Shown: positions 1 through 64,000 of the stretch, piece after piece
Numbering within the stretch: the first letter of the stretch is position 1
How the letters are laid out: each line of letters begins with the position of its first letter
DNA from: a phage
Direction: 5' to 3' (one strand)
Sequence record: PZ386948.1
DNA length: 64,000 nucleotides
The notes under the pieces: generated by a model
The model's input: only the letters and a program-made list of their open reading frames with translations
What the model was told of the DNA's origin: nothing
Database searches by the model: none
Program-made: the position numbers and the translations under genes

Positions 1-1457
1 ATTTTCTTTTTCCAATCTTTACGTTGGAAAAATACTTTAGCGATTTCCTTTGGAATGATACCTTCTTGATGCTTATCATACATCCATCCATTCGGAGAAC
101 AAGAATATTCATCACTTGGCTTAGGAGCTGTTCCTGCGATATATTCATGAATTGGATGAACTTTAAACTGACCACGAATAGTCTCAGGACTAATGTTAAC
201 CTGACGAATAATGCTAGGATACAGAGACGTCAAGTCAAAACTCATAATGTATCGACGAGCAATCGGTTTAGGTTCAAATACAAATGCACCTGGAAAACTT
301 TGTTTAACGTGCGAACCTTGTTGAGGAATAACCTTATGTTCACCTTTCAACGAGTTAAAAATAATAGCATCCCAAGTTTTAATAGGACTCATTACACCAG
401 AAAAAGGCATTTTAGCATAATAAGACATACTTAAAACTAGATCGATAAACCCACGAATTTTATCAATTGCTTGAACTGATTCTACGTCAATGATGTTATA
501 ACTAATGTATCGTTGATGATTAGTCTCACGAAGTTTATTAATAGGACCGTCGTATGGCAATTTACCTTTTTTGGTTTCATGTTGAGCAACTGATTCCAAA
601 GAGAATGATGGCAAATTAGTAAATGCGAATTTCTTGTACAAATCTAAATAATCAAGAATAGATACGCCATCAATAGAATAAATTTCTTTGCTACCGTACA
701 TATTTTGAATTAGTTTAGATTTTACTCGACCGATTGGAGAGAAGCGTTTCATACTGCGTTCGCCCAGAACCATTTTAACACGATTCATGATATACGGAAC
801 GTCAAATCCCTCAATATTCCAGCCGGTAAAAATAGCAGGTCTTTTCTGTTCCCAGAGATTAATATATTCCATGAGCATATCACGCTCATTATCAAATGGC
901 ATATAAATTACTCGGTCAAGAATTTCTTGAGGAACTTCATCACCACCTTCACAGTCAAGTTTAGCAGCTAACTTTGCATCCCATTTTGATACTGAACCGT
1001 ACATTGAATTCAACAAATCAAAGACGTAAAAACGGTCGTCAATTGAATCATAATGAGTGATAGCATCAATTTCATATTCTGCTTTCATTGGGTCAGGAAA
1101 TTTATCACCAGTAACCTCAATGTCACAGTTAGCTACACGAACAAATTTTCGGTCATAAACAATTTCTGAACCATATGTATCACTGATATAAGCGAGTTTA
1201 AAATCGTTCATACCGAGAGCTTCGAGACCGATGTCTTCCATTCGCTTCATCCAATCTCGAGCATCTTTCATTGATGGAAATTTTTGAGGAGCGCAGTTTT
1301 TACCATAGATGTCTTTGTATTTTGACTCTTCCTTACAATGCCTAAACATAGTTGGAAGATATTCTACTTCACGAGTACGTTCCTTTCCGTTTTCATCAAT
1401 ATAACGTTCAACAATGTTATTTCCGACTGTTTCAATAGAGATATAAAATTCTTTCAT
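1..1457 (-). CDS. 43: DNA polymerase (T4 gp43-like), N-terminal part; rest of gene lies beyond window start
   Basis: Minus-strand ATG at 1455-1457 reads MKEFYISIE...; N-terminus matches remembered T4 gp43; openness of the frame to position 1 is assumed (no complete minus ORF in the track here), not traced; lies upstream of regA as in T4. Confidence 0.85.
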   Translation of the reverse strand, partial: MKEFYISIETVGNNIVERYIDENGKERTREVEYLPTMFRHCKEESKYKDIYGKNCAPQKFPSMKDARDWMKRMEDIGLEALGMNDFKLAYISDTYGSEIVYDRKFVRVANCDIEVTGDKFPDPMKAEYEIDAITHYDSIDDRFYVFDLLNSMYGSVSKWDAKLAAKLDCEGGDEVPQEILDRVIYMPFDNERDMLMEYINLWEQKRPAIFTGWNIEGFDVPYIMNRVKMVLGERSMKRFSPIGRVKSKLIQNMYGSKEIYSIDGVSILDYLDLYKKFAFTNLPSFSLESVAQHETKKGKLPYDGPINKLRETNHQRYISYNIIDVESVQAIDKIRGFIDLVLSMSYYAKMPFSGVMSPIKTWDAIIFNSLKGEHKVIPQQGSHVKQSFPGAFVFEPKPIARRYIMSFDLTSLYPSIIRQVNISPETIRGQFKVHPIHEYIAGTAPKPSDEYSCSPNGWMYDKHQEGIIPKEIAKVFFQRKDWKKK

Positions 1458-1515
1458 AGATATTCCTTAGTTTATAGCCCGAGTTATTAGGCTCTTGATA
1501 TATTATACTCCAATT

Positions 1516-1533
1516 AAGGGGCCGAAGCCCCTT
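1516..1533 (-). terminator. UUCG-tetraloop hairpin (terminator or RNA-stability element) between regA and 43
   Basis: aaggggccgaagcccctt; minus-strand RNA forms GGGGC-UUCG-GCCCC. Confidence 0.5.
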
Positions 1534-1535
1534 GC

Positions 1536-1904
1536 TTAATTACCAATCGTATATTTAGGAACGAGTTTCCATTCATGTTTTTGTTTAAAAGAAATAACTC
1601 GGAAGTTATTAGTTAAATCTTTCATAAAAGTTCTTTGACCAGGAACGATTTCAATCAGTCCCCAATCTTCTAACAACCATGCAATCGAATCACGACGAAC
1701 TTCATCTTCTTCTGTCATTTCAACCTGGCGACCATCCATACGAAGCATTTCTTTAAAATGAACGATATAGTATAGTCCTTTTTTCTGAAGAATATGACAG
1801 GACTGATACAGAACTTTATCTTTATTATTAGCAATTCCCATACGAGTCAAAGTTTCTTTTACTTTCAGAAAATCTTCAGGTTTTTTAAGAGTAATTTCAA
1901 TCAT
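1536..1904 (-). CDS. regA: RegA translational repressor
   Basis: 122 aa ORF MIEITLKKPEDFLKVKETLTRMG... matches remembered T4 RegA in sequence and length. Confidence 0.9.
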   Translation of the reverse strand: MIEITLKKPEDFLKVKETLTRMGIANNKDKVLYQSCHILQKKGLYYIVHFKEMLRMDGRQVEMTEEDEVRRDSIAWLLEDWGLIEIVPGQRTFMKDLTNNFRVISFKQKHEWKLVPKYTIGN

Positions 1905-1905
1905 T

Positions 1906-2469
1906 TTACCATTCCAATGCTAGTTTTTTGAGTTGTTTCTGTTCTTTTACGTTCTTAGTCACTTCTTTCAAAAAATCATCCGTGACTAATCCTTTAAGTT
2001 CTTTTAATACTAAAGGTAGTTTTCCATTTTTAGTAAGAATTGATTTATAGTTAATTGCATCATTTGTATTAACTTGATAACGCTTAGCAAGTAACTTAAT
2101 AATCAATACTTCGGTGGAATCTTCAACTAGTTTTGCCCATTTACCATATCTTTTACCACGAGGAACTGCAGCCATTAGATAATTAAAATGAGCTTCATCA
2201 CTTAATCCAGAACCGATTAAATTCATAGCATATACAGCTGGCATGCACTCTGGAAATTGTGATAATGCATTTTCAACCATGAATTTTGAATAATCTTTTT
2301 GAGCAATAGAGCATTTAGTTTTATTATTAATAGCTCCAATTATTTCAAAAAACTCATTTTCAGCTTTTTCTTTAAAAGAATCAGCAGCGGATTGGACAGC
2401 CGTCCAATCTTTTGAATACCAAGCAACTTGATGCTCGTTTAATTGAATATCATCTTCAAATAAGCTCAT
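1906..2469 (-). CDS. 62: clamp-loader small subunit gp62
   Basis: ORF 1906-2490; start placed at internal Met (MSLFEDD...) to give the 187 aa of T4 gp62; position between regA and 44. Confidence 0.8.
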
Positions 2470-2470
2470 A

Positions 2471-3430
2471 TCACTTCCACTGCATTTCACATGCTAACTG
2501 AATGAAAAGATAAGCTAAATGCAATTCAGTATTAGCTGCAATACCATGATACTGATTATTTTCGCCGACAATTTCGTACATACGAATAATACTCTGTGGA
2601 GTTACACGTGAATAGATTTCTTCGGCAAGTTTACCCACGAACCACGAATAATCGGCTGCATATTTTGGTGCTAAAGCTCTGAGTTGTTTAACATCTTTAT
2701 TTTTGAGAGACTCAAGAACATCATCAATAGCACCACGATCGTTAGTAACCAGTGATAAAATACCAGCATCCAAAACACCTTTAGATGAATAACTATCGAG
2801 CTCGCCAATAGTTTTACGAAAATCAGGAAAATTCTTTTTAACCAAAGCTGCTACAACTTTCATATCAGCTATAGCAATTCCTTCATGCTTACAGATTTCA
2901 GTCAATCGACGAATCATCTGCTTCATCATTTCAATTTTATCTTCATCGGTCGGTTGACCGAACGTAATAACTCGGCAGCGTGACTGAAGTGGTTTAATAA
3001 TACCATCAATATTGTTAGCAGTAATAATAATACTACAGTTTGAACTATAAGCTTCCATAAAGGAACGAAGATGTCGCTGAGACTCTGCTAACCCTGAACG
3101 GTCAAATTCATCAATAACGATTACTTTTTGACGACCGTCAAATGAAGCTGCGCTGGCAAAATTAGTCAAAGGACCACGAACGAAATCAATTTTACAATCT
3201 GATCCATTCACAAACATCATATCAGCATTTACATCATGACACAATGCTTTCGCTACAGTTGTTTTACCTGTTCCTGGAGAAGGAGAATGAAGAATAATAT
3301 GTGGAATCTTACCTTTACTTGTAATAGATTTAAAGGTTTCTTTATCAAAGGCGGGAAGAATACATTCATCGATAGTAGATGGACGATATTTCTGTTCAAG
3401 AATGTGTTCTTTTTCATTTACGGTAATCAT
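2471..3430 (-). CDS. 44: clamp-loader ATPase gp44 (AAA+)
   Basis: Walker [11 protein letters not shown], Walker B VIVIDEFD; 319 aa from internal Met MITVNEK; T4 synteny. Confidence 0.9.
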
Positions 3431-3464
3431 AATTTCCTCATTCAAGTTTTAGTGTAAATTATAA

Positions 3465-3478
3465 AGGGCCGAAGCCCT
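3465..3478 (-). terminator. UUCG-tetraloop hairpin between 45 and 44
   Basis: agggccgaagccct. Confidence 0.5.
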
Positions 3479-3481
3479 CTA

Positions 3482-4168
3482 TTAAAAATCGTGGGTAGAA
3501 TCAGCTTCAAGAGCTACTACATAATTCGCATGTTCACCTTCAAATTTAGCAGCACCTTGTTTACCTTTTGCCCAGAGCAGAAGTTTATAATTTCCTGGTT
3601 GCATTTTCATATTTGCCATATTGATAATGAAATTAAATGTATTTTCACCATCATAATCACCAAGAGTCAAAGAATATTTAACACGGGTCAAAGCAGAATC
3701 TTCTACTTTATTAAAACCGTTAATTACGATTTTACCTTCTTTTACCGTGATAGCAATTGTATCAATTTGCAGACCACGAGATACACGCAACAGTTGTTGA
3801 AGGTCTTCAGCTTTAATTTCAGTAACAACAGATGCTACCGGGAATGGAATTGGTTTATTAGGAGCAACTACTGTACTCGGATCGGCTGCTGGCCAAAAAA
3901 TTGTTGAGCGGGCATCAGCAATTTTAATATTTCCATCTTCTGACTGGGAAATTTCTGCATCATCATTAACTAGCGACAGAATACCGAGAAAACCGTTCAA
4001 ATCGTAAATTGCTACATCAAAATCAATAACGTCAGAAATATTTGCTTCCGCATAAGTTGTACCATTAACTGCGCGAGTCATAATAAATTGACCGGATTTA
4101 AGCATAATACCGGAGTTAATAGTAGCGAAATTTTTAAGCAGAGCAGTAGTATCTTTAGACAGTTTCAT
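3482..4168 (-). CDS. 45: sliding clamp gp45
   Basis: 228 aa MKLSKDTTALLKNFATINSGIMLKSGQF... matches remembered T4 gp45. Confidence 0.93.
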   Translation of the reverse strand: MKLSKDTTALLKNFATINSGIMLKSGQFIMTRAVNGTTYAEANISDVIDFDVAIYDLNGFLGILSLVNDDAEISQSEDGNIKIADARSTIFWPAADPSTVVAPNKPIPFPVASVVTEIKAEDLQQLLRVSRGLQIDTIAITVKEGKIVINGFNKVEDSALTRVKYSLTLGDYDGENTFNFIINMANMKMQPGNYKLLLWAKGKQGAAKFEGEHANYVVALEADSTHDF

Positions 4169-4223
4169 GTAATTTCCTTCAATTCAAATGAGATTTAATT
4201 TTATAACTAATTTAATAAAGCAA

Positions 4224-4613
4224 TTAACGATTAAAATCAGCCGCAATTGTTTCCGCAACAATTTGAGCAGCAACAATTAGACGTTCATCTGCATTACCAC
4301 AATAATCATCTTCAAGGCGTTCACCACATGAAGTCATAATAAATTTAGCACCGGCGTTTAGGGATTCTGTAGTATGTTTGCGCATTAGTTCAATCCATTT
4401 ATTACTTACTTCACGATCGATAGCTTCATAATACGCATGACGAGCAGGTGCAGATTTAATTTTGTTCTGAATAACTTCCATTGCGTTATCAGAAAGAGAC
4501 AAAACCCATGCTCGACGAATTTTATTTTGATTTTGTGGATTTGATTCAGAACGCACGTGTTTTGGCTGAATATCTTTTACATCAACAGTATAATTCACAG
4601 TAATTTTAGTCAT
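4224..4613 (-). CDS. rpbA: RNA polymerase-binding protein RpbA
   Basis: 129 aa ORF immediately downstream (minus strand) of gene 45 as in T4; length matches. Confidence 0.7.
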
Positions 4614-4622
4614 AATACACCT

Positions 4623-4811
4623 TTAATCATAATAATCAGTAACAGTCCAAGCTTCATTTCTATTGGACATTATTTTTGTATATTCTGCTTTAAATGCATT
4701 CTTAAGCATAGATTCAGTAACTATATGCTCTTCATTAGAAAAATTATTTCTCAGAATATATCGTTTTATTTCAGGAATAGTTAATAGATGCTGTCCAGTT
4801 GAATATTCCAT
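4623..4811 (-). CDS. hypothetical protein (45.2-like)
   Basis: 62 aa ORF between rpbA and 46; position as T4 45.2. Confidence 0.5.
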   Translation of the reverse strand: MEYSTGQHLLTIPEIKRYILRNNFSNEEHIVTESMLKNAFKAEYTKIMSNRNEAWTVTDYYD

Positions 4812-4866
4812 GTTTTTCCTCCATAGAGATTATACTCTAATAAATTAAAGCATAATCTCTTATAAA

Positions 4867-6549
4867 TTAAACCATTACAGTAAATCGACCAACTTTCTTC
4901 ATTTGAAGATGCTGACCATATTCTTGCGGGTCATGGTCTTTATGTGAAATTATAAAAACATTAGTGTTTTTCATTGAATTTATAATATTAGCTACACCTT
5001 TAATACCTTCGGCATCAAATGACCCATCAAACACTTCATCGAGTATTAATGTACTAATACTAACACCAGATACAATAGAAGCAATATCACGCCAAGTAAA
5101 TAAAAGAGCAATATCAATTCGTGCTTTTTCACCTTCACTAAATGAAGCATAACTAAAATCTTCACGACCACGGGATTTAATTGTCTCATTAAATTCTTCA
5201 TCTAATGTAAACACATAATCCGCTTCCATTATTTTAAGATAATGGTTAATCTGCTTATTAAATAATGGAATGTACTTTTTAATAATAGCACCTTTAATAC
5301 CAGAATCTTTGAGCATATCAGTCAAAATTCCTCGGTGGTATTTTTCCATTACTAAATTAGTTTTTGTCTTAACAATTTTATCAAGTTCTTCTTGAAGCAG
5401 TGCTATTTCATCAGCATGGTCAATAAACTCAGAAGATGCTTTTTCTATAGCCGCTTTAACTTTTTTGGCTTTATCTACCGTCGTGATTAGAGATTGCTTT
5501 TTATTGCGAATATCATTTGCCAACGACTGTTGGGTTTTAATATTATCTCGGTATTCATCAACAAGAACTTTTAAATTATCACGATGTGTTGAAAGCTGTT
5601 CAAACGAATGCGTACATTCAGAAACTTTATCTTTAATTTTAGAAACAACTTTATCACCGGAACTCAATTGTGACAAACAGGTTGGACATAATCCACCTTC
5701 GTGATACATATTAATGACTTTATTATACGAGTCAATTTTTGATTTAATTAAAACTGCTTCTTGACCGATTTTATTAAATGCATCAGTCGGGTCTTCATCC
5801 AAAACAATATTAACTAATCTTTCGTTAGCTTCTTCTATTTCCGATTTTAGCGTTCTAGCTTCTTTTGCCAAATCATCATACATATTTTGCAGACGAGTAA
5901 GGTTGTCACCCGTTAATTTTTTCTGGCGTTCAACGTTATCATTATATATTTTAATTTGTTGGATAATACTATCTTTTTTAACATCAAGCACTTGGTTCTG
6001 CGAATTTAATTCACGTATTAGTGCTTTATTAAGCTTATCCATTTCAGCTAATGTTCCTACCTCAAGCAGGTCTTCCACAAGCTTTCTTCGCGCAGGGGTC
6101 GACAAACCCATGAAAGGGGTATACCCTGCTGTACCAAGGACAACAATCTGCTTGAAACTGGCATATGACATTCCGATAAGCTGTTCAAATTCTGCTTGGA
6201 AATCTTTACTGCTGGCAGATTCATTAAGACGTGTACCGTTAACGGTGATTTCGAAAACGTTTGGTTTTTGTCCTCTTTTGATATAGTACTTTTTCTCATC
6301 ATATTCCATCCACAGTTCAACTAAAAGTTCTTTCTTATTTGTGCTGTTTATTAATTGACCTTTCTTTACATCACGAAATGGTTTGCCAAAAAGCCCAAAT
6401 GTGATGGCTTCTAACATAGTAGACTTACCACCGCCATTTCGGCCAGTAATAAGAGTTTTTTGAACCTTATCTAATTGAATGTCAACTCCATTTTGACCAA
6501 CTGACATTATATTTTTATATTTTACTCTATTAAGTTTAAATGATTTCAT
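4867..6549 (-). CDS. 46: recombination endonuclease subunit gp46 (Rad50/SbcC-like ATPase)
   Basis: 560 aa; Walker A GRNGGGKST near N-terminus, long central coiled coil with CPTC zinc hook, C-terminal LILDEVFDGSFD signature region. Confidence 0.9.
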   Translation of the reverse strand: MKSFKLNRVKYKNIMSVGQNGVDIQLDKVQKTLITGRNGGGKSTMLEAITFGLFGKPFRDVKKGQLINSTNKKELLVELWMEYDEKKYYIKRGQKPNVFEITVNGTRLNESASSKDFQAEFEQLIGMSYASFKQIVVLGTAGYTPFMGLSTPARRKLVEDLLEVGTLAEMDKLNKALIRELNSQNQVLDVKKDSIIQQIKIYNDNVERQKKLTGDNLTRLQNMYDDLAKEARTLKSEIEEANERLVNIVLDEDPTDAFNKIGQEAVLIKSKIDSYNKVINMYHEGGLCPTCLSQLSSGDKVVSKIKDKVSECTHSFEQLSTHRDNLKVLVDEYRDNIKTQQSLANDIRNKKQSLITTVDKAKKVKAAIEKASSEFIDHADEIALLQEELDKIVKTKTNLVMEKYHRGILTDMLKDSGIKGAIIKKYIPLFNKQINHYLKIMEADYVFTLDEEFNETIKSRGREDFSYASFSEGEKARIDIALLFTWRDIASIVSGVSISTLILDEVFDGSFDAEGIKGVANIINSMKNTNVFIISHKDHDPQEYGQHLQMKKVGRFTVMV

Positions 6550-6564
6550 TTTGTATCCAATTGT

Positions 6565-7419
6565 TCACAATGAAGAAAATTCTTTAACTAAAGCCTGTAA
6601 TGAAGCCTCTATTGGATATCCATTCTTAACTAACATTTTCCTAAACATTACATGTTTAGGACGATTATATGATATCCACAATTCATACAATTTATCTTTA
6701 TTATCCCAATGATAGCCTTTTCGTCGAGATGCTATATGAGCTTTTCTAATCTCCGGATTTTTCCAACTAGCAGCTACTGAATTTGATATAGCTATTTTAT
6801 ATTCAGGTTTTGATAAAGCAGCACGAACAGCCTTTTGGTGTTTAATTTTATTTTCTTCGTTATTAAACCATTCCCTTGAAGCCATTGAAATTTTTTGTTT
6901 TGTTTTAAAATTATTTAATCTTTCTTTATTATCTTTCCTATTTTTTGCTACTGAAAAATATTTTAATGCCCTTTCTCTAGCAGCATTTCTATTTTGCGGA
7001 TTTGAATAATACTGTTGAAGCCTTTTTGATATTGTGTCACTTACATCTTGTTTTATAAAACTATATTCAGCAGCTATTAAATCAACTTCGGCTAAAGATA
7101 AATTTTTATATGTTTTTCCTGACATCATTCTATTTAAAGCATTTAGCATTTTTCCATTTTTACCTTTTGCTAATAAGAAGTGTGCTTTAAAATGATTAAA
7201 ATGACTTAAATTAACTAAATTCCATGTAGATTTTAAATATTCAGGAAATATTGATTTAGGAAGCACGTGGTGTGCTTCCGTTTTACCTGGAGTTTTAACA
7301 GTTGAATTCACAGAAATAAAATTAATGTAAGACTTGGCGTCTTCTTCACTCAACGCTAATTTTTCAACTAATTCCTTTATTAAAAATTCATCATTAATGT
7401 CAAGTTTAAAATTCTTCAC
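6565..7419 (-). CDS. HNH homing endonuclease (Mob-like)
   Basis: 284 aa; HNH motif EAHHVLPKS...NLVNLSHFNHFKAHFLL; C-terminal region resembles ORF 27295-28074; inserted between 46 and 47. Confidence 0.65.
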   Translation of the reverse strand: MKNFKLDINDEFLIKELVEKLALSEEDAKSYINFISVNSTVKTPGKTEAHHVLPKSIFPEYLKSTWNLVNLSHFNHFKAHFLLAKGKNGKMLNALNRMMSGKTYKNLSLAEVDLIAAEYSFIKQDVSDTISKRLQQYYSNPQNRNAARERALKYFSVAKNRKDNKERLNNFKTKQKISMASREWFNNEENKIKHQKAVRAALSKPEYKIAISNSVAASWKNPEIRKAHIASRRKGYHWDNKDKLYELWISYNRPKHVMFRKMLVKNGYPIEASLQALVKEFSSL

Positions 7420-7679
7420 AAAAGATTCCTTTTAATGTATCTTTTAGACCATTCTATCATATCATCATAATCTAAAAAGTATTCATCAAATTCAGCCATG
7501 CAAACAACGCCTTGTGCTGCTTTTGATGTGATATAAATTATTCCAACATATCTAGAATCTTCTTCGGTGTAATCAATATTTGCTATGAATTCATCATTAA
7601 TGTCAAATGTCGAAAACTTCACAGTATGCATCCTTAATACAAGATACAGCCATATCTCGTAATGATTTAGGTGTGTCAT
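7416..7679 (-). CDS. hypothetical protein
   Basis: 87 aa ORF, start overlaps next ORF; between 46 and 47. Confidence 0.4.
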   Translation of the reverse strand: MTHLNHYEIWLYLVLRMHTVKFSTFDINDEFIANIDYTEEDSRYVGIIYITSKAAQGVVCMAEFDEYFLDYDDMIEWSKRYIKRNLL

Positions 7680-7866
7680 TATCTAAAATGTTGAAGTTAA
7701 AAGATACAGCCCAGTCAGTGCAGACTGTAACCTTTTTAATACAATTATCTTCAACCTCTAGCGGTTCAAACCAATATTCAATAATTTCTTTATGACCAAT
7801 ATCATCTTTTACTTCGCATTCAAAATGCTGACTCATCATAACATTTTTAAATTCATCAAAAGTCAT
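7603..7866 (-). CDS. hypothetical protein
   Basis: 87 aa ORF whose stop overlaps gp47 start (ATGA-type coupling). Confidence 0.4.
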   Translation of the reverse strand: MTFDEFKNVMMSQHFECEVKDDIGHKEIIEYWFEPLEVEDNCIKKVTVCTDWAVSFNFNILDNDTPKSLRDMAVSCIKDAYCEVFDI

Positions 7867-8882
7867 TGTGTTGCCTCTACATATAGCTGATTCGCATATT
7901 GAATAAGTGCTTCACGGTCAGAATCAGTGATGTCTGGAATTGCATTAATGTATTCTTCCATCAACGTCTGAAGAGATTGAACTTCAACTTCTTCACTTTC
8001 ATCTGACTCGACAGAGTTATCAATTTTTGACACAACTCGTAATGAATGCACAACTTTTTCTAGTTCAGATTCGAACTTCGTCAGATTTTTGTCTACCTCA
8101 GTTACTATAACACGTACTGATAGATTTGTAAAATCTTTATAGTCAATTTTTCCTTTAAATGGATAATGAATTCTACGATGCCAGGTAGTATTGTTTGGAA
8201 TAAATTCCATTCGTTCTGTTTCTGTATCAAACATCCAGAACCCACGAGGGTCATTCTCGTCACCTGCAGTTAGTGTCCATGGTGTCCCAATATATCTGAC
8301 GTTAGCAGCCTCAGAGATAGTATGGAAGTGACCAGACCACACCTCTTTATAAGTCTTAAGGAAATCAGGTTCAAGACCGTGAGATTTCATTCCTTTATAA
8401 AAATAAAATCCATTCAGCTCCCAGTGACCAACACAAAAAGAAGCAGATGAAGTTTTGATGTGTTCAAGAATTTCACCAGTATTTTCTTCACACATCCAAG
8501 GAATTAAATCAATCAAACATCCGTCAAAATCTACTGTAGTAGGCTTATCATACACTTTAACATTAGGATATTTAGCCAAAAGCTCAGTAGAGGCATTTGG
8601 AGTTAAAGTATTTTTAAAGTGCATATCATGGTTTCCTACAACAGTATGTAGGGTAATACCAGCATCATCAAGCATTTGAACTATTTCACGAGCGAACTCC
8701 ATAGTTTTATGTGTGATTGCTTTTCGCACATCAAAAATATCACCATATTGAATCCATACAGTAATTCCATTTTTCTTAGAATATTCTATCGCTTGCTTAA
8801 TTCCATCAATTTGAATACCGCGAATCCACTCATCATCGGCTTTAACGCCTAAATGCCAATCACCTAAATTTAAAATTTTCAT
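7863..8882 (-). CDS. 47: recombination endonuclease subunit gp47 (Mre11/SbcD-like)
   Basis: 339 aa; calcineurin-like phosphoesterase motifs LGDWHLG, GDIFD, GNHD, GHWE, GHFH. Confidence 0.9.
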   Translation of the reverse strand: MKILNLGDWHLGVKADDEWIRGIQIDGIKQAIEYSKKNGITVWIQYGDIFDVRKAITHKTMEFAREIVQMLDDAGITLHTVVGNHDMHFKNTLTPNASTELLAKYPNVKVYDKPTTVDFDGCLIDLIPWMCEENTGEILEHIKTSSASFCVGHWELNGFYFYKGMKSHGLEPDFLKTYKEVWSGHFHTISEAANVRYIGTPWTLTAGDENDPRGFWMFDTETERMEFIPNNTTWHRRIHYPFKGKIDYKDFTNLSVRVIVTEVDKNLTKFESELEKVVHSLRVVSKIDNSVESDESEEVEVQSLQTLMEEYINAIPDITDSDREALIQYANQLYVEATQ

Positions 8883-9045
8883 ATATCAAGAACCGTCATT
8901 GAAATGCAAAATAAAATTATTGAAATAAACCCATCTGGTGTGCTAAAGAACCCAATCCAACATGCTCTAGTGAATAGATAAAATGCAAGAAAAAGTATCA
9001 CATATCCAAGAAATATCATTATATCAAACTCCGTATAAAGCTAAA

Positions 9046-9059
9046 GGGCCGAAGCCCTT
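9046..9059 (-). terminator. UUCG-tetraloop hairpin downstream of gene 47 region / upstream of a-gt stop
   Basis: agggccgaagccct flanked by A/T runs. Confidence 0.5.
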
Positions 9060-10261
9060 TATTTTGTAATAATGTCAAACTGTTCTTTAAAGCAGAAGCT
9101 TGAATCTTGATGCTGATACAAAAATTCATATGCTTTTTCTCGCTCACGGTCATAAAGAGCTCGGTCAGATGACAGTTCTTTAATACGTTCAAATGTTGAT
9201 TCCATATCATTTTCATCAAACCAAATGATACCGCTATCATGCGAGGTCAAAGGAGTATTATCAACACGGAATTTTAAATTTTCGCCAGTAGATTTCCAAA
9301 ATACCGGAATTGTTCCACATGCACCAAGCTCGAGATGAGTATATTCTAAAGAACGTTGTAGATATTTTTTATCCAACTTACTCAACTGATAACCAAATCC
9401 GGATTTACTCATACGTTCAAGCATTTCGCTATTTACATAACGGTCAAGAATTTGCGTTGGCAAATTAGGAGCAATTTTAATTTGGTCTACTTGATGAAGA
9501 CGATAATACTCGTATGGAATTCCTTTTTCTTTAATAGGAATGAACGCTGGAGAACGTTCCAGACCTTCCATAATAGTACTTAGTCCTGCAGGTTTAAGAT
9601 GTTTTTCGTGAAAATCAAACATCTGATAAAAACCTTTCCATGTAGTCGTACGACCAATCCAACGGTTGATATTCATGTTAATTTCAGAAACATCTTTCCA
9701 GTAGGTTGACCGAACCTTCGCAATATCCATAGGAGGCTGAAAGTTATATACTGTCGGTGCTTCTTCAATATCATCAAACAGAGAAACTGTTTCTGGATAC
9801 CATTCTTTCATCAGAACTTTATTAAAATCGCCATTATCAGAATGACTAAAAATAACATCAGCTCGACGAACAGTTTCTTCTAATCCCAAATTTCGGCGCA
9901 AAGAAAGAGAAGAATGGTCATGTTGATAAACTACAACACGAACAGAAGGTTTAATGTTATCAATAATTTTTTTATAGTTATTAATAGTGTCTTCTTCAAC
10001 CGAAGTAGCAGGAACTGAATTGATAATTAGAATATCACAATCATTTACCAGCTTAAGTGTTTTATCATATTCTTTTGCCAATAAAACCGGAATTGAAAAT
10101 GATTTATAATCATGCGCGCAATTACGAGTAAATGATTTATCTTTAGCATAAACCAAAGTTACTTCATGACCATTTTTAATAAACCAATCACGTTGCTCAA
10201 GAGAAAATTTAGTTACACCACAACCTTCAAGACCTCGAGCCATAAAAATACATACTTTCAT
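9059..10261 (-). CDS. a-gt: DNA alpha-glucosyltransferase
   Basis: 400 aa; MKVCIFMARGLEGCGVTKFSLEQRDWFIKNGHEV... closely matches remembered T4 alpha-gt. Confidence 0.85.
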   Translation of the reverse strand: MKVCIFMARGLEGCGVTKFSLEQRDWFIKNGHEVTLVYAKDKSFTRNCAHDYKSFSIPVLLAKEYDKTLKLVNDCDILIINSVPATSVEEDTINNYKKIIDNIKPSVRVVVYQHDHSSLSLRRNLGLEETVRRADVIFSHSDNGDFNKVLMKEWYPETVSLFDDIEEAPTVYNFQPPMDIAKVRSTYWKDVSEINMNINRWIGRTTTWKGFYQMFDFHEKHLKPAGLSTIMEGLERSPAFIPIKEKGIPYEYYRLHQVDQIKIAPNLPTQILDRYVNSEMLERMSKSGFGYQLSKLDKKYLQRSLEYTHLELGACGTIPVFWKSTGENLKFRVDNTPLTSHDSGIIWFDENDMESTFERIKELSSDRALYDREREKAYEFLYQHQDSSFCFKEQFDIITK

Positions 10262-10504
10262 TTAATATCCTCTTTGTTTTGGTTTATTTTACCAAAAATT
10301 TATAAAGCAATATAGGAGCCGAAGCTCCTATCCACATAATACGCCATACAGAGACTCGTTAGAACTTTTAAATTTTATGCGCTTATATGTTATAGTTCCT
10401 TCTGCTTTAGCTTTATCATGAGACTCTTTAAAGCGTCTCATCATTTCCTCTTTAGAGGAACGAATTTTATTATAATCTATTTCAGAAGTCTGGATGTTCA
10501 TCTT

Positions 10505-10711
10505 TCACAGTTGCCACCATTTTTTGACTTGATAAGAATCAACCCACACTTTCATATTAGGGTCTGCTCTTACAATAGGAGGATTAACTTCTTTAATTGA
10601 ACTATCATGGTATTCTTTTTCAGAAATTTTCACACAAAGATGACCATTCAAAGATTCAGTAAATCCTGCATTAATTTTAAGACGCTTGAATTTTACGTGT
10701 GTAAGCATCAA
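10505..10711 (-). CDS. hypothetical protein
   Basis: 68 aa ORF, overlaps neighbour. Confidence 0.35.
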   Translation of the reverse strand: MMLTHVKFKRLKINAGFTESLNGHLCVKISEKEYHDSSIKEVNPPIVRADPNMKVWVDSYQVKKWWQL

Positions 10712-10994
10712 TCATATCCTCAATTTGCGATCTAGTAGTCTTCCAAAGAATACTGATGAGTTCATCGTTATATGGCTGTTTTAGAATATCCCGACTTTTC
10801 TTGATAGCATATTCGTATTGAGCAAAATTATTGTTTTCAGCTGCGATCTGAGCGTGCTTATAAAGACGATTCAGTTCGCGTTTGTTTTTAGACAATAACT
10901 TATTTGCTTTTCTTTCTGCTTCAAGACGGTTCTTTTCTTCAATAGAAGAAATAAGCTTTTCCACTTCATCATTAATTTCGGGTTTATCAGTCAT
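10677..10994 (-). CDS. hypothetical protein
   Basis: 105 aa ORF, charged/helical. Confidence 0.45.
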   Translation of the reverse strand: MTDKPEINDEVEKLISSIEEKNRLEAERKANKLLSKNKRELNRLYKHAQIAAENNNFAQYEYAIKKSRDILKQPYNDELISILWKTTRSQIEDMIDAYTRKIQAS

Positions 10995-10995
10995 A

Positions 10996-11214
10996 TTATT
11001 TCTCTAATATAAAATAAAAATCATCATCTGTTAAATGATACCTGTAATTTAATTCTACACCATTAGATTTAAAAGCGGTATCATACGGATTTTCTGGATC
11101 AATATCAATGTCAAGAGCTAAAACTTCCCTGAGATACATTTTAAGTAAATAGGGAATAGCTTCAACTTCAGGTATTTCTTCCAAGAATCCGGAGAGGTTA
11201 ATCGTTAGCCTCAT
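10996..11214 (-). CDS. hypothetical protein
   Basis: 72 aa ORF immediately downstream of gene 55. Confidence 0.45.
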
Positions 11215-11755
11215 ATAAAAAATCCAAACTAGGAGAATCGTCTACAACACTTTTCTTTTCAGCCCCCGGTGTTCTATAGGTTGATTCTTCGTAATGCGTC
11301 ATTTTATCGTAAATGTCTTGAATAAAAGTTTCATCTACTAACGCAACCATATCGTCGTCACGGCTGTCATAGACATTGTGAACGAAGTAACTATATTTCT
11401 TTGCAACTTCCTTACGTTCTTTTTTAATACGTTGGACGAATGCATTAAAACAAGCTTGAGTTATATACGCATGTGGGTTTTTATATTTCGTTTCATCAAA
11501 ATTATGAAGCCCCTTAATAGAAGCTTCTATACCATCTGCAATCATTTCTTGTTTCCAAGACTGGGTGTATCCTGAAAAGTTGAAACGTTTAGATAAGCCT
11601 TCTGCAATAAGCATAATGGCTAATCCGATAGTATCATTCTGACGAACTACTTTATTTGGGTCTTTATTATTTGCTAATTCTGTTTTCCAATCAATAATAG
11701 CTTGTAAAAGCTCTTTATTGTTTACGTAATTATATTTAGGCTTAGTTTCTGACAT
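11198..11755 (-). CDS. 55: late-transcription sigma factor gp55
   Basis: 185 aa from [23 protein letters not shown]...; matches remembered T4 gp55. Confidence 0.9.
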
Positions 11756-11833
11756 TTTCACCTCTTAGCTCAATTCATAGATCTATTATATCATAATATT
11801 TGAAGATCTATCTTAAAGCATAGAGGATATCAG

Positions 11834-12103
11834 TTATCTAAGTAAACAGTATGCTTGGAACACTTTATCCATCATCTTTTTAAATTCATGAATATCTATA
11901 TAATGACTAGTTAGATCAGCATGATATAAAAAGTCTAAAAACTTTTCATGTGTACTAACATATTCACTTTCATTTAATTCAGAAACATGACTTTCCCAAT
12001 ATCCAACACCAGTCTTATTTGGGAAAAATGAAATTTTCATGTATTGGTCAACATAGAAAATGCCATAATTTTCAATAGTAATAGAAATATTAATAAATTT
12101 CAT
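11834..12103 (-). CDS. hypothetical protein (55.x region)
   Basis: 89 aa ORF. Confidence 0.45.
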   Translation of the reverse strand: MKFINISITIENYGIFYVDQYMKISFFPNKTGVGYWESHVSELNESEYVSTHEKFLDFLYHADLTSHYIDIHEFKKMMDKVFQAYCLLR

Positions 12104-12321
12104 ACATTCATCAACTTAGCCGCTTCAAGAGCTGCATCTAGTGAATCAAATTGATCAACATATTCAATCAATTCGCCGTAATTGGCATATAACCACCATT
12201 GGCTAAATTCATACTCAAGGATGAATCCGTTTCCTTCAATTTGAGTTAAACCAATGCCATTTGTATTTACTTCATATCCGGCAAGACGCAAATCGTTAAT
12301 AAGAGCTTCGTTCATATTCAT
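12100..12321 (-). CDS. hypothetical protein
   Basis: 73 aa ORF, translationally coupled. Confidence 0.45.
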   Translation of the reverse strand: MNMNEALINDLRLAGYEVNTNGIGLTQIEGNGFILEYEFSQWWLYANYGELIEYVDQFDSLDAALEAAKLMNV

Positions 12322-12644
12322 ACCTTAGCAATTTTCAGGTCTGCAAATTTTTTCTTGCGTTGATTTTTCATGCGACGAATAGTTTTATCGGAAATTTCAT
12401 GCTTTTGATAAGCTTTAGATTCTACGCCAAAAGCTTTAACATCAAATTCCGACAAGATATATTGAACCAGCAATTCACGGACAGTATTACGTCCAATCTT
12501 CTGATCATTCTGTTTCATCGTCTGATGAAGCTCTTTTTCCCATTTATCCAAAATTTGAGGAGTTACAATATCGCCTTTTTCTAACAAAGAAACTACTTTA
12601 TCATATGCGTAAGAATTGATGGCGTTTTTAATTTGAATAGTCAT
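12318..12644 (-). CDS. hypothetical protein
   Basis: 108 aa ORF. Confidence 0.45.
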   Translation of the reverse strand: MTIQIKNAINSYAYDKVVSLLEKGDIVTPQILDKWEKELHQTMKQNDQKIGRNTVRELLVQYILSEFDVKAFGVESKAYQKHEISDKTIRRMKNQRKKKFADLKIAKV

Positions 12645-12683
12645 ACATTATCCTCAATTACGTTAAAATTTTATTATCCAAAA

Positions 12684-12697
12684 AGGGCCGAAGCCCT
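12684..12697 (-). terminator. UUCG-tetraloop hairpin
   Basis: agggccgaagccct preceded by A-run on plus strand (T-run after hairpin on minus). Confidence 0.5.
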
Positions 12698-12897
12698 TAG
12701 CTAAACTTTTTGGCACCCTTCCAGCCTTCATACATCATTGCGGCTGATATTAATATTGCTCCTGAGCAACTTGAATATTTGTGATTCCAAAACCAGTTTA
12801 GAAAAACTTCATCATCAATACCTTGGGCTATCATATTTTCAAAGAACTGACGACGAGATTCGGCAATTCGTTGTGATAATTTAGATTCAGGATTCAT
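12697..12897 (-). CDS. hypothetical protein
   Basis: 66 aa ORF following a UUCG hairpin. Confidence 0.4.
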   Translation of the reverse strand: MNPESKLSQRIAESRRQFFENMIAQGIDDEVFLNWFWNHKYSSCSGAILISAAMMYEGWKGAKKFS

Positions 12898-13113
12898 TTA
12901 AATTTTCCAGTTACCGTTTTCATCAATAAATTTAATCCAGTCATTTACTGACCACTTAGTTGTATCGCCTTTTGGAGTAGCATTTAAAGTATATAGTCCT
13001 TGCTTAAAAAGCATTCGTTTGATATTCATATTTTCCTCAGCTATAACGATAACACTCGTTTGATTTACGTTTAGCAACTCGTTGAGAAGTATTATAATCA
13101 AAATCATCGTCAA
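12898..13113 (-). CDS. hypothetical protein
   Basis: 71 aa ORF. Confidence 0.4.
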   Translation of the reverse strand: MTMILIIILLNELLNVNQTSVIVIAEENMNIKRMLFKQGLYTLNATPKGDTTKWSVNDWIKFIDENGNWKI

Positions 13114-13375
13114 TGTAAACAGATTTTTTCAACTTTCTTACTTCGCCGCGTAATTGACGATTTAGCTCATCTTTAACTTCTGAATCAATACCTTTCATTC
13201 TACGCCATTTATCTGAGCGAAAAATGTTTTCAACCATATCTTTATGACTTACACCATCAGGAGCTTTACGCTTTCCGAAATAGTCATAATCACGCACTTT
13301 TAAGTCTTTACGACGATACGTTTTACCCATGGAGTTTAATTTCCTTAGCAACTGAACTAAATACAGCACGATCAC
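13037..13375 (-). CDS. hypothetical basic protein
   Basis: 112 aa ORF rich in K/R; real start may be internal Met (MGKTYRRK). Confidence 0.4.
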   Translation of the reverse strand: MIVLYLVQLLRKLNSMGKTYRRKDLKVRDYDYFGKRKAPDGVSHKDMVENIFRSDKWRRMKGIDSEVKDELNRQLRGEVRKLKKSVYIDDDFDYNTSQRVAKRKSNECYRYS

Positions 13376-13505
13376 AAATCATACGTTTATGTAACTTGAG
13401 TATAATATAGCAAACTTCAAAACTATTTACATGAGTAACACGAACAGCATTACCATTAATGAGATAATACTGTCCCTTTTTAATTTCTTTATCAACCACA
13501 ACCAT
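13323..13505 (-). CDS. hypothetical protein
   Basis: 60 aa ORF. Confidence 0.35.
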   Translation of the reverse strand: MVVVDKEIKKGQYYLINGNAVRVTHVNSFEVCYIILKLHKRMICDRAVFSSVAKEIKLHG

Positions 13506-13663
13506 ATCAATTCCTCAAAGGTAATTCATATGTTAATAATACCACGGTTTGAACTTGTTGTAAACAACTTTGTGAAAATTATTTTAGGGAATGATAAGAA
13601 AGGAACGATAGCTTAGAATGGTAATATACAGAATGTGAGAAAGAAAGGCCCAGAGGGCCCGTC

Positions 13664-13972
13664 TTAATCTTCTATGATATCTCTATCATATCCAAGTGAA
13701 ATGAGAGTTTCTTTGAAGTGTTTAATGTTCTTTTGTCTAGAATCATTAATGAAAATGACTGGATAACGAATGTTAAGAGATGTGAATCCAGCGCGTTTAG
13801 CAAGAGATACAATCAGTGGACGATCATACTCAATCTTACCGTTATTTGTAAGAACTTTATAGAAAGTAAAAGGAGCATTGAGCTCCTTTAGAAGTTTTGT
13901 AACTGATTGACATCCAGGACAACGACCTACTTCATCTGGAATTCCATAGACTTCAATCTTATTTTGTTTCAC
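13664..13972 (-). CDS. nrdH: glutaredoxin-like protein NrdH
   Basis: 102 aa; CPGC redox motif; next to nrdG/nrdD. Confidence 0.8.
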   Translation of the reverse strand: MKQNKIEVYGIPDEVGRCPGCQSVTKLLKELNAPFTFYKVLTNNGKIEYDRPLIVSLAKRAGFTSLNIRYPVIFINDSRQKNIKHFKETLISLGYDRDIIED

Positions 13973-13974
13973 AA

Positions 13975-14187
13975 CTATTCCTTACTAAGAGCAGCATTCA
14001 GCTTGTTAGTAATTTTATCCAGACGCTCATTGAACTCACTAGAAGATAAGCCTTTTTCTGGAGAAATTAAGCTAATCACGAAAAATACAACAATAAAAGG
14101 AATAAGGAAAATAGCTCCAACTGCCATAAACAGAAAGAATGTTACAGTTGTAAGAAAATCAGCTAAACCTTTACGAAATTTATACAT
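13975..14187 (-). CDS. small membrane protein
   Basis: 70 aa with long hydrophobic segment FLFMAVGAIFLIPFIVVFFVISLI. Confidence 0.45.
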   Translation of the reverse strand: MYKFRKGLADFLTTVTFFLFMAVGAIFLIPFIVVFFVISLISPEKGLSSSEFNERLDKITNKLNAALSKE

Positions 14188-14302
14188 ATTTTACCCTTAA
14201 TTGATTAACCAAGCATTGATAAGCACTAAACTATACTGCGAATAAAATTCTGGACCAAAATGAAAAATCATATCATTTATAGTATCCATAATGTAATTCA
14301 AT

Positions 14303-14773
14303 TTAATCATGTTTCCACACCCCATCGGTATTTGACCAAAGCCGCTGATTATCTGATCCTCTCCACAGCTTTTTGGTCGGAAGATTTTTCTCATACTTCC
14401 CATCAATAATAACATCAACATATTTAAGCATTTCTAGTTGTTTAATATCTTCAAACTTATATCCTGTCCACAACCAAATGCTTTTATTTGGATAAAGATT
14501 TTTTACTGTTTGAACAATGCAATGAATAACATCTCGATTATCAGGATAGAGAGGGTCTCCTCCAGTTATAGTTAATCCTTCTATATAATCATTATTCAAA
14601 CATTCAATTAATTGTTCTAGTGTTTCACCAGTAAATGGAATACCATTTCTAGCATTCCATGTTGATTTATTATAACACCCTTCGCATTTATGCAAACAAC
14701 CTGTAACGAAAAGAACGGCCCTGCATCCAGGGCCGTTCACAAAATCGCAAGGATAAAATCTATCATAATTCAT
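14303..14773 (-). CDS. nrdG: anaerobic ribonucleotide reductase activating protein NrdG (radical SAM)
   Basis: 156 aa; Cys cluster FVTGCLHKCEGCYN near N-terminus (radical-SAM 4Fe-4S motif); abuts nrdD. Confidence 0.88.
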   Translation of the reverse strand: MNYDRFYPCDFVNGPGCRAVLFVTGCLHKCEGCYNKSTWNARNGIPFTGETLEQLIECLNNDYIEGLTITGGDPLYPDNRDVIHCIVQTVKNLYPNKSIWLWTGYKFEDIKQLEMLKYVDVIIDGKYEKNLPTKKLWRGSDNQRLWSNTDGVWKHD

Positions 14774-16587
14774 TGGTGTTTAACCCTATGCATGATTTCT
14801 TTATTTTTACCGAGATTAAATCCGCGTTCGTTCGGATTTCCCAAATAACCACATGTTCTTCTTATTGTGTTCATCTTTTTAGGATCAGTTTCTCCACAAA
14901 TAGAACAAACAAATCCGTTTTCAGTAGGAGTCATTTCATGGGTACTTCCACATGTAAAACATTTATCTACTGGCATATTAACACCAAAATAATCTAAATG
15001 TTGTGCAGCATAATCCCATACGGCCTCAAGACCCTTTAAGTTATTTTTCATATCAGGAAGTTCAACATAAGAAATGTGACCACCTGTCGCAATGAAATGA
15101 TATGGCGCTTCACGAGAAATCTTTTCAAACGGAGTAATATTTTCTTCTACTGAAACGTGGAAACTGTTAGTGTACCAGCCTTTATCGGTAACATCTTTTA
15201 CACTTCCATATTTTTCTGTATCAAGTTTACAGAAGCGATAACAAAGGTTTTCAGCAGGAGTCGAATATAAACTAAAAGCAAATCCAGTTCTTTCAGTCCA
15301 CTGTTTAAGATGAGCATTCATTTTAGTTAAAATTTCTTGTCCAATATCACGACCGACAAGAATATTCAATTCGTGAATACCAATGTATCCTAGGGACACT
15401 GAACTTCTACCGTTTTTAAATAACTCAATTATGTCGTCATCAGGTTTAAGACGAACCCCGAATGCACCTTCTTGGTAAAGAATAGGAGCAACAGTAGCTT
15501 TAACTCCTTTTAAGGAACTAATTCTACACATCAATGCTTCAAAACATAAATCCATTCGTTCATTGAACAATTCAACAAATTTCTGTTCATTGAATTGTGT
15601 TCCAATATAAGAATCTAACGCGATGCGAGGAAGATTCAATGTTACAACACCAAGATTATTACGTCCATCAAGAATTTCATTGCCAGTCGAATCTTTCCAT
15701 ACGCTCAAGAAACTACGGCATCCCATCGGAGAAACAGGAACAGATGAACCAGTGATAGCTTTATTGTTCTTAGCCGAAATGATGTCAGGATACATTCTTT
15801 TGCTTGCGCACTCTAAAGCAAGCTGCTTAATATCATAGTTCGGGTCGTCTTTATAAAGATTAACACCTTCTTCAACGAACATAACAAGCTTAGGGAAAAT
15901 AGGAGTTATCCCATCACGACCAAGACCTTTAATACGATTTTTCAGAATTGCTTTCTGAATCATTCGTTCAGTCCAGTCAGTTCCCGTACCAAATGTAATT
16001 GTTACAAAAGGCGTTTGTCCGTTTGAACTAAAGAGAGTATTTACTTCATATTCATAAGCTTGGAATGCATCGTATACGTCTTTTTCTGTTTTAGATTGAG
16101 CATAATTTAACGCATCAGCGATTTGCCATTTTTCTGCATCCTCAATATGTTTTGCATAGGTGCGTTTAACATAAGGAGAAAGTACTTTATCTACATTAGC
16201 AAAAGTCGTTCCGCCGTATTGATGGGAAGCAACCTGTGCAGTAATTTGTGCCATAATTGCAGTAGCAACACCGATTGATTTAGGAGTTTCAATCTGTGCA
16301 TTACCAAGCTTAAATCCATTCTCAAGCATTCCTTTTAAATCTACTAAACAACAATTAGTAAATGGAAGAGCAGGGGAATAATCAATATCGTGGAAATGAA
16401 TAATTCCGCTTTCATGCGCTTTCATAATAAAAGACGGGACCATATTTTTGGCAATGTGTTTAGACACAATACCAGCCATAAGGTCCCGTTGAGTTGGAAA
16501 AACACGAGAATCTTTATTAGCATTCTCGTTTAAAAGGTCTTTATTAGTTTTATGAATCAATCCTTCAATTTCTTTTTCAATTGTCAT
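14770..16587 (-). CDS. nrdD: anaerobic ribonucleoside-triphosphate reductase NrdD, uninterrupted
   Basis: 605 aa continuous ORF; C-terminal CxxC...CxxC zinc site and glycyl-radical loop LGNPNERGFNLG; no intron. Confidence 0.9.
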   Translation of the reverse strand: MTIEKEIEGLIHKTNKDLLNENANKDSRVFPTQRDLMAGIVSKHIAKNMVPSFIMKAHESGIIHFHDIDYSPALPFTNCCLVDLKGMLENGFKLGNAQIETPKSIGVATAIMAQITAQVASHQYGGTTFANVDKVLSPYVKRTYAKHIEDAEKWQIADALNYAQSKTEKDVYDAFQAYEYEVNTLFSSNGQTPFVTITFGTGTDWTERMIQKAILKNRIKGLGRDGITPIFPKLVMFVEEGVNLYKDDPNYDIKQLALECASKRMYPDIISAKNNKAITGSSVPVSPMGCRSFLSVWKDSTGNEILDGRNNLGVVTLNLPRIALDSYIGTQFNEQKFVELFNERMDLCFEALMCRISSLKGVKATVAPILYQEGAFGVRLKPDDDIIELFKNGRSSVSLGYIGIHELNILVGRDIGQEILTKMNAHLKQWTERTGFAFSLYSTPAENLCYRFCKLDTEKYGSVKDVTDKGWYTNSFHVSVEENITPFEKISREAPYHFIATGGHISYVELPDMKNNLKGLEAVWDYAAQHLDYFGVNMPVDKCFTCGSTHEMTPTENGFVCSICGETDPKKMNTIRRTCGYLGNPNERGFNLGKNKEIMHRVKHQ

Positions 16588-17057
16588 TTTAAACTCTTTC
16601 TAAGCTGCTTCTTAAATGAAGCTATTAATTGTGTTTTGGTGTCAGATTCATTATATTCAAATCCTCTTTGAAGCATCTCGGCCATCATTTCCTCTTTTCC
16701 TAAACGAGAAAATTCCTTTGTTTTATCTCCAACAAAGTTAGGGTGAATATTATTTTGGGTGTAATCGGATTTTAAATAAGTAAGTAAATTTTCTAACCAT
16801 TCAAGATAATCAACACCTTGTCCCTTTAAGCCAGAACGATTAAATTTGTGCTTCATTTGACCTTCTGCGGCATTACAGAGATTACAAAGCAATCCACGTA
16901 CCTTTCCTGCTTTTGGTCCATTTAATTCATGGTCATGATCAAGATGATTAGCTTGAACATCAGGATTTAGTTCTCGTTGGCAAATTAAGCATTTACCGTT
17001 TTGTGCATCATAAAATTTCTGTTTTTCTTCTTTATATAATTTGCCAGTCAATAACAT
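16584..17057 (-). CDS. 49: endonuclease VII (Holliday junction resolvase)
   Basis: 157 aa MLLTGKLYKEEKQKFYDAQNGKCLICQRELN... matches remembered T4 gp49. Confidence 0.9.
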   Translation of the reverse strand: MLLTGKLYKEEKQKFYDAQNGKCLICQRELNPDVQANHLDHDHELNGPKAGKVRGLLCNLCNAAEGQMKHKFNRSGLKGQGVDYLEWLENLLTYLKSDYTQNNIHPNFVGDKTKEFSRLGKEEMMAEMLQRGFEYNESDTKTQLIASFKKQLRKSLK

Positions 17058-17098
17058 AATAAACCCTTACCTTAAATAGATAAGGGTATTTATTATTT

Positions 17099-17584
17099 TC
17101 AAGTATTGTAAAACATTTGATGCAATCGCTTATATTGCCGAATCTTTTGGTCAGAAAAAGAAATTTGGGTTTCAAGCCATTCAATATATTCTGCCGCAGC
17201 TTGCATCAAATTTCCTTCATAGCCATCGTTATTTTCTTGTGCAGCTAATTTAGCTAATGCGTATGAAATACGTTCACCCTGAAAATCGGCTTTAGGCTTC
17301 TGAACAACTTGATTAGTTCGCTCTACAACTTCTTCAATTTCGCCATTTTCGACTGATTCAGTATTCCACAAACACCAATACGTAATTGGCTTATCGTAGA
17401 TGTTAATAATCTTTCCATCAGAAAGTTCAATTTCAATAATTCCAGTATCAGGTTCTATATCATCTTCACATTCTTTTGCAAGTTCACGAACCTTAAAGAC
17501 AGTACCTGCACTAAGTTCCGGCCAGTAATTACACAGCCCTGTATCAGCACGATTAATTCTAAACCACTTATCTACTGTAATCAT
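17099..17584 (-). CDS. pin: PinA-like protein (Lon protease inhibitor), tentative
   Basis: 161 aa from internal Met; position after gene 49 as T4 pin; identity by synteny and length only. Confidence 0.45.
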   Translation of the reverse strand: MITVDKWFRINRADTGLCNYWPELSAGTVFKVRELAKECEDDIEPDTGIIEIELSDGKIINIYDKPITYWCLWNTESVENGEIEEVVERTNQVVQKPKADFQGERISYALAKLAAQENNDGYEGNLMQAAAEYIEWLETQISFSDQKIRQYKRLHQMFYNT

Positions 17585-17707
17585 GTCCCATCTCCATATC
17601 AATTAAGTCATTTATCGTTGGTTCATTATATACTGTTTCTTCATCAGTGTAAACCGGTTCTTCCGGCTCTGGCTCTACAGTTTCCCATCTAGCCGCCCAC
17701 CAAGGTT

Positions 17708-18028
17708 TTATAGCGTAATCCATTCTCGTACTGTCTGAGTTACTACACGTTCATGGGGCTCGACTAGTTCAACAGTCGGAACTGCATAATACCAGTCAGA
17801 ATGATAAGAACCTGACCGAGATTCATTTACCGCTACATGTACATTATGTTTTGGACTAAAGTAAACAAACTGACGATATTGGCATTTACCATCTTGCACC
17901 CAGTCTTCTATTTCGATAGGTTTAAGATAGTCGGAAAAATCGAAATCATAGTTTTCCGAAAATGCATCATGGTCTTCAATGATTTCGCTCAGAACTGCAT
18001 CAACATCTAATTTATTTTCAATAGTCAT
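17708..18028 (-). CDS. hypothetical protein
   Basis: 106 aa acidic ORF. Confidence 0.45.
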   Translation of the reverse strand: MTIENKLDVDAVLSEIIEDHDAFSENYDFDFSDYLKPIEIEDWVQDGKCQYRQFVYFSPKHNVHVAVNESRSGSYHSDWYYAVPTVELVEPHERVVTQTVREWITL

Positions 18029-18038
18029 TTTTCACCAA

Positions 18039-18248
18039 TTAATTTCGCAATTTATTAAGTTCTTCATAATCAATCCAGGATTCTAATCCTGATGGCAAAT
18101 CACATTCAATTTCCCAAAGAAGTTCTTCAATTTTATGAAGACGATCTAGTTCTTCAGCAGGAATAGTAACCATTGACGGAGCTCTTGCTACATTAATATC
18201 GTAAATCATATTTACACCAGTTTGACCATACAATCGCCGTATTTCCAC
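18039..18248 (-). CDS. hypothetical protein
   Basis: 69 aa ORF. Confidence 0.4.
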   Translation of the reverse strand: MEIRRLYGQTGVNMIYDINVARAPSMVTIPAEELDRLHKIEELLWEIECDLPSGLESWIDYEELNKLRN

Positions 18249-18427
18249 TTAGAAATAGACTTTTCACCATTAGAATAATAAACTTCAAGTTTAGCACGAT
18301 TATTTTTAATTTGAATAACCTTTGCTGTCATCAAAGTTCCATACCCATAATAAACTGCAACTTCATCACCTACATATACAGCGCTTCCGCGGTAATCGTG
18401 AATATAGTCAGTTCCTTCGAGCATCAT
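18212..18427 (-). CDS. hypothetical protein
   Basis: 71 aa ORF. Confidence 0.4.
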   Translation of the reverse strand: MMLEGTDYIHDYRGSAVYVGDEVAVYYGYGTLMTAKVIQIKNNRAKLEVYYSNGEKSISKWKYGDCMVKLV

Positions 18428-18687
18428 TTAAAATATTCTCGCAGTTGGTCAAATCCACCAATATGACTTCCATCAGGAGCAAATACCTGAGGCATTGTCA
18501 AGCCGATTTGAGTATCACGACCTAGTTTAGTCAGAAGCTCAGCGATTTTCTCATCATCAAAAACACCTTTTTCCGGCATAATGTTGATAAATTCAAACGG
18601 CTGTTTCTTCACGGTCAAAAGACGTTTTGCATTATCGCAATACACACATTTATGAATGTTGCTATCATAACCATATACTTTAAACAT
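18424..18687 (-). CDS. nrdC: thioredoxin/glutaredoxin NrdC
   Basis: 87 aa; CVYC active site; MFKVYGYDSNIHKCVYCDNAKRLL... matches remembered T4 NrdC. Confidence 0.9.
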   Translation of the reverse strand: MFKVYGYDSNIHKCVYCDNAKRLLTVKKQPFEFINIMPEKGVFDDEKIAELLTKLGRDTQIGLTMPQVFAPDGSHIGGFDQLREYFK

Positions 18688-18688
18688 A

Positions 18689-18931
18689 TTATTCCTTAAT
18701 TCCTAGTACTTGTTTAAAAGTCTCGTCGTAATCAAGACTTTGGCCCGTTTGTTCTTTATGTTTGTATATAATATCACTTACTTCTGATAGCATATTTTTA
18801 TATGAACGAGTTAAAGCAGATTTAAGCACGCTGTATCTATCAGGAAATTTACCATGTTCATTATAATAAGCTATTGCTAATTCATGGACTGCCTTTTCAG
18901 CAGCCTCCATATATTCTTTACGCTTGGTCAT
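18689..18931 (-). CDS. hypothetical protein
   Basis: 80 aa ORF. Confidence 0.45.
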
Positions 18932-18933
18932 TT

Positions 18934-19323
18934 TTAATCCAAAATATTATTAGGCATTGGTTGAACACTCACAAGTTCTTTAAAGAACTCAGTAGAGTCA
19001 GGCAATTTAACCATTTCCGGAGCATGCTTACTGAATTTATGTTTACATTGACGGCATTTATATTCAAGCTCTGGTTTACGCCAGTTAATCAATTGAACTT
19101 GTTCAGTACCGCATTCAGGGCAATTAGGAACGTTTTTAGAAGCTCTTTCACGTCGTTCAACCATAGCCATAATAGCATCCCATGCTGGAGGTTTAAAATC
19201 TAAATCGTCGCAGCCGTGAATCTTTCCACGCATTTCCATATCATCTTCCTCACCAGCCATAATAATTTTAATTAGACTAGAATTACTTGAAGCTGCAATA
19301 TCTTCTAATAAACGCTTTTTCAT
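18934..19323 (-). CDS. hypothetical zinc-ribbon protein
   Basis: 129 aa; CPECG...CRQCKH four-Cys arrangement. Confidence 0.45.
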
Positions 19324-20246
19324 TTCAGTACCTCAATAGCATCACGTAAACCATTTGCTTTGGCGGTTAAAGCCTTAAGAACTTTAGTATGCTCTTCAAT
19401 TTGTTTTTCAACTTCAATCAAACGAGCATTGAGATATTCGCGTTCTTCTTTCATAGTATCATTTCCATGATTAGATTTTGGTGTAGGTTTAAATTCACTA
19501 GGGTCCTTTAATTTAATAACAAATTTAGTTTCAAACAGTGAAAGACCATAATTCGTATTATCATCAAAGGATTTGACTACATCCATATCAGATAATAACA
19601 CGCGCAAATTATAAGCCAAAGAACTAATAGTTTCATTGTGTTTATTAGCTTCGCGTGGTTTCATATACGGAAGATTTTTATATATCTCATGCGGAGCGCA
19701 AACGATAATTGACAATTCAAATTGTCCATTCTGGGACGATGGAATGAATTTAGCCGTAACCCAGTCTTTTACATTCACATTAATAGTACGGTTATCACCA
19801 TGACAAAACAGTCTACGAGAATGCTTAAAAAGCATATTCACGTTATTATTGAATTCGTGTGAAAATTCACTAGCAAATTTTTCTTTACTATCTTTAGAAA
19901 ACCATTCTTCTAAATAAGTTCTTTTCACATCGTTAATAATATTAAATGTAACAACACTAGCATTTGATACATTAGTCTCAATGTAGCTTGGATACATAAA
20001 TTTTTTAACATTATTAACAGCTATCACAGAAGATAGTAATCGGGAACGTTTGAACCACTCGAGCAAAGAACCAAGAGAATGTGAATACGCATTTTGTGTA
20101 TCTTTACAAATATGGTTTTCCCATCCAATATAGTCTAAAAAATCACGAAGAATATTATTGATTACTGCTCTGTGTCCTATCTGATAATCACGATGTTTAG
20201 TAATAAGACTGTCAAAATAATCAATATAATGTTTACGAGTTTTCAT
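19320..20246 (-). CDS. hypothetical protein with C-terminal coiled coil
   Basis: 308 aa; C-terminal heptad-rich segment ...[33 protein letters not shown]. Confidence 0.5.
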   Translation of the reverse strand: MKTRKHYIDYFDSLITKHRDYQIGHRAVINNILRDFLDYIGWENHICKDTQNAYSHSLGSLLEWFKRSRLLSSVIAVNNVKKFMYPSYIETNVSNASVVTFNIINDVKRTYLEEWFSKDSKEKFASEFSHEFNNNVNMLFKHSRRLFCHGDNRTINVNVKDWVTAKFIPSSQNGQFELSIIVCAPHEIYKNLPYMKPREANKHNETISSLAYNLRVLLSDMDVVKSFDDNTNYGLSLFETKFVIKLKDPSEFKPTPKSNHGNDTMKEEREYLNARLIEVEKQIEEHTKVLKALTAKANGLRDAIEVLK

Positions 20247-20300
20247 GTTCTTCTCACTTGGTTAATGATTTATACTCCGAGCCATCCTTGGCTTTAAATT

Positions 20301-21299
20301 TTACTTAATTAACTGTAAAGCTTGTTCAAGACGATCCAAGCGATTGACAGATTCTTCCCAAATCCTTTTAGCCTGCTCATATTCTTTCTGCGCTTTATTA
20401 GAAATTTCTAGAACTTCTTTATAAGCTTTTTCTAATGCAATAACTTCTGGACGAATTTCTACCGGTTCAGGTGAATCATCAAGACATTCCATTAGTTCCT
20501 CAAGGGTAGTTTCTTCTTTAGGAGTATTCACAATTTCATCACATTTTTGTTGGTAAATTTCTTTACTAGTAGGTGAATAAGTACATTTCACTTCACGAAG
20601 ACTAACTACAATTTTATATCCTTCCCAACCGCATATATTCTTAAAAGGATATGTATGAATATTTTCTACTGTTTCCATACAGCCCAAAACCGCCTTTAAT
20701 TGATAAGTTATAGTGCTAGCAATTGAGAAAAATTTATTAATATTCTTTTGGTTAGCGTTTGGTGTAAAAAATCCATAATTCACAAAAATAGCTACTTTAT
20801 TTTCATCAAGCTCATATTCTTTTACGATAATCATATCAGAAGCCAAAGGATGAATTTGACGATAATCGCCATAACATAATTTAGAAGCTGATTTTAGAAT
20901 TTGTCCTTTGAAAAGTCTGAAATTACTAATCCAACGACGAGTAAAAATATTCTCAGGGGCTTCTTTATTAAGATGATAAGAATTAACATCACCGAACCAA
21001 TTATATCCTACTACATCTTTAGTTCGTTTAATTTCTTTCCCAAATTTACTAAGAATATCTCTGTTGACTAAGTATGAAAGAAGACGAGACCCTTTAAAGG
21101 TTTTCTTAATGTCATCTTTATCTACACGGCTAGAAATTTCACGAACTTCATGAATAAATTTGCCGGAAGAAACAATACTTGCATCAGTATTATTGAGCCA
21201 TTGATTGATAATAGAAATCACACTATTCTTACTAGACATAGGTTTAACTTTATCATCAATAACGCTATTGAATGATTTGATATATTCGTTACGAGTCAT
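20301..21299 (-). CDS. hypothetical protein with C-terminal coiled coil
   Basis: Start set at MTRNEYIKS (RBS GGAG and promoter-like TGGTATAAT upstream); C-terminal coiled coil. Confidence 0.5.
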   Translation of the reverse strand: MTRNEYIKSFNSVIDDKVKPMSSKNSVISIINQWLNNTDASIVSSGKFIHEVREISSRVDKDDIKKTFKGSRLLSYLVNRDILSKFGKEIKRTKDVVGYNWFGDVNSYHLNKEAPENIFTRRWISNFRLFKGQILKSASKLCYGDYRQIHPLASDMIIVKEYELDENKVAIFVNYGFFTPNANQKNINKFFSIASTITYQLKAVLGCMETVENIHTYPFKNICGWEGYKIVVSLREVKCTYSPTSKEIYQQKCDEIVNTPKEETTLEELMECLDDSPEPVEIRPEVIALEKAYKEVLEISNKAQKEYEQAKRIWEESVNRLDRLEQALQLIK

Positions 21300-21327
21300 A
21301 ATAATCTCCTCAGTAGAAAGTAAGAAC

Positions 21328-21358
21328 ATTATACCACATCCTTGTGGCAAAGTAAACT
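21328..21358 (-). promoter_or_regulatory. early-type promoter (GTTTAC ... TGGTATAAT)
   Basis: Minus-strand GTTTAC and extended -10 TGGTATAAT, then GGAG RBS and ATG at 21299. Confidence 0.5.
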
Positions 21359-22376
21359 AGTTCAGTGCATTTAGTGCATTGTTCAGTTTAGAACGTTGCT
21401 TCGTGAGATTTTTGACTTTTTCTTGAGCTTTTTCTAGCATCTTTTCAGCTTCTAGCACTTCATTGGTCGCTTTAACGAGTTCATCATCTACTGCCTTGAT
21501 AGACTTCTCAATCGCATCCGCGTGCCATTTTTCAACAGGTTTAAGACTCGGATTTTCAATAGGAAGAAAATTCACTTTATTGAATTTCCATGCATCTTTA
21601 TTACCTGAACTATACATCCAAAATTTAGGATCGTTTGATGAGTAATTAGATGAATTTAAGTTATCTTGCACTTCTTGCTTTTTCTCTTGCGGGACTTCGT
21701 CCTTTCTCAAAAAATCGTATTTAAATGAAACGATCATATCAAGTTCATATGTTGTTGTATGTTCCCAATTTCGCTCAAAACGAGGTAAAATCTTAGAATG
21801 AACAGCGGCAACAACATCCATATACTTAAATGCTTCTGTCAACTGCGATTTAAGGCATTCGCAAATTGAAAGAGAATTTTTTGTATTAGGTTTAAAGCTA
21901 ATTCGTGCAGTTCTATTATTTTCTTTTAATGGTCTTACTTCCATCTGAAGAGTATAACCATCAAATTTCAGGTTCTTTAAGTTAATATCAGAACCTTTTA
22001 ATCGACTAGCCGTCGACAAAATTTGCTTTAATTGTTTACGGAATAGAGCAATAAATCTCCATTCAATACGATAATGATTTGGATTGAAAAATCCAGATGA
22101 TAAATCGACCTTACTCTGACCAACACCTTGAACAAACAGAGGATTTTTATAATCAATAGTTTTACAGAAATCGGTGAGCTGCTCACGAGCAGTCATTTGT
22201 GTAATATATCCCGCTTTACTAAAATGACGTAACCATTCACTGCTATTCATATACTTAAAGTGAATGGAACTATTAACTCTATCAGGGTCTAAATTATTTT
22301 GGCACAAAAATGTCATAACATCACGAGTATAGCTGGCATTACGAACCATATCTTCAATTTGAGAACGAGTTTTCAT
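21357..22376 (-). CDS. hypothetical protein with C-terminal coiled coil
   Basis: 339 aa; C-terminus ...EAEKMLEKAQEKVKNLTKQRSKLNNALNALN. Confidence 0.5.
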   Translation of the reverse strand: MKTRSQIEDMVRNASYTRDVMTFLCQNNLDPDRVNSSIHFKYMNSSEWLRHFSKAGYITQMTAREQLTDFCKTIDYKNPLFVQGVGQSKVDLSSGFFNPNHYRIEWRFIALFRKQLKQILSTASRLKGSDINLKNLKFDGYTLQMEVRPLKENNRTARISFKPNTKNSLSICECLKSQLTEAFKYMDVVAAVHSKILPRFERNWEHTTTYELDMIVSFKYDFLRKDEVPQEKKQEVQDNLNSSNYSSNDPKFWMYSSGNKDAWKFNKVNFLPIENPSLKPVEKWHADAIEKSIKAVDDELVKATNEVLEAEKMLEKAQEKVKNLTKQRSKLNNALNALN

Positions 22377-22384
22377 AGTGTTCC

Positions 22385-23287
22385 TTAAGATTTAAGTAAA
22401 TCAACAATTTTAATTAATTTTTCACGCTCAGATTTAGCTTTACTACTCAATCCAGATAGTCTGAAAATTTCATCGTCATATTGTTGAATAGAAATATTCA
22501 GCTCTTCAATTTGCTTATTAAAATAATCAATTTGTTCAGAATGTTTTTCGTTACTACGAACTGGTACAGGTTTTGTAGGCAATTTAGTTGAACTGGATTC
22601 ATCCGGGCGATAAATTAAAATACAACTTGAACCAATAGGGCATTTAGCACCAGATGAATATTCTAACGTTCCAGCTTCTTTTAAAACTTCAAAAGCTAAA
22701 CAGAGATGATGCCCCATATTAACATAATCTGTAGAGCGAGCTCTGATATAATAATCATCGCCGCGAATACTAAATTTAAAGCATTTAAGGTCTTCTGTAT
22801 TATTGGTCTTAAAAATCATTTGTTTATCTAGACCTTTAGCTAATCGAGCGCCTAATGCTAATAATCGTCGTTGATTTTCCCACAAATCCGCAATCATTTG
22901 ATCGAATGATAATTTCGGCATTAGTCGACCATAAAGGTCATATCCTTTATTATAATTGCGAAGGATTTCACTCGCATTAATACGAGACAACGCTCCAATT
23001 TTATTAAGGGCTTTCATAATGCGATTAGATAAACCCATTCCAGACCCGTTTGTTCGTTGTAAATGTTTATCTAATCCAAACCCAATATCAACTTTAAATT
23101 TATCTAAAATTTCAGCATGAACATCTCTGTCAATAACATTCAAATCCAAAGTTGGGTTAAATCTATGAAAAAATTTATCTGGCTCTCCACGACGAAGTAC
23201 AGTCCATTCATTTAATTTTTTATTAACTAAAGATTTAATTACTGCATTGACATTATTAATTACTACTGACATATTTTTCTCACTCAA
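22385..23287 (-). CDS. hypothetical protein with C-terminal coiled coil
   Basis: 300 aa; C-terminus ...IEELNISIQQYDDEIFRLSGLSSKAKSEREKLIKIVDLLKS. Confidence 0.5.
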   Translation of the reverse strand: MSEKNMSVVINNVNAVIKSLVNKKLNEWTVLRRGEPDKFFHRFNPTLDLNVIDRDVHAEILDKFKVDIGFGLDKHLQRTNGSGMGLSNRIMKALNKIGALSRINASEILRNYNKGYDLYGRLMPKLSFDQMIADLWENQRRLLALGARLAKGLDKQMIFKTNNTEDLKCFKFSIRGDDYYIRARSTDYVNMGHHLCLAFEVLKEAGTLEYSSGAKCPIGSSCILIYRPDESSSTKLPTKPVPVRSNEKHSEQIDYFNKQIEELNISIQQYDDEIFRLSGLSSKAKSEREKLIKIVDLLKS

Positions 23288-23688
23288 TTTTCAATTTTAC
23301 TAAATACACAGAATATGATGGAAAAGACTATATAAGCACAACACACAGATTGAACTAATACCATTCCAAAGAACCAAACAATATTATCAAACAATGTCTG
23401 TTTTACGTCGAAAGGACGTAAACTTACAGTAATATTATCGCCTTTTTCTATTGATGAATACATCTCTGGTGAAATATATTCGCTAAATCTATAACCGTCA
23501 TTGAGTTCATATACGGCAATAAACGATAAACTAGACCCCTTTCCTTGAGTTCCTGTAAGGGTATTAACTACAGTAACATCATAATCTTTATAATGCATAT
23601 AATCATTAATTGCGTAATAACCATATGCAACTACTACACATAAACAACATATCAATAAATTCAATCTTTTAATTATCAACTGTTTCAT
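23284..23688 (-). CDS. membrane protein (two predicted TM segments)
   Basis: 134 aa; hydrophobic N- and C-terminal stretches. Confidence 0.45.
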   Translation of the reverse strand: MKQLIIKRLNLLICCLCVVVAYGYYAINDYMHYKDYDVTVVNTLTGTQGKGSSLSFIAVYELNDGYRFSEYISPEMYSSIEKGDNITVSLRPFDVKQTLFDNIVWFFGMVLVQSVCCAYIVFSIIFCVFSKIEN

Positions 23689-23743
23689 AATAATCTCAAT
23701 TAAAAGGGCTTAGAACCATTATACCATCCTTGGTATAAAGCGG

Positions 23744-24271
23744 TTATGCGAGTACCGTCTTTAACCGTTCTTCAAACTTCCGAAGAGTATTCTGGCGTTC
23801 AGCTCTTTGCTTTTTGTAAGTTTCAATACGCTCTGAAATGAGAGTGTATCGTTCATTTACTGATTCTTTCATAAAATCAGGAATTTCACGAGAAGCTTTA
23901 ATCTCATCAAATTTATCAATAACAGCTTGCTCTTCAGCAATTAAGTTATCATACATCAAAATATCTTTCTTGATGAACTCAATATCTTCTTGAGTTACAC
24001 GAGATAACTTAGATGCTTTATCCTTTTTGTACTGTTCGTTAGTATCACGAGACCAGTGTAATGTACGATTTTTATTCGTATTCTTGTAAATTTCTACAAT
24101 ACCAATCTCATCAATAATAACGATCCAATTCCAACGAGATTTGTAAATTTGTCCTCCGTCAACCGTGATTTCACCTCCGATTGAGATGTCATTAAAGAAC
24201 TTGCTTTGTGCTTCTGATTTAAATTTACCATCGTTGTAATTTACCAGGTTGAAAATATCTTTAGCGTTCAT
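23744..24271 (-). CDS. hypothetical protein
   Basis: Start set at MNAKDIF (GGAGG RBS); upstream ORF extension is read-through of promoter repeat. Confidence 0.45.
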   Translation of the reverse strand: MNAKDIFNLVNYNDGKFKSEAQSKFFNDISIGGEITVDGGQIYKSRWNWIVIIDEIGIVEIYKNTNKNRTLHWSRDTNEQYKKDKASKLSRVTQEDIEFIKKDILMYDNLIAEEQAVIDKFDEIKASREIPDFMKESVNERYTLISERIETYKKQRAERQNTLRKFEERLKTVLA

Positions 24272-24299
24272 TTTGTGTTCCTCCGTAGTTGATAGTTGT

Positions 24300-24328
24300 A
24301 TAGTACCACAGAGGAACGGTCTTGTAAA
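24300..24328 (-). promoter_or_regulatory. early-type promoter (GTTTACA-17-TGGTACTAT)
   Basis: Minus-strand motif followed by GGAGG RBS and ATG at 24271. Confidence 0.5.
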
Positions 24329-24331
24329 CAA

Positions 24332-24646
24332 CTAAAAGAAACTTCTTTCACAATTTTTTCCACTGAACCACGCACTCACTGCTTTCTTAGTCTCAGGAGC
24401 AGTGTTATCCATAAACCATTCAAAGGCAGCCTTTTTATGATTCTGGAGGTCTTCTCGGGCTTTAATCTGCTCACGGTCTATTAACACTAACATATGAGCC
24501 TTTCTTGTCACCATGGGCTTCTTATGATTTTTTGAATACTCCCAGTCATTTGTCCATCGCATTGTCGTTGCGAATTGAAATACAGCTTCTTTAATTTTAG
24601 TTTCGTAAATTTCACGAGCCTTTGAGTATAACATCATTACCTCCAT
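24332..24646 (-). CDS. hypothetical protein
   Basis: 104 aa ORF. Confidence 0.45.
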   Translation of the reverse strand: MEVMMLYSKAREIYETKIKEAVFQFATTMRWTNDWEYSKNHKKPMVTRKAHMLVLIDREQIKAREDLQNHKKAAFEWFMDNTAPETKKAVSAWFSGKNCERSFF

Positions 24647-24735
24647 TTACCAGTTTAATTCTAGTCATCTTTTTGATGGCAGTCCATATAATCTATTTCT
24701 GAACTGCCTTTTTATCTTAGAAGGCCTCTTATGAA

Positions 24736-25722
24736 TTATTTCAGAAGAGTAACCTCAGCGATTTCTTCCCAACCGTTTTTGTCGGTCATAATAAAGTCAG
24801 CAAGATAAAGAGCAGTACGCAGTGAAACATTGCGTAAACGATTAACATTGACTTTCATCCATGATAATGCTTTATAAGTTTCTTCATCAGAAAGACCGCG
24901 CTTTTGCATCATGTCAGTTGAAAGAATAACATCTTCAACCCTGACCATAATTTCTTCATTAGTGTGAACACCCAAATCTAAATAAACTGAGCGGGACACT
25001 AATGCTTGTAAATGTGGAGCAAGTTTAGTACCACGGTCTAATTCGCGGTCAATATCAACGTTTGTGATAAAAACAATCGTTCCTTTAAATTCAAACTCAC
25101 GCTCAATGCCTTTTTCTTCTAAGTAAGAAGATGCAGTGCTCCAGCAGACTTTACGGGTCTCTCCGGTGTCCAGAGCAGCTTTCAGAAGATTAAGAATGTC
25201 CATATCAGAGAAAACATCCACATCATCAATCAAAAGGACAGAATTCTCTTCACGATTATTCCAAAGCTGTTCATAAAGACCGATACCAGAGATTTTACCA
25301 TTAATGCTTTTATACTCAATGTATCCAATATCATTTGCTTTATTTAAAGCTTTATCTAAAGAATACGTTTTACCAATACCTGCTGCTCCCGAGATAATTA
25401 ATGAACGAATGTTTCCGTTAATAATACCATTCGTCATCATTCCCATAACATTAAATCTTTTATTAATGCGGGTTTTCATATCTTCATACGATTCTTTAAC
25501 TTCTTCAACTTTTACACCATCATATGAAATGTCTGATTTGTAAACCCAAACACCGCGACGTTTACCGTCAATTTCAACAAAAACTTTACCATCTCCTTGT
25601 GCATCTACCGGAGCATTATCTGGGAACCATTCGCCTAAGAGCTCAAAAGTTCCAGAGATTTCTTTACCGAAGTAGATACCCTTATTGATAGTTACAGTTT
25701 TCATTTTGTTCTCCAATTTCAC
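24736..25722 (-). CDS. P-loop NTPase (AAA-like)
   Basis: 328 aa; Walker A GAAGIGKT, Walker B VLLIDDVD. Confidence 0.6.
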   Translation of the reverse strand: MKLENKMKTVTINKGIYFGKEISGTFELLGEWFPDNAPVDAQGDGKVFVEIDGKRRGVWVYKSDISYDGVKVEEVKESYEDMKTRINKRFNVMGMMTNGIINGNIRSLIISGAAGIGKTYSLDKALNKANDIGYIEYKSINGKISGIGLYEQLWNNREENSVLLIDDVDVFSDMDILNLLKAALDTGETRKVCWSTASSYLEEKGIEREFEFKGTIVFITNVDIDRELDRGTKLAPHLQALVSRSVYLDLGVHTNEEIMVRVEDVILSTDMMQKRGLSDEETYKALSWMKVNVNRLRNVSLRTALYLADFIMTDKNGWEEIAEVTLLK

Positions 25723-25773
25723 ATTTGTTTTGATAGGGTAATAATATCACACTACTACCCTGCTGTAAACAAT

Positions 25774-26037
25774 TTATTTTAATGTTTGCCAAATTTTTAC
25801 TGCTTCACGACGAGATACTTCTACAGCTCCAAGTTCTACAGCTTTTTGGCGTCGCCGAGCGTGTAAGTCATAATGTTTAATGCGTTTATCTTGAAACCAA
25901 GAACGTTTCATTCCTATTGCTTCTGCCATTTCATGAAGCTCTTCAATATCTCCATCAGTGAACATATGACAATTTTTAGTTGGATGACCGCGAAGTTTCC
26001 ATCCATGATTCATTAAAACATCTACGTAAACTGTCAT
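25774..26037 (-). CDS. hypothetical protein (possibly DUF4031-like)
   Basis: 87 aa; family assignment from memory only. Confidence 0.4.
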   Translation of the reverse strand: MTVYVDVLMNHGWKLRGHPTKNCHMFTDGDIEELHEMAEAIGMKRSWFQDKRIKHYDLHARRRQKAVELGAVEVSRREAVKIWQTLK

Positions 26038-26220
26038 TGATTCTTCTCCAAATAAGTTTCGATAATTTTCTGAGCGAGATAAACTGCATTATCTTCAGTT
26101 GCATCTTCTAAGAAACTTTCAAAACACTCTGAAATTTCTTCTGTGTCAATCAACTTTTTTACTTCAATTGGTGTAATTTTCATTTTGTTTTTCCGTTTAA
26201 GTGTTTGTTTTGATAGTTGT

Positions 26221-26250
26221 ATAGTACCATAAAGCTTTATGCTTGTAAAC
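26221..26250 (-). promoter_or_regulatory. early-type promoter (GTTTACA-17-TGGTACTAT)
   Basis: Same motif family, upstream of small ORF start 26183. Confidence 0.5.
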
Positions 26251-26273
26251 AATTTTGTGAAAAATTTTTGAAA

Positions 26274-26297
26274 TAAAAAAGGGAGCCCGAAGGCTCC
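26274..26297 (-). terminator. intrinsic terminator (hairpin + U-tract on minus strand)
   Basis: gggagcccgaaggctccc preceded on plus strand by aaaaaa. Confidence 0.6.
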
Positions 26298-26300
26298 CTA

Positions 26301-27347
26301 TCATTTATAATAACTTCGGTGGTTTTCAAGATAAACCCTCTCAAGGAAGTCATCCCAAAAACCCATGTCTACTTTTTGCTGCATACCGTTCTTAGAAGCT
26401 TCAGTAGATGCTGCTTCTACTTGATCGACCACATCTTCCAAAAACTCTTGAACCGTTTTAAATGGATGTTTACCCAACTTCACGTCGAGAATAAATGGAG
26501 CATCTTGGAGTGGATAAACCAAGTCACCAGTTTTGTAAATTTCCAATAGTTGGAGTCCACCACGGCAAGCATGACTCATAGCTTTCCAGTCAATACCTTC
26601 ATTGGCTTCGGCCTTACGAGCACGTTCACCGTATTCAGCATCTAATTTGTTCAGTGACTGCTTAAGCTCAATAAGAGAAAGCGTTGTCTGATATTTACGA
26701 CCCAACACTGTGTAAAACGTCTGTGGGCCTGTTTTCTCATGATTATGGAACACCCATTCACAGAATTCGTTTTCTGGAAGACGATGCTTAATATCTTCAA
26801 CTTTAGTACGACGCTGCTTAATGGAACCGTCTTCTTGGTAATCAACCCATTGCTCAGGGATTTGATTAACTACTTTCAATACATCGCGTAATGCAGCCAA
26901 ACGAGAACCCTTAACGCCGTATTTAGAAGCTTGCTTACGGACATATCCTAAATAGGATTTCATGTTAGTCGTATAAAAACGAGAACGGTTGTCTTGAATA
27001 AACTTCCACACATCAGGCAAATCAGATTTAACCACTAACTCAGGTGGAGTGTGAAGCATATCTAACGCTACAGTTTCACCATCTGCTGCTAATTTAAAGA
27101 AATATTTAAGACTATACAATTCGTGGTCAATATCATCTTTAGTGTTTTTAGATGATGTGTTGTTAGTGTTTTTACTCATATGCTCTTTAACATTTCCGAT
27201 AAGAATATCGCGAGCAGGAGGAACAAAAATTTCTTTAAAATCTACATCAGATTCTGGAGTAGAAGTTCCATAAAGATGACTACCAAAATAAGACTTAACT
27301 ACAGTTTTCATTATTAGACCTTTCATAATCTTCATTAAATTGTACAA
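26301..27347 (-). CDS. nucleotidyltransferase-fold protein (predicted)
   Basis: GS...D.D signature FGSHLYGTSTPESDVDF near N-terminus; start codon ambiguous (27347, 27332 or 27311). Confidence 0.55.
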   Translation of the reverse strand: MYNLMKIMKGLIMKTVVKSYFGSHLYGTSTPESDVDFKEIFVPPARDILIGNVKEHMSKNTNNTSSKNTKDDIDHELYSLKYFFKLAADGETVALDMLHTPPELVVKSDLPDVWKFIQDNRSRFYTTNMKSYLGYVRKQASKYGVKGSRLAALRDVLKVVNQIPEQWVDYQEDGSIKQRRTKVEDIKHRLPENEFCEWVFHNHEKTGPQTFYTVLGRKYQTTLSLIELKQSLNKLDAEYGERARKAEANEGIDWKAMSHACRGGLQLLEIYKTGDLVYPLQDAPFILDVKLGKHPFKTVQEFLEDVVDQVEAASTEASKNGMQQKVDMGFWDDFLERVYLENHRSYYK

Positions 27348-28074
27348 TCAATCGATGATAATTAGATTTTGGATATCCTAATTTACTTATATAAGTTCCG
27401 AATGACCCACGTTTAGGTCTATTTAATTTAATCCATAACTTATAAAGTAAGTCATAGTCTTGCCAATGTTTACCAGTTCTTTGTCTAATTTTAGATGAAT
27501 TTGATTGTTTCTTTTTAGTTTCAAAATTATTCAAAGATTTTTTGACTGCAGCAGAGTGTTTTTCTTTAACTCCCGGTCGTTTAAAAGCAGCTTTCACCCC
27601 TTTAGATATTTTTTCTTTAACTTCCGGTTTGTTTTGTGCTTCTAACTGGGATTCTGAAATTTTAGCCCTTATTTCAGGAAGACTTAATGTTATCGAACGT
27701 TTTTCTCTGTATTCATTAGACTTCCACATTTCTTTCATTGTATTAGAATGTATTTTTGAAAATTTTTCTCTAACTAACTGATATCCTCTTGAAGTTAATT
27801 TGAGATTTCTTCCTAAAGAATCTTCTCCAAAATTATAAAATGACCACCATGCATAAATTAATCCAGGCGAATTATAATGAATTTTAGCTAAAAGCCAATG
27901 GGCTATAAAATGCTCTCTAGCTGTTAATAAAACTAGATTATCAGAATCATCATTACCACCAATACAAGATGGAATAATATGATGCTTTTCCGTATAAAAA
28001 TTTAATTTAGATTTATCTAATTTTCTGAGTTTTCCTTTCTTAATTAAATTATTATATACTTTAGTATAATTCAT
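27295..28074 (-). CDS. HNH homing endonuclease (MobD-like)
   Basis: 259 aa; HNH motif EKHHIIPSCIGG...NLVLLTAREHFIAHWLL; C-terminus resembles ORF 6565-7419. Confidence 0.7.
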   Translation of the reverse strand: MNYTKVYNNLIKKGKLRKLDKSKLNFYTEKHHIIPSCIGGNDDSDNLVLLTAREHFIAHWLLAKIHYNSPGLIYAWWSFYNFGEDSLGRNLKLTSRGYQLVREKFSKIHSNTMKEMWKSNEYREKRSITLSLPEIRAKISESQLEAQNKPEVKEKISKGVKAAFKRPGVKEKHSAAVKKSLNNFETKKKQSNSSKIRQRTGKHWQDYDLLYKLWIKLNRPKRGSFGTYISKLGYPKSNYHRLIVQFNEDYERSNNENCS

Positions 28075-28148
28075 TGGTTTTTCGTCTCATTTAATTTTGC
28101 TTTGCATTTATAACACATGTCTGTTCCACTTGAAATAAACATATTTCC

Positions 28149-28706
28149 TCACTTTGAAATCATAGTTGGAATGACAGAATCAAGATAAGTCTTTAGTGCA
28201 ATAGCTTCGTCTTTGGTAAATGTGACAATATGTGCTCGAAAATCATCAATTTGACGAATAGTTAAGACATCTCCATCTTCATAACATTTTGATACGTTTA
28301 AAACAGTTTCATCATTCTGATTGCAAGCGTTAGTAATAATAGCATTGCAATTTTTAAACCATTTTAAACTATGTTTTCTTTCATTAGAATAATAAAAATA
28401 TTTAATCTTATCTATAAAACTATCCCAATGGATAACTGATAAACACATTGACTCACTTTTAATATTAAATCCTGGGCATGAAGAATAAAAATGAATTTTG
28501 TGCTCATCATTGATGCTTACTATTTTATCAGTATAAGGATATTCAATTTGGGTTAAATGAATGATTTCACTAGGCGTAAAATATAGCATATCGTCTTCTT
28601 GTGTCAAACGATACATATTATTTACTTTTTCTATAGCTAATTCACCAAAAAGCGGACTAACTTCTAATACTAATCGTTTCATATTGATTCTCTTCGACTC
28701 ACTCAC
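28149..28706 (-). CDS. hypothetical protein
   Basis: 185 aa ORF. Confidence 0.45.
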   Translation of the reverse strand: MSESKRINMKRLVLEVSPLFGELAIEKVNNMYRLTQEDDMLYFTPSEIIHLTQIEYPYTDKIVSINDEHKIHFYSSCPGFNIKSESMCLSVIHWDSFIDKIKYFYYSNERKHSLKWFKNCNAIITNACNQNDETVLNVSKCYEDGDVLTIRQIDDFRAHIVTFTKDEAIALKTYLDSVIPTMISK

Positions 28707-29036
28707 AATTACATACTCCTTTGAATAATATCAATAATGTTGTTCACCAGATTATAAGTAAACATTGGATAATTATATTGAATCATCACATACACAACAA
28801 ACAAAACTTTCATTCTCTTCTCCTTGGAAGTTGACAAGATTACTATACCATAACCTTGCCAACTTGTAAACCATTAAATGGCGTTTTCAATAAAATTCTG
28901 AAGCTTTGTGTGAGCATCAACCATGATTTTCATTTCTTCTTTGGCGAAAGCTGTACCTCTTTCCCGAGAAGAACATTCATAGTCAGAAACTGCATTAGCA
29001 TATTCTTCAATTAGTTTCATTAAAAACATCTGCTTT

Positions 29037-29231
29037 TCAGTTTTCATTATTCCACCTAATCATTTCAAGATATTGAACTAACTTAGCTTTAGATTTATCC
29101 AAATCCTTTTTAGCTGCTTCTATACCATCGTATGAATATCCTTCACAATGCTCAACTGCTAATTGATATGAATCTATTTCAATATCACGTGCTAATTTAA
29201 TGATTTTTTCAAACTGTTCGCGTGTTAGCAT
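29037..29231 (-). CDS. hypothetical protein
   Basis: 64 aa ORF. Confidence 0.4.
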   Translation of the reverse strand: MLTREQFEKIIKLARDIEIDSYQLAVEHCEGYSYDGIEAAKKDLDKSKAKLVQYLEMIRWNNEN

Positions 29232-29233
29232 AC

Positions 29234-29473
29234 TTACACTCTCGTATTATGATCGATAATTTCATCAAGAAACATATCTAACGCTTCTATAGCATTATCC
29301 ACTTTAGTTTCAAAGTCTTTAATGCCTTTATTCGAAATACCCGATGAATACCAAGCAAAGTCAATCAGCTCTTCATCTGCTTTACGAATTGAAGCCACTA
29401 ATTCCTTGATTTTATCTGCTTGCTCTATACTAATCATTATTCCACCACATATGACAGAGAGAATATTGCACAC
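29234..29473 (-). CDS. hypothetical protein
   Basis: 79 aa ORF; probable internal start. Confidence 0.4.
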
Positions 29474-29670
29474 GCCATGTGAGTTGCAACTTCATCACAC
29501 ATATCATAACGTTTCTTAAGAAGTTCTACAAGTTCTTCACTAGTGACTTCATCCATGTCGACGAAAAAATCACCATTAATGATGACATAGATATTTCCTT
29601 CTTGATTAAGTGCTTCAATTTTCATGATGTTCTCCTCTTTATCCGATGGTTGTATAGTACCACAGCTCAA
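29437..29670 (-). CDS. hypothetical protein
   Basis: 77 aa ORF; 5' end overlaps promoter repeat, likely starts at MKIEALNQ. Confidence 0.4.
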
Positions 29671-29693
29671 ACGGAAAGTAAACCGGTAAAATG

Positions 29694-29718
29694 AAAAAAG
29701 TCTCCCGAAGGAGACTAA
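29694..29718 (-). terminator. intrinsic terminator
   Basis: agtctcccgaaggagact preceded on plus strand by aaaaaa. Confidence 0.6.
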
Positions 29719-29720
29719 TG

Positions 29721-30107
29721 TTATTCGAGGGAAAGAAGATACTTACTCTGGTAAAACATTCCAGTAATATCATCTATCGTGCTTTGGATGGCTGGAGGCA
29801 TTTCTTTATAAATGCTGTTAGATTGGTCTAGTATGTGATCAATCATTCTAATTGTGTCGGTAGGAAGTTTACTAGCATCTGGAATTGAAGGTGTGTATTT
29901 TCTACCAGAATACCCCAAATATTGCTCACCAAATTTATCAATCAAATCTGGCAACTCGGAGAAAATAAAATCGTATGCTTTGTGTCTAGCATAACTTTTA
30001 GTTTCAAAATGTGCAGAATGAAAATAAGCTTGTGCAGCCATTAATAAACCTAAGTATTCATCTGCCTTTGAAGGTTTTCCACTTTGTGAAAAGTCGCTGA
30101 ATTTCAT
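29721..30107 (-). CDS. hypothetical protein (rI.-1 position)
   Basis: 128 aa ORF directly upstream of rI. Confidence 0.5.
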
Positions 30108-30397
30108 TCAGTCTCCAATTTAATGTTCATAATTCTAGCGTATGATTGTGCCATCTCCGCGCCTCGCTCTATACATTCAAAATCGGAAGAGCACGGGTCA
30201 TTTTTATAAGTCGTTCGCATAAAACTATAGAACTGTTCAGATGATTCTACGCTTTTGTTTTCAAAAAGCATATAAACGTGTCTAATACCAGATTCCATAA
30301 ATTTATCAAAATGAGGATCGACATTCGCTTCAATTGGTGGAGATAAAGCAAACGCTAATCCTAGCATGGCAAATAGTGCCGTTGCTTTTAAGGCCAT
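30104..30397 (-). CDS. rI: lysis inhibition regulator RI
   Basis: 97 aa; signal-anchor N-terminus MALKATALFAMLGLAFALSPPIEA; close to remembered T4 RI. Confidence 0.85.
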   Translation of the reverse strand: MALKATALFAMLGLAFALSPPIEANVDPHFDKFMESGIRHVYMLFENKSVESSEQFYSFMRTTYKNDPCSSDFECIERGAEMAQSYARIMNIKLETE

Positions 30398-30409
30398 AAA
30401 GGCCTCCTA

Positions 30410-30622
30410 TCATTTTTGTCCTGTATTTACTTTATGCCGATGCACGGCCTTAACTTTATCAAGGTATTTTTCAAAATTTCGCAATCTAGTATAGTCTGCC
30501 GGAGATTGGTTGAGTGATACTTCTCGACGCAAAGCTGAAATGATATTTCCAACTTCCCTACGAATTTCATCTAATTGAAGAACAGTAAGATTGCGAAGTT
30601 GCTTTTCAGTTAATTGTAGCAT
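30410..30622 (-). CDS. hypothetical protein (rI.1 position)
   Basis: 70 aa ORF. Confidence 0.45.
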
Positions 30623-30664
30623 ATATACCCCTTTAGTTAGATAAACCTATTTATAACTTTTGCA

Positions 30665-31246
30665 CTAACCGAGCTTTTTAGTTAATTCATTCCAATGTTT
30701 TCTACACAAAGAAACATAAATTTCATCACCAATACAGATTTGATTACCTTCTTTAACTGGTGTTCCATCTTCCATTAATCGAGCTGTCATAATAGCTTTT
30801 TTACCACAATGACAAACTGCCTTTAGTTCAATAAGTTTATCTGCAATCGCCAAAAGTTCTTTAGAACCTTCAAATAATTTTCCAGCGAAATCAGTCCTTA
30901 GCCCATAAGCCATAACAGGAACATTATATGTATCAACAATTCGACTTAATTGATGCACCTGTTTAGTTTTTAAAAACTGAGCTTCATCTACAAATACACA
31001 ATGAATATCTTTTTGTGCTTCAGCCCATTTATAGAACTCAAAAATATCCATATCATCCGTAATAATATTCGCTTCCTGCTTAATTCCAATGCGAGAAACG
31101 ACTTCACAGACAGAATCACGAGTATCAATAGCAGGCTTAAGAACTAATACACCCATTCCGCGTTCTTTATAATTATGTGCAGCAGTCAAAAGAGAAGCAG
31201 ATTTTCCAGCATTCATTGCTGCGTAAGTAAAAATTAAACTCGCCAT
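30665..31246 (-). CDS. tk: thymidine kinase
   Basis: 193 aa; P-loop AAMNAGKSASLL; C-terminal zinc cysteines. Confidence 0.9.
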   Translation of the reverse strand: MASLIFTYAAMNAGKSASLLTAAHNYKERGMGVLVLKPAIDTRDSVCEVVSRIGIKQEANIITDDMDIFEFYKWAEAQKDIHCVFVDEAQFLKTKQVHQLSRIVDTYNVPVMAYGLRTDFAGKLFEGSKELLAIADKLIELKAVCHCGKKAIMTARLMEDGTPVKEGNQICIGDEIYVSLCRKHWNELTKKLG

Positions 31247-31255
31247 ATCACCTTC

Positions 31256-31441
31256 TTAAAGCGTATTCACATAAGCTATTAATTCGTTTTCTTTCTTATC
31301 AAACCGATCAGCAAATTCTTCTTGCTGATCGGGAGATAGCGGGCCGTATTCATCATAAAAGGTGTTTGCTTCTGTATGCTCATCTAGAAGTTCATGGATA
31401 AGCTCAAACAATTTATCTTTTTGTTCTTTACTCAGACTCAT
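31256..31441 (-). CDS. hypothetical protein
   Basis: 61 aa acidic ORF. Confidence 0.45.
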   Translation of the reverse strand: MSLSKEQKDKLFELIHELLDEHTEANTFYDEYGPLSPDQQEEFADRFDKKENELIAYVNTL

Positions 31442-31607
31442 ATATTAATTTCCAGGAGTTTTAAAATAATTCGCTTTTGCTTAAATATTTCCATAGTTAA
31501 ATGACCAGTATCTTTTTGACCGATTCCAATGGCAAAACCTTTATTGACAGCGAGTTCAATTAAATTATCAAGCTCACGTAACACTTCATATTGTAACTCA
31601 AAACTAT

Positions 31608-31835
31608 TCATTTCGGTTTACCTTCTTTAACGAAATCAGGATAAGGATAAAATCCTGAATAAAATCCTTCACCTTTATGATTGATGCATCCTTTATTAGA
31701 ACAATAGCACCAATAATCGAAATCACAAGCCATTTCATCATTACATAAAGCAAAAACAACTGGCCATTCACACTTTTCGCAGTGGGCATTTTTAAGAATA
31801 CTGGTTTGGCTCATAACCATGTAACCTTTAAACAA
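31608..31835 (-). CDS. hypothetical Cys-rich protein
   Basis: 75 aa; CEKCEW...CNDEMACDFDYWCYCSNKGCINHKGEG. Confidence 0.4.
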   Translation of the reverse strand: MFKGYMVMSQTSILKNAHCEKCEWPVVFALCNDEMACDFDYWCYCSNKGCINHKGEGFYSGFYPYPDFVKEGKPK

Positions 31836-32023
31836 TATTCTTCTACATGTTGTTTACGACCTTTCCTATCAATAAAGGTATATTCAACGAATGTTCCAAT
31901 ATAGTCTTTATCTACATCATGTGGACTATTAATTGGGCATTTAGTACGGCAAATGCGTTCCCATTGACGAATAATTTCCACTTTGTTTTTAGGATCAAAC
32001 GGATGCGGGTAATGTACTTTCAT
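31811..32023 (-). CDS. hypothetical protein
   Basis: 70 aa ORF. Confidence 0.4.
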   Translation of the reverse strand: MKVHYPHPFDPKNKVEIIRQWERICRTKCPINSPHDVDKDYIGTFVEYTFIDRKGRKQHVEEYCLKVTWL

Positions 32024-32474
32024 AATCCACCACTATTAAATCAATATCAGGAGTAAACATGTCGATTAATTTAGAAACCTTATCCCAATCGCCGCCAGCA
32101 ATACCGCAACCTATGCGTGGAATGTAAATTACTGGTTTAAACAAAAGGGTTTCTGCCTGTAGATTTAATTCTATCATGCAGTTTACTAAAGCACCATAAT
32201 CAAGATTAGGACCCGGTTCGTATTGTGTATACAGGTTATAGCATATACCAAATCCCGTAGGACTATGTTTAAAAACAATAGACATATCGCCTAATTTATC
32301 ACGAGAACCGTACTCGGTAGTGGTTTTATCTATTTCTAAAATTTTGGGATAGGCTCTTGCTAATTGACCCGCTACGCCAGAGCCCATTGTGTGGAAGCAA
32401 TTGCACCCGTGCGCAATAATATTACCTTGAAGAAATAGGGCGACAATATCGCCCTTGATATATTTTACAATCAT
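31995..32474 (-). CDS. macro-domain protein (putative ADP-ribose binding/hydrolase)
   Basis: 159 aa; macro-like motifs IAHGCNCFHTMGSGVAGQL and IPRIGCGIAGGDW. Confidence 0.55.
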   Translation of the reverse strand: MIVKYIKGDIVALFLQGNIIAHGCNCFHTMGSGVAGQLARAYPKILEIDKTTTEYGSRDKLGDMSIVFKHSPTGFGICYNLYTQYEPGPNLDYGALVNCMIELNLQAETLLFKPVIYIPRIGCGIAGGDWDKVSKLIDMFTPDIDLIVVDYESTLPASV

Positions 32475-32812
32475 CTAGTACTCAATCCTCGATTATAAGA
32501 ATCTACTAAACGGTCAACCATTGAATGACAAGCGGCTTTATCTTTCTCCTCCGCAACTGAACATTCTAAAGTATTCCACTTTTTAGCATATCGTTTTAAC
32601 AATGTATCATTTTTATATCTGCTTGATTTATCTCTTTCTCCGTCTTTATATGCATATATTAATTTCTGCGCAAATTCAGCTTGGCATGCTTTATTTTTCC
32701 CACAATAATCCGCGGCAGTACGGTTTACATACTCTCTAATTTCAGTATATGATGTATCTGCTAACGCAGAAAATGAAATTAATCCTATACATAAAACCAA
32801 AATTTTAGTCAT
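32471..32812 (-). CDS. secreted/periplasmic protein
   Basis: 113 aa; N-terminal signal peptide MTKILVLCIGLISFSALA; four Cys. Confidence 0.45.
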   Translation of the reverse strand: MTKILVLCIGLISFSALADTSYTEIREYVNRTAADYCGKNKACQAEFAQKLIYAYKDGERDKSSRYKNDTLLKRYAKKWNTLECSVAEEKDKAACHSMVDRLVDSYNRGLSTR

Positions 32813-33350
32813 TTACTATTTCCAAAAGTTTATTATTTTTAAGGTAATTAGCCTTTTCTAGGACTTCAGAAGCATATTTAGAACCAGCTTTAACATTCCA
32901 TCCCGAATTATAAGAGGATATTGCTTTTCTTATATCGCCCTTATGTATATTTAACCAATAAGAAAGTTCAATGTACGCCCAGGAAGCTGAATTGGATCGT
33001 TTATTCAACATTCTTTTTATTTCAGCATCGGTCATATTATAACCAAGTTCCTTAACTCTTGCTCGCATAGTAGGCAAATAATTTTGGAACATTCCATAAG
33101 CGTGATGCTTTGGTTTAGATTTTAAATTAACTCCGCCAGAGCTTTCTTGCCATAAAATAGCAGCCATTATATGACCTAATCCGCTCTTGTGGATATTTTT
33201 GTGTGTTTTATATTTTCCATCCTTAGAAAATTGTTCCCCGAATTGATACGCGTAACGCATGTTATCGAGTTGGACATTACTGAAAGTATGCTCGGAGCTA
33301 TGTGCCATCATTGAAATGGCCAATAGACCAGCGAGTAGTGCTTTTCTCAT
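32805..33350 (-). CDS. secreted protein, possible lytic transglycosylase-like
   Basis: 181 aa; signal peptide MRKALLAGLLAISMMAHS; QESSG and YNSG motifs reminiscent of SLT domain (weak). Confidence 0.4.
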   Translation of the reverse strand: MRKALLAGLLAISMMAHSSEHTFSNVQLDNMRYAYQFGEQFSKDGKYKTHKNIHKSGLGHIMAAILWQESSGGVNLKSKPKHHAYGMFQNYLPTMRARVKELGYNMTDAEIKRMLNKRSNSASWAYIELSYWLNIHKGDIRKAISSYNSGWNVKAGSKYASEVLEKANYLKNNKLLEIVND

Positions 33351-33357
33351 GCTTACC

Positions 33358-33819
33358 TCATTGAGTTTTAATTACTGCTTTAGAAGCCTTTCCTGGTAAA
33401 CGACGACTGTTAATAATTGCCATCCTACATTGAAGTGACGGGTCTTTGAACTTCGCATTAGGTTTACAAACTGTAAATCCAAGCCAAAGATTTCCATCTG
33501 TGATTTCTAAACGTCCAGGACGGTATTCAACCCCATCAATAAAATCCTCGTCAATGTCAGGACGCGGAGGCATACTCAGGAATTCATTAACTTCTAAAAC
33601 ATGGTCTTTTATTTTGTGGAATAATTCAAAAACATATGTCTCATCAATCTCCCGTTGAATTGCACGATCAAGAAGATGCTGAGAATATTTTAGATGAAAC
33701 GATGAGACCCCTGCTGCTTTTGATGCCTCACGAATCTCATTGTTAATTTGACGAAACTCCGACTCAAAGTGACGACGAAGCTTATTTCGACGGATAAAAA
33801 CTTCTGTGTTGATAGTCAT
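33358..33819 (-). CDS. regB: RegB site-specific endoribonuclease
   Basis: 153 aa; sequence and position match remembered T4 RegB. Confidence 0.75.
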   Translation of the reverse strand: MTINTEVFIRRNKLRRHFESEFRQINNEIREASKAAGVSSFHLKYSQHLLDRAIQREIDETYVFELFHKIKDHVLEVNEFLSMPPRPDIDEDFIDGVEYRPGRLEITDGNLWLGFTVCKPNAKFKDPSLQCRMAIINSRRLPGKASKAVIKTQ

Positions 33820-33878
33820 GTTATTCTCCTCTTAACTGATAGAAAAATTATACCACAGTCAAGAGGAAAAGTAAACAG

Positions 33879-34199
33879 TTATTCTTTAAATCTAATCAAT
33901 TTATTCATAGACTTTGAAACTTCTGCACGGACCTCATGAAGGTTTTTGAGCTGTTCAAGACGTTGCTCATAGTAAGCAATTTCATCTTCTTCAAGACAGT
34001 CCTGTGAATCTTCTTTAAGATAACGTGCATAGTCCTGAAAAGCTTTACGGACTACTTCCTGGAAGTCATCAAGACTTTGAATTTTCTTAGGAGCAGCAGA
34101 CACACGACGAGGGGCAGTATAATACTCATAACCAAACCCTGCGCTTAATTGAGCCATTAGTATTTTTCCTCTGGTTGGAACACAGCACGACAAGCCCAC
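33879..34199 (-). CDS. hypothetical protein
   Basis: 106 aa ORF. Confidence 0.4.
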
Positions 34200-34459
34200 A
34201 TACTGGCTTCTTTGAGTTTCGTTTTAGCAATAGCTAAATGATCGAGGCTTTCAGCGTAATTCTTCGCGAGTTCAAAGTCTTCGCAATTATCTAGTGCTTC
34301 CCAGAATTCATCATATAAAGCATCAAAGATAAGTCCTAAACGAACTTCAGCGTCTTTAATAGCATTTACTTTACCGATTTTTTCGTCGGTATGTGGCTTA
34401 TAACCTTTAATATCTTCAATCATATTTGACTTCCTCACCAGTACATAAATCGTATTCAA
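34157..34459 (-). CDS. hypothetical protein
   Basis: 100 aa ORF. Confidence 0.4.
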
Positions 34460-34637
34460 CTAAACGAATAGGTTCATGAATGCCATATCCTTGAACAGAA
34501 ATTTCTGTCGTAGGATAAATTCCATTAATATCACCCATGTTCCATGCTTCGTTAAATTGCTGTTCGCCTGAATTACTAAACCACTCGGCGAAAGCATTTA
34601 GCACATCTTCAGAACCTTCAATAATTATCTTTGCCAT
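34416..34637 (-). CDS. hypothetical protein
   Basis: 73 aa ORF. Confidence 0.4.
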   Translation of the reverse strand: MAKIIIEGSEDVLNAFAEWFSNSGEQQFNEAWNMGDINGIYPTTEISVQGYGIHEPIRLVEYDLCTGEEVKYD

Positions 34638-34999
34638 TACAAACTCTCGGTGAAGGTACGAGCGATAACGTCGCGCTGCTGTTCCGGAGTCAGAGAGTTA
34701 AAGCGAACTGCATAACCGGATACACGGATGGTCAGCTGCGGATATTTTTCCGGATGCTTAACTGCATCTTCCAGAGTTTCACGACGCAGAACGTTAACGT
34801 TCAGGTGTTGACCACCTTCAATTTTAACTGTAGGCTGTTGCTCAATTTCAATTTCACGGGCATGCAAACCATAGAAAATTTCTGGGTCTACAAAAGAGTC
34901 CTCTTTAAAGGTTTTAGAGACAATAATTCGTGCTTGAATACCATCTTCAAAATAAATAGTACCTTTATGTGTGCCTTCAAGAATTTGATATGCTTTCAT
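34637..34999 (-). CDS. autonomous glycyl-radical cofactor (GrcA/YfiD-like)
   Basis: 120 aa; C-terminal glycyl-radical motif [13 protein letters not shown]. Confidence 0.8.
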
Positions 35000-35005
35000 A
35001 TAACC

Positions 35006-35386
35006 TCAATTAGAAAATAAATTTATCCAAGATTGTTCTTTAATTAAAAATGGCTCAGAATCATATGCCATTAAACTCTGTGTGATTAGTCCTTTAAAAG
35101 GCCCATCAATAAATTCCATGGTAAAATATGGAATTTTATTCATTAGCCGTGCATTAGGAGCCGTGCACAAAACTCTGCATCCTTTGAATACGCCTTTTTG
35201 TAATTTGTATTGCTTGGGATAAAATTCGCTCAAAATGTTATTTTTTGCCAAAATTTCAAAATGATTCACCAATTTATTTTTAATAGTTTTTGGCGAAAAA
35301 TAAAGATATTCGAAAAGCTGAGTGTCTGTCATCATTGCATTCCGATTACGAAAAACTGTGGACGAGTAATACCACCAATGCAACAT
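35006..35386 (-). CDS. hypothetical protein
   Basis: 126 aa ORF. Confidence 0.4.
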   Translation of the reverse strand: MLHWWYYSSTVFRNRNAMMTDTQLFEYLYFSPKTIKNKLVNHFEILAKNNILSEFYPKQYKLQKGVFKGCRVLCTAPNARLMNKIPYFTMEFIDGPFKGLITQSLMAYDSEPFLIKEQSWINLFSN

Positions 35387-35871
35387 TTAATATTACAGCA
35401 GCAGTGTACAGTGTCAATATGGACACTATAAATCTTATCCATATCAGGAGATTTGACAGGCTCATCAATTATATACAAAATTCGCGAAAGCGATAAACCT
35501 CTGAACTTGCTTCCTTTATTACCAATAAAACTGCGCACAGAATCAGTAAATAAACGAAAACGTATATCATCATTAGAATAACGCGAAAATTCCTTTTTAA
35601 TATTATCTGCGGAAATTTTAGCGTAAGCTGAAGTATTAGAAAGAACAATAACTGTTCCACCGTCATACAACCAATTAGCGGCAAAATTAGTTACTGCAGT
35701 TGATTTACCAGATTGACGCCCACCATCTAGTCGAAGTGTACAATACTGTTTAAGTAAGTCTTCAAATGGCGGGATATATTCGTTTTTACAAATTTCTTCT
35801 ACTCTAGCATCAGAATGGTGTGTAAAAGCATTCATCAGGGATAGATAAGGACCAGTTAAAAATGTTCTCAT
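35332..35871 (-). CDS. P-loop protein with C-terminal Cys cluster
   Basis: Walker A-like GGRQSGKST; C-terminal CCCNIKCC; start set at MRTFLTG. Confidence 0.45.
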   Translation of the reverse strand: MRTFLTGPYLSLMNAFTHHSDARVEEICKNEYIPPFEDLLKQYCTLRLDGGRQSGKSTAVTNFAANWLYDGGTVIVLSNTSAYAKISADNIKKEFSRYSNDDIRFRLFTDSVRSFIGNKGSKFRGLSLSRILYIIDEPVKSPDMDKIYSVHIDTVHCCCNIKCCIGGITRPQFFVIGMQ

Positions 35872-36016
35872 TTTGTTCTCTCTAGGTTTGGGCCATTCCA
35901 TGGCGCATGAATTGTCCATTTCTGTATTTACCCATTACCGCACTTGGGCTCGACCTTATTACAGGTTGGCGGGAATCCCTCACAGAATCATGAGGTCCAG
36001 GTTATTCCCATGTTAT

Positions 36017-36433
36017 TTAAATGTAAATATTTTTGCCGTAATACTTATACCAGTGTGGCTTCATTAAAATTTTTTCATCGAGTCGTTGTTGACTCAACTT
36101 AATAGCTGATTTGCATGGATTATAATCATTTTTCCATTCTACTGGAATATCGCTGATGTCAGGAACTTCAGTATCTTTTATACTGAACCCGCGTTTTAAG
36201 CATTCCGTTATAATGTCCGATTGACGCTTTCGCAAAAATTCTAACTTATCGTAAAAGAAAGTAACATGACCAGAACCTAAAATAAATTTAGAAGATATTT
36301 TAAAATCTTTAACGCGCTTACCGTTTGCCACATGCTTACGAACTATACCAAAAACACGCGGCAATTCACGGTATTCTGCGATTAAATGTTGATCAGCAAG
36401 TTCAGATACTAAAGTCAAATTAATACGAGTCAT
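36017..36433 (-). CDS. denV: endonuclease V (pyrimidine-dimer DNA glycosylase)
   Basis: 138 aa [28 protein letters not shown]... matches remembered T4 DenV. Confidence 0.9.
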
Positions 36434-36492
36434 TTTATCCCTCCAAGTAACTGTGAATATACTATCACAATTCTAGGAGAAAGTAAACAACT

Positions 36493-37023
<531 letters not shown>

Positions 37024-37479
37024 TTAAAAGAGGCTGTTCATTATTCGGTAAAGTGAAGGACCCATCACATATTGCCACTGAGTACGAGGAATAAGGGCAA
37101 AAGCATCCATCTCTGGAATCATAACACCATCTTTATTTTCAAAATAAGACTCGCAATGGCAATTTCTGAACATCTCATGCTCTACTGGAATCGTATAATA
37201 AAATAACTGTAAGTCTTTATTACTAGAATATTTAAATACACCTAGGTCTTCTAGAAGGTCTGGATTATAATTGCTAAAACCGGTCTCTTCTAAGCATTCT
37301 CTTTTTGCAGCTTCCAGTGCATTCAAATCAGAACTTTCTACGCGGCCCTTTGGAATATCCCAGCGATGTGCCATCATTCCAGGCTTACGAGAACCAGTAA
37401 CCCGACCCATAAATAAATCTTTATCTTCTGTCATAAAGATAATACCAGCTGATAGTGTTTTCATTTTAATTTCCTGCAT
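37024..37479 (-). CDS. nudE: Nudix hydrolase (NudE-like)
   Basis: Nudix box GRVESSDLNALEAAKRECLEETG; position after e as T4 e.1. Confidence 0.8.
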   Translation of the reverse strand: MQEIKMKTLSAGIIFMTEDKDLFMGRVTGSRKPGMMAHRWDIPKGRVESSDLNALEAAKRECLEETGFSNYNPDLLEDLGVFKYSSNKDLQLFYYTIPVEHEMFRNCHCESYFENKDGVMIPEMDAFALIPRTQWQYVMGPSLYRIMNSLF

Positions 37480-37652
37480 TCAGTGATAAAGTTATTTAAA
37501 TTTTGAGTATATTTCTTTTCATCAAAAATCTTTTGTTGTCTGCGTAAACGCCATGGCATTTCAATGAACATACGCCATATTCCTGATAATACTGCTGCTG
37601 TAAAAATATTAACAAGTATAGTTAAAAGAACCCAATCTCCTATTCTGTCCAT
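37461..37652 (-). CDS. small membrane protein
   Basis: 63 aa with hydrophobic N-terminus. Confidence 0.4.
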   Translation of the reverse strand: MDRIGDWVLLTILVNIFTAAVLSGIWRMFIEMPWRLRRQQKIFDEKKYTQNLNNFITECRKLK

Positions 37653-37950
37653 TGGATTTTTTTATAAAAAAGTAAAATACGAACGATGATATAGGAAGAC
37701 TAATGATATACCACAGAAGAACCTTCTTATCTGTGAACCAATCAGCATTCGTTAACTTAGCGCGACCGTTTTGAATACATACGAACTTATCATCTGTTAC
37801 AGTAAATGGCTTAGCTGCTTGATATCCCATTCTAAACTCCCTAATCAACAAATTTTTCATATCTTCGGAACAACCATTCCAGTCAACTCTATCAACTGAA
37901 ATGCCATCATCCCCATCATCTAAATCATACCAGCGAGTTTTTAAAATCAT
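37609..37950 (-). CDS. membrane protein
   Basis: 113 aa; C-terminal TM segment. Confidence 0.4.
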   Translation of the reverse strand: MILKTRWYDLDDGDDGISVDRVDWNGCSEDMKNLLIREFRMGYQAAKPFTVTDDKFVCIQNGRAKLTNADWFTDKKVLLWYIISLPISSFVFYFFIKKSNGQNRRLGSFNYTC

Positions 37951-38309
37951 TTAATTTTCCTACAATCACTCACAAACTCTTTCATTGACTCATTTTCAAT
38001 ATAAGACATGTAGCTATTATATTCTTTTAATTGTATTTTGTAATCTTTTTTTCTTTGCCAATTTATTTTAAAATTATCATAATGAAAATATAAAATGATA
38101 CCAAAGAATGAAAACAATGAAATAATTTTAGTATAACAAAGCTCACTCCAAACTTCTGTTATATTTACTGTGCCGTCGATGTTTAAAATAAGACAGTCAA
38201 TTAACAATCCAAAAAGACTACCTGCAAGAGCTGCAGCCAACGCCACAGCAAAAATTAAAAATGACTCAGAAAACGAATATTTGACTTTATTTAGTTTTGG
38301 CTTTTGCAT
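37947..38309 (-). CDS. membrane protein
   Basis: 120 aa; two hydrophobic segments. Confidence 0.4.
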   Translation of the reverse strand: MQKPKLNKVKYSFSESFLIFAVALAAALAGSLFGLLIDCLILNIDGTVNITEVWSELCYTKIISLFSFFGIILYFHYDNFKINWQRKKDYKIQLKEYNSYMSYIENESMKEFVSDCRKIK

Positions 38310-38704
38310 CGTGATTCCTTAACAAATTTCATAATTTCATCAAATTCATACGCAGCAAGTTTAAGCTGATGTTCCTTTTTAATCTTTTTACACTGTGCTT
38401 TCCAATCACGCACGCGTTTACGATAATGCCTTCCTTGATACCAGTATCCTACCCAATTTACGGGTACTAATAAAAGTGGAACTATTAATGGAAGAATTAG
38501 CATTAACACAAGTATTTCGCCAGAATCAATATCAGTCATAACATCTAAAACACCTCCAATAATCAATAGAATTACAAATGATATGAGTATAACAGGACCT
38601 ATTAACACATCAGTAGAAATTATCTGACGCTTTAATTCATACTTCAACGGTTTACTTGGAAGGTATAGTGATGGCTTTGACATATTCTCTACATTCCTTA
38701 ACAA
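38291..38704 (-). CDS. membrane protein
   Basis: 137 aa; two TM segments. Confidence 0.4.
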   Translation of the reverse strand: MLRNVENMSKPSLYLPSKPLKYELKRQIISTDVLIGPVILISFVILLIIGGVLDVMTDIDSGEILVLMLILPLIVPLLLVPVNWVGYWYQGRHYRKRVRDWKAQCKKIKKEHQLKLAAYEFDEIMKFVKESRCKSQN

Positions 38705-39266
38705 ATTTTTCTAGTAATAAATCACTTTCAAAATTGGGATTTTCTACAAATTTATCAAAAAGATCATCAACAATAGTTAAGATATTCTTTTTACTAAGAA
38801 TACGTTTATTTTCATGCTTCGTTTCAGAATCAACTATAAGAGTAAAGAAATATTTCTTGCCCTGAAATTTTACAGTAGTATCAATATAAAATAAATTTGA
38901 CTTTTGTAAATTACGTTTAAACCATGCGTCACTTAAACTATAAACACCGAGATAATCAAAATCGTCGTTTAAATAACAAACCGTCCATTCAGGAGAAATG
39001 AAATCAGTAAATTCAACATCAAAATCACACGTCAATGAATGAATTGATTCAATACTGTTAATGAGTATTCCAGGACGTATTAAAGACTTTTTACCTCTAG
39101 AAAATCTTCCGGAAAGGCTTTCATCAGTTTCATATGAAGACCCCCAATAGTAATTACGTCCTTCTGCCATGCGTTTAAGAGCATTTAGTAATTGGTCTGG
39201 AACATCAACCTGTCTTTGGAACTCTTCAAACATTGAATTGAAATCACTTTGCATTTTCATTTTCAT
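38652..39266 (-). CDS. hypothetical protein
   Basis: 204 aa ORF. Confidence 0.45.
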   Translation of the reverse strand: MKMKMQSDFNSMFEEFQRQVDVPDQLLNALKRMAEGRNYYWGSSYETDESLSGRFSRGKKSLIRPGILINSIESIHSLTCDFDVEFTDFISPEWTVCYLNDDFDYLGVYSLSDAWFKRNLQKSNLFYIDTTVKFQGKKYFFTLIVDSETKHENKRILSKKNILTIVDDLFDKFVENPNFESDLLLEKFVKECREYVKAITIPSK

Positions 39267-39286
39267 TCCTATTTACTCCAAGTATA

Positions 39287-39304
39287 AGGGGCCGAAGCCC
39301 CTTA
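39287..39304 (-). terminator. UUCG-tetraloop hairpin
   Basis: aaggggccgaagcccctt. Confidence 0.45.
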
Positions 39305-39307
39305 TCA

Positions 39308-39901
39308 TTATTTCAGAGAATTAATGTATTCCTGAACATCGGCAGAGGTAGTTTCAACCCCAGAAATATTACCGTTAAAGGTTTCAACTCGAGCAAGGGT
39401 ATCTTCAATATCAACCTTAGTCAGTGCTGCAATTTCAACTACATCATCAGCAGTACTAATTCCAAGGGCATTTGCTGCACGAGTTTCACGGATATATTCC
39501 AATTTAACTGCAAGTTCTTGGCGAGCATCATCCAATTCAACTACTTTCTTGGCGATTTCAATTCGCATTTCAGCATAACCATCAGCTTTAGTAGTCAACT
39601 GTTCAGCTGTTCGACGATATAGCAAGCCGAGTTTAGCATGCATTGTTACATCTTGACTTTCAGAAAGAAGCTTGCGAATTTCACGCTCTTTTGATTCGGC
39701 CTGTCGATTCTTTTCGACAATAAGTTCACGAATACGTTTTTCTTCATTAATAGATTTAACAGAAGCAGTTTTTAGATCTTTAATTTTATCAAGTAGTTTT
39801 GCTGCTGCAGCAGTATACTGTTCTTCGACAGATAGATTTTTAGCCATAGCAGAACCAAGTTTAGTGCGAATAAACTCAACAATTTTCTTCAGTGTGTTCA
39901 T
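39308..39901 (-). CDS. coiled-coil protein, possibly PspA/IM30-like
   Basis: 197 aa, almost entirely heptad-like helical sequence; family guess weak. Confidence 0.4.
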
Positions 39902-40189
39902 AGTATTTCCTTAGGTTGATTAAGATTTAAAATCCGTGAGAGTATTATACTCCGGATAGTTTGTAAACTATTTCAACATCGCCTTTTGCTGCTTTATAAC
40001 CTTCAGCCCAAGATATAACCGAGTTTTTATCTGAAGATTCAAATTCTGGCATTGGGCTTTCGCCAATGTTCACGCAGTATGTTTCTTCATTTTCGTCGAA
40101 CCAAATAATTAAAGTAGTCATTTATTTCTCCGTTTCTGTATTTGTTTTGATAAGTCTATAATAACACCGTCCTTGGTGTTTGTACACAA

Positions 40190-40453
40190 TTATTTCATAT
40201 TATTGAAATATTCTTCTGCGATTTCGTCGTTATCATGGTAAACTTTAGAAGACAGTTTAACATAACCTTCAGCAGTGAACATGTTAATCACAACCTTTAC
40301 AGTATACCACTGACCATCTTCATTACCCATTACTGCGTAAGTTTCAAACATCGGATGGTCAGGACCGATAACTTTAATATCATTCACTGTACGACCGAAA
40401 TCTTCTGAAACACATTTCATAAAGAAGTTGAACAGCTCACCGTAATTATCCAT
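40190..40453 (-). CDS. hypothetical protein
   Basis: Start set at MDNYGELF with GGAG RBS; 5' ORF extension is promoter repeat. Confidence 0.4.
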   Translation of the reverse strand: MDNYGELFNFFMKCVSEDFGRTVNDIKVIGPDHPMFETYAVMGNEDGQWYTVKVVINMFTAEGYVKLSSKVYHDNDEIAEEYFNNMK

Positions 40454-40496
40454 TTCATTCTCCAAGTTGTTTTCTGTATCAGTAGTTGATAGTTGT

Positions 40497-40526
40497 ATAG
40501 TACCATGGAAGGACAAGGATGTAAAC
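40497..40526 (-). promoter_or_regulatory. early-type promoter (GTTTACA-17-TGGTACTAT)
   Basis: Same motif family, upstream of ORF start 40453. Confidence 0.5.
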
Positions 40527-40659
40527 CGTTTTGTGAAAAAATTTTTAAAAAGTTTTGGGGAATTCTAGGGCAGGAAGGGGAAATCAAAGGATAGGATAAT
40601 ATATTATAAAGGGTAGAAACTAAATGATGTCTAGAGAGGCCTGGAAAGGCCTAGATACC

Positions 40660-40687
40660 AAAAAGCCCCAACCTTTCGGTCGGGGCT
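40660..40687 (-). terminator. intrinsic terminator, copy 1 of repeated hairpin
   Basis: aaaaagccccaacctttcggtcggggct; GC stem plus U-tract on minus strand; identical copy at 41205-41232. Confidence 0.6.
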
Positions 40688-40694
40688 AAGAATG

Positions 40695-41168
40695 TTATTT
40701 GATTTGTTTAGCAGACCAAATGCGATCTTTAATAATTTTTTGGATGTCTTCAACATACACAAGAGAGTGAGCATGTGGATTATCTTTGAAACTATAAGCA
40801 CGAGCTAGTTTTTGGCCTTCAGTTTTGATTACTAAAAGCTCTTTAAGGATAGCTTCATATTTGGAGATAATTCCTTTAACAATATTTTTTTCTTGTGCAG
40901 CTTTAGGATCTGCTTTAGGAGCAGGTTTACCCGAAGCCTTTGCAAAAGCAGCGCCAGTAGCAACTAAACTTTTCCAGGCCATACTAACTGCATTTCCCGT
41001 AAATCCTTCCGCTTTCATGTCGCGTGCGAACTGGAATCGCGATTCATCAGAAGCATCTTTATAAGAATATTTACCCGCTGCAATGGCTGCTTTTGCGACA
41101 GCTTGAATTTCGGTGCTAGATGCTTCATTTAACACCGCTTCATTTAAAAATTGAGTATATGATTTCAT
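40695..41168 (-). CDS. internal-protein-like ORF with capsid-targeting-like N-terminus
   Basis: 157 aa; N-terminus MKSYTQFLNEA resembles T-even internal-protein targeting sequence MKTYQEFIAEA; Ala/Lys-rich. Confidence 0.45.
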   Translation of the reverse strand: MKSYTQFLNEAVLNEASSTEIQAVAKAAIAAGKYSYKDASDESRFQFARDMKAEGFTGNAVSMAWKSLVATGAAFAKASGKPAPKADPKAAQEKNIVKGIISKYEAILKELLVIKTEGQKLARAYSFKDNPHAHSLVYVEDIQKIIKDRIWSAKQIK

Positions 41169-41204
41169 CTTATTTCCTGTTTTAATTCGTGGTTTTAATA
41201 TACT

Positions 41205-41232
41205 TATTTATACTAAAAAGCCCCAACCTTTC
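41205..41232 (-). terminator. intrinsic terminator, copy 2 of repeated hairpin
   Basis: Identical 28-nt sequence to 40660-40687. Confidence 0.6.
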
Positions 41233-41251
41233 GGTCGGGGCTAAGCCTTGC

Positions 41252-41550
41252 GGCAACCTTGTCGGGGTTCCACCTGCTAAGGCAAGTGTTTGTACGAAAC
41301 GCCGGGATTCGAACCCGGTTATTAAGCAGTTGACGCTACTCAATATTTTTAAAAGGCCATATCTCGACCATATCCGAACGTTCCGTCAAAAACGCTACTC
41401 GGCTTACGGCAAAGATATTTCCTCGAATCGATAATTCGGTGCGCCGTTTCTGCTGTGATGTAAGAGGGCATCAATAAACGCAAAGATTATTAACGCAATT
41501 CCTTACTCAGGGAACATCAGTCCGACGACTTACCGGTAGCGACCCGGTTT
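41252..41550 (-). ncRNA. candidate structured small RNA
   Basis: ~300 nt without ORF; minus-strand perfect T-arm-like hairpin CCGGGUUCGAAUCCCGG; intrinsic terminator at 41205-41232. Confidence 0.35.
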
Positions 41551-41551
41551 C

Positions 41552-41902
41552 TTAATATTCTTTTAAAGCATCAATCTGTTTACGGCGTTCACGCCATAAA
41601 TCAATTGCTTCATACGCGGATTCAACATTTCGAATTGGACGGCATTTATATAAAGATTTGTGATTTTGATATTGCGTAGATAACGGAATTTTATCTAAAA
41701 GGTCTTTACGTTCAAAGTATTCGTAACCATCTAAGCCAAATGAACGATTTTTGAGAAATTGCCAATGACCAAATTCGTTTTGAATATAAATATAATCCGC
41801 ATGTTGATAAAGTAAATTAATTTCACGAAATGAGATATGTTTTTCATATTCATTGAAGTAAAATGTTAAATCATGAACTACTAAATAAACATTACCTTTC
41901 AT
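41552..41902 (-). CDS. hypothetical protein
   Basis: 116 aa ORF adjacent to tRNA-Arg. Confidence 0.45.
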   Translation of the reverse strand: MKGNVYLVVHDLTFYFNEYEKHISFREINLLYQHADYIYIQNEFGHWQFLKNRSFGLDGYEYFERKDLLDKIPLSTQYQNHKSLYKCRPIRNVESAYEAIDLWRERRKQIDALKEY

Positions 41903-41920
41903 ATTTTCCTCACTTATAAT

Positions 41921-41996
41921 TGGTCGAGGCAGTAGGGATCGAACCTACGACCTAGGACTTAGAAGGTCCTTGCTCTTCCTTCTGAGCTATGCCCCG
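41921..41996 (-). tRNA. tRNA-Arg (anticodon UCU)
   Basis: Minus-strand cloverleaf read by eye: anticodon arm AGGAC-CUUCUAA-GUCCU, T-arm GUAGG-UUCGAUC-CCUAC, encoded CCA. Confidence 0.8.
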
Positions 41997-42000
41997 TAAT

Positions 42001-42087
42001 TGGGGTGACCGATGGGAGTCGAACCACCCGAGTCGCAATGACAATGGATTTACAGTCCACACCGCTACCTCTACGGGATAACTCCCC
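42001..42087 (-). other. tRNA-like element, non-canonical (possible degenerate tRNA or small stable RNA)
   Basis: Has GGUUCGA T-loop-like motif, anticodon-like arm with GUA in loop and 3' CCA, but acceptor and T stems do not pair canonically by eye. Confidence 0.3.
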
Positions 42088-42100
42088 TTAATTCTTAATT

Positions 42101-42175
42101 TGGTGGCCCTGGGTGGAATTGAACCACCATCTGGCGATTATGAGTCGCTTGCTTGAACCTTCCAGCTACAGGGCC
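42101..42175 (-). tRNA. tRNA with CAU anticodon (Ile2-type or Met)
   Basis: Acceptor GGCCCUG/CAGGGCC, anticodon loop CUCAUAA, T-loop UUCAAUU, CCA encoded. Confidence 0.8.
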
Positions 42176-42176
42176 T

Positions 42177-42252
42177 TGGTGCTGATTGACGGAATCGAAC
42201 CGCCGACCTTCTCATTACAAGTGAGTTGCTCTACCTACTGAGCTAAATCAGC
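42177..42252 (-). tRNA. tRNA-Thr (anticodon UGU)
   Basis: Acceptor GCUGAUU/AAUCAGC, anticodon loop CUUGUAA, T-arm GGCGGUUCGAUUCCGUC. Confidence 0.8.
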
Positions 42253-42257
42253 AAAAC

Positions 42258-42347
42258 TGGCGGAGGCGATAGGATTTGAACCTATGAGTCGCCGGAGCGA
42301 CTGCCGGTTTTCAAGACCGGTGCATTAAACCACTCTGCCACGCCTCC
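42258..42347 (-). tRNA. tRNA-Ser (anticodon UGA)
   Basis: 90 nt type-II tRNA; reverse complement matches remembered T4 tRNA-Ser (GGAGGCGUGGCAGAGUGG...). Confidence 0.9.
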
Positions 42348-42353
42348 AAATAT

Positions 42354-43004
42354 TTATATATTGTTAATTTGATTTAGAATTCTTTTTGCTTGAGTATGAC
42401 TTACGCCAATATGCTTAGCATATTTAGACAATTCGCCACGTTTAGAAAAATCATATAATTTAGAAATTTCTATTCTTCTTTTTCTTTCATCCGCAGAAAC
42501 TTTTGCTTCGTTTGCTTTTGCTATTTTACGTTTAGCTTCTTGAGAATGAGTTTTACCAGCAAAGCCATTCTTCATTAATCCATTTGAAGACCATCCTTTT
42601 AATTTTCCGTTAGAATGTGCCTTTTTAACACCCAATGAAATTAATTCGCGTTGCTGATCTGTCATAGGATAATTATTTATATGATCCCATCCACCTTCAC
42701 CTCCAAGTTTTAAATTATACACATCTGGTCTATTTAAAAACTCTTCTGTGACAATATTTTTCTCGGCTTCAAGCATAGATTCTTTATCGTCAAAATACTC
42801 TAATATTTCTTTAGAAAAATTTTCTATACCATATTTATCTTGGGCTCTTTTTAATAATTTACCAGAACCCATATATCCATCATCTAAATTTTCGGTAGAA
42901 TGCACACCAATATAAATTTTATTATTAATTTTATTTGTTATTTTATAAAGATAAAAATGCATATCAGTCCCTAATAAAGAACTGAGCGTCTCACGACGAG
43001 TCAT
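42354..43004 (-). CDS. GIY-YIG homing endonuclease (SegB-like)
   Basis: 216 aa; GIY-YIG core YLYKITNKINNKIYIGV; C-terminal HTH-like tail; embedded between tRNA-Ser and tRNA-Gly. Confidence 0.75.
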   Translation of the reverse strand: MTRRETLSSLLGTDMHFYLYKITNKINNKIYIGVHSTENLDDGYMGSGKLLKRAQDKYGIENFSKEILEYFDDKESMLEAEKNIVTEEFLNRPDVYNLKLGGEGGWDHINNYPMTDQQRELISLGVKKAHSNGKLKGWSSNGLMKNGFAGKTHSQEAKRKIAKANEAKVSADERKRRIEISKLYDFSKRGELSKYAKHIGVSHTQAKRILNQINNI

Positions 43005-43008
43005 AAAT

Positions 43009-43082
<74 letters not shown>

Positions 43083-43087
43083 AAATT

Positions 43088-43174
43088 TGGTGCGAGAAGT
43101 GGGACTCGAACCCACAAGGAAATCATTCCGCAGCATTTTAAGTGCTGTGCCTTTACCAATTTGACCATTCTCGC
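43088..43174 (-). tRNA. tRNA-Leu (anticodon UAA)
   Basis: 87 nt type-II tRNA; reverse complement matches remembered T4 tRNA-Leu (GCGAGAAUGGUCAAAUUGG...). Confidence 0.9.
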
Positions 43175-43180
43175 GCTATA

Positions 43181-43813
43181 TTATTTATTACGTGAAAAAG
43201 ACTGTTCTATCAATTCTGGACACTTTCGTTCTATCCATTTTCTAGCTTTTTGTGGGCTTATACCTATTATTTTAGCAGCTTTACTAACCCATCCAAATTT
43301 AGAATAATCGATTTTAACTAATTCTTCGTAAATTTCATCAGTTAAAATCTTTTCATTAATATTTACCAGTAAATGATATAATTTATTATCATTAGCAATT
43401 TTAATGAATCTTTTATAGTTTCCGCCTTTACTTAAACCTAATGAAGTAATTGCAGATGATATAGTAGCCGAATTTAATAGTGCGTTTAAAATTTCTTCAT
43501 CACTAACATTATAACGCTTTTTATTATTTTTAATATTTTTACCAGCAAAAGTATCAGTTTGCGAATGGCAGTTTGGACATAATAATCTTAAATTTGATTT
43601 AAGATGATTTTTGTTATTTCCATCAATATGGTCTAATTGCAGAACAATATGCTTATTTTGCCATTTTGAAATTTTACAAATTGCACACTCATATGGAAAA
43701 ATATTTTCTTTTATTATTTTGTCTTTCAGCTTTCCTGTACTAAAATTTGGATGTTTTCCTTCAAAAATTTCAGCTAATTTAGTATCCATAATATGATTCC
43801 CAATTATTAACAA
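43181..43813 (-). CDS. HNH homing endonuclease with zinc-finger and C-terminal HTH-like tail
   Basis: 210 aa; CAIC...HIDGNNKNH...NLRLLCPNCH; abuts tRNA-Leu. Confidence 0.7.
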   Translation of the reverse strand: MLIIGNHIMDTKLAEIFEGKHPNFSTGKLKDKIIKENIFPYECAICKISKWQNKHIVLQLDHIDGNNKNHLKSNLRLLCPNCHSQTDTFAGKNIKNNKKRYNVSDEEILNALLNSATISSAITSLGLSKGGNYKRFIKIANDNKLYHLLVNINEKILTDEIYEELVKIDYSKFGWVSKAAKIIGISPQKARKWIERKCPELIEQSFSRNK

Positions 43814-43888
43814 AGGCTCTCTAACAAGAACCCTTGATGATAGAGGGTATTAATCAGTGCGGTATGAGTTAATAATAACAAATAATTC

Positions 43889-44404
43889 TTAAAGCAAATT
43901 AAACATTTTAACGGTCGGCAAAACAATTTCTTTTTCTATATAAGAGTATTTAACACTCTCAACTACACGCAAAAAATCATAATCATAATACTCAGAAGCA
44001 TTACCTAAAATATTAATAAGTCCTTCAAGCACTTTATTACCATTCACAAAGAATAAGTCAAATACGCGTTCTTCGTCTTCTTCGGATTTATTACCAAGGT
44101 CAACTTCTATATCAAAGACCTTTTTAATGAATTCTGGATAAAGTTGTTCTGAGAACAGTCCTTCAACCAAGTATTCATAAATAAAAAGCGATTGCTCGCT
44201 GAACAAGCCATTACCACAATAACGTTCAGCTTTAGTACTAGAATGTCTACTTTTAAACTTCTTTAAAAGATATTGAAATTGTAAGATTTCATGCTCTTCT
44301 ACGCCAAACAGTGTTTTAGTTTTATAGTTGTCACCATCATTTTCCCAGGTAGTGACATCAATTACGTAACCCTGTGGAATTGTAGTACCTAAACAAATAT
44401 TCAT
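43889..44404 (-). CDS. hypothetical protein
   Basis: 171 aa ORF. Confidence 0.45.
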   Translation of the reverse strand: MNICLGTTIPQGYVIDVTTWENDGDNYKTKTLFGVEEHEILQFQYLLKKFKSRHSSTKAERYCGNGLFSEQSLFIYEYLVEGLFSEQLYPEFIKKVFDIEVDLGNKSEEDEERVFDLFFVNGNKVLEGLINILGNASEYYDYDFLRVVESVKYSYIEKEIVLPTVKMFNLL

Positions 44405-44694
44405 TTGCTCACCATATTAATGTAAGTATATTCAATACATTCAAGACCCAAAGGATTCTTGAAAATATCATATTCAAGAGGACCTTTTTCTGTTTCAATA
44501 AAGAAATCAAAATTTACTGTATTAAATTTACGGTCTTCCTTCACTAATTTAACCTGAGAAGATGAACGGTCAATGTAAACCTTTTCAACTTCAAAACATG
44601 TTAAAACGCCATAATCATCAATCAAGGCTTTAGCCGCGTCTTGATCATATTTATATCCATTTTCAATTGACGATACTTTAGCATAAAGAATCAT
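44401..44694 (-). CDS. hypothetical protein
   Basis: 97 aa ORF. Confidence 0.4.
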   Translation of the reverse strand: MILYAKVSSIENGYKYDQDAAKALIDDYGVLTCFEVEKVYIDRSSSQVKLVKEDRKFNTVNFDFFIETEKGPLEYDIFKNPLGLECIEYTYINMVSK

Positions 44695-44696
44695 TA

Positions 44697-45116
44697 TCAG
44701 CCTTCATCAACAATAGTATGAGTGTGGGCATTTACAATTTGCCACCAATCAAAGCGATTAGAACCACACATCGGTTTGTTTTCATTTTCTTTGATAATAT
44801 CACGAAGTTCATCTTCGGTAGCGGCTTTCGCGATTAAATCAGCATATCCACCGCGAGGATAATAATTATCACCTGCAAAAAGTAAAAAGTTCGGTTTAAT
44901 ATTATTGAACTCTTCAAGAGTAATAACTTTTCCTGTCGGTTGAACAATCTCTACATATTTATATCCTAATTTTTGAGCAGCATCTACTGCTTCAAGCAAA
45001 GTATCATGAGCCCATCCAATTTGACAACCTGGCTTTTCAGATGGATTAGCCTGATAATCCGCGTACACTTTATACATTCTATTCACCTTTAGAAATTTTA
45101 TCCATAACGATAGCAA
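44697..45116 (-). CDS. hypothetical protein
   Basis: 139 aa ORF; probable internal start. Confidence 0.4.
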   Translation of the reverse strand: MLSLWIKFLKVNRMYKVYADYQANPSEKPGCQIGWAHDTLLEAVDAAQKLGYKYVEIVQPTGKVITLEEFNNIKPNFLLFAGDNYYPRGGYADLIAKAATEDELRDIIKENENKPMCGSNRFDWWQIVNAHTHTIVDEG

Positions 45117-45264
45117 TTAAACCAATTAAAAATGCTACTACAAGTGAAAAAACATTTTCTGCTGTAGTTAATAATCCGCATATAAATCCAACAAACATTG
45201 AAAAACTAAAAGCAGAAGCAGAAATTGCAATAGCAACATTTCGAATTAATTCACAACGTTTCAT
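45079..45264 (-). CDS. small membrane protein
   Basis: Start set at MKRCELI; hydrophobic; preceded by promoter repeat. Confidence 0.4.
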   Translation of the reverse strand: MKRCELIRNVAIAISASAFSFSMFVGFICGLLTTAENVFSLVVAFLIGLIAIVMDKISKGE

Positions 45265-45292
45265 TTTATTCTCCTCAGTAGCTGATAGGGTA

Positions 45293-45322
45293 ATAGTATC
45301 ACTACTAAAACCCAATGTAAAC
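45293..45322 (-). promoter_or_regulatory. early-type promoter repeat for small membrane ORF 45079-45264
   Basis: Same repeat unit. Confidence 0.5.
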
Positions 45323-45325
45323 AAT

Positions 45326-45550
45326 TTATTCAACGCCAGCGGCTTTCAAAAGTTTCTTAAGATTGGCAACACCTTGAGCAGAAAATGTGACCTTGCCACC
45401 TTTTTCACTGATAGAACCAACCAATTTAGCAAGTTTATCATTAGGAATTTTTTTAAAATCAGCCAATGTTCCATCAAAGGTTTTTGAAACAAAAGGCAGT
45501 TCGTCTTCGCGTCTTTTAGCTTCTACAATAAATTCTTGATATGTTTTCAT
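45326..45550 (-). CDS. internal-protein-like (capsid-targeting N-terminus)
   Basis: Start MKTYQEFIVEA... equals T-even IP targeting sequence consensus; preceded by promoter repeat. Confidence 0.65.
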   Translation of the reverse strand: MKTYQEFIVEAKRREDELPFVSKTFDGTLADFKKIPNDKLAKLVGSISEKGGKVTFSAQGVANLKKLLKAAGVE

Positions 45551-45586
45551 TTTAGTTTCCATTTGAGTGTTTGTTTTGATAGGGTA

Positions 45587-45616
45587 ATAGTATCACTACT
45601 AAAACCCAATGTAAAC
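45587..45616 (-). promoter_or_regulatory. early-type promoter repeat (GTTTACA-17-TACTAT) for IP-like gene 45326-45550
   Basis: Minus-strand GTTTAC/TTTACA then 17 nt then TGxTACTAT; same ~55-bp unit repeated at 45293, 45953, 46283. Confidence 0.55.
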
Positions 45617-45634
45617 AACTTTGTGAAAAATTTA

Positions 45635-45922
45635 TTACAAAAGATTTTTAGCAATAATCTTGAGATGTGCCGCAGAAATGTGTTTAGCTTTAAACAACGC
45701 AGTTTCTTCAGCAGGAGAGATAACGATTGTAGCACCATCCTTTTTAGCAGACCACCCATCGCCTAGGTAAACAGTACCTTTGATTTCTTCGCCATCAACC
45801 AGACTAATCATTGGTTTACCTTCTCGTCCTTTATTTGCTTTAATAACTTCAGAAGTAAGAGTAGCTTCGGTAATAGTAGAAACCGGGGTAGTTGTAGAAG
45901 TAAATTCTTTGAAAGTTTTCAT
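45635..45922 (-). CDS. internal-protein-like (capsid-targeting N-terminus)
   Basis: 95 aa; MKTFKEFTSTTTPVSTITEA...; preceded by promoter repeat. Confidence 0.6.
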   Translation of the reverse strand: MKTFKEFTSTTTPVSTITEATLTSEVIKANKGREGKPMISLVDGEEIKGTVYLGDGWSAKKDGATIVISPAEETALFKAKHISAAHLKIIAKNLL

Positions 45923-45952
45923 TTTATTTTCCTAATTAATTTTGATAGGGTA

Positions 45953-45982
45953 ATAGTATCACAACTAAAACCCTATGTAAAC
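45953..45982 (-). promoter_or_regulatory. early-type promoter repeat for IP-like gene 45635-45922
   Basis: Same repeat unit. Confidence 0.55.
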
Positions 45983-45994
45983 AACTTTGTGAAA

Positions 45995-46252
45995 TTATTT
46001 TAAATCTTCTAATCGTTTCTTCATCTTAGAACCGTTCTTAGCGATTTCGCCTGCATCAGAGCATAATGCTAAAAGCGCTTTAACTTTAGTTTGGTCTCCT
46101 TTAAAAGATGAAGGATCAACAGCAGCAGCAAGTTCTTTAATACGAGAGAAAAGACGCTCAGCTTCAGCTAAAGCCATTCCAAGCTTTACTTCCATACCGC
46201 GGGAAGATTCAGTAATAGTAGTTTTTGTAGCAAACTCTTTGAAAGTTTTCAT
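45995..46252 (-). CDS. internal-protein-like (capsid-targeting N-terminus)
   Basis: 85 aa; MKTFKEFATKTTITES...; preceded by promoter repeat. Confidence 0.6.
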   Translation of the reverse strand: MKTFKEFATKTTITESSRGMEVKLGMALAEAERLFSRIKELAAAVDPSSFKGDQTKVKALLALCSDAGEIAKNGSKMKKRLEDLK

Positions 46253-46282
46253 TTTATTTTCCTAATTAATTTTGATGAGGTA

Positions 46283-46312
46283 ATAGTATCACTACCTCAT
46301 CAGTATGTAAAC
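46283..46312 (-). promoter_or_regulatory. early-type promoter repeat for IP-like gene 45995-46252
   Basis: Same repeat unit. Confidence 0.55.
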
Positions 46313-46324
46313 AACTTTGTGAAA

Positions 46325-47009
<685 letters not shown>

Positions 47010-47010
<1 letters not shown>

Positions 47011-47735
47011 TATAGTACCTTTAGTGTATTTTTAATTTTAGAAAAAAGTTCTTCAAGAGAACCATCGTTTGTAATTACTAAATCGCCATCACGAATTGGC
47101 AATCCAGCTTCTGTAATATGTGTATCATTGGATTTTTGACCAGGACGAACTACATGAATTACTGTAGCACCCATCGCCCTAGCCGCATCCATTTCATGAT
47201 CTTGACGGGTATCAGGAACGATATAATAATCATAACCTGAGTTAAATTTATCAAGATAATCTAAAGCAAATAATTTTACCCAGTACATGCGGTCGAAGTT
47301 ATTAACAATCAAATCCGTACCTAGGGCTTGCATCAGACGACGGACTGACCATTGATCTTCAATATTATTTATAACGTCAATAATCTTGTTAAATGCTACG
47401 GAATTAACTGATTCTTGTCCTTCGTCATCAAAAACAAACACACCCTTAATTGGGCTTTTACCGTTAAGATAGCAAAATGCTTGTTCCATAATCGTGATTA
47501 CTTCTGATTTAGTCAGATTTAAATTAGTCTCACGATCATAGTCAATTCCTTCAAACTCTTTACGAGTTAAGCAAGGATAGTCAGTGTTTGCTGCAAATAC
47601 TCCCCATGCATAAGCCAATGCATCCTTAATAGGACCAGCAAGTTGGTATTTAACTGCAGAATAATTGCTCATGATAAAATCAGCAGTAGTATCTTTTCCA
47701 CTACGCTTTACACCGCTTAAAAAGATTAGTTTCAT
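47010..47735 (-). CDS. 1: deoxynucleoside monophosphate kinase gp1
   Basis: Start set at MKLIFLSGVKRSGKDT (P-loop) giving 241 aa as T4 gp1. Confidence 0.85.
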
Positions 47736-47784
47736 GTGTTTCTCCTCAAATTTAATTAAGATTATAACACACAAAACTGAAGCA

Positions 47785-48315
47785 TTAAACTTCTGCTATA
47801 ATTTTACCATCTTTTTCTACTTGAAAATACGTATAAGGAATCGTAGCTGTACATACTAAAGCCGGGTCTGAATCTTCTGTGTAGCTAAATTCTACTTCAG
47901 ATAGGTCAGAAACCCAAGGCTTATAAAAATTTATTGACATCACGATTTCAGTTTTGCTATTATCTAAGATGTAAAGCGTAATGTACTCAGGACCTGTTTT
48001 TTGGGCAGTATTTTCACCTGTAAGATAGTTGCTAGTTCCTAGCATCCATTCATACATTCCTATCCACGACTTAAGTTCTTCATCAACTATAAATCTCACA
48101 ATGAGTGGATCATACTCAAATGTAACACCTGGACGTTGTGCTCTACCCAGTCCAAACGGCCCAGTCACGGTATCAGTAACAGGTATTCTAATTCCTGGAA
48201 TAGGAACTGACTGAGCATTTAAAGTAAAAGCAGATGTAGTATTACTATGTGGTATTGATACTACAAAGTTAGTTGTATTTGCTTGGTTAAAAATTTGTTG
48301 CAGAGCTTGCGACAT
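47785..48315 (-). CDS. 3: tail completion / sheath stabiliser gp3
   Basis: Start set at internal Met MSQALQQIF giving 176 aa; synteny 1-3-2-4. Confidence 0.7.
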   Translation of the reverse strand: MSQALQQIFNQANTTNFVVSIPHSNTTSAFTLNAQSVPIPGIRIPVTDTVTGPFGLGRAQRPGVTFEYDPLIVRFIVDEELKSWIGMYEWMLGTSNYLTGENTAQKTGPEYITLYILDNSKTEIVMSINFYKPWVSDLSEVEFSYTEDSDPALVCTATIPYTYFQVEKDGKIIAEV

Positions 48316-48421
48316 ATATTCCTCATAATGCTTTATAACTGTTGGTGGTATAATGGGTCTAAGTCCCTTCCATTCAATTCCATTTAGAACAAACAACAGA
48401 AAAGAATGGAAGATAATAGAA

Positions 48422-49246
48422 TTAGATATTTGACCAGACTTTGTTTGCAGAGAAACGTTTTCCTTTTGAAACGAACTGCTGAAGTGGCATCAACACAACG
48501 TTCGCCCAGTCTTTCGGGGCGATTTCAACAAGGCTACCCATAATATTACCAGGTATATATGCCTTAATCATTTGGTCTGCACCCCTAAATCCTTTCACTT
48601 GACTCCAATCAATTTTTAATTTCGTTTTATTAGTAATAGTAGGTGTATTTGCATATTGCTTTAAAAGCTCTTCTAGGAATTGCTGACGAGCTTTAGGTGG
48701 AATATAGTGCAAGTTTAATCCGTACATTAAATTATGCTTACCTAAACCAAGGTAAATTATCAAAGGAAATTTATCCCAGTAAGGAAGAGTTTCCTTGTGT
48801 TTAGCATCATAAGCAAAAGCATATATTCGTCCCGGCTGCGGGCGAACAACTTTATGTCCTTTTACTTGCTTAATAGTTTCAGCAAACCATTTTCTGGTTT
48901 TATTATTAATTGCTGCACCTTCATTACGAATTTTATCACGCAATGTTTGTCTGAATGAATTTATCATAAGCAGTTGTCTTTCTTGCTTATTGAGCTTATT
49001 CATTGGTTTTGATTCAAGCTTTTGAATCTTTTCAGCCGTTTTAATTCCTGAAGCATATTTTGACATTGCCGAAGTAAACGTAGAGTATTTGATTCCTCTT
49101 TCTTCAGCAAATTGCTTTCCTGTCATTCCTTTTGCTTTGGCCTTTTTATATTCAAGACCTATCTGAATCCATTTCTTTTCGTTTAATGATTGCTTAACCT
49201 TTGGAACTTGGGGAGTGCTTTCATTAATTATTTGAAAAATAGCCAT
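48422..49246 (-). CDS. 2: DNA end-protector protein gp2
   Basis: 274 aa; synteny and length as T4 gp2. Confidence 0.8.
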
Positions 49247-49698
49247 TATGCCCCCTTAAAGCCAAGAGCTCGTAATCCATCTTCTGTTAAAATTCTAAAT
49301 TTTATTCCACGCTTTTCAGCTAAAGATTGTGCTGCTTTCCATTTGTCGGTGTTAACAGACCAGGTATAAATTTCATTCATAAATCTTTTCTTCGCTGCGG
49401 TTGTTAGATGCGCCGGTTTAACTGGTGGTTGTGTTTCTTTTTTAGGTTTTATTTCAATAAAAAATTCTTGTCCAGAAGAATCTTTCATCCAAATATCCAT
49501 GAAGTATCTACGTTTTTTCCCTTCTGCATTACAAAAATAAGGAATTACTGCTGTTTCACTACCCCATGCAATAATTTCTGGATTTTTATCTAACCATTCA
49601 AAAAAGAATTTTTCCCAATTTGATCTATACGTAATTTTTTTAGGGTCACCTCTATACTTTGATATATTTTTAGGAACCCATTTTCCAGAATATGCCAT
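49246..49698 (-). CDS. 4: head completion protein gp4
   Basis: 150 aa; synteny and length; late promoter upstream. Confidence 0.8.
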
Positions 49699-49709
49699 TG
49701 GATTCTCCT

Positions 49710-49717
49710 TATAAATA
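49710..49717 (+). promoter_or_regulatory. late promoter (TATAAATA) for gene 53
   Basis: Exact TATAAATA about 29 nt upstream of gene 53 ATG. Confidence 0.6.
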
Positions 49718-49724
49718 GATAATA

Positions 49725-49732
49725 TATTTATA
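49725..49732 (-). promoter_or_regulatory. late promoter (TATAAATA) for gene 4 operon
   Basis: Minus-strand TATAAATA about 27 nt upstream of gene 4 ATG; divergent with gene 53 promoter. Confidence 0.55.
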
Positions 49733-49745
49733 AACAGGAGGGCCC

Positions 49746-50336
49746 ATGCTCTTTACATTTTTTGATCCGATTGAATATGCGGCCAAAACGGTGAATAAAA
49801 ACGCGCCGACTATTCCTATGACAGATATTTTTAGAAACTATAAAGACTATTTTAAACGCGCTCTTGCGGGATACCGCTTACGTACTTATTATATCAAAGG
49901 TTCACCACGCCCGGAAGAATTAGCAAATACTATATATGGAAATCCACAGTTGTATTGGGTTTTATTGATGTGTAATGATAATTATGACCCGTATTATGGA
50001 TGGATTACTTCACAAGAAGCAGCTTATCAAGCATCTATACAAAAATACAAAAATGTAGGTGGAGACCAAATAGTATATCATGTGAATGAGAACGGTGAAA
50101 AATTTTATAATTTAATATCATACGATGATAATCCATATGTTTGGTATGATAAAGGCGATAAAGCTAGAAAATATCCTCAATATGAAGGAGCACTTGCTGC
50201 GGTCGATACGTATGAAGCTGCTGTTCTTGAAAATGAAAAACTTCGTCAAATAAAAATAATAGCAAAATCAGACATCAATTCATTTATGAACGACCTTATA
50301 CGTATAATGGAGAAATCTTATGGAAATGATAAGTAA
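49746..50336 (+). CDS. 53: baseplate wedge protein gp53
   Basis: 196 aa; first plus-strand gene after divergent late promoters; T4 synteny. Confidence 0.8.
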   Translation: MLFTFFDPIEYAAKTVNKNAPTIPMTDIFRNYKDYFKRALAGYRLRTYYIKGSPRPEELANTIYGNPQLYWVLLMCNDNYDPYYGWITSQEAAYQASIQKYKNVGGDQIVYHVNENGEKFYNLISYDDNPYVWYDKGDKARKYPQYEGALAAVDTYEAAVLENEKLRQIKIIAKSDINSFMNDLIRIMEKSYGNDK

Positions 50337-52047
50337 TAACCTTAATTGGTTTGTTGGTGTTGTTGAAGATAGAATGGACCCATTAAAATTAGGTCGTGTT
50401 CGTGTTCGTGTGGTTGGTCTGCATCCACCTCAAAGAGCACAAGGCGATGTAATGGGTATTCCAACTGAAAAATTACCATGGATGTCAGTTATTCAACCTA
50501 TAACTTCTGCAGCAATGTCTGGAATTGGAGGTTCTGTTACTGGTCCGGTAGAAGGAACTAGAGTCTATGGTCATTTTTTAGACAAATGGAAAACTAACGG
50601 AATTGTCCTTGGCACGTATGGTGGAATAGTTCGCGAAAAACCTAATAGACTTGAAGGATTTTCTGATCCGACTGGACAGTATCCTAGACGTCTAGGAAAT
50701 GATACTAACGTATTAAACCAAGGCGGAGAAGTAGGATATGATTCGTCTTCTAATATTATCCAAGATAGCAATCTAGACACTGCGATAAATCCTGATGATA
50801 GACCACTATCAGAGATTCCAACTGATGATAATCCAAATATGTCAATGGCTGAAATGCTTCGCCGCGATGAAGGATTAAGACTAAAAGTTTATTGGGATAC
50901 TGAAGGATATCCGACAATTGGTATTGGTCATCTTATCATGAAGCAGCCAGTTCGTGATATGACTCAAATTAATAAAGTTTTATCAAAACAGGTTGGTCGT
51001 GAAATTACCGGAAATCCAGGTTCTATTACAATGGAAGAAGCGGTAACTTTATTTGAACGTGATTTGGCTGATATGCAAAGGGATATTAAATCACATTCTA
51101 AAGTAGGACCAGTCTGGCAAGCTGTCAACCGTTCTCGTCAAATGGCATTAGAAAATATGGCGTTTCAGATGGGTGTTGGCGGTGTAGCTAAATTTAACAC
51201 AATGTTAACTGCTATGTTAGCCGGAGATTGGGAAAAAGCATATAAAGCCGGTCGTGATTCATTGTGGTATCAACAAACAAAAGGCCGTGCATCCCGTGTT
51301 ACCATGATTATTCTTACGGGGAATTTGGAATCATATGGTGTTGAAGTGAAAACCCCAGCTAGGTCTCTATCAGCAATGGCTGCTACTGTAGCTAAATCTT
51401 CTGACCCGGCTGACCCTCCTATTCCAAATGACTCGAGAATTTTATTCAAAGAACCAGTTTCTTCATATAAAGGTGAATATCCTTATGTGCATACAATGGA
51501 AACTGAAAGCGGACATATTCAGGAATTTGATGATACTCCTGGGCAAGAACGATACAGATTAGTTCATCCGACTGGAACTTATGAAGAAGTATCACCGTCA
51601 GGAAGAAGAACAAGAAAAACTGTCGATAATTTGTATGATATAACCAACGCTGATGGTAATTTTTTGATAGCCGGTGATAAAAAGACTAACGTCGGTGGAT
51701 CAGAAATTTATTACAACATGGATAATCGTCTTCACCAAATAGATGGAAGCAATACAATATTTGTACGTGGCGATGAAACTAAGACGGTTGAAGGTAATGG
51801 AACTATCCTAGTTAAAGGTAATGTTACTATTGTAGTTGAAGGTAATGCTGACATCACAGTTAAAGGAGATGCTACCACTTTAGTTGAAGGTAATCAAACT
51901 AATACAGTAAATGGAAATCTTTCTTGGAAAGTTGCTGGGACAGTTGATTGGGACGTTGGTGGTGATTGGACAGAAAAAATGGCATCTATGAGTTCTATTT
52001 CATCCGGTCAATACACAATTGATGGATCGAGGATTGACATTGGCTAA
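50320..52047 (+). CDS. 5: baseplate hub / tail lysozyme gp5
   Basis: 575 aa; internal lysozyme domain DEGLRLKVYWDTEGYPTIGIGHL; C-terminal VEGN/VKGN beta-helix repeats. Confidence 0.92.
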   Translation: MEMISNNLNWFVGVVEDRMDPLKLGRVRVRVVGLHPPQRAQGDVMGIPTEKLPWMSVIQPITSAAMSGIGGSVTGPVEGTRVYGHFLDKWKTNGIVLGTYGGIVREKPNRLEGFSDPTGQYPRRLGNDTNVLNQGGEVGYDSSSNIIQDSNLDTAINPDDRPLSEIPTDDNPNMSMAEMLRRDEGLRLKVYWDTEGYPTIGIGHLIMKQPVRDMTQINKVLSKQVGREITGNPGSITMEEAVTLFERDLADMQRDIKSHSKVGPVWQAVNRSRQMALENMAFQMGVGGVAKFNTMLTAMLAGDWEKAYKAGRDSLWYQQTKGRASRVTMIILTGNLESYGVEVKTPARSLSAMAATVAKSSDPADPPIPNDSRILFKEPVSSYKGEYPYVHTMETESGHIQEFDDTPGQERYRLVHPTGTYEEVSPSGRRTRKTVDNLYDITNADGNFLIAGDKKTNVGGSEIYYNMDNRLHQIDGSNTIFVRGDETKTVEGNGTILVKGNVTIVVEGNADITVKGDATTLVEGNQTNTVNGNLSWKVAGTVDWDVGGDWTEKMASMSSISSGQYTIDGSRIDIG

Positions 52048-52576
52048 TATACTTCCAATGAGCGCTGATTTAGGAGAATCCATGGAAGGTTCTTCTATCG
52101 ACGTCACCTTTACCGCTCAATTAGAAACAGGTGAAACGTTAGTATCTATAAATATAACTAGTTACGAAGAAACTCCTGGGGTTTTAGTAGAAGAAAATCG
52201 CTTATATGGAACATATGAATCTGTGTTTGGATTTGGAAATGACGCGTTGAAATATCGTTTAGGCGATGAATTTAAAACTGCTGCTTCATGGGAAGAACTT
52301 CCTACTGATTCTGATACTCAGTTGTATTTGTGGAAAGCTCCTCAAAATCTCCAGAAGACATTCACTTACGAAGTAACATTAATATATGACTACCAAGAAC
52401 AAAGTGAATCTGGAGGTTCTGGCAGTAATTCTAGGTCATCTTCTGATACTACTGAACCGACGGATCCTCCTGCTCCAGTAAGAAAAACTCTCGTTAAAAA
52501 TTATACTAAAACTATAGTTGGAAATTGGAGTCGTTGGGCTAATAAATTAAGAAGCTATGTGTATGAGAGGTCATAG
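52019..52576 (+). CDS. hypothetical protein (5.1 position)
   Basis: 185 aa ORF between 5 and 5.4; start uncertain. Confidence 0.5.
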
Positions 52577-52870
52577 ATGTCAGGATTAAGTTATGATAAA
52601 TGTGTTACTGCTGGTCATGAAGCATGGCCTCCAACAGTTGTGAATGCTACACAAAGTAAAGTATTCACTGGAGGAATTGCTGTTCTCGTAGCAGGTGATC
52701 CAATTACAGAACATACAGAAATTAAAAAGCCATATGAAACACATGGCGGAGTGACACAACCCAGAACTTCTAAGGTATATGTCACTGGAAAGAAAGCTGT
52801 TCAAATGGCTGATCCAATATCATGCGGTGATACTGTGGCTCAGGCATCATCTAAAGTATTCATTAAATAG
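52577..52870 (+). CDS. 5.4: PAAR-repeat spike tip protein gp5.4
   Basis: 97 aa; position and length as T4 gp5.4. Confidence 0.75.
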
Positions 52871-52878
52871 GATTTAAA

Positions 52879-54861
52879 ATGGCAAATACCCCTGTAAATT
52901 ATCAATTAACAAGAACAGCAAATGCTATTCCCGAGATATTCGTCGGGGGTACGTTTGCTGAAATAAAACAAAATCTCATTGAATGGCTTAATGGCCAAAA
53001 TGAATTTTTGGATTATGATTTTGAAGGCTCAAGATTAAACGTTCTGTGTGACCTTTTAGCTTATAATACATTGTACATTCAACAGTTTGGTAATGCTGCT
53101 GTGTATGAAAGCTTTATGCGTACTGCTAACTTACGAAGTTCAGTTGTTCAAGCTGCACAAGATAACGGATATTTACCTACTTCAAAATCCGCTGCGCAGA
53201 CCGAAATTATGTTAACATGCACCGACGCATTGAATAGGAATTACATTACTATTCCTCGCGGAACTCGCTTTTTAGCATATGCAAAAGATACTTCTGTTAA
53301 TCCATATAACTTCGTTTCTACCGAAGACGTTATTGCTATTCGTGATAAAAATAACCAATATTTTCCGCGTTTAAAATTGGCCCAGGGACGTATAGTAAGA
53401 ACTGAAATCATTTATGATAAATTAACACCTATTATCATTTATGATAAAAATATTGATAGAAACCAGGTTAAATTATACGTTGATGGAGCAGAATGGATTA
53501 ACTGGACAAGAAAGTCAATGGTTCATGCTGGTTCTACATCGACAATTTACTACATGCGTGAAACTATTGATGGAAATACTGAATTCTATTTTGGTGAAGG
53601 TGAAATTTCTGTTAATGCTTCTGAAGGAGCTTTGACCGCTAATTATATCGGAGGTCTTAAACCTACTCAGAACTCTACGATTGTTATTGAGTACATCAGT
53701 ACTAATGGTGCTGACGCGAACGGAGCAGTCGGATTTTCATACGCAGATACATTAACAAATATAACTGTCATCAATATTAATGAAAATCCAAACGATGACC
53801 CAGATTTTGTTGGGGCAGATGGCGGCGGTGATCCAGAAGATATTGAGCGTATCCGCGAATTGGGTACTATTAAACGCGAAACCCAGCAACGCTGCGTAAC
53901 TGCGACTGACTATGATACATTCGTTTCAGAGAGATTTGGTTCTATTATTCAAGCAGTTCAGACTTTCACTGATTCTACTAAACCTGGTTATGCATTTATT
54001 GCTGCTAAACCTAAATCAGGTCTGTATTTAACTACCGTACAGCGTGAAGATATTAAAAATTATCTCAAAGACTATAATTTAGCTCCTATTACGCCATCAA
54101 TTATTTCTCCTAATTATCTTTTTATTAAGACTAATTTAAAAGTCACATATGCTTTAAATAAACTGCAAGAATCCGAGCAGTGGCTTGAAGGTCAAATAAT
54201 TGATAAAATTGATCGCTATTATACCGAAGATGTAGAAATTTTTAACTCGTCTTTCGCTAAATCTAAGATGTTGACATATGTAGATGATGCAGATCATTCT
54301 GTCATTGGTTCATCAGCGACTATTCAAATGGTTCGTGAAGTACAAAACTTCTATAAAACGCCTGAAGCGGGTATTAAATATAATAATCAAATAAAAGATC
54401 GTTCTATGGAATCTAATACGTTTTCATTTAATTCTGGACGAAAGGTTGTAAATCCTGATACTGGTTTAGAAGAAGATGTATTATATGATGTTCGTATAGT
54501 ATCAACAGACCGAGATTCTAAAGGAATTGGTAAAGTTATTATTGGTCCATTTGCTTCTGGCGATGTTACAGAAAATGAAAACATTCAGCCGTATACAGGC
54601 AATGATTTTAATAAATTAGCAAATTCTGATGGACGTGACAAATATTATGTTATCGGTGAAATAAATTATCCAGCTGACATGATTTATTGGAATATCGCTA
54701 AAATTAATTTAACATCTGAAAAATTTGAAGTTCAGACTATTGAATTATATTCTGACCCAACCGATGATGTTATCTTTACTCGCGATGGTTCACTGATTGT
54801 ATTTGAAAATGATTTACGTCCGCAATACTTAACTATCGATTTGGAGCCTATATCACAATGA
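52879..54861 (+). CDS. 6: baseplate wedge protein gp6
   Basis: 660 aa; T4 synteny and length. Confidence 0.88.
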   Translation: MANTPVNYQLTRTANAIPEIFVGGTFAEIKQNLIEWLNGQNEFLDYDFEGSRLNVLCDLLAYNTLYIQQFGNAAVYESFMRTANLRSSVVQAAQDNGYLPTSKSAAQTEIMLTCTDALNRNYITIPRGTRFLAYAKDTSVNPYNFVSTEDVIAIRDKNNQYFPRLKLAQGRIVRTEIIYDKLTPIIIYDKNIDRNQVKLYVDGAEWINWTRKSMVHAGSTSTIYYMRETIDGNTEFYFGEGEISVNASEGALTANYIGGLKPTQNSTIVIEYISTNGADANGAVGFSYADTLTNITVININENPNDDPDFVGADGGGDPEDIERIRELGTIKRETQQRCVTATDYDTFVSERFGSIIQAVQTFTDSTKPGYAFIAAKPKSGLYLTTVQREDIKNYLKDYNLAPITPSIISPNYLFIKTNLKVTYALNKLQESEQWLEGQIIDKIDRYYTEDVEIFNSSFAKSKMLTYVDDADHSVIGSSATIQMVREVQNFYKTPEAGIKYNNQIKDRSMESNTFSFNSGRKVVNPDTGLEEDVLYDVRIVSTDRDSKGIGKVIIGPFASGDVTENENIQPYTGNDFNKLANSDGRDKYYVIGEINYPADMIYWNIAKINLTSEKFEVQTIELYSDPTDDVIFTRDGSLIVFENDLRPQYLTIDLEPISQ

Positions 54862-57800
54862 CAGTAAAAGCACCTTCAGTCACTAGTCTCAGAATTTCCA
54901 AGTTATCCGCAAATCAGGTGCAAGTACGCTGGGATGACGTTGGTGCTAATTTCTACTATTTTGTAGAAATCGCTGAGACAAAAACAGACTCGGGGGAAAA
55001 TCTCCCGAGTGATCAATATCGTTGGATTAATTTAGGATATACAGCAAACAATAGTTTCTTTTTTGATGATGCTGATCCACTAACATCATACATCATTAGA
55101 GTAGCTACAGCTGCACAAGATTTTGAGCAATCTGATTGGGTTTATACGGAAGAGTTTGAAACTTTTGCTACGAATGCTTACACATTTCAAAACATGATTG
55201 AAATGCAATTAGCCAATAAATTCATTCAGGAAAAGTTTACTCTTAACAATTCTAATTATGTCAATTTTAATAATGACACTATAATGGCTGCATTGATGAA
55301 TGAATCGTTCCAATTCAGCCCATCATATGTTGATGTTTCATCAATCAGTAATTTTATTATTGGTGAAAATGAGTATCATGAAATACAAGGTTCCATTCAG
55401 CAAGTATGTAAGGATATTAACCGAGTTTATTTAATGGAATCAGAAGGGATTCTATATCTTTTTGAGCGTTATCAACCCGTGGTTAAAGTATCTAATGATA
55501 AAGGACAAACCTGGAAAGCTGTAAAGCTCTTCAATGACCGTGTAGGATATCCTTTATCTAAGACAGTATATTACCAATCTGCGAACACTACATACGTTCT
55601 AGGATACGACAAGATTTTCTATGGCCGCAAATCTACTGATGTTAGATGGTCAGCCGATGATGTCAGATTTAGTTCACAGGATATAACATTCGCTAAACTT
55701 GGCGACCAATTACATCTAGGATTTGATGTAGAAATTTTTGCCACTTACGCGACTTTACCAGCGAATGTATATCGTATAGCTGAAGCCATTACTTGTACGG
55801 ATGATTATATCTATGTTGTCGCCAGAGACAAAGTTAGATACATAAAAACGAGTAATGCACCTATAGATTCTGATCCATTATCTCCAACATATTCGGAAAG
55901 ACTTTTTGAACCTGATACCATGACTATAACCGGAAATCCTAAAGCAGTATGCTATAAAATGGATTCTATTGGTGATAAAGTTTTTGCTCTTATTATCGGT
56001 GAAGTTGAAACATTAAATGCTAATCCTAGAACGTCAAAAATAATTGATTCTACTGATAAAGGAATATATGTTTTAAATCATGACACAAAAACGTGGAAAA
56101 GAGTTTTTGGCAACACTGAAGAAGAAAGAAGACGTATTCAACCTGGGTATGCGAATATGTCAACTGATGGTAAATTAGTTTCTCTATCTTCGAGTAATTT
56201 TAAATTTTTAAATGATAACGTTGTTAATGACCCTGAAACTGTAGCAAAATATCAGTTAATCGGTGCCGTTAAATATGAATTTCCTCGTGAATGGTTAGCT
56301 GATAAGCATTATCATATGATGGCATTTATAGCAGATGAAAAGTCTGATTGGGAAACTTTTACGCCTCAGCCAATGAAATACTACGCAGAACCGTTCTTTA
56401 ATTGGTCTAAAAAATCTAACACACGCTGTTGGATAAACAACTCTAATAGAGCTGTAGTAGTTTATGCTGATTTAAAATACACTAAAGTTATAGAAAATAT
56501 TCCGGAAACATCACCAGATAGATTAGTTCATGAATACTGGGATGATGGTGATTGTACGATAGTAATGCCAAATGTTAAATTCACGGGATTTAAAAAATAT
56601 GCGTCTGGGATGCTTTTTTATAAATCTTCTGGTGAAATAATTTCTTATTATGATTTTAACTATCGTGTGAGAGATACAGTAGAAATTATTTGGAAGCCGA
56701 CTGGAGTATTTTTAAAAGCATTTTTACAAAACCAAGAGCATGAGACTCCTTGGTCGCCAGAAGAAGAGCATGGATTAGCTGACCCTGATTTAAGACCATT
56801 AATTGGCACAATGATGCCTGATTCTTATTTGTTGCAGGATTCGAATTTTGAGGCATTTTGTGAAGCATATATTCAATATCTTTCTGACGGATACGGAACT
56901 CAGTATAATAATTTACGAAATTTAATTCGTAATCAGTATCCACGAGAAGAGCATGCGTGGGAATATTTGTGGTCAGAGATATATAAAAGAAACATTTATT
57001 TAAATGCTGACAAACGTGATGCTGTTGCAAGATTTTTTGAATCACGTAGTTATGATTTTTATTCTACTAAAGGAATTGAAGCATCATACAAATTTCTTTT
57101 TAAAGTTCTTTATAATGAAGAAGTTGAAATTGAAATTGAATCTGGAGCTGGTACTGAATATGATATAATCGTTCAATCTGATTCTTTGACTGAGGATTTA
57201 GTAGGACAAACGATTTATACAGCTACAGGAAGATGTAATGTTACTTATATAGAAAGAAGTTATTCTAACGGTAAATTGCAATGGACCGTGACTATACATA
57301 ATCTTTTGGGGCGTTTAATAGCAGGGCAAGAAGTTAAAGCAGAAAGACTTCCTAGTTTTGAAGGCGAAATTATTCGTGGGGTTAAAGGAAAGGATTTGCT
57401 TCAAAATAATATAGACTATATTAATAGAAGTCGATCATATTATGTAATGAAAATTAAATCCAATTTACCTTCTTCTCGTTGGAAATCTGACGTTATTCGT
57501 TTTGTTCATCCAGTAGGATTTGGATTTATAGCAATCACGCTTTTAACTATGTTTATTAATGTCGGTTTAACTCTTAAACACACAGAGACAATAATTAATA
57601 AATATAAAAACTACAAATGGGATTCTGGATTGCCTACTGAATATGCTGATAGAGTAGCTAAATTAACTCCAACTGGCGAAATTGAACATGATTCAGTAAC
57701 AGGAGAAGCAATTTATGAACCTGGCCCAATGGCTGGTGTAAAATATCCTCTTCCTGATGACTATAATGCTGAAAATAATAATTCAATATTTCAAGGTCAA

Positions 57801-57956
57801 TTGCCTTCTGAACGACGCAAGTTAATGAGTCCTCTATTTGACGCATCTGGAACAACATTTGCACAATTTAGGGATTTAGTTAATAAACGTCTAAAAGATA
57901 ATATAGGAAATCCAAGAGACCCTGAAAATCCAACACAGGTTAAAATAGATGAATGA
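54858..57956 (+). CDS. 7: baseplate wedge protein gp7
   Basis: 1032 aa; T4 synteny and length. Confidence 0.88.
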   Translation: MTVKAPSVTSLRISKLSANQVQVRWDDVGANFYYFVEIAETKTDSGENLPSDQYRWINLGYTANNSFFFDDADPLTSYIIRVATAAQDFEQSDWVYTEEFETFATNAYTFQNMIEMQLANKFIQEKFTLNNSNYVNFNNDTIMAALMNESFQFSPSYVDVSSISNFIIGENEYHEIQGSIQQVCKDINRVYLMESEGILYLFERYQPVVKVSNDKGQTWKAVKLFNDRVGYPLSKTVYYQSANTTYVLGYDKIFYGRKSTDVRWSADDVRFSSQDITFAKLGDQLHLGFDVEIFATYATLPANVYRIAEAITCTDDYIYVVARDKVRYIKTSNAPIDSDPLSPTYSERLFEPDTMTITGNPKAVCYKMDSIGDKVFALIIGEVETLNANPRTSKIIDSTDKGIYVLNHDTKTWKRVFGNTEEERRRIQPGYANMSTDGKLVSLSSSNFKFLNDNVVNDPETVAKYQLIGAVKYEFPREWLADKHYHMMAFIADEKSDWETFTPQPMKYYAEPFFNWSKKSNTRCWINNSNRAVVVYADLKYTKVIENIPETSPDRLVHEYWDDGDCTIVMPNVKFTGFKKYASGMLFYKSSGEIISYYDFNYRVRDTVEIIWKPTGVFLKAFLQNQEHETPWSPEEEHGLADPDLRPLIGTMMPDSYLLQDSNFEAFCEAYIQYLSDGYGTQYNNLRNLIRNQYPREEHAWEYLWSEIYKRNIYLNADKRDAVARFFESRSYDFYSTKGIEASYKFLFKVLYNEEVEIEIESGAGTEYDIIVQSDSLTEDLVGQTIYTATGRCNVTYIERSYSNGKLQWTVTIHNLLGRLIAGQEVKAERLPSFEGEIIRGVKGKDLLQNNIDYINRSRSYYVMKIKSNLPSSRWKSDVIRFVHPVGFGFIAITLLTMFINVGLTLKHTETIINKYKNYKWDSGLPTEYADRVAKLTPTGEIEHDSVTGEAIYEPGPMAGVKYPLPDDYNAENNNSIFQGQLPSERRKLMSPLFDASGTTFAQFRDLVNKRLKDNIGNPRDPENPTQVKIDE

Positions 57957-58953
57957 TTCAAGTGTTATCTATCGTGCGATAGTTACTTCAAAATTTAGAA
58001 CAGAAAAAATGTTGAATTTTTATAATTCAATTGGGAGTGGTCCGGATAAAAACACTATCTTTATCACATTTGGAAGATCAGAACCGTGGTCATCAAATGA
58101 AAATGAGGTGGGCTTTGCCCCACCTTATCCAACCGATTCTGTATTAGGCGTAACTGACATGTGGACGCATATGATGGGAACAGTAAAAGTTCTTCCATCA
58201 ATGCTTGACGCTGTTATTCCTCGCAGAGATTGGGGAGATACTAGATATCCGGATCCATACACATTTAGAATTAACGATATTGTAGTGTGTAACTCAGCTC
58301 CTTACAACGCTACTGAATCAGGCGCAGGCTGGTTAGTATATCGTTGTTTAGATGTTCCTGATACCGGAATGTGTTCAATAGCATCTTTAACTAATAAGGA
58401 TGAATGCCTCAAATTAGGCGGAAAATGGACTCCTTCTGTTAGGTCAATGACTCCTCCTGAAGGTCGAGGAGATGCGGAAGGAACAATCGAACCTGGAGAC
58501 GGATATGTTTGGGAATATCTTTTTGAGATTCCGCCCGATGTATCTATAAATAGATGCACAAATGAATATATCGTAGTTCCTTGGCCTGAGGAATTAAAAG
58601 AAGATCCAACTAGATGGGGGTATGAAGATAATCTCACTTGGCAACAAGATGATTTTGGATTAATTTACCGGGTTAAGGCAAATACTATCCGTTTTAAAGC
58701 ATATTTAGATTCAGTTTACTTTCCTGATGCTGCATTGCCAGGAAATAAAGGATTTAGACAAATATCAATAATCACAAATCCTCTTGAAGCTAAAGCTCAT
58801 CCAAATGACCCAAATGTTAAAGCTGAAAAGGATTATTATGATCCAGAAGATTTAATGAGGCATTCGGGCGAAATGATTTATATGGAAAATAGGCCACCTA
58901 TTATCATGGCAATGGATCAGACAGAAGAAATCAATATTCTGTTTACATTTTAA
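57949..58953 (+). CDS. 8: baseplate wedge protein gp8
   Basis: 334 aa; followed by intrinsic terminator. Confidence 0.88.
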   Translation: MNDSSVIYRAIVTSKFRTEKMLNFYNSIGSGPDKNTIFITFGRSEPWSSNENEVGFAPPYPTDSVLGVTDMWTHMMGTVKVLPSMLDAVIPRRDWGDTRYPDPYTFRINDIVVCNSAPYNATESGAGWLVYRCLDVPDTGMCSIASLTNKDECLKLGGKWTPSVRSMTPPEGRGDAEGTIEPGDGYVWEYLFEIPPDVSINRCTNEYIVVPWPEELKEDPTRWGYEDNLTWQQDDFGLIYRVKANTIRFKAYLDSVYFPDAALPGNKGFRQISIITNPLEAKAHPNDPNVKAEKDYYDPEDLMRHSGEMIYMENRPPIIMAMDQTEEINILFTF

Positions 58954-58958
58954 ATTAA

Positions 58959-58982
58959 GGGAGCCCATGGGCTCCCTTTTTC
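58959..58982 (+). terminator. intrinsic terminator after gene 8
   Basis: gggagcccatgggctccc followed by ttttt. Confidence 0.7.
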
Positions 58983-58984
58983 TT

Positions 58985-58992
58985 TATAAATA
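58985..58992 (+). promoter_or_regulatory. late promoter (TATAAATA) for gene 9
   Basis: Exact TATAAATA 25 nt upstream of gene 9 ATG, just after gene 8 terminator. Confidence 0.65.
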
Positions 58993-59016
58993 CTATAAAC
59001 TCATAAGGAAACCGCT

Positions 59017-59883
59017 ATGTTCATTCAAGAACCAAAGAAATTGATTGATACCGGCGAAATTGGTAACGCTTCTACTGGTGATATCTTATTCGACGGTGGT
59101 AATAAAATTAATAGTGATTTTAACGCAATTTATAATGCGTTTGGCGATCAGCGTAAAATGGCAGTAGCAAATGGCACTGGAGCAGATGGTCAAATTATCC
59201 ATGCTACTGGATATTATCAAAAACACTCTATTGCTGAGTATGCAACTCCAGTAAAAGTTGGCACTAGACATGATATTGATACCTCTACTGTAGGTGTTAA
59301 AGTTATCATTGAAAGAGGAGAACTTGGCGATTGTGTTGAATTCATTAATTCTAATGGATCAATATCAGTTACTAATCCTTTAACGATTCAGGCTATTGAT
59401 TCAATTAAAGGTGTTTCAGGTAATTTGGTAGTAACTACTCCATATAGTAAAGTTACTTTACGCTGTATTTCATCTGATAATTCTACGTCGATTTGGAATT
59501 ATTCTATTGAAAGCATGTTTGGTCAAAAGGAATCACCAGTTGAAGGTACGTGGAATATTTCTACATCTGGATTAGTTGACATTCCATTGTTTCATCGCAC
59601 TGAATATAACATGGCTAAATTGTTAGTTACATGCCAGTCAGCAGATGGAAGAAAAATTAAAACAGCAGAAATAAATATTCTTGTGGATATTGTTAATTCA
59701 GAGGTCATTTCTTCTGAATATGCTGTCATGCGAGTTGGGAATGAAACCGAAGAAGACGAAATCGCTAATATTGCATTTAGTATTAAAGAAAATTATGTAA
59801 CGGCGACTATAAGTTCTTCAACTGTCGGTATGAGAGCAGCAGTTAAAGTTATCGCTACGCAGAAAATCGGGGTGGCTCAATAA
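59017..59883 (+). CDS. 9: baseplate wedge / long-tail-fibre socket protein gp9
   Basis: 288 aa; late promoter TATAAATA upstream. Confidence 0.88.
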   Translation: MFIQEPKKLIDTGEIGNASTGDILFDGGNKINSDFNAIYNAFGDQRKMAVANGTGADGQIIHATGYYQKHSIAEYATPVKVGTRHDIDTSTVGVKVIIERGELGDCVEFINSNGSISVTNPLTIQAIDSIKGVSGNLVVTTPYSKVTLRCISSDNSTSIWNYSIESMFGQKESPVEGTWNISTSGLVDIPLFHRTEYNMAKLLVTCQSADGRKIKTAEINILVDIVNSEVISSEYAVMRVGNETEEDEIANIAFSIKENYVTATISSSTVGMRAAVKVIATQKIGVAQ

Positions 59884-61688
59884 TGAAACAAAATATTAAT
59901 ATCGGTAATGTTGTAGATGATGGTACCGGTGACTACCTGCGTAAAGGTGGTATAAAAATAAATGAAAACTTTGATGAGCTTTATTACGAGCTTGGTGACG
60001 GTGATGTTCCATATTCAGCTGGTGCCTGGAAAACTTATAATGCTTCATCAGGACAAACATTAACAGCAGAATGGGGAAAATCATATGCCATTAACACTTC
60101 ATCTGGAAGAGTAACTCTACAACTTCCTAAAGGAACCGTTAATGATTATAATAAAGTAATTAAAGCTAGGGATGTATTTGCAACATGGAATGTTAATCCA
60201 GTTACTCTAGTAGCCGCTTCTGGTGATACTATTAAAGGATCATCGTCATCAGTTGAAATTAATGTTCAATTTAGCGATTTAGAATTAGTTTATTGTGCTC
60301 CAGGACGTTGGGAATATGTCAAAAACAAACAAATTGACAAAATTATTAGTTCAGATATTAGTAATGTAGCACGTAAAGAATTTTTAGTCGAAGTTCAAGG
60401 ACAAACAGACTTTTTAGATGTTTTCCGTGGAACTAGCTATAATGTTAATAACATCCGAGTAAAACACCGCGGTAATGAATTATATTATGGCGATGTATTT
60501 AGTGAAAACAGTGACTTTGGCTCTCCTGGGGAAAATGAAGGAGAATTGATTCCTCTTGATGGATTTAATATTAGGTTAAGACAGCCTTGTAATATTGGTG
60601 ACACTGTTCAAATTGAAACATTTATGGATGGTGTATCACAATGGAGAAGTTCATATACAAGACGCCAAATAAAAGTACTGGATTCAAAACTAACATCAAA
60701 GACTTCTTTAGAAGGAAGCATTTATGTTACTGATTTATCAGCGATGAAATCAATTCCATTTTCTGCATTTGGATTAATTCCTGGTGAACCCATTAATCCT
60801 AACTCTCTTGAGGTTCGTTTTAATGGAATTTTACAACAACAAGCTGGAACAGCCGGATATCCTCTGTTTTTGTGTGAAGGTGCTAATTCAGATACGCAAG
60901 AAGGATGTATATCTCTTGGTGGTGAATGGAAGGAATCGAATACAGATTATTCTATAGAATATGAAGATGGAAAACCTGTCAGTCTTTTATTTGATAGAAA
61001 ATTTGAATCCGGTGATATAATCGTTATAACATGGTTCAATAATGATTTAGGAACTCTTTTAGAAAAAGATGACATTATTGAATTAACTGATGACCGTTAT
61101 GTTAGTAAAGGATCATCTACTGAAGTTACTGGTGATGTAGCCTTAACAGATTTTGATAAAATCGGTTGGCCAAATGTTGAAAAAGTTGATTCTTATACTA
61201 GAACGTATAATTCAATATCATCTATTTTCGACAGCATTTATCCTGTTGGTTCAATTTATGAAAATGCTATAAATCCAAATAATCCAGTGACTTATATGGG
61301 ATTTGGTTCATGGAAATTATTTGGTAAAGGGCAGGTTTTAGTAGGATGGAATGATGATGTTACAGATCCAAACTTTGCATTAAACAATAATGATTTAGAT
61401 TCTAGCGGAAATCCTTCACATACCGCCGGTGGAACAGTTGGTACAACATCAGTAACGCTTGAAAACGCAAATCTTCCTGCGACTAAAACTGATGAAAGAG
61501 TTTTAATTGAAGACGAAAATGGATCAGTTATTATTGGAGGATGTCAATATGACCCAGACGAAACTGGTCCTATATATACAAAATATCGTGAAGACTACGC
61601 AACAACAAACTCTTCACATACTCCTCCTACTAATATTAGTAATATTCAACCGTCTATTACTGTATACCGTTGGATAAGGATTGCATAA
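59883..61688 (+). CDS. 10: baseplate wedge / tail pin protein gp10
   Basis: 601 aa; T4 synteny and length. Confidence 0.88.
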
Positions 61689-62347
61689 TGAGTTTACTTA
61701 ATAATAAAGCGGGAGTTATTTCCCGCTTAGCAGATTTTCTTGGTTTTAGAACTAAGAAAAATGATATTTCGGTTATGAATAATCAGCCGGTAGGCGCTGT
61801 AACAATTTCACAAATAGCAAAAGGTTTTTATGACCCAAATGTAGAATCTGCTATCAATGATGTTAGAAATATGGCAGAGCAACAGGTTGGAGCTGTATTA
61901 ATTAATATAAGCGGCGTATCTCCTACTGGAGTGCAACAAACAGACTATTGGTCATTTGAAGGAACTGTTACTGATACTTCAGCCAAACCAGGTGACCCAG
62001 TTATTGTTAACATGTTTGGTATTCCAGTTAAAGCTACTAACGGAATGACTTCAATTGAATTTACCAGTGCCGTTAGAATAGCTCTACAGGAAATGGTTGC
62101 AAAATTTATTGCAATTGATTCATTTGAAGACCATCCTACCATAGGAAATAAAATACAAGTTAAGTATTTAGATAACCAAGAACATATCTTAGAGCAATAC
62201 TCTGATAAAGGAATTACTTTCAAGCAAGAAATAATTTCTCCTTCTAAACCTGGATATGGAACTTGGCAATTATTAGGTGCGCAAACTGTCACGTTAGATA
62301 GTCACACACAACCTACAGTATTTTATTATTTTGAGAGAATAGCATGA
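61688..62347 (+). CDS. 11: baseplate wedge / tail pin protein gp11
   Basis: Start set at [17 protein letters not shown] (219 aa), overlapping gp10 stop. Confidence 0.85.
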
Positions 62348-63927
62348 GTAATAATACATATCAACACGTTTCTAATGAATCTCGTTATGTAAAATTTGAT
62401 CCAACTGGTACAAATTTTCCGGAAGAGATTACTGATGTTCAGGCTGCTATAGCAGCCATTTCTCCTGCTGGCGTAAATGGAGTTCCTGATGCATCGTCAA
62501 CAACAAAGGGAATTTTATTTCTTGCCACTGAACAGGAAGTTATAGATGGAACTAATAATACCAAAGCAGTTACACCAGCAACGTTGGCAACAAGATTATC
62601 ATATCCAAATGCTACCGAAGAAGTTTATGGACTTACACGTTATTCAACAGACGATGAAGCTGTAGCTGGTGTTAATAATGAATCATCTATAACTCCGGCT
62701 AAATTTACTACAGCAATTAATCACATTTTTGATACACGAATTTCTTCTGAAAGTTCACTTGGCGTTATTAAGTTATCATCTCTACCGCAAGCATTAGCTG
62801 GTGCAGATGATACTACTGCAATGACTCCATTAAAAACGCAGCAGTTAGCTATTAAATTAATTGCGCAAATTGCTCCTTCTGAAACCACAGCTACCGAATC
62901 GGACCAAGGTGTTGTTCAATTAGCAACAGTAGCGCAGGTTCGTCAGGGAACTTTAAGAGAAGGCTATGCAATTTCTCCTTATACGTTTATGAATTCATCT
63001 GCTACTGAAGAATATAAAGGCGTAATTAAATTAGGAACACAATCAGAAGTTAACTCGAATAATGCTTCTGTTGCTGTTACTGGTGCAACTCTTAATGGTC
63101 GTGGTTCTACAACGTCAATGAGAGGCGTAGTTAAATTAACTACAACTGCCGGCTCACAGAGTGGAGGTGATGCTTCATCAGCACTAGCTTGGAATGCTGA
63201 CGTTATCCATCAAAGAGGCGGTCAAACTATTAATGGAACACTCCGCATTAATAACACGCTTACAATAGCTTCAGGTGGAGCAAATATTACCGGAACAGTT
63301 AACATGACCGGTGGTTATATTCAAGGTAAGCGTGTCGTAACACAAAATGAAATTGATAGAACTATTCCTGTCGGAGCTATTATGATGTGGGCCGCTGATA
63401 GTCTTCCTAGTGATGCTTGGCGTTTTTGTCATGGCGGAACTGTTTCAGCATCAGATTGTCCATTATATGCTTCTAGAATTGGAACAAGATACGGCGGAAG
63501 TTCATCAAATCCTGGATTACCTGATATGCGCGGTCTTTTTGTTCGCGGCTCTGGTCGCGGCTCTCACTTAACAAATCCAAATGTTAATGGTAATGACCAG
63601 TTTGGTAAGCCTAGATTAGGTGTAGGTTGTACTGGTGGATATGTTGGTGAAGTACAGAAACAACAGATGTCTTATCATAAACATGCTGGCGGATTTGGTG
63701 AGCATGATGATTCTGGAGCATTCGGTAATACCCGTAGATCAAATTTTGTTGGTACACGTAAAGGACTTGACTGGGATAACCGTTCATACTTCACCAATGA
63801 CGGATATGAAATTGACCCGGCATCACAACGAAATTCCAAATATACATTAAATCGTCCTGAATTAATTGGAAATGAAACACGTCCATGGAACATTTCTTTA
63901 AACTACATAATTAAGGTAAAAGAATGA
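62344..63927 (+). CDS. 12: short tail fibre gp12
   Basis: 527 aa; T4 synteny and length. Confidence 0.88.
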
Positions 63928-63936
63928 GGATTACAA

Positions 63937-64000
63937 ATGATTGAATTAAAAGAGTTACCTTTTGTTGATAGCGTTCCTGACGAAGGTCAGGAACGTATTT
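63937..64000 (+). CDS. wac: fibritin (wac) N-terminus, runs off window end
   Basis: MIELKELPFVDSVPDEGQERI resembles remembered T4 fibritin N-terminus; follows gene 12. Confidence 0.55.
   Translation, partial: MIELKELPFVDSVPDEGQERI

Follow-up and report, generated by a model that had tools for sequence, protein, structure and literature searches.

An unannotated 87-nt element in the tRNA operon of Shigella phage CM8 as a probable tRNA-Tyr::tRNA-His hybrid pseudogene

What kind of gene ends in CCA, carries a tRNA-like T loop and anticodon arm, and still does not pair the acceptor and T stems of a tRNA? This question is raised by an element of 87 nt that lies on the minus strand (42087-42001) of a 64,000-nt stretch of phage DNA (sequence record PZ386948.1), which was analyzed as a whole and is called the window below. 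The window matches Shigella phage CM8 (MK962750 / NC_054939; Straboviridae, Tequatrovirus) with 100% identity, and the CM8 record carries no annotation for the element, whose sequence is GGGGAGTTATCCCGTAGAGGTAGCGGTGTGGACTGTAAATCCATTGTCATTGCGACTCGGGTGGTTCGACTCCCATCGGTCACCCCA. A preliminary description of this DNA had placed the element at 42001-42087, between tRNA(CAU) and tRNA-Arg, and this placement is correct, with tRNA(CAU) at 42175-42101 and tRNA-Arg(TCT) at 41996-41921. Also present as described are the terminal CCA and the GGTTCGA T-loop motif of the minus strand, and the arm GTGGA-CTGTAAA-TCCAT with GTA at the anticodon position; the element has a long variable arm as well. Several identities had been offered for it, including a decayed tRNA, an unusual tRNA, a small stable RNA, and the remnant of a homing-endonuclease target.

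The element is carried by a T4-type tRNA operon on the minus strand. In order of descending coordinates, the operon contains an HNH-endonuclease ORF (43181-43789, with the ORF extending to 43813; weak Pfam HNH match, E = 0.005), followed by tRNA-Leu (43174-43088) and tRNA-Gly (43082-43009), a SegB-like GIY-YIG endonuclease gene (42354-42962, with a longer ORF to 43004; Pfam GIY-YIG, E = 6.3e-6), and then tRNA-Ser (42347-42258) and tRNA-Thr (42252-42177). The intact tRNA(CAU) (42101..42175) is the upstream neighbor of the element (42001..42087), and the intact tRNA-Arg(UCU) (41921..41996) is its downstream neighbor. Beyond tRNA-Arg, the operon goes on with an ORF of 116 aa, homologs of the T4 stable RNAs rnaD and rnaC, and a terminator-like hairpin. 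All six flanking tRNAs, both neighbors included, are called by ARAGORN, and the same six are matched in Rfam at the gathering threshold with scores of 59-73 bits. The tRNA(CAU) would be assigned to Met by its anticodon, but in T4, RB51, and Ozark it carries the annotation Ile2. CM8 keeps six tRNA genes versus 10 in phage AR1.

Some additional features of this region are worth recording in their own right. The HNH-type ORF sits at the position of tRNA-Gln, with identity to AR1 resuming about 2 bases before tRNA-Leu, and no tRNA-Gln remnant was found when one was sought under the HNH gene. Phage Ozark carries an ORF of the same length (609 nt) at this position and likewise has no Gln gene. On the plus strand, ORFs at 43008-43307 (99 aa) and 41189-41434 (81 aa) run antisense through the tRNA-Gly/Leu and rnaC regions, respectively. 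One of these antisense ORFs encodes the peptide RDSNP, a reverse reading of the T-loop box, and the two ORFs are almost certainly not genes. Between tRNA-Arg and the homolog of T4 rnaD is a minus-strand ORF of 116 aa (41552-41902) that has no Pfam match. The stop codon of this ORF lies directly against the rnaD homolog on its 5' side, and T4 has no ORF at this place.

Intact relatives supply the most valuable clues to the identity of the element. In AR1, the order of genes is Ile/Met(CAU) - Tyr(GUA, 87 nt) - Asn(GUU) - 113-nt spacer - His(GUG) - Arg(UCU), and Ozark and A2 have the same layout. Other relatives differ, with Tyr - Asn - Arg in RB51, Tyr - segB - Arg in T6, and Ile - segB - Arg in T4. 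The CM8 element begins exactly where tRNA-Tyr starts in AR1 and is equal to it in length (87 nt), and the spacer that separates it from tRNA-Arg is the same 4-nt ATTA as between His and Arg in AR1.

Three- and four-way alignments reveal that the element is a mosaic of two tRNA genes. Nucleotides 1-73 are 100% identical to AR1 tRNA-Tyr(GUA), nucleotides 63-87 (the last 25 nt) are 100% identical to the 3' end of AR1 tRNA-His(GUG), and the two portions overlap in the 11-nt T-loop box GGTTCGACTCC. Because 73 of the 87 nt match a genuine phage tRNA-Tyr and the last 25 nt match a tRNA-His, the similarity to tRNA is not a matter of chance. The Tyr-only part (nt 1-62; 42026..42087, minus strand) is identical to L002:1814-1875 of the AR1 locus and spans the 5' strand of the acceptor stem, the D arm, the anticodon arm (GUA), the long variable arm, and the 5' strand of the T stem. 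The alleles of T6, RB51, and phage IME339 depart from it at a single polymorphic position. Next is the 11-nt crossover box (nt 63-73; 42015..42025, minus strand), which is common to the T arms of Tyr and His. The His-only part (nt 74-87; 42001..42014, minus strand) is identical to L002:2155-2168 and comprises the 3' strands of the T and acceptor stems, the discriminator C, and CCA, after which it runs on into the His-Arg spacer ATTA and then into tRNA-Arg. The discriminator is of the His type, versus A in Tyr, and the Tyr::His junction is spanned by ...GGGTGGTTCGACTCCCATCGG....

The same box marks the two end-points of a deletion. Within the 3.8-kb AR1 locus, GGTTCGACTCC has exactly two copies, one starting at L002:1876 (Tyr) and the other at L002:2144 (His), and it shares the rank of longest exact direct repeat in the cluster. 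In AR1, the surroundings of the Tyr and His copies agree over exactly 11 nt, with not one base more on either side. When the 268 bp between the boxes are removed from AR1 in silico, the product matches CM8 exactly over +-150 nt around the junction, and removal of 269 bp from Ozark likewise yields CM8 exactly over +-60 nt. These exact matches identify the element as a Tyr::His fusion that resulted from one deletion. The locus has each feature that a hybrid gene should show, namely collinear 5' and 3' parts, a junction in common sequence, the absence of the intervening genes, and collinear flanks. Nothing was found that contradicts the reading of the element as a hybrid formed by deletion.

We therefore assign a probability of about 95% to the conclusion that the element is a non-functional Tyr::His hybrid gene, or pseudogene, left by a 268-bp deletion. 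An ancestor of CM8 carried ...Ile(CAU) - Tyr - Asn - 113-nt spacer - His - Arg(UCU), as many Tequatroviruses do. A deletion of 268 bp with both end-points inside GGTTCGACTCC then joined the first 73 nt of Tyr to the last 14 nt of His. Lost with it were the 3' end of Tyr, the entire tRNA-Asn gene, the spacer, and 51 nt from the start of tRNA-His. The suggestion that this is a decayed tRNA was thus right as to decay, but the route was a clean fusion of two genes by deletion rather than point mutation.

The distribution of the junction bears on whether this allele is real. Phage records were searched with a 39-nt query centered on the junction, using an E-value limit that neither parent half could reach alone. 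The junction is present in four of 50,697 phage records, which represent only two phages, CM8 and vB_EcoM_IME339 (each with a GenBank and a RefSeq entry). In several hundred phage records, both halves are present and lie ~270 bp apart. Repeated tRNA boxes can in principle mislead assemblers, and the junction in the CM8 record might then have arisen as an error of assembly or sequencing, with the real phage retaining intact Tyr-Asn-His. However, sequencing reads are much longer than the 11-bp repeat, and the flanks are perfectly collinear with those of intact relatives. IME339 (MH051915) was sequenced in a different laboratory and shows the same junction in a different cluster background, which has Gln and Pro but no seg or HNH gene. 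This independent record makes an artefact very unlikely, to the point of being nearly negligible.

The IME339 copy differs from the CM8 element in three places: nt 41 (C/T), an A-to-C change in the His tail, and an extra C in that tail. The four intact flanking tRNAs show no differences between the two phages. This pattern fits relaxed constraint on a dead gene, or else a homopolymer sequencing error. The polymorphism at nt 41 also exists among intact Tyr genes, with T in T6 and RB51 and C in AR1, and the different nt 41 alleles in CM8 and IME339 hint at recurrent deletion or at later recombination. SNPs in the flanking sequence favor neither one shared origin nor two separate deletions. In both phage records, the host is given as E. 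coli BL21 or BL21(DE3), which may be a coincidence or may reflect a relaxed need for the lost tRNAs on that host.

Metagenomic collections offered few opportunities to encounter the hybrid. The junction is absent from IMG/VR (two patterns) and from JGI metagenome contigs, which are collections with few T4-type clusters. For example, the intact 3' end of Tyr is present in 72 IMG/VR contigs, only two of which have a T4-type cluster. Most of the 72 contigs that carry this exact 36-nt tRNA-Tyr 3' end have non-T4 arrangements, such as Asn-Tyr-Thr...Ser, Arg-Tyr-Thr, or large clusters of many tRNAs, and on the strength of this sequence match one tRNA-Tyr allele seems to be common to unrelated phages. 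In about 10 of the 72 contigs, ARAGORN makes no tRNA call over the tRNA-Tyr match.

Why does the hybrid fail as a tRNA? The preliminary description had been unable to pair a canonical acceptor or T stem, and the comparison with tRNA-Tyr bears this out, since in its register only 3/7 acceptor and 3/5 T-stem pairs are standard. The standard pairs of the acceptor are G-C, G-C, and G-U, and the remaining positions juxtapose G.A, A.G, G.G, and U.C. The T loop TTCGACT is present above its 3/5 closing stem, and the D arm and the anticodon arm (GUGGA/UCCAU with the 7-nt loop CUGUAAA) are identical to those of AR1 tRNA-Tyr. Neither helix forms because the 5' acceptor and T-stem strands of Tyr now face the 3' strands of His. 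Over the entire cloverleaf, the CM8 hybrid in the Tyr register has 17/24 standard pairs and an energy of +0.3 kcal/mol. The corresponding values are 23/24 pairs and -24.2 kcal/mol for AR1 tRNA-Tyr, and 21/21 pairs and -23.0 kcal/mol for AR1 tRNA-His.

Search programs draw the same distinction. ARAGORN makes no call on the 87-nt element, and the element is absent from the Rfam matches at the gathering threshold. Both parent genes in AR1 are called by ARAGORN and score 30.2 bits (Tyr) and 65.1 bits (His) in Rfam. A covariance-model search had been proposed as a check, and in permissive mode the tRNA family RF00005 gives the element 22.7 bits versus a threshold of 29, in an alignment that is off by two bases and leaves out the T arm. 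Permissive searches with the other Rfam families returned chance-level matches to unrelated families. Because its cloverleaf cannot form, the element has no support as an unusual tRNA.

The intact tRNA-Tyr of AR1 (L002:1814-1900), with 30.2 bits, is itself barely above the Rfam threshold of 29. Its variable arm is long, and its D stem contains a C.C mismatch. For tRNA-Tyr, tRNAscan-SE predictions are noted in the records of AR1 and RB51, and in some records the phage tRNA-Tyr is labelled tRNA-OTHER or tRNA-Val.

RNase P, the CCA-adding enzyme, and aminoacyl-tRNA synthetases read the stacked acceptor/T helix. Because these enzymes need this helix, we infer that the hybrid is not matured. The hybrid is co-transcribed within the tRNA operon, but would be no substrate for RNase P, for CCA-adding or modifying enzymes, or for a synthetase. 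Judging from the lost base-pairing, it would probably be freed as spacer RNA during the processing of the Ile and Arg tRNAs and then degraded.

If the element is not a tRNA, it could still have been a structured RNA of another kind. Its minimum free energy fold (-29.2 kcal/mol) is not better than those of shuffled sequences (z = -0.67), since equal or better folds are obtained for 52 of 200 shuffles. A novel structured RNA was dropped as a candidate on this basis. The proposal of a small stable RNA is likewise not supported, both because the structure is at chance level and because the small RNAs of this operon, rnaD and rnaC, are found elsewhere, at 41552-41293. Homology of the element to these T4 RNAs was considered and rejected. 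The true homologs, both on the minus strand, are downstream: that of rnaD (T4 species 2) at 41552-41438, with 115 identical bases over ~116 nt aligned, and that of rnaC (T4 species 1) at 41431-41293, with 137/139 nt identical. After the rnaC homolog there is a strong terminator-like hairpin (41242-41219, minus strand) followed by a T run. At the gathering threshold, Rfam has no match over the rnaD and rnaC homologs or the adjoining hairpin. A T-loop-like box, GGTTCGAATCC, is present in the rnaC homolog.

Given that its D, anticodon, and variable arms are identical to those of a functional phage tRNA-Tyr, and that it lies inside a transcribed operon and ends in a 3' CCA, the element might nevertheless be a functional unusual tRNA or tRNA-like RNA. 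For example, it could serve as a decoy for defence nucleases that cleave tRNA-Tyr. However, neither the acceptor stem (3/7) nor the T stem (3/5) can form, the predicted fold does not surpass those of shuffles, ARAGORN gives no call, and the Rfam score is below threshold. Moreover, the IME339 copy has two changes in its 14-nt tail and none in the four flanking tRNAs, and the hybrid is a rare allele, found in two phages versus several hundred records with intact genes. A functional RNA is consequently a highly improbable explanation, and a non-functional hybrid remains the reading that we favor.

The deletion cost CM8 three tRNAs: Tyr, Asn, and His. Colicin E5 cleaves the Tyr, His, Asn, and Asp tRNAs, all of which share UQU in the anticodon loop (PMC1635277). 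The tRNA-Tyr is a target of Septu Ec-B88 (PMC13096335), and is also targeted by Retron-Eco7 (PMC12673091). In T6, a tRNA-Tyr that is one polymorphic base apart from nt 1-73 of the element weakens Septu immunity, whereas T4, which has no Tyr gene, cannot escape (PMC13096335). By analogy with T6 and T4, CM8 and IME339 are predicted to be more sensitive than their intact relatives to such tRNA-targeting defences.

How did the deletion arise? The idea of a homing-endonuclease target remnant gains some meaning from the properties of SegB, which recognizes 27 bp with an essential 5' core, GGTTCRANTCC (Brok-Volchanskaya 2008, PMC2330249). Cleavage falls immediately behind CCAR, where the tRNA ends on its 3' side, and many tRNA genes are cut weakly; SegB prefers the tRNA-Asn gene of T2L, RB1, and RB3, and the nucleotides tied to this preference are G6, A16, G18, A26, and A27 (PMC2330249). 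In sequence, the AR1 tRNA-Asn carries 5/5 of these preferred nucleotides, and it lies between the repeats, at distances of ~95 nt (Tyr box) and ~165 nt (His box). The crossover box GGTTCGACTCC at 42025-42015 also fits the SegB core. In the hybrid, as in His, the site is GGTTCGACTCCCATCGGTCACCCCAATTA, where CCAA at positions 23-26 agrees with the CCAR of SegB sites. This site does not have the full set of preferred nucleotides, since G6 and A26 are present but positions 16, 18, and 27 are G, T, and T. The remnant proposal is a sensible lead, in that the box fits the SegB core and the deleted Asn gene is the preferred target. The link to SegB is circumstantial, because the crossover box is simply a conserved T-loop box.

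In a scheme based on these properties, a SegB-type endonuclease would make a double-strand break at the 3' end of tRNA-Asn, between the repeats. The ends would be resected, and the two 11-nt boxes annealed by single-strand annealing or microhomology-mediated repair with the T4-type recombination machinery. A break in Asn followed by annealing would yield the exact CM8 allele and at the same time remove the preferred SegB site. There is a relevant precedent in T6, where SegB cuts inside tRNA genes (Chihara 2026, PMC13096335) and drives amplification of the tRNA-Tyr/segB segment, with microhomology at the junction and dependence on UvsX/UvsY (PMC13096335). Both this precedent and the nature of the deleted gene, a preferred SegB target with all five preferred nucleotides in AR1, favor a SegB break as the origin of the deletion. 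Mild support comes from the absence of other hybrids, in that Gln/Leu, the 9-nt Asn/Arg repeat, and the reciprocal His::Tyr combination left no natural examples; the corresponding Gln::Leu, Asn::Arg, and reciprocal His::Tyr junctions, constructed in silico, have no match in the 50,697 phage records.

Several observations argue in the other direction. The T loop is the most conserved stretch of a tRNA, so the microhomology would coincide with the SegB core either way. The coincidence of box and core is therefore not independent evidence, as the T loop is conserved whether or not SegB acted. T4 forms deletions between short direct repeats without a site-specific nuclease, which also weakens the case for a SegB break. 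In addition, AR1 carries the same seg gene as CM8 yet keeps Tyr-Asn-His, and IME339 has no seg gene in its cluster. The C-terminal, presumably DNA-binding half of the CM8 Seg protein also differs from those of T4 and T6 SegB.

This protein is encoded at the position occupied by tRNA-Pro in IME339, Ozark, and T4, and the same gene is annotated as segD in AR1. Over the N-terminal 117 aa, 97/117 residues (83%) are identical to T4 SegB, whereas the C-terminal half is unrelated. Likewise, the catalytic N-terminal domain is close to that of T6 SegB, and the C-terminal half differs. By analogy with I-TevI, the C-terminal half may be taken as the DNA-binding part, and the protein looks like a domain swap that probably has altered target specificity. 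Located inside the tRNA cluster, this SegB-like gene could have supplied the break.

The same hybrid could have formed with no endonuclease at all, through replication slippage or unequal crossing-over between the 11-bp T-loop repeats. The setting would be replicating or co-infecting phage genomes, and the event a spontaneous illegitimate recombination like those of classical T4 deletions. This route accords with the presence of an 11-bp exact direct repeat, joint-longest in the cluster, at both end-points, and with the laboratory T4 hybrid tRNA genes that McClain and Foss reportedly described in 1984 (Cell 38:225-231). The different DNA-binding half of the CM8 Seg protein, the lack of a seg gene in the IME339 cluster, and the retention of the genes in AR1 despite its seg gene all speak for it as well. 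On the other hand, an equally long and much closer repeat in Gln/Leu (85 bp apart) left no natural hybrid in the phage collection, although CM8 and Ozark do without Gln. The reciprocal junction His::Tyr, expected of a duplication, was not found in that collection either, and the sole hybrid observed brackets the preferred SegB site, although the numbers are tiny and this is only suggestive. We give slippage or unequal crossing-over a little under an even chance, and the odds of a SegB-type break versus plain slippage are about even. The two routes lead to the same product and can be regarded as about equally likely.

A further possibility is that the hybrid or the deletion brought some benefit. 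The hybrid might have been kept as a decoy for tRNA-Tyr nucleases such as Septu and Retron-Eco7, or the deletion might have been selected because it eliminated the preferred SegB site; taken together, these proposals are improbable. If the decoy were real, the transcript would still offer the tRNA-Tyr anticodon and variable arms to defence nucleases. If the deletion were selected, the phage would resist marker exclusion by segB-carrying competitors, and the occurrence of one junction on different Tyr alleles in CM8 and IME339 would point to a hot spot where an endonuclease drives such deletions repeatedly.

The findings matter mostly for annotation, with some novelty only in the possibility that the deletion was endonuclease-driven, selected, or recurrent. 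The proper label for the 87 nt is a tRNA-Tyr/tRNA-His fusion pseudogene, and CM8 should be counted as a phage without tRNA-Tyr, tRNA-Asn, and tRNA-His. The locus also provides a natural case in which a tRNA cluster that is rich in T-loop repeats and visited by homing endonucleases loses genes, besides gaining them.

Comparison with known systems places the element more precisely. T4 rnaC and rnaD are non-tRNA RNAs of the same operon and hence the most natural "small stable RNA" to expect there. Their CM8 homologs are ~97-99% identical to T4, whereas the 87-nt element is a different sequence, and it is neither of these RNAs because tRNA-Tyr and tRNA-His account for it from end to end. The SegB system resembles the CM8 locus in that the crossover box fits the SegB core and the deleted segment holds the preferred SegB target. 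It differs in that the resident seg gene of CM8 has another DNA-binding half, and in that the published outcomes of SegB action are homing (gene conversion) and tandem amplification, whereas CM8 has a deletion hybrid for which SegB would be only a presumed agent.

The T-even tRNA-Tyr(GUA) genes of AR1, RB51, and T6 share with the element its position after tRNA(CAU) and its first 73 nt, which are identical in AR1 and carry one polymorphic difference in T6 and RB51. In the element, however, the last 14 nt are from tRNA-His, neither the acceptor stem nor the T stem survives, and the result is not accepted by any tRNA model. There is also a likeness to the hybrid tRNA genes of T4, a kind of decay that was reportedly first seen in the 1980s, when McClain and Foss (1984) are said to have characterized laboratory hybrids made by deletion between tRNA genes. 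Those hybrids belong to the same genus and the same tRNA cluster as the CM8 element, and they too unite a 5' part with a downstream 3' part through a short common sequence, with loss of the intervening DNA. They were laboratory isolates, whereas the CM8/IME339 hybrid occurs naturally in two wild isolates and is built from Tyr and His, neither of which T4 has. The 87-nt element is thus a natural, newly recognized example of an already known kind of tRNA gene decay.

Follow-up and report, generated by a model that had tools for sequence, protein, structure and literature searches.

Internal proteins (IPs) of T4 and its relatives are regarded as diverse defence proteins that share only the capsid-targeting sequence (CTS) (PMC3012670), and reading them as anti-defence factors is the published consensus (PMC3012670, PMC9026906, PMC12373910). 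The function of the CTS and the processing by gp21 have been described (PMC9026906 and PMC5694885). T4 IPI*—the mature form of IPI—is an inhibitor of the GmrS/GmrD type IV restriction enzyme (PMC3012670; PMC12373910), and Silas et al. 2025 report that each of Ip1, Ip2, and Ip3 blocks a different GmrSD, with T4 IPII and IPIII inhibiting GmrSD-ECOR21 and GmrSD-ECOR17 (PMC12373910). Promoter/stem-loop elements at both IP loci were, by the account given of them in PMC2839356 and PMC4122927, first seen by Repoila 1994. Arbiol et al. 2010 describe these T-even elements as analogues, not homologues, of the PeSLs, built on T4 early promoters and bearing weaker AT-rich stems without polyG/polyC (PMC2839356).

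Here, we describe an array of three IP genes within a 64,000-nucleotide stretch of phage DNA, referred to as the window. We read it, with a probability of roughly 0.88, as the hyperplastic ipI locus of CM8 or of a Tequatrovirus nearly identical to it, carrying three IP cassettes. The type of locus is already known—a tandem IP array was published in 1994—and the window holds nothing new in kind.

The internal-protein genes between 57B and tRNA.4

The three genes lie at the ipI locus in the order Ip5, ipI, Ip8, all on the minus strand. Upstream, the locus is bounded by 57B (46325..46783, minus strand)—a label which this gene also bears in the CM8, RB14, and T4 annotations—whose product is an Acb1-family anti-CBASS phosphodiesterase (Pfam Acb1, E=7.5e-60). 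The downstream boundary is formed by a homologue of tRNA.4 (45079..45264, minus strand; phrog_1692, E=6e-35) in the position of T4 trna.4, encoding a hydrophobic, predicted membrane protein of 61 aa that lacks a CTS. The gene order 57A-57B-(IP genes)-tRNA.4-tRNA.3-tRNA.2 is collinear with T4, RB14, and SA21RB. Over 15 kb, the window is 100% identical to Shigella phage CM8 (Tequatrovirus), whose record contains a 974-bp duplication—one end of it inside 57B—that is absent from the window, and the exact Ip5-ipI-Ip8 combination occurs only in CM8 and T4_ev240 among 50,697 phage records. A six-frame scan of the window returned no CTS genes beyond these three, and the CM8 record annotates, outside the window, gp21 protease, gp22 scaffold protein, and gp68. 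Of the features that define internal proteins, CTS, protease site, IP locus, and, in the CM8 record, gp21 and core genes are found. An earlier note on this DNA had located three minus-strand genes that begin with MKTFKEF or MKTYQEF followed by a Glu-Ala/Ser site, and had taken them for CTS cassettes at the T4 ipI locus with an early promoter each: the genes are indeed there, and collinearity and family matches support this placement.

The middle gene, ipI (45635..45922, minus strand), encodes a 95-aa precursor that starts with MKTFKEFTSTTTPVSTITE/AT—the slash marking the cleavage site—with a 19-residue propeptide and the 76-aa IPI* as mature protein. The product is identical to T4 IPI in 95/95 aa, matches Pfam IPI_T4 (PF11634) with E=7.3e-54 and 180 bits vs a curated cut-off of 25, and is over residues 20-95 100% identical to PDB 2JUB, the solved structure of IPI*. 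Since the mature part equals 2JUB and T4 IPI, its target would be the GmrS/GmrD of E. coli CT596, and by analogy with the identical T4 protein it probably inhibits this two-subunit enzyme. The earlier note had ipI replaced by three different cargoes of unknown specificity; this does not hold, as the middle gene is ipI itself.

Upstream of ipI lies Ip5 (45995..46252, minus strand), whose 85-aa precursor starts with MKTFKEFATKTTITE/SS and bears a 15-residue propeptide (MKTFKEFATKTTITE/S), leaving a predicted mature protein of 70 aa with a pI of 9.5. It matches phrog_3499 'internal head protein' (E=1.2e-48) and is identical to RB15 Ip5 (GenBank Z35082) at 84/85 positions; the T2 and RB70 homologues carry the name Ip5 (UniProt Q38378 'Ip5'), and our literature search found no paper on Ip5. 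Downstream of ipI, Ip8 (45326..45550, minus strand) encodes a 74-aa precursor starting with MKTYQEFIVE/AK, with a 10-residue CTS (MKTYQEFIVE/A) and a predicted mature protein of 64 aa and pI 9.8. Ip8 matches phrog_8765 'internal virion protein' (E=2e-25), shares 72/74 residues with RB15 Ip8 (GenBank Z35082), and is present in 108 phage records from Escherichia, Klebsiella, Salmonella, and Citrobacter phages. A profile HMM of the Ip8 family run against 1.84 billion representatives recovered its own cluster, fragments, and weak matches to giant repetitive proteins only, and no significant Pfam family was found for Ip5, Ip8, or tRNA.4.

Alignment of the N-termini with T4 IPI, IPII, and IPIII—a check proposed in the earlier note—bears out their similarity to known targeting sequences: the CTS of Ip8 is of the IPII/IPIII type, matching it at 9/10 positions, and the leaders of Ip5 and IpI, which start with MKTFKEF, are of the T4 IPI type. 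Judged by the gp21 cleavage consensus taken from the literature (PMC9026906), the sites that would end the propeptides are ITE/S in Ip5, ITE/A in IpI, and IVE/A in Ip8, that is, Ile-x-Glu followed by a small residue. Ile-x-Glu/Ala or Ser is invariant across family members with a varying x position; ITE/SS is invariant in the Ip5 family alignment, and I8, E10, and A11 are in that of Ip8. Among the 39 distinct CTS ORFs found next to 57B in 29 loci, 35 bear hydrophobic-x-E at positions 8-10, and the remaining four, all Ip5 or IpI, bear ITE at residue 15 or 19. The mature parts are basic (pI 9.0-9.8), as in T4 IPI-III, and BLASTP finds no pairwise similarity among those of Ip5, IpI, and Ip8, in agreement with the initial impression that these domains are unrelated.

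By these features, Ip5 and Ip8 would both belong to the CTS-bearing, gp21-processed internal proteins. Phage records label them internal head or virion proteins; these names rest on sequence, and no report of either protein in virions, cleaved or ejected, was found in the literature. It might be argued that both are early cytoplasmic proteins with vestigial remnants of a CTS, which are neither packaged nor ejected: early promoters drive the two genes, no late-promoter motif lies directly upstream, and the literature search gave no proteomic evidence for them. However, the promoter of T4 ipI is arranged in the same way, yet the ipI product is packaged. Late transcripts could come, by read-through into the array, from a late-promoter motif (TATAAATA, 47366..47373, minus strand) inside gene 1, which precedes 57A-57B and the IP genes; SA21RB carries a late-promoter annotation at the equivalent site. 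Moreover, CTS and Ile-x-Glu are invariant even among family members of as little as 72% identity, in contrast to the variable residues around them. We consider a vestigial CTS very improbable.

Promoter/hairpin units and probable cassette exchange

A 45-nt unit is present in four copies on the minus strand, upstream of tRNA.4 (unit 4, 45283..45327), Ip8 (unit 3, 45577..45621), ipI (unit 2, 45943..45987), and Ip5 (unit 1, 46273..46317), with 100, 98, 93, and 78% identity to the reference copy, respectively. This confirms an element recognized beforehand, namely a repeated unit with GTTTACA-17-TACTAT before each gene and the membrane ORF. In unit 1, the promoter GTTTACA-N-TGATACTAT spans 46283-46312, and a 13-bp hairpin at 46273-46302 (dG -17.4 kcal/mol, z -4.7) encloses the -10 box; by alignment, this unit does not differ from the one that precedes ipI in T4, and its identity of only 78% is due to a differing hairpin stem. 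Promoter and hairpin lie at 45953-45982 and 45945-45976 (z -3.2) in unit 2, at 45587-45616 and 45582-45607 (z -3.0) in unit 3, and at 45293-45322 and 45288-45313 in unit 4, with an identical 40-nt core in units 3 and 4. For the three IP genes, the repeat reaches 123 nt—comprising promoter, ribosome-binding site (RBS), and first codons—and the unit before the tRNA.4 homologue is without the TTTCACAAAG leader.

Every unit carries TTTACA-17-TACTAT with an upstream TG, and GTTTACA-N14-GTGATACTAT is found in 4/4 units. A search of the window for the T4 early-promoter pattern GTTTAC-N14-16-TGNTANNNT gave 14 matches, none of them on the plus strand, compared with an average of 0.13 in shuffles; four of these 14 matches fall within the 1.03-kb array. 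With GTTTAC, a spacing of ~14-15 nt, and an extended -10 of the gtggTAttaT type, the four units appear to fit the T4 early promoter class, and the SA21RB annotation lists the equivalent elements as T4 early promoters. The stems of the hairpins are AT-rich with dG values of -13 to -17 kcal/mol, no U-run follows them, and no intrinsic terminator was called. Hence, the hairpins are at most putative transcriptional elements, and the label 'promoter-terminator' was dropped for these units.

In comparison with T4, RB14, and RB15, the boundaries of exchange lie inside the repeated unit and the CTS codons. At the ipI-to-tRNA.4 junction of T4 and RB14, the left half of unit 3 continues into the right half of unit 4—hence, direct repeats flank the Ip8 cassette of 294 bp. 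Homology between the window and RB15 stops 27 nt into the coding sequence of the next cassette, and 17 different cargo families are found at this position in 29 loci, with 0-3 genes per phage. As read from the sequence, each cassette comprises a T4-type early promoter with an overlapping hairpin, an RBS of the AGGAAA type, the CTS codons, and an unrelated small basic cargo. Unit and CTS codons flank each cargo on either side with 45-125 bp of homology, through which co-infecting relatives, or the units within a single genome, could recombine and thereby add, delete, or swap cassettes, a step which the junction comparison supports; that it takes place at the units is suggested by the genome comparison.

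Alternatively, the units might be ordinary early promoters that are alike through local tandem duplication, with an incidental hairpin and no part as recombination substrates. The inner part of the stem (TAGTA/TACTA) does fall in the conserved extended -10 sequence itself, and the 974-bp duplication of the CM8 record has one end in 57B and not at a unit; other rearrangement routes therefore operate here as well. Nevertheless, the T4/RB14 junction is exactly the crossover product of units 3 and 4, the RB15 homology breaks within the unit-plus-CTS segment, and the hairpin is kept in each unit type though the outer stems differ (GATGAGG/CCTCATC vs ATAGGG/CCCTAT). The unrelated cargo domains argue against simple gene duplication, and recombination is also the published interpretation (PMC2839356; PMC4122927). 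An origin of the likeness in duplication alone thus seems quite unlikely, and we favour exchange of cassettes at the units.

Possible roles of Ip5 and Ip8

In the proposed mechanism, the CTS would bind the precursors to the prohead scaffolding core—as has been shown for T4 IPIII—and the gp21 prohead protease would cut after Ile-x-Glu, at E15 in Ip5, E19 in IpI, and E10 in Ip8. For IpI, the cut at E19 is counted as shown, given that maturation of the identical T4 protein yields the 76-aa IPI* with A20 as its first residue; for Ip5 and Ip8, the invariant motif points to it. The mature proteins would stay with the packaged DNA and be ejected into the next host, where IPI* would block GmrS/GmrD—a glucosyl-hmC-specific type IV restriction enzyme—as shown in T4, and where Ip5 and Ip8 would most likely counter further host defences that target T-even DNA. 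The suggestion of the earlier note that these are candidate injected anti-defence proteins agrees with the published view; Ip5 and Ip8 are, however, no new candidates, having been named in 1994 (Z35082).

Structure prediction, likewise proposed beforehand, gave AlphaFold2 models of a helical hairpin for Ip5 (pLDDT 72) and of a small alpha/beta fold for Ip8 (pLDDT 69), and their Foldseek matches added nothing on function. Against the PDB, Ip5 matched designed helical hairpins only (E > 0.6) and Ip8 had no match with E < 0.05; against viral models, Ip8 found its own family only. IPI* (2JUB) is missing from the structural matches of Ip8, and there is hence no sign of Ip8 being a diverged IPI.

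Silas et al. 2025 assayed ip4-10 against a GmrSD panel with no reproducible inhibition, and an apparent signal of ip8 with CLS_018/019 failed to repeat (PMC12373910); for this reason, we do not claim Ip5 and Ip8 as GmrSD inhibitors. Neither T2 nor T6 escapes restriction by GmrSD-ECOR21 and GmrSD-ECOR17 (PMC12373910), and since T2 carries Ip5, the natural dose of this protein does not overcome those two enzymes. Our tentative reading, to which we give somewhat less than even odds, is that Ip5 and Ip8 are injected inhibitors of defences beyond the GmrSD variants so far assayed, for example, of other enzymes attacking hydroxymethylcytosine-DNA.

Both proteins might instead be packaged as generic basic, DNA-associated head proteins—acting through charge or in packaging and ejection—with no specific host target. 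Small and basic mature proteins (pI 9.5 for Ip5 and 9.8 for Ip8) would suit such a role, as would the plain hairpin predicted for Ip5, matched by designed hairpins only, and the lack of a reproducible GmrSD target for ip4-10 (PMC12373910). Yet a generic role leaves it unexplained why 17 unrelated cargo families share one position with 0-3 genes per phage, and all three T4 IPs have specific, non-overlapping GmrSD targets (PMC12373910). Furthermore, the second IP locus can be wholly empty, as in this phage: T4 has ipIII and ipII between e and denV, and the window has none, bearing between lysozyme e (36493-36987) and denV (36017-36433) a solo early-promoter unit (36459..36488, minus strand) that aligns with the T4 e-to-ipIII unit. 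Bulk IP content is therefore dispensable, and a generic role appears unlikely.

With the ipII/ipIII locus empty, the three-gene array would be the whole injected counter-defence kit of this phage. If Ip5 and Ip8 are such inhibitors, the phage would offer a clean background for finding their targets; as a corollary, it should resist CT596-type GmrS/GmrD and be sensitive to ECOR21-type and ECOR17-type GmrSD. The IP content—ipI, Ip5, and Ip8, with no Ip2/Ip3 locus—would hereby predict which type IV systems are overcome and which are not, and such predictions bear on the choice of therapeutic T4-like phages. Ip5 and Ip8 are common and are reasonable candidates for screens against wild hosts, and the locus is a textbook case of a virus with pre-made injectable counter-defence proteins in swappable cassettes.

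Comparison with known loci

The array shares with the T4 ipI locus the position between 57B and tRNA.4, the flanking promoter/hairpin units, and an identical IPI protein. Where T4 has a single cassette, the window has three, ipI being preceded by Ip5 and followed by Ip8; RB14 differs by having Ip5 and ipI only. RB15 (Z35082; Repoila, Tetart, Bouet & Krisch, EMBO J 1994), with the order 57B-Ip5-Ip9-Ip7-Ip8-tRNA.4, likewise bears tandem CTS cassettes and the same repeated units, five in number, so placed that each of its four genes is preceded by one, and has the outer Ip5 and Ip8 in common with the window, but Ip9 and Ip7 fill the middle of its array in place of ipI. T4 IPII and IPIII resemble the proteins described here in their CTS (MKTYQEFIAE vs MKTYQEFIVE in Ip8) and their small basic mature proteins, and their units are of an analogous GTTTAC...TGTGAT promoter/inverted-repeat type, whereas the mature domains show no sequence similarity.

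The PeSLs of RB49/phi1 and other T4-like phages are similar in that a promoter and a stem-loop are repeated between small non-essential genes of a hyperplastic region and supply short homologies for gene insertion, deletion, and replacement (Arbiol et al. 2010; Comeau et al. 2014). A PeSL proper combines a sigma70-consensus promoter with a GC-rich GGGG...CCCC terminating stem-loop, to which the AT-rich stems of the array, with no terminator call, do not correspond. As in PeSLs, the repeats in the window flank small accessory genes and coincide with boundaries of insertion, deletion, or replacement at the junctions vs T4, RB14, and RB15, and the units of the array fit the description that Arbiol et al. 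give of the T-even IP elements.

Internal-protein genes at the ipI locus

The array of genes and repeats is confirmed and lies far above chance. All four short minus-strand ORFs that the earlier note had described within 45079–46322 are present, and in the order of transcription these are Ip5 (45995–46252, 85 aa), ipI (45635–45922, 95 aa), Ip8 (45326–45550, 74 aa), and tRNA.4 (45079–45264)—the last encoding a hydrophobic protein of 61 aa without a leader of the capsid-targeting type. Over 15 kb, the window matches the Tequatrovirus CM8, a Shigella phage, at 100% identity. Its gene order—gene 3, gene 1, 57A, 57B, internal-protein (IP) genes, tRNA.4, tRNA.3, tRNA.2, tRNA cluster—is common to T4, RB14, and SA21RB, and, hence, the array sits at the ipI locus of T4. 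The kind of locus had thus been recognized rightly as a set of IP cassettes bearing capsid-targeting sequences (CTSs) at this position.

The one factual point where the earlier note went wrong was in taking all three genes as unknown replacements of ipI. The middle gene equals T4 IPI in 95 of 95 residues, matches Pfam IPI_T4 (E=7.3e-54), and is in residues 20–95 100% identical to the solved structure of mature IPI (IPI*, 2JUB); it is ipI itself and no replacement. The first gene belongs to phrog_3499 ("internal head protein") and is Ip5, as its T2 and RB70 homologues are named, while the third, Ip8, belongs to phrog_8765 ("internal virion protein") and is encoded in 108 phage records, mostly of Klebsiella and Escherichia phages; in several of these records the gene is labeled ip8 or internal virion protein. 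Both names trace to GenBank Z35082, "Bacteriophage RB15 DNA for Ip5, Ip9, Ip7, Ip8", and identity to the RB15 proteins amounts to 84/85 residues for Ip5 and 72/74 for Ip8. The predicted mature Ip5, IpI, and Ip8 comprise 70, 76, and 64 aa with pI values of 9.5, 9.0, and 9.8—a range of 9.0–9.8 compared with 9.0–9.7 for T4 IPI–III. BLASTP finds no pairwise similarity among the three post-cleavage parts, in line with the view that the mature domains are mutually unrelated.

The 5' neighbor of the array, 57B (46325–46783, minus strand), encodes an Acb1-family anti-CBASS enzyme (2H phosphodiesterase; Pfam E=7.5e-60), which places the IP array directly downstream of another counter-defense gene; RefSeq phage records name it "RNA ligase" despite this match. 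The tRNA cluster (41921–43813, minus strand) holds only six tRNAs (Arg, Met, Thr, Ser, Gly, and Leu) versus eight in T4, and contains two homing-endonuclease ORFs, one SegB-like (42354–43004, flanked by tRNA-Ser and tRNA-Gly) and one of the HNH type (43181–43813, just upstream of tRNA-Leu). The deposited CM8 genome bears a 974-bp tandem duplication that is single-copy in the window (45564–46537 vs NC_054939 1527–3474), spanning the C-terminal half of 57B, Ip5, IpI, and one promoter unit. Its two copies differ at eight positions, the window corresponds to CM8 minus copy 1, and one of its ends falls within 57B rather than at a repeat unit; the duplication may be genuine, a subpopulation variant, or an artefact of assembly.

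At the second IP locus, lysozyme e (36493–36987) directly precedes denV (36017–36433) on the minus strand, and the 59-bp gap holds a solo early-promoter unit (36459–36488) like the T4 unit 5' of ipIII. Since this locus is otherwise empty, the phage is without Ip2 and Ip3 equivalents there, and Ip5, IpI, and Ip8 account for all small CTS proteins that the window encodes.

Predicted targeting signals and proposed anti-restriction role

Set against the T4 IPs, the N-termini bear out the proposed targeting signals: the Ip8 leader MKTYQEFIVE (followed by AK) differs at one position from the 10-residue CTS of IPII and IPIII, MKTYQEFIAE, while the Ip5 leader MKTFKEFATKTTITE (followed by SS) is of the longer IPI type; that of IpI in the window reads MKTFKEFTSTTTPVSTITE (followed by AT). 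A review of work on the T4 head assigns CTS residues 4 and 7 to targeting and residues 8 and 10 to processing by the prohead protease gp21 (PMC9026906). Within the Ip8 family I8, E10, and A11 are invariant and residue 9 is V, T, A, or N; within the Ip5 family ITE followed by SS is invariant and holds even in one member with a leader shortened by five residues. We surveyed the 57B-coding strand of 29 loci (25 IMG/VR loci encoding 57B, T4, RB14, SA21RB, and the window), which yielded 45 CTS ORFs (39 distinct sequences), the majority directly 3' of 57B. Hydrophobic-x-E occupies positions 8–10 in 35 of the 39, with A, S, or T as the usual next residue; the remaining four, which belong to Ip5 or IpI, have their ITE at residue 15 or 19. 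The CM8 genome encodes gp21 and the scaffold proteins. Processing of IpI at A20 is proven through the identical T4 protein, and Ip5 and Ip8 would be cleaved at their predicted sites.

That diverse IPs are injected defense-blockers with only the CTS in common is published consensus (PMC3012670, PMC9026906). T4 Ip1, Ip2, and Ip3 each block a single type IV restriction enzyme of the GmrSD family, different in each case and without cross-protection (Silas et al. 2025, PMC12373910). The question of the Ip5 and Ip8 targets has been probed experimentally once already: for ip4–10, an apparent interaction of ip8 with CLS_018/019 was not reproducible (Supplementary Figure 9 of that study). Moreover, T2 carries Ip5 yet is restricted by both GmrSD-ECOR21 and GmrSD-ECOR17 (PMC12373910), so that Ip5 at its natural dose fails against these two enzymes. 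Predicted models show a two-helix hairpin for Ip5 (pLDDT 72) and a small alpha/beta domain for Ip8 (pLDDT 69), neither with an informative structural match, and a search of 1.84 billion representatives returned no Ip8-family relatives beyond its own cluster.

Repeated promoter/hairpin units

As had been claimed, a copy of a repeated promoter unit precedes each of the four ORFs. The 45-nt copies at 45283–45327, 45577–45621, 45943–45987, and 46273–46317 (units 4, 3, 2, and 1, 5' of tRNA.4, Ip8, ipI, and Ip5) show 100, 98, 93, and 78% identity to the reference copy; the first two share a 40-nt core without mismatch, and at the three leader-bearing genes the repeat reaches 123 nt, taking in ribosome-binding site and first codons. 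Every unit carries TTTACA-17-TACTAT with TG upstream. The T4 early-promoter pattern GTTTAC-N14-16-TGNTANNNT matches 14 times in the 64-kb window (shuffles average 0.13), all on the minus strand within 13536–46312, and 4/14 fall inside the 1.03-kb array. This strand bias fits a single long early-transcribed region.

Folding places the −10 box of each unit inside a hairpin, with dG values of −17.4, −14.6, −15.2, and −13.2 kcal/mol for units 1–4 (z −4.7, −3.2, −3.0, and −1.2 vs shuffles). The outer stems vary by unit type (GATGAGG/CCTCATC vs ATAGGG/CCCTAT), the hairpin being present in all. No U-run follows the hairpins and no terminator is called on the units, and terminator function is therefore not claimed. 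Elements of exactly this kind were described by Arbiol et al. 2010, who cite Repoila et al.

The ribosome-binding site of tRNA.4 (45265–45282, minus strand) contains GGAG, the target motif of the RegB endoribonuclease, while those of Ip5 (46253–46272) and ipI (45923–45942), both AGGAAA on the same strand, and of Ip8 (45551–45562) are without it. The missing motif might spare IP mRNAs from early-mRNA inactivation, although this is no general rule, as RB15 Ip9 has GGAG. Ip8 has the weaker TGGAAA, and here an in-frame upstream ATG (METK-MKTYQEF..., 45551–45562, minus strand) sits where the other cassettes have AGGAAA; database annotations start at MKT.

Inferred cassette exchange

The 29 loci carry 0–3 CTS genes between 57B and tRNA.4, drawn from 17 unrelated cargo families, of which Ip8 is the commonest (7/29 loci). 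Among 50,697 phage records, the exact Ip5–ipI–Ip8 combination occurs only in CM8 (two records) and T4_ev240. The set is rare, yet it is a new mixture of known parts and not a new kind—genes, names, targeting signal, promoter/hairpin units, cassette shuffling, and the anti-restriction hypothesis are all already known.

Comparison with T4, RB14, and RB15 provides evidence for this shuffling. The T4 unit 5' of ipI is identical to unit 1 of the window, and that 5' of tRNA.4 closely matches units 2–4. The ipI–tRNA.4 junction of T4 and RB14 consists of the left half of unit 3 and the right half of unit 4; hence, the 294-bp Ip8 cassette has a direct repeat on either side, and what T4 shows corresponds to the crossover product. 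In RB15 (Z35082), four tandem IP genes are annotated between the 57B end and the tRNA.4 start, and five copies of the promoter unit are found. Homology to the window runs from 57B across Ip5 and unit 2, breaks off after the first 27 nt of the coding sequence that follows, and returns in the unit before Ip8—leaving a nonhomologous middle of ipI in the window versus Ip9 and Ip7 in RB15.
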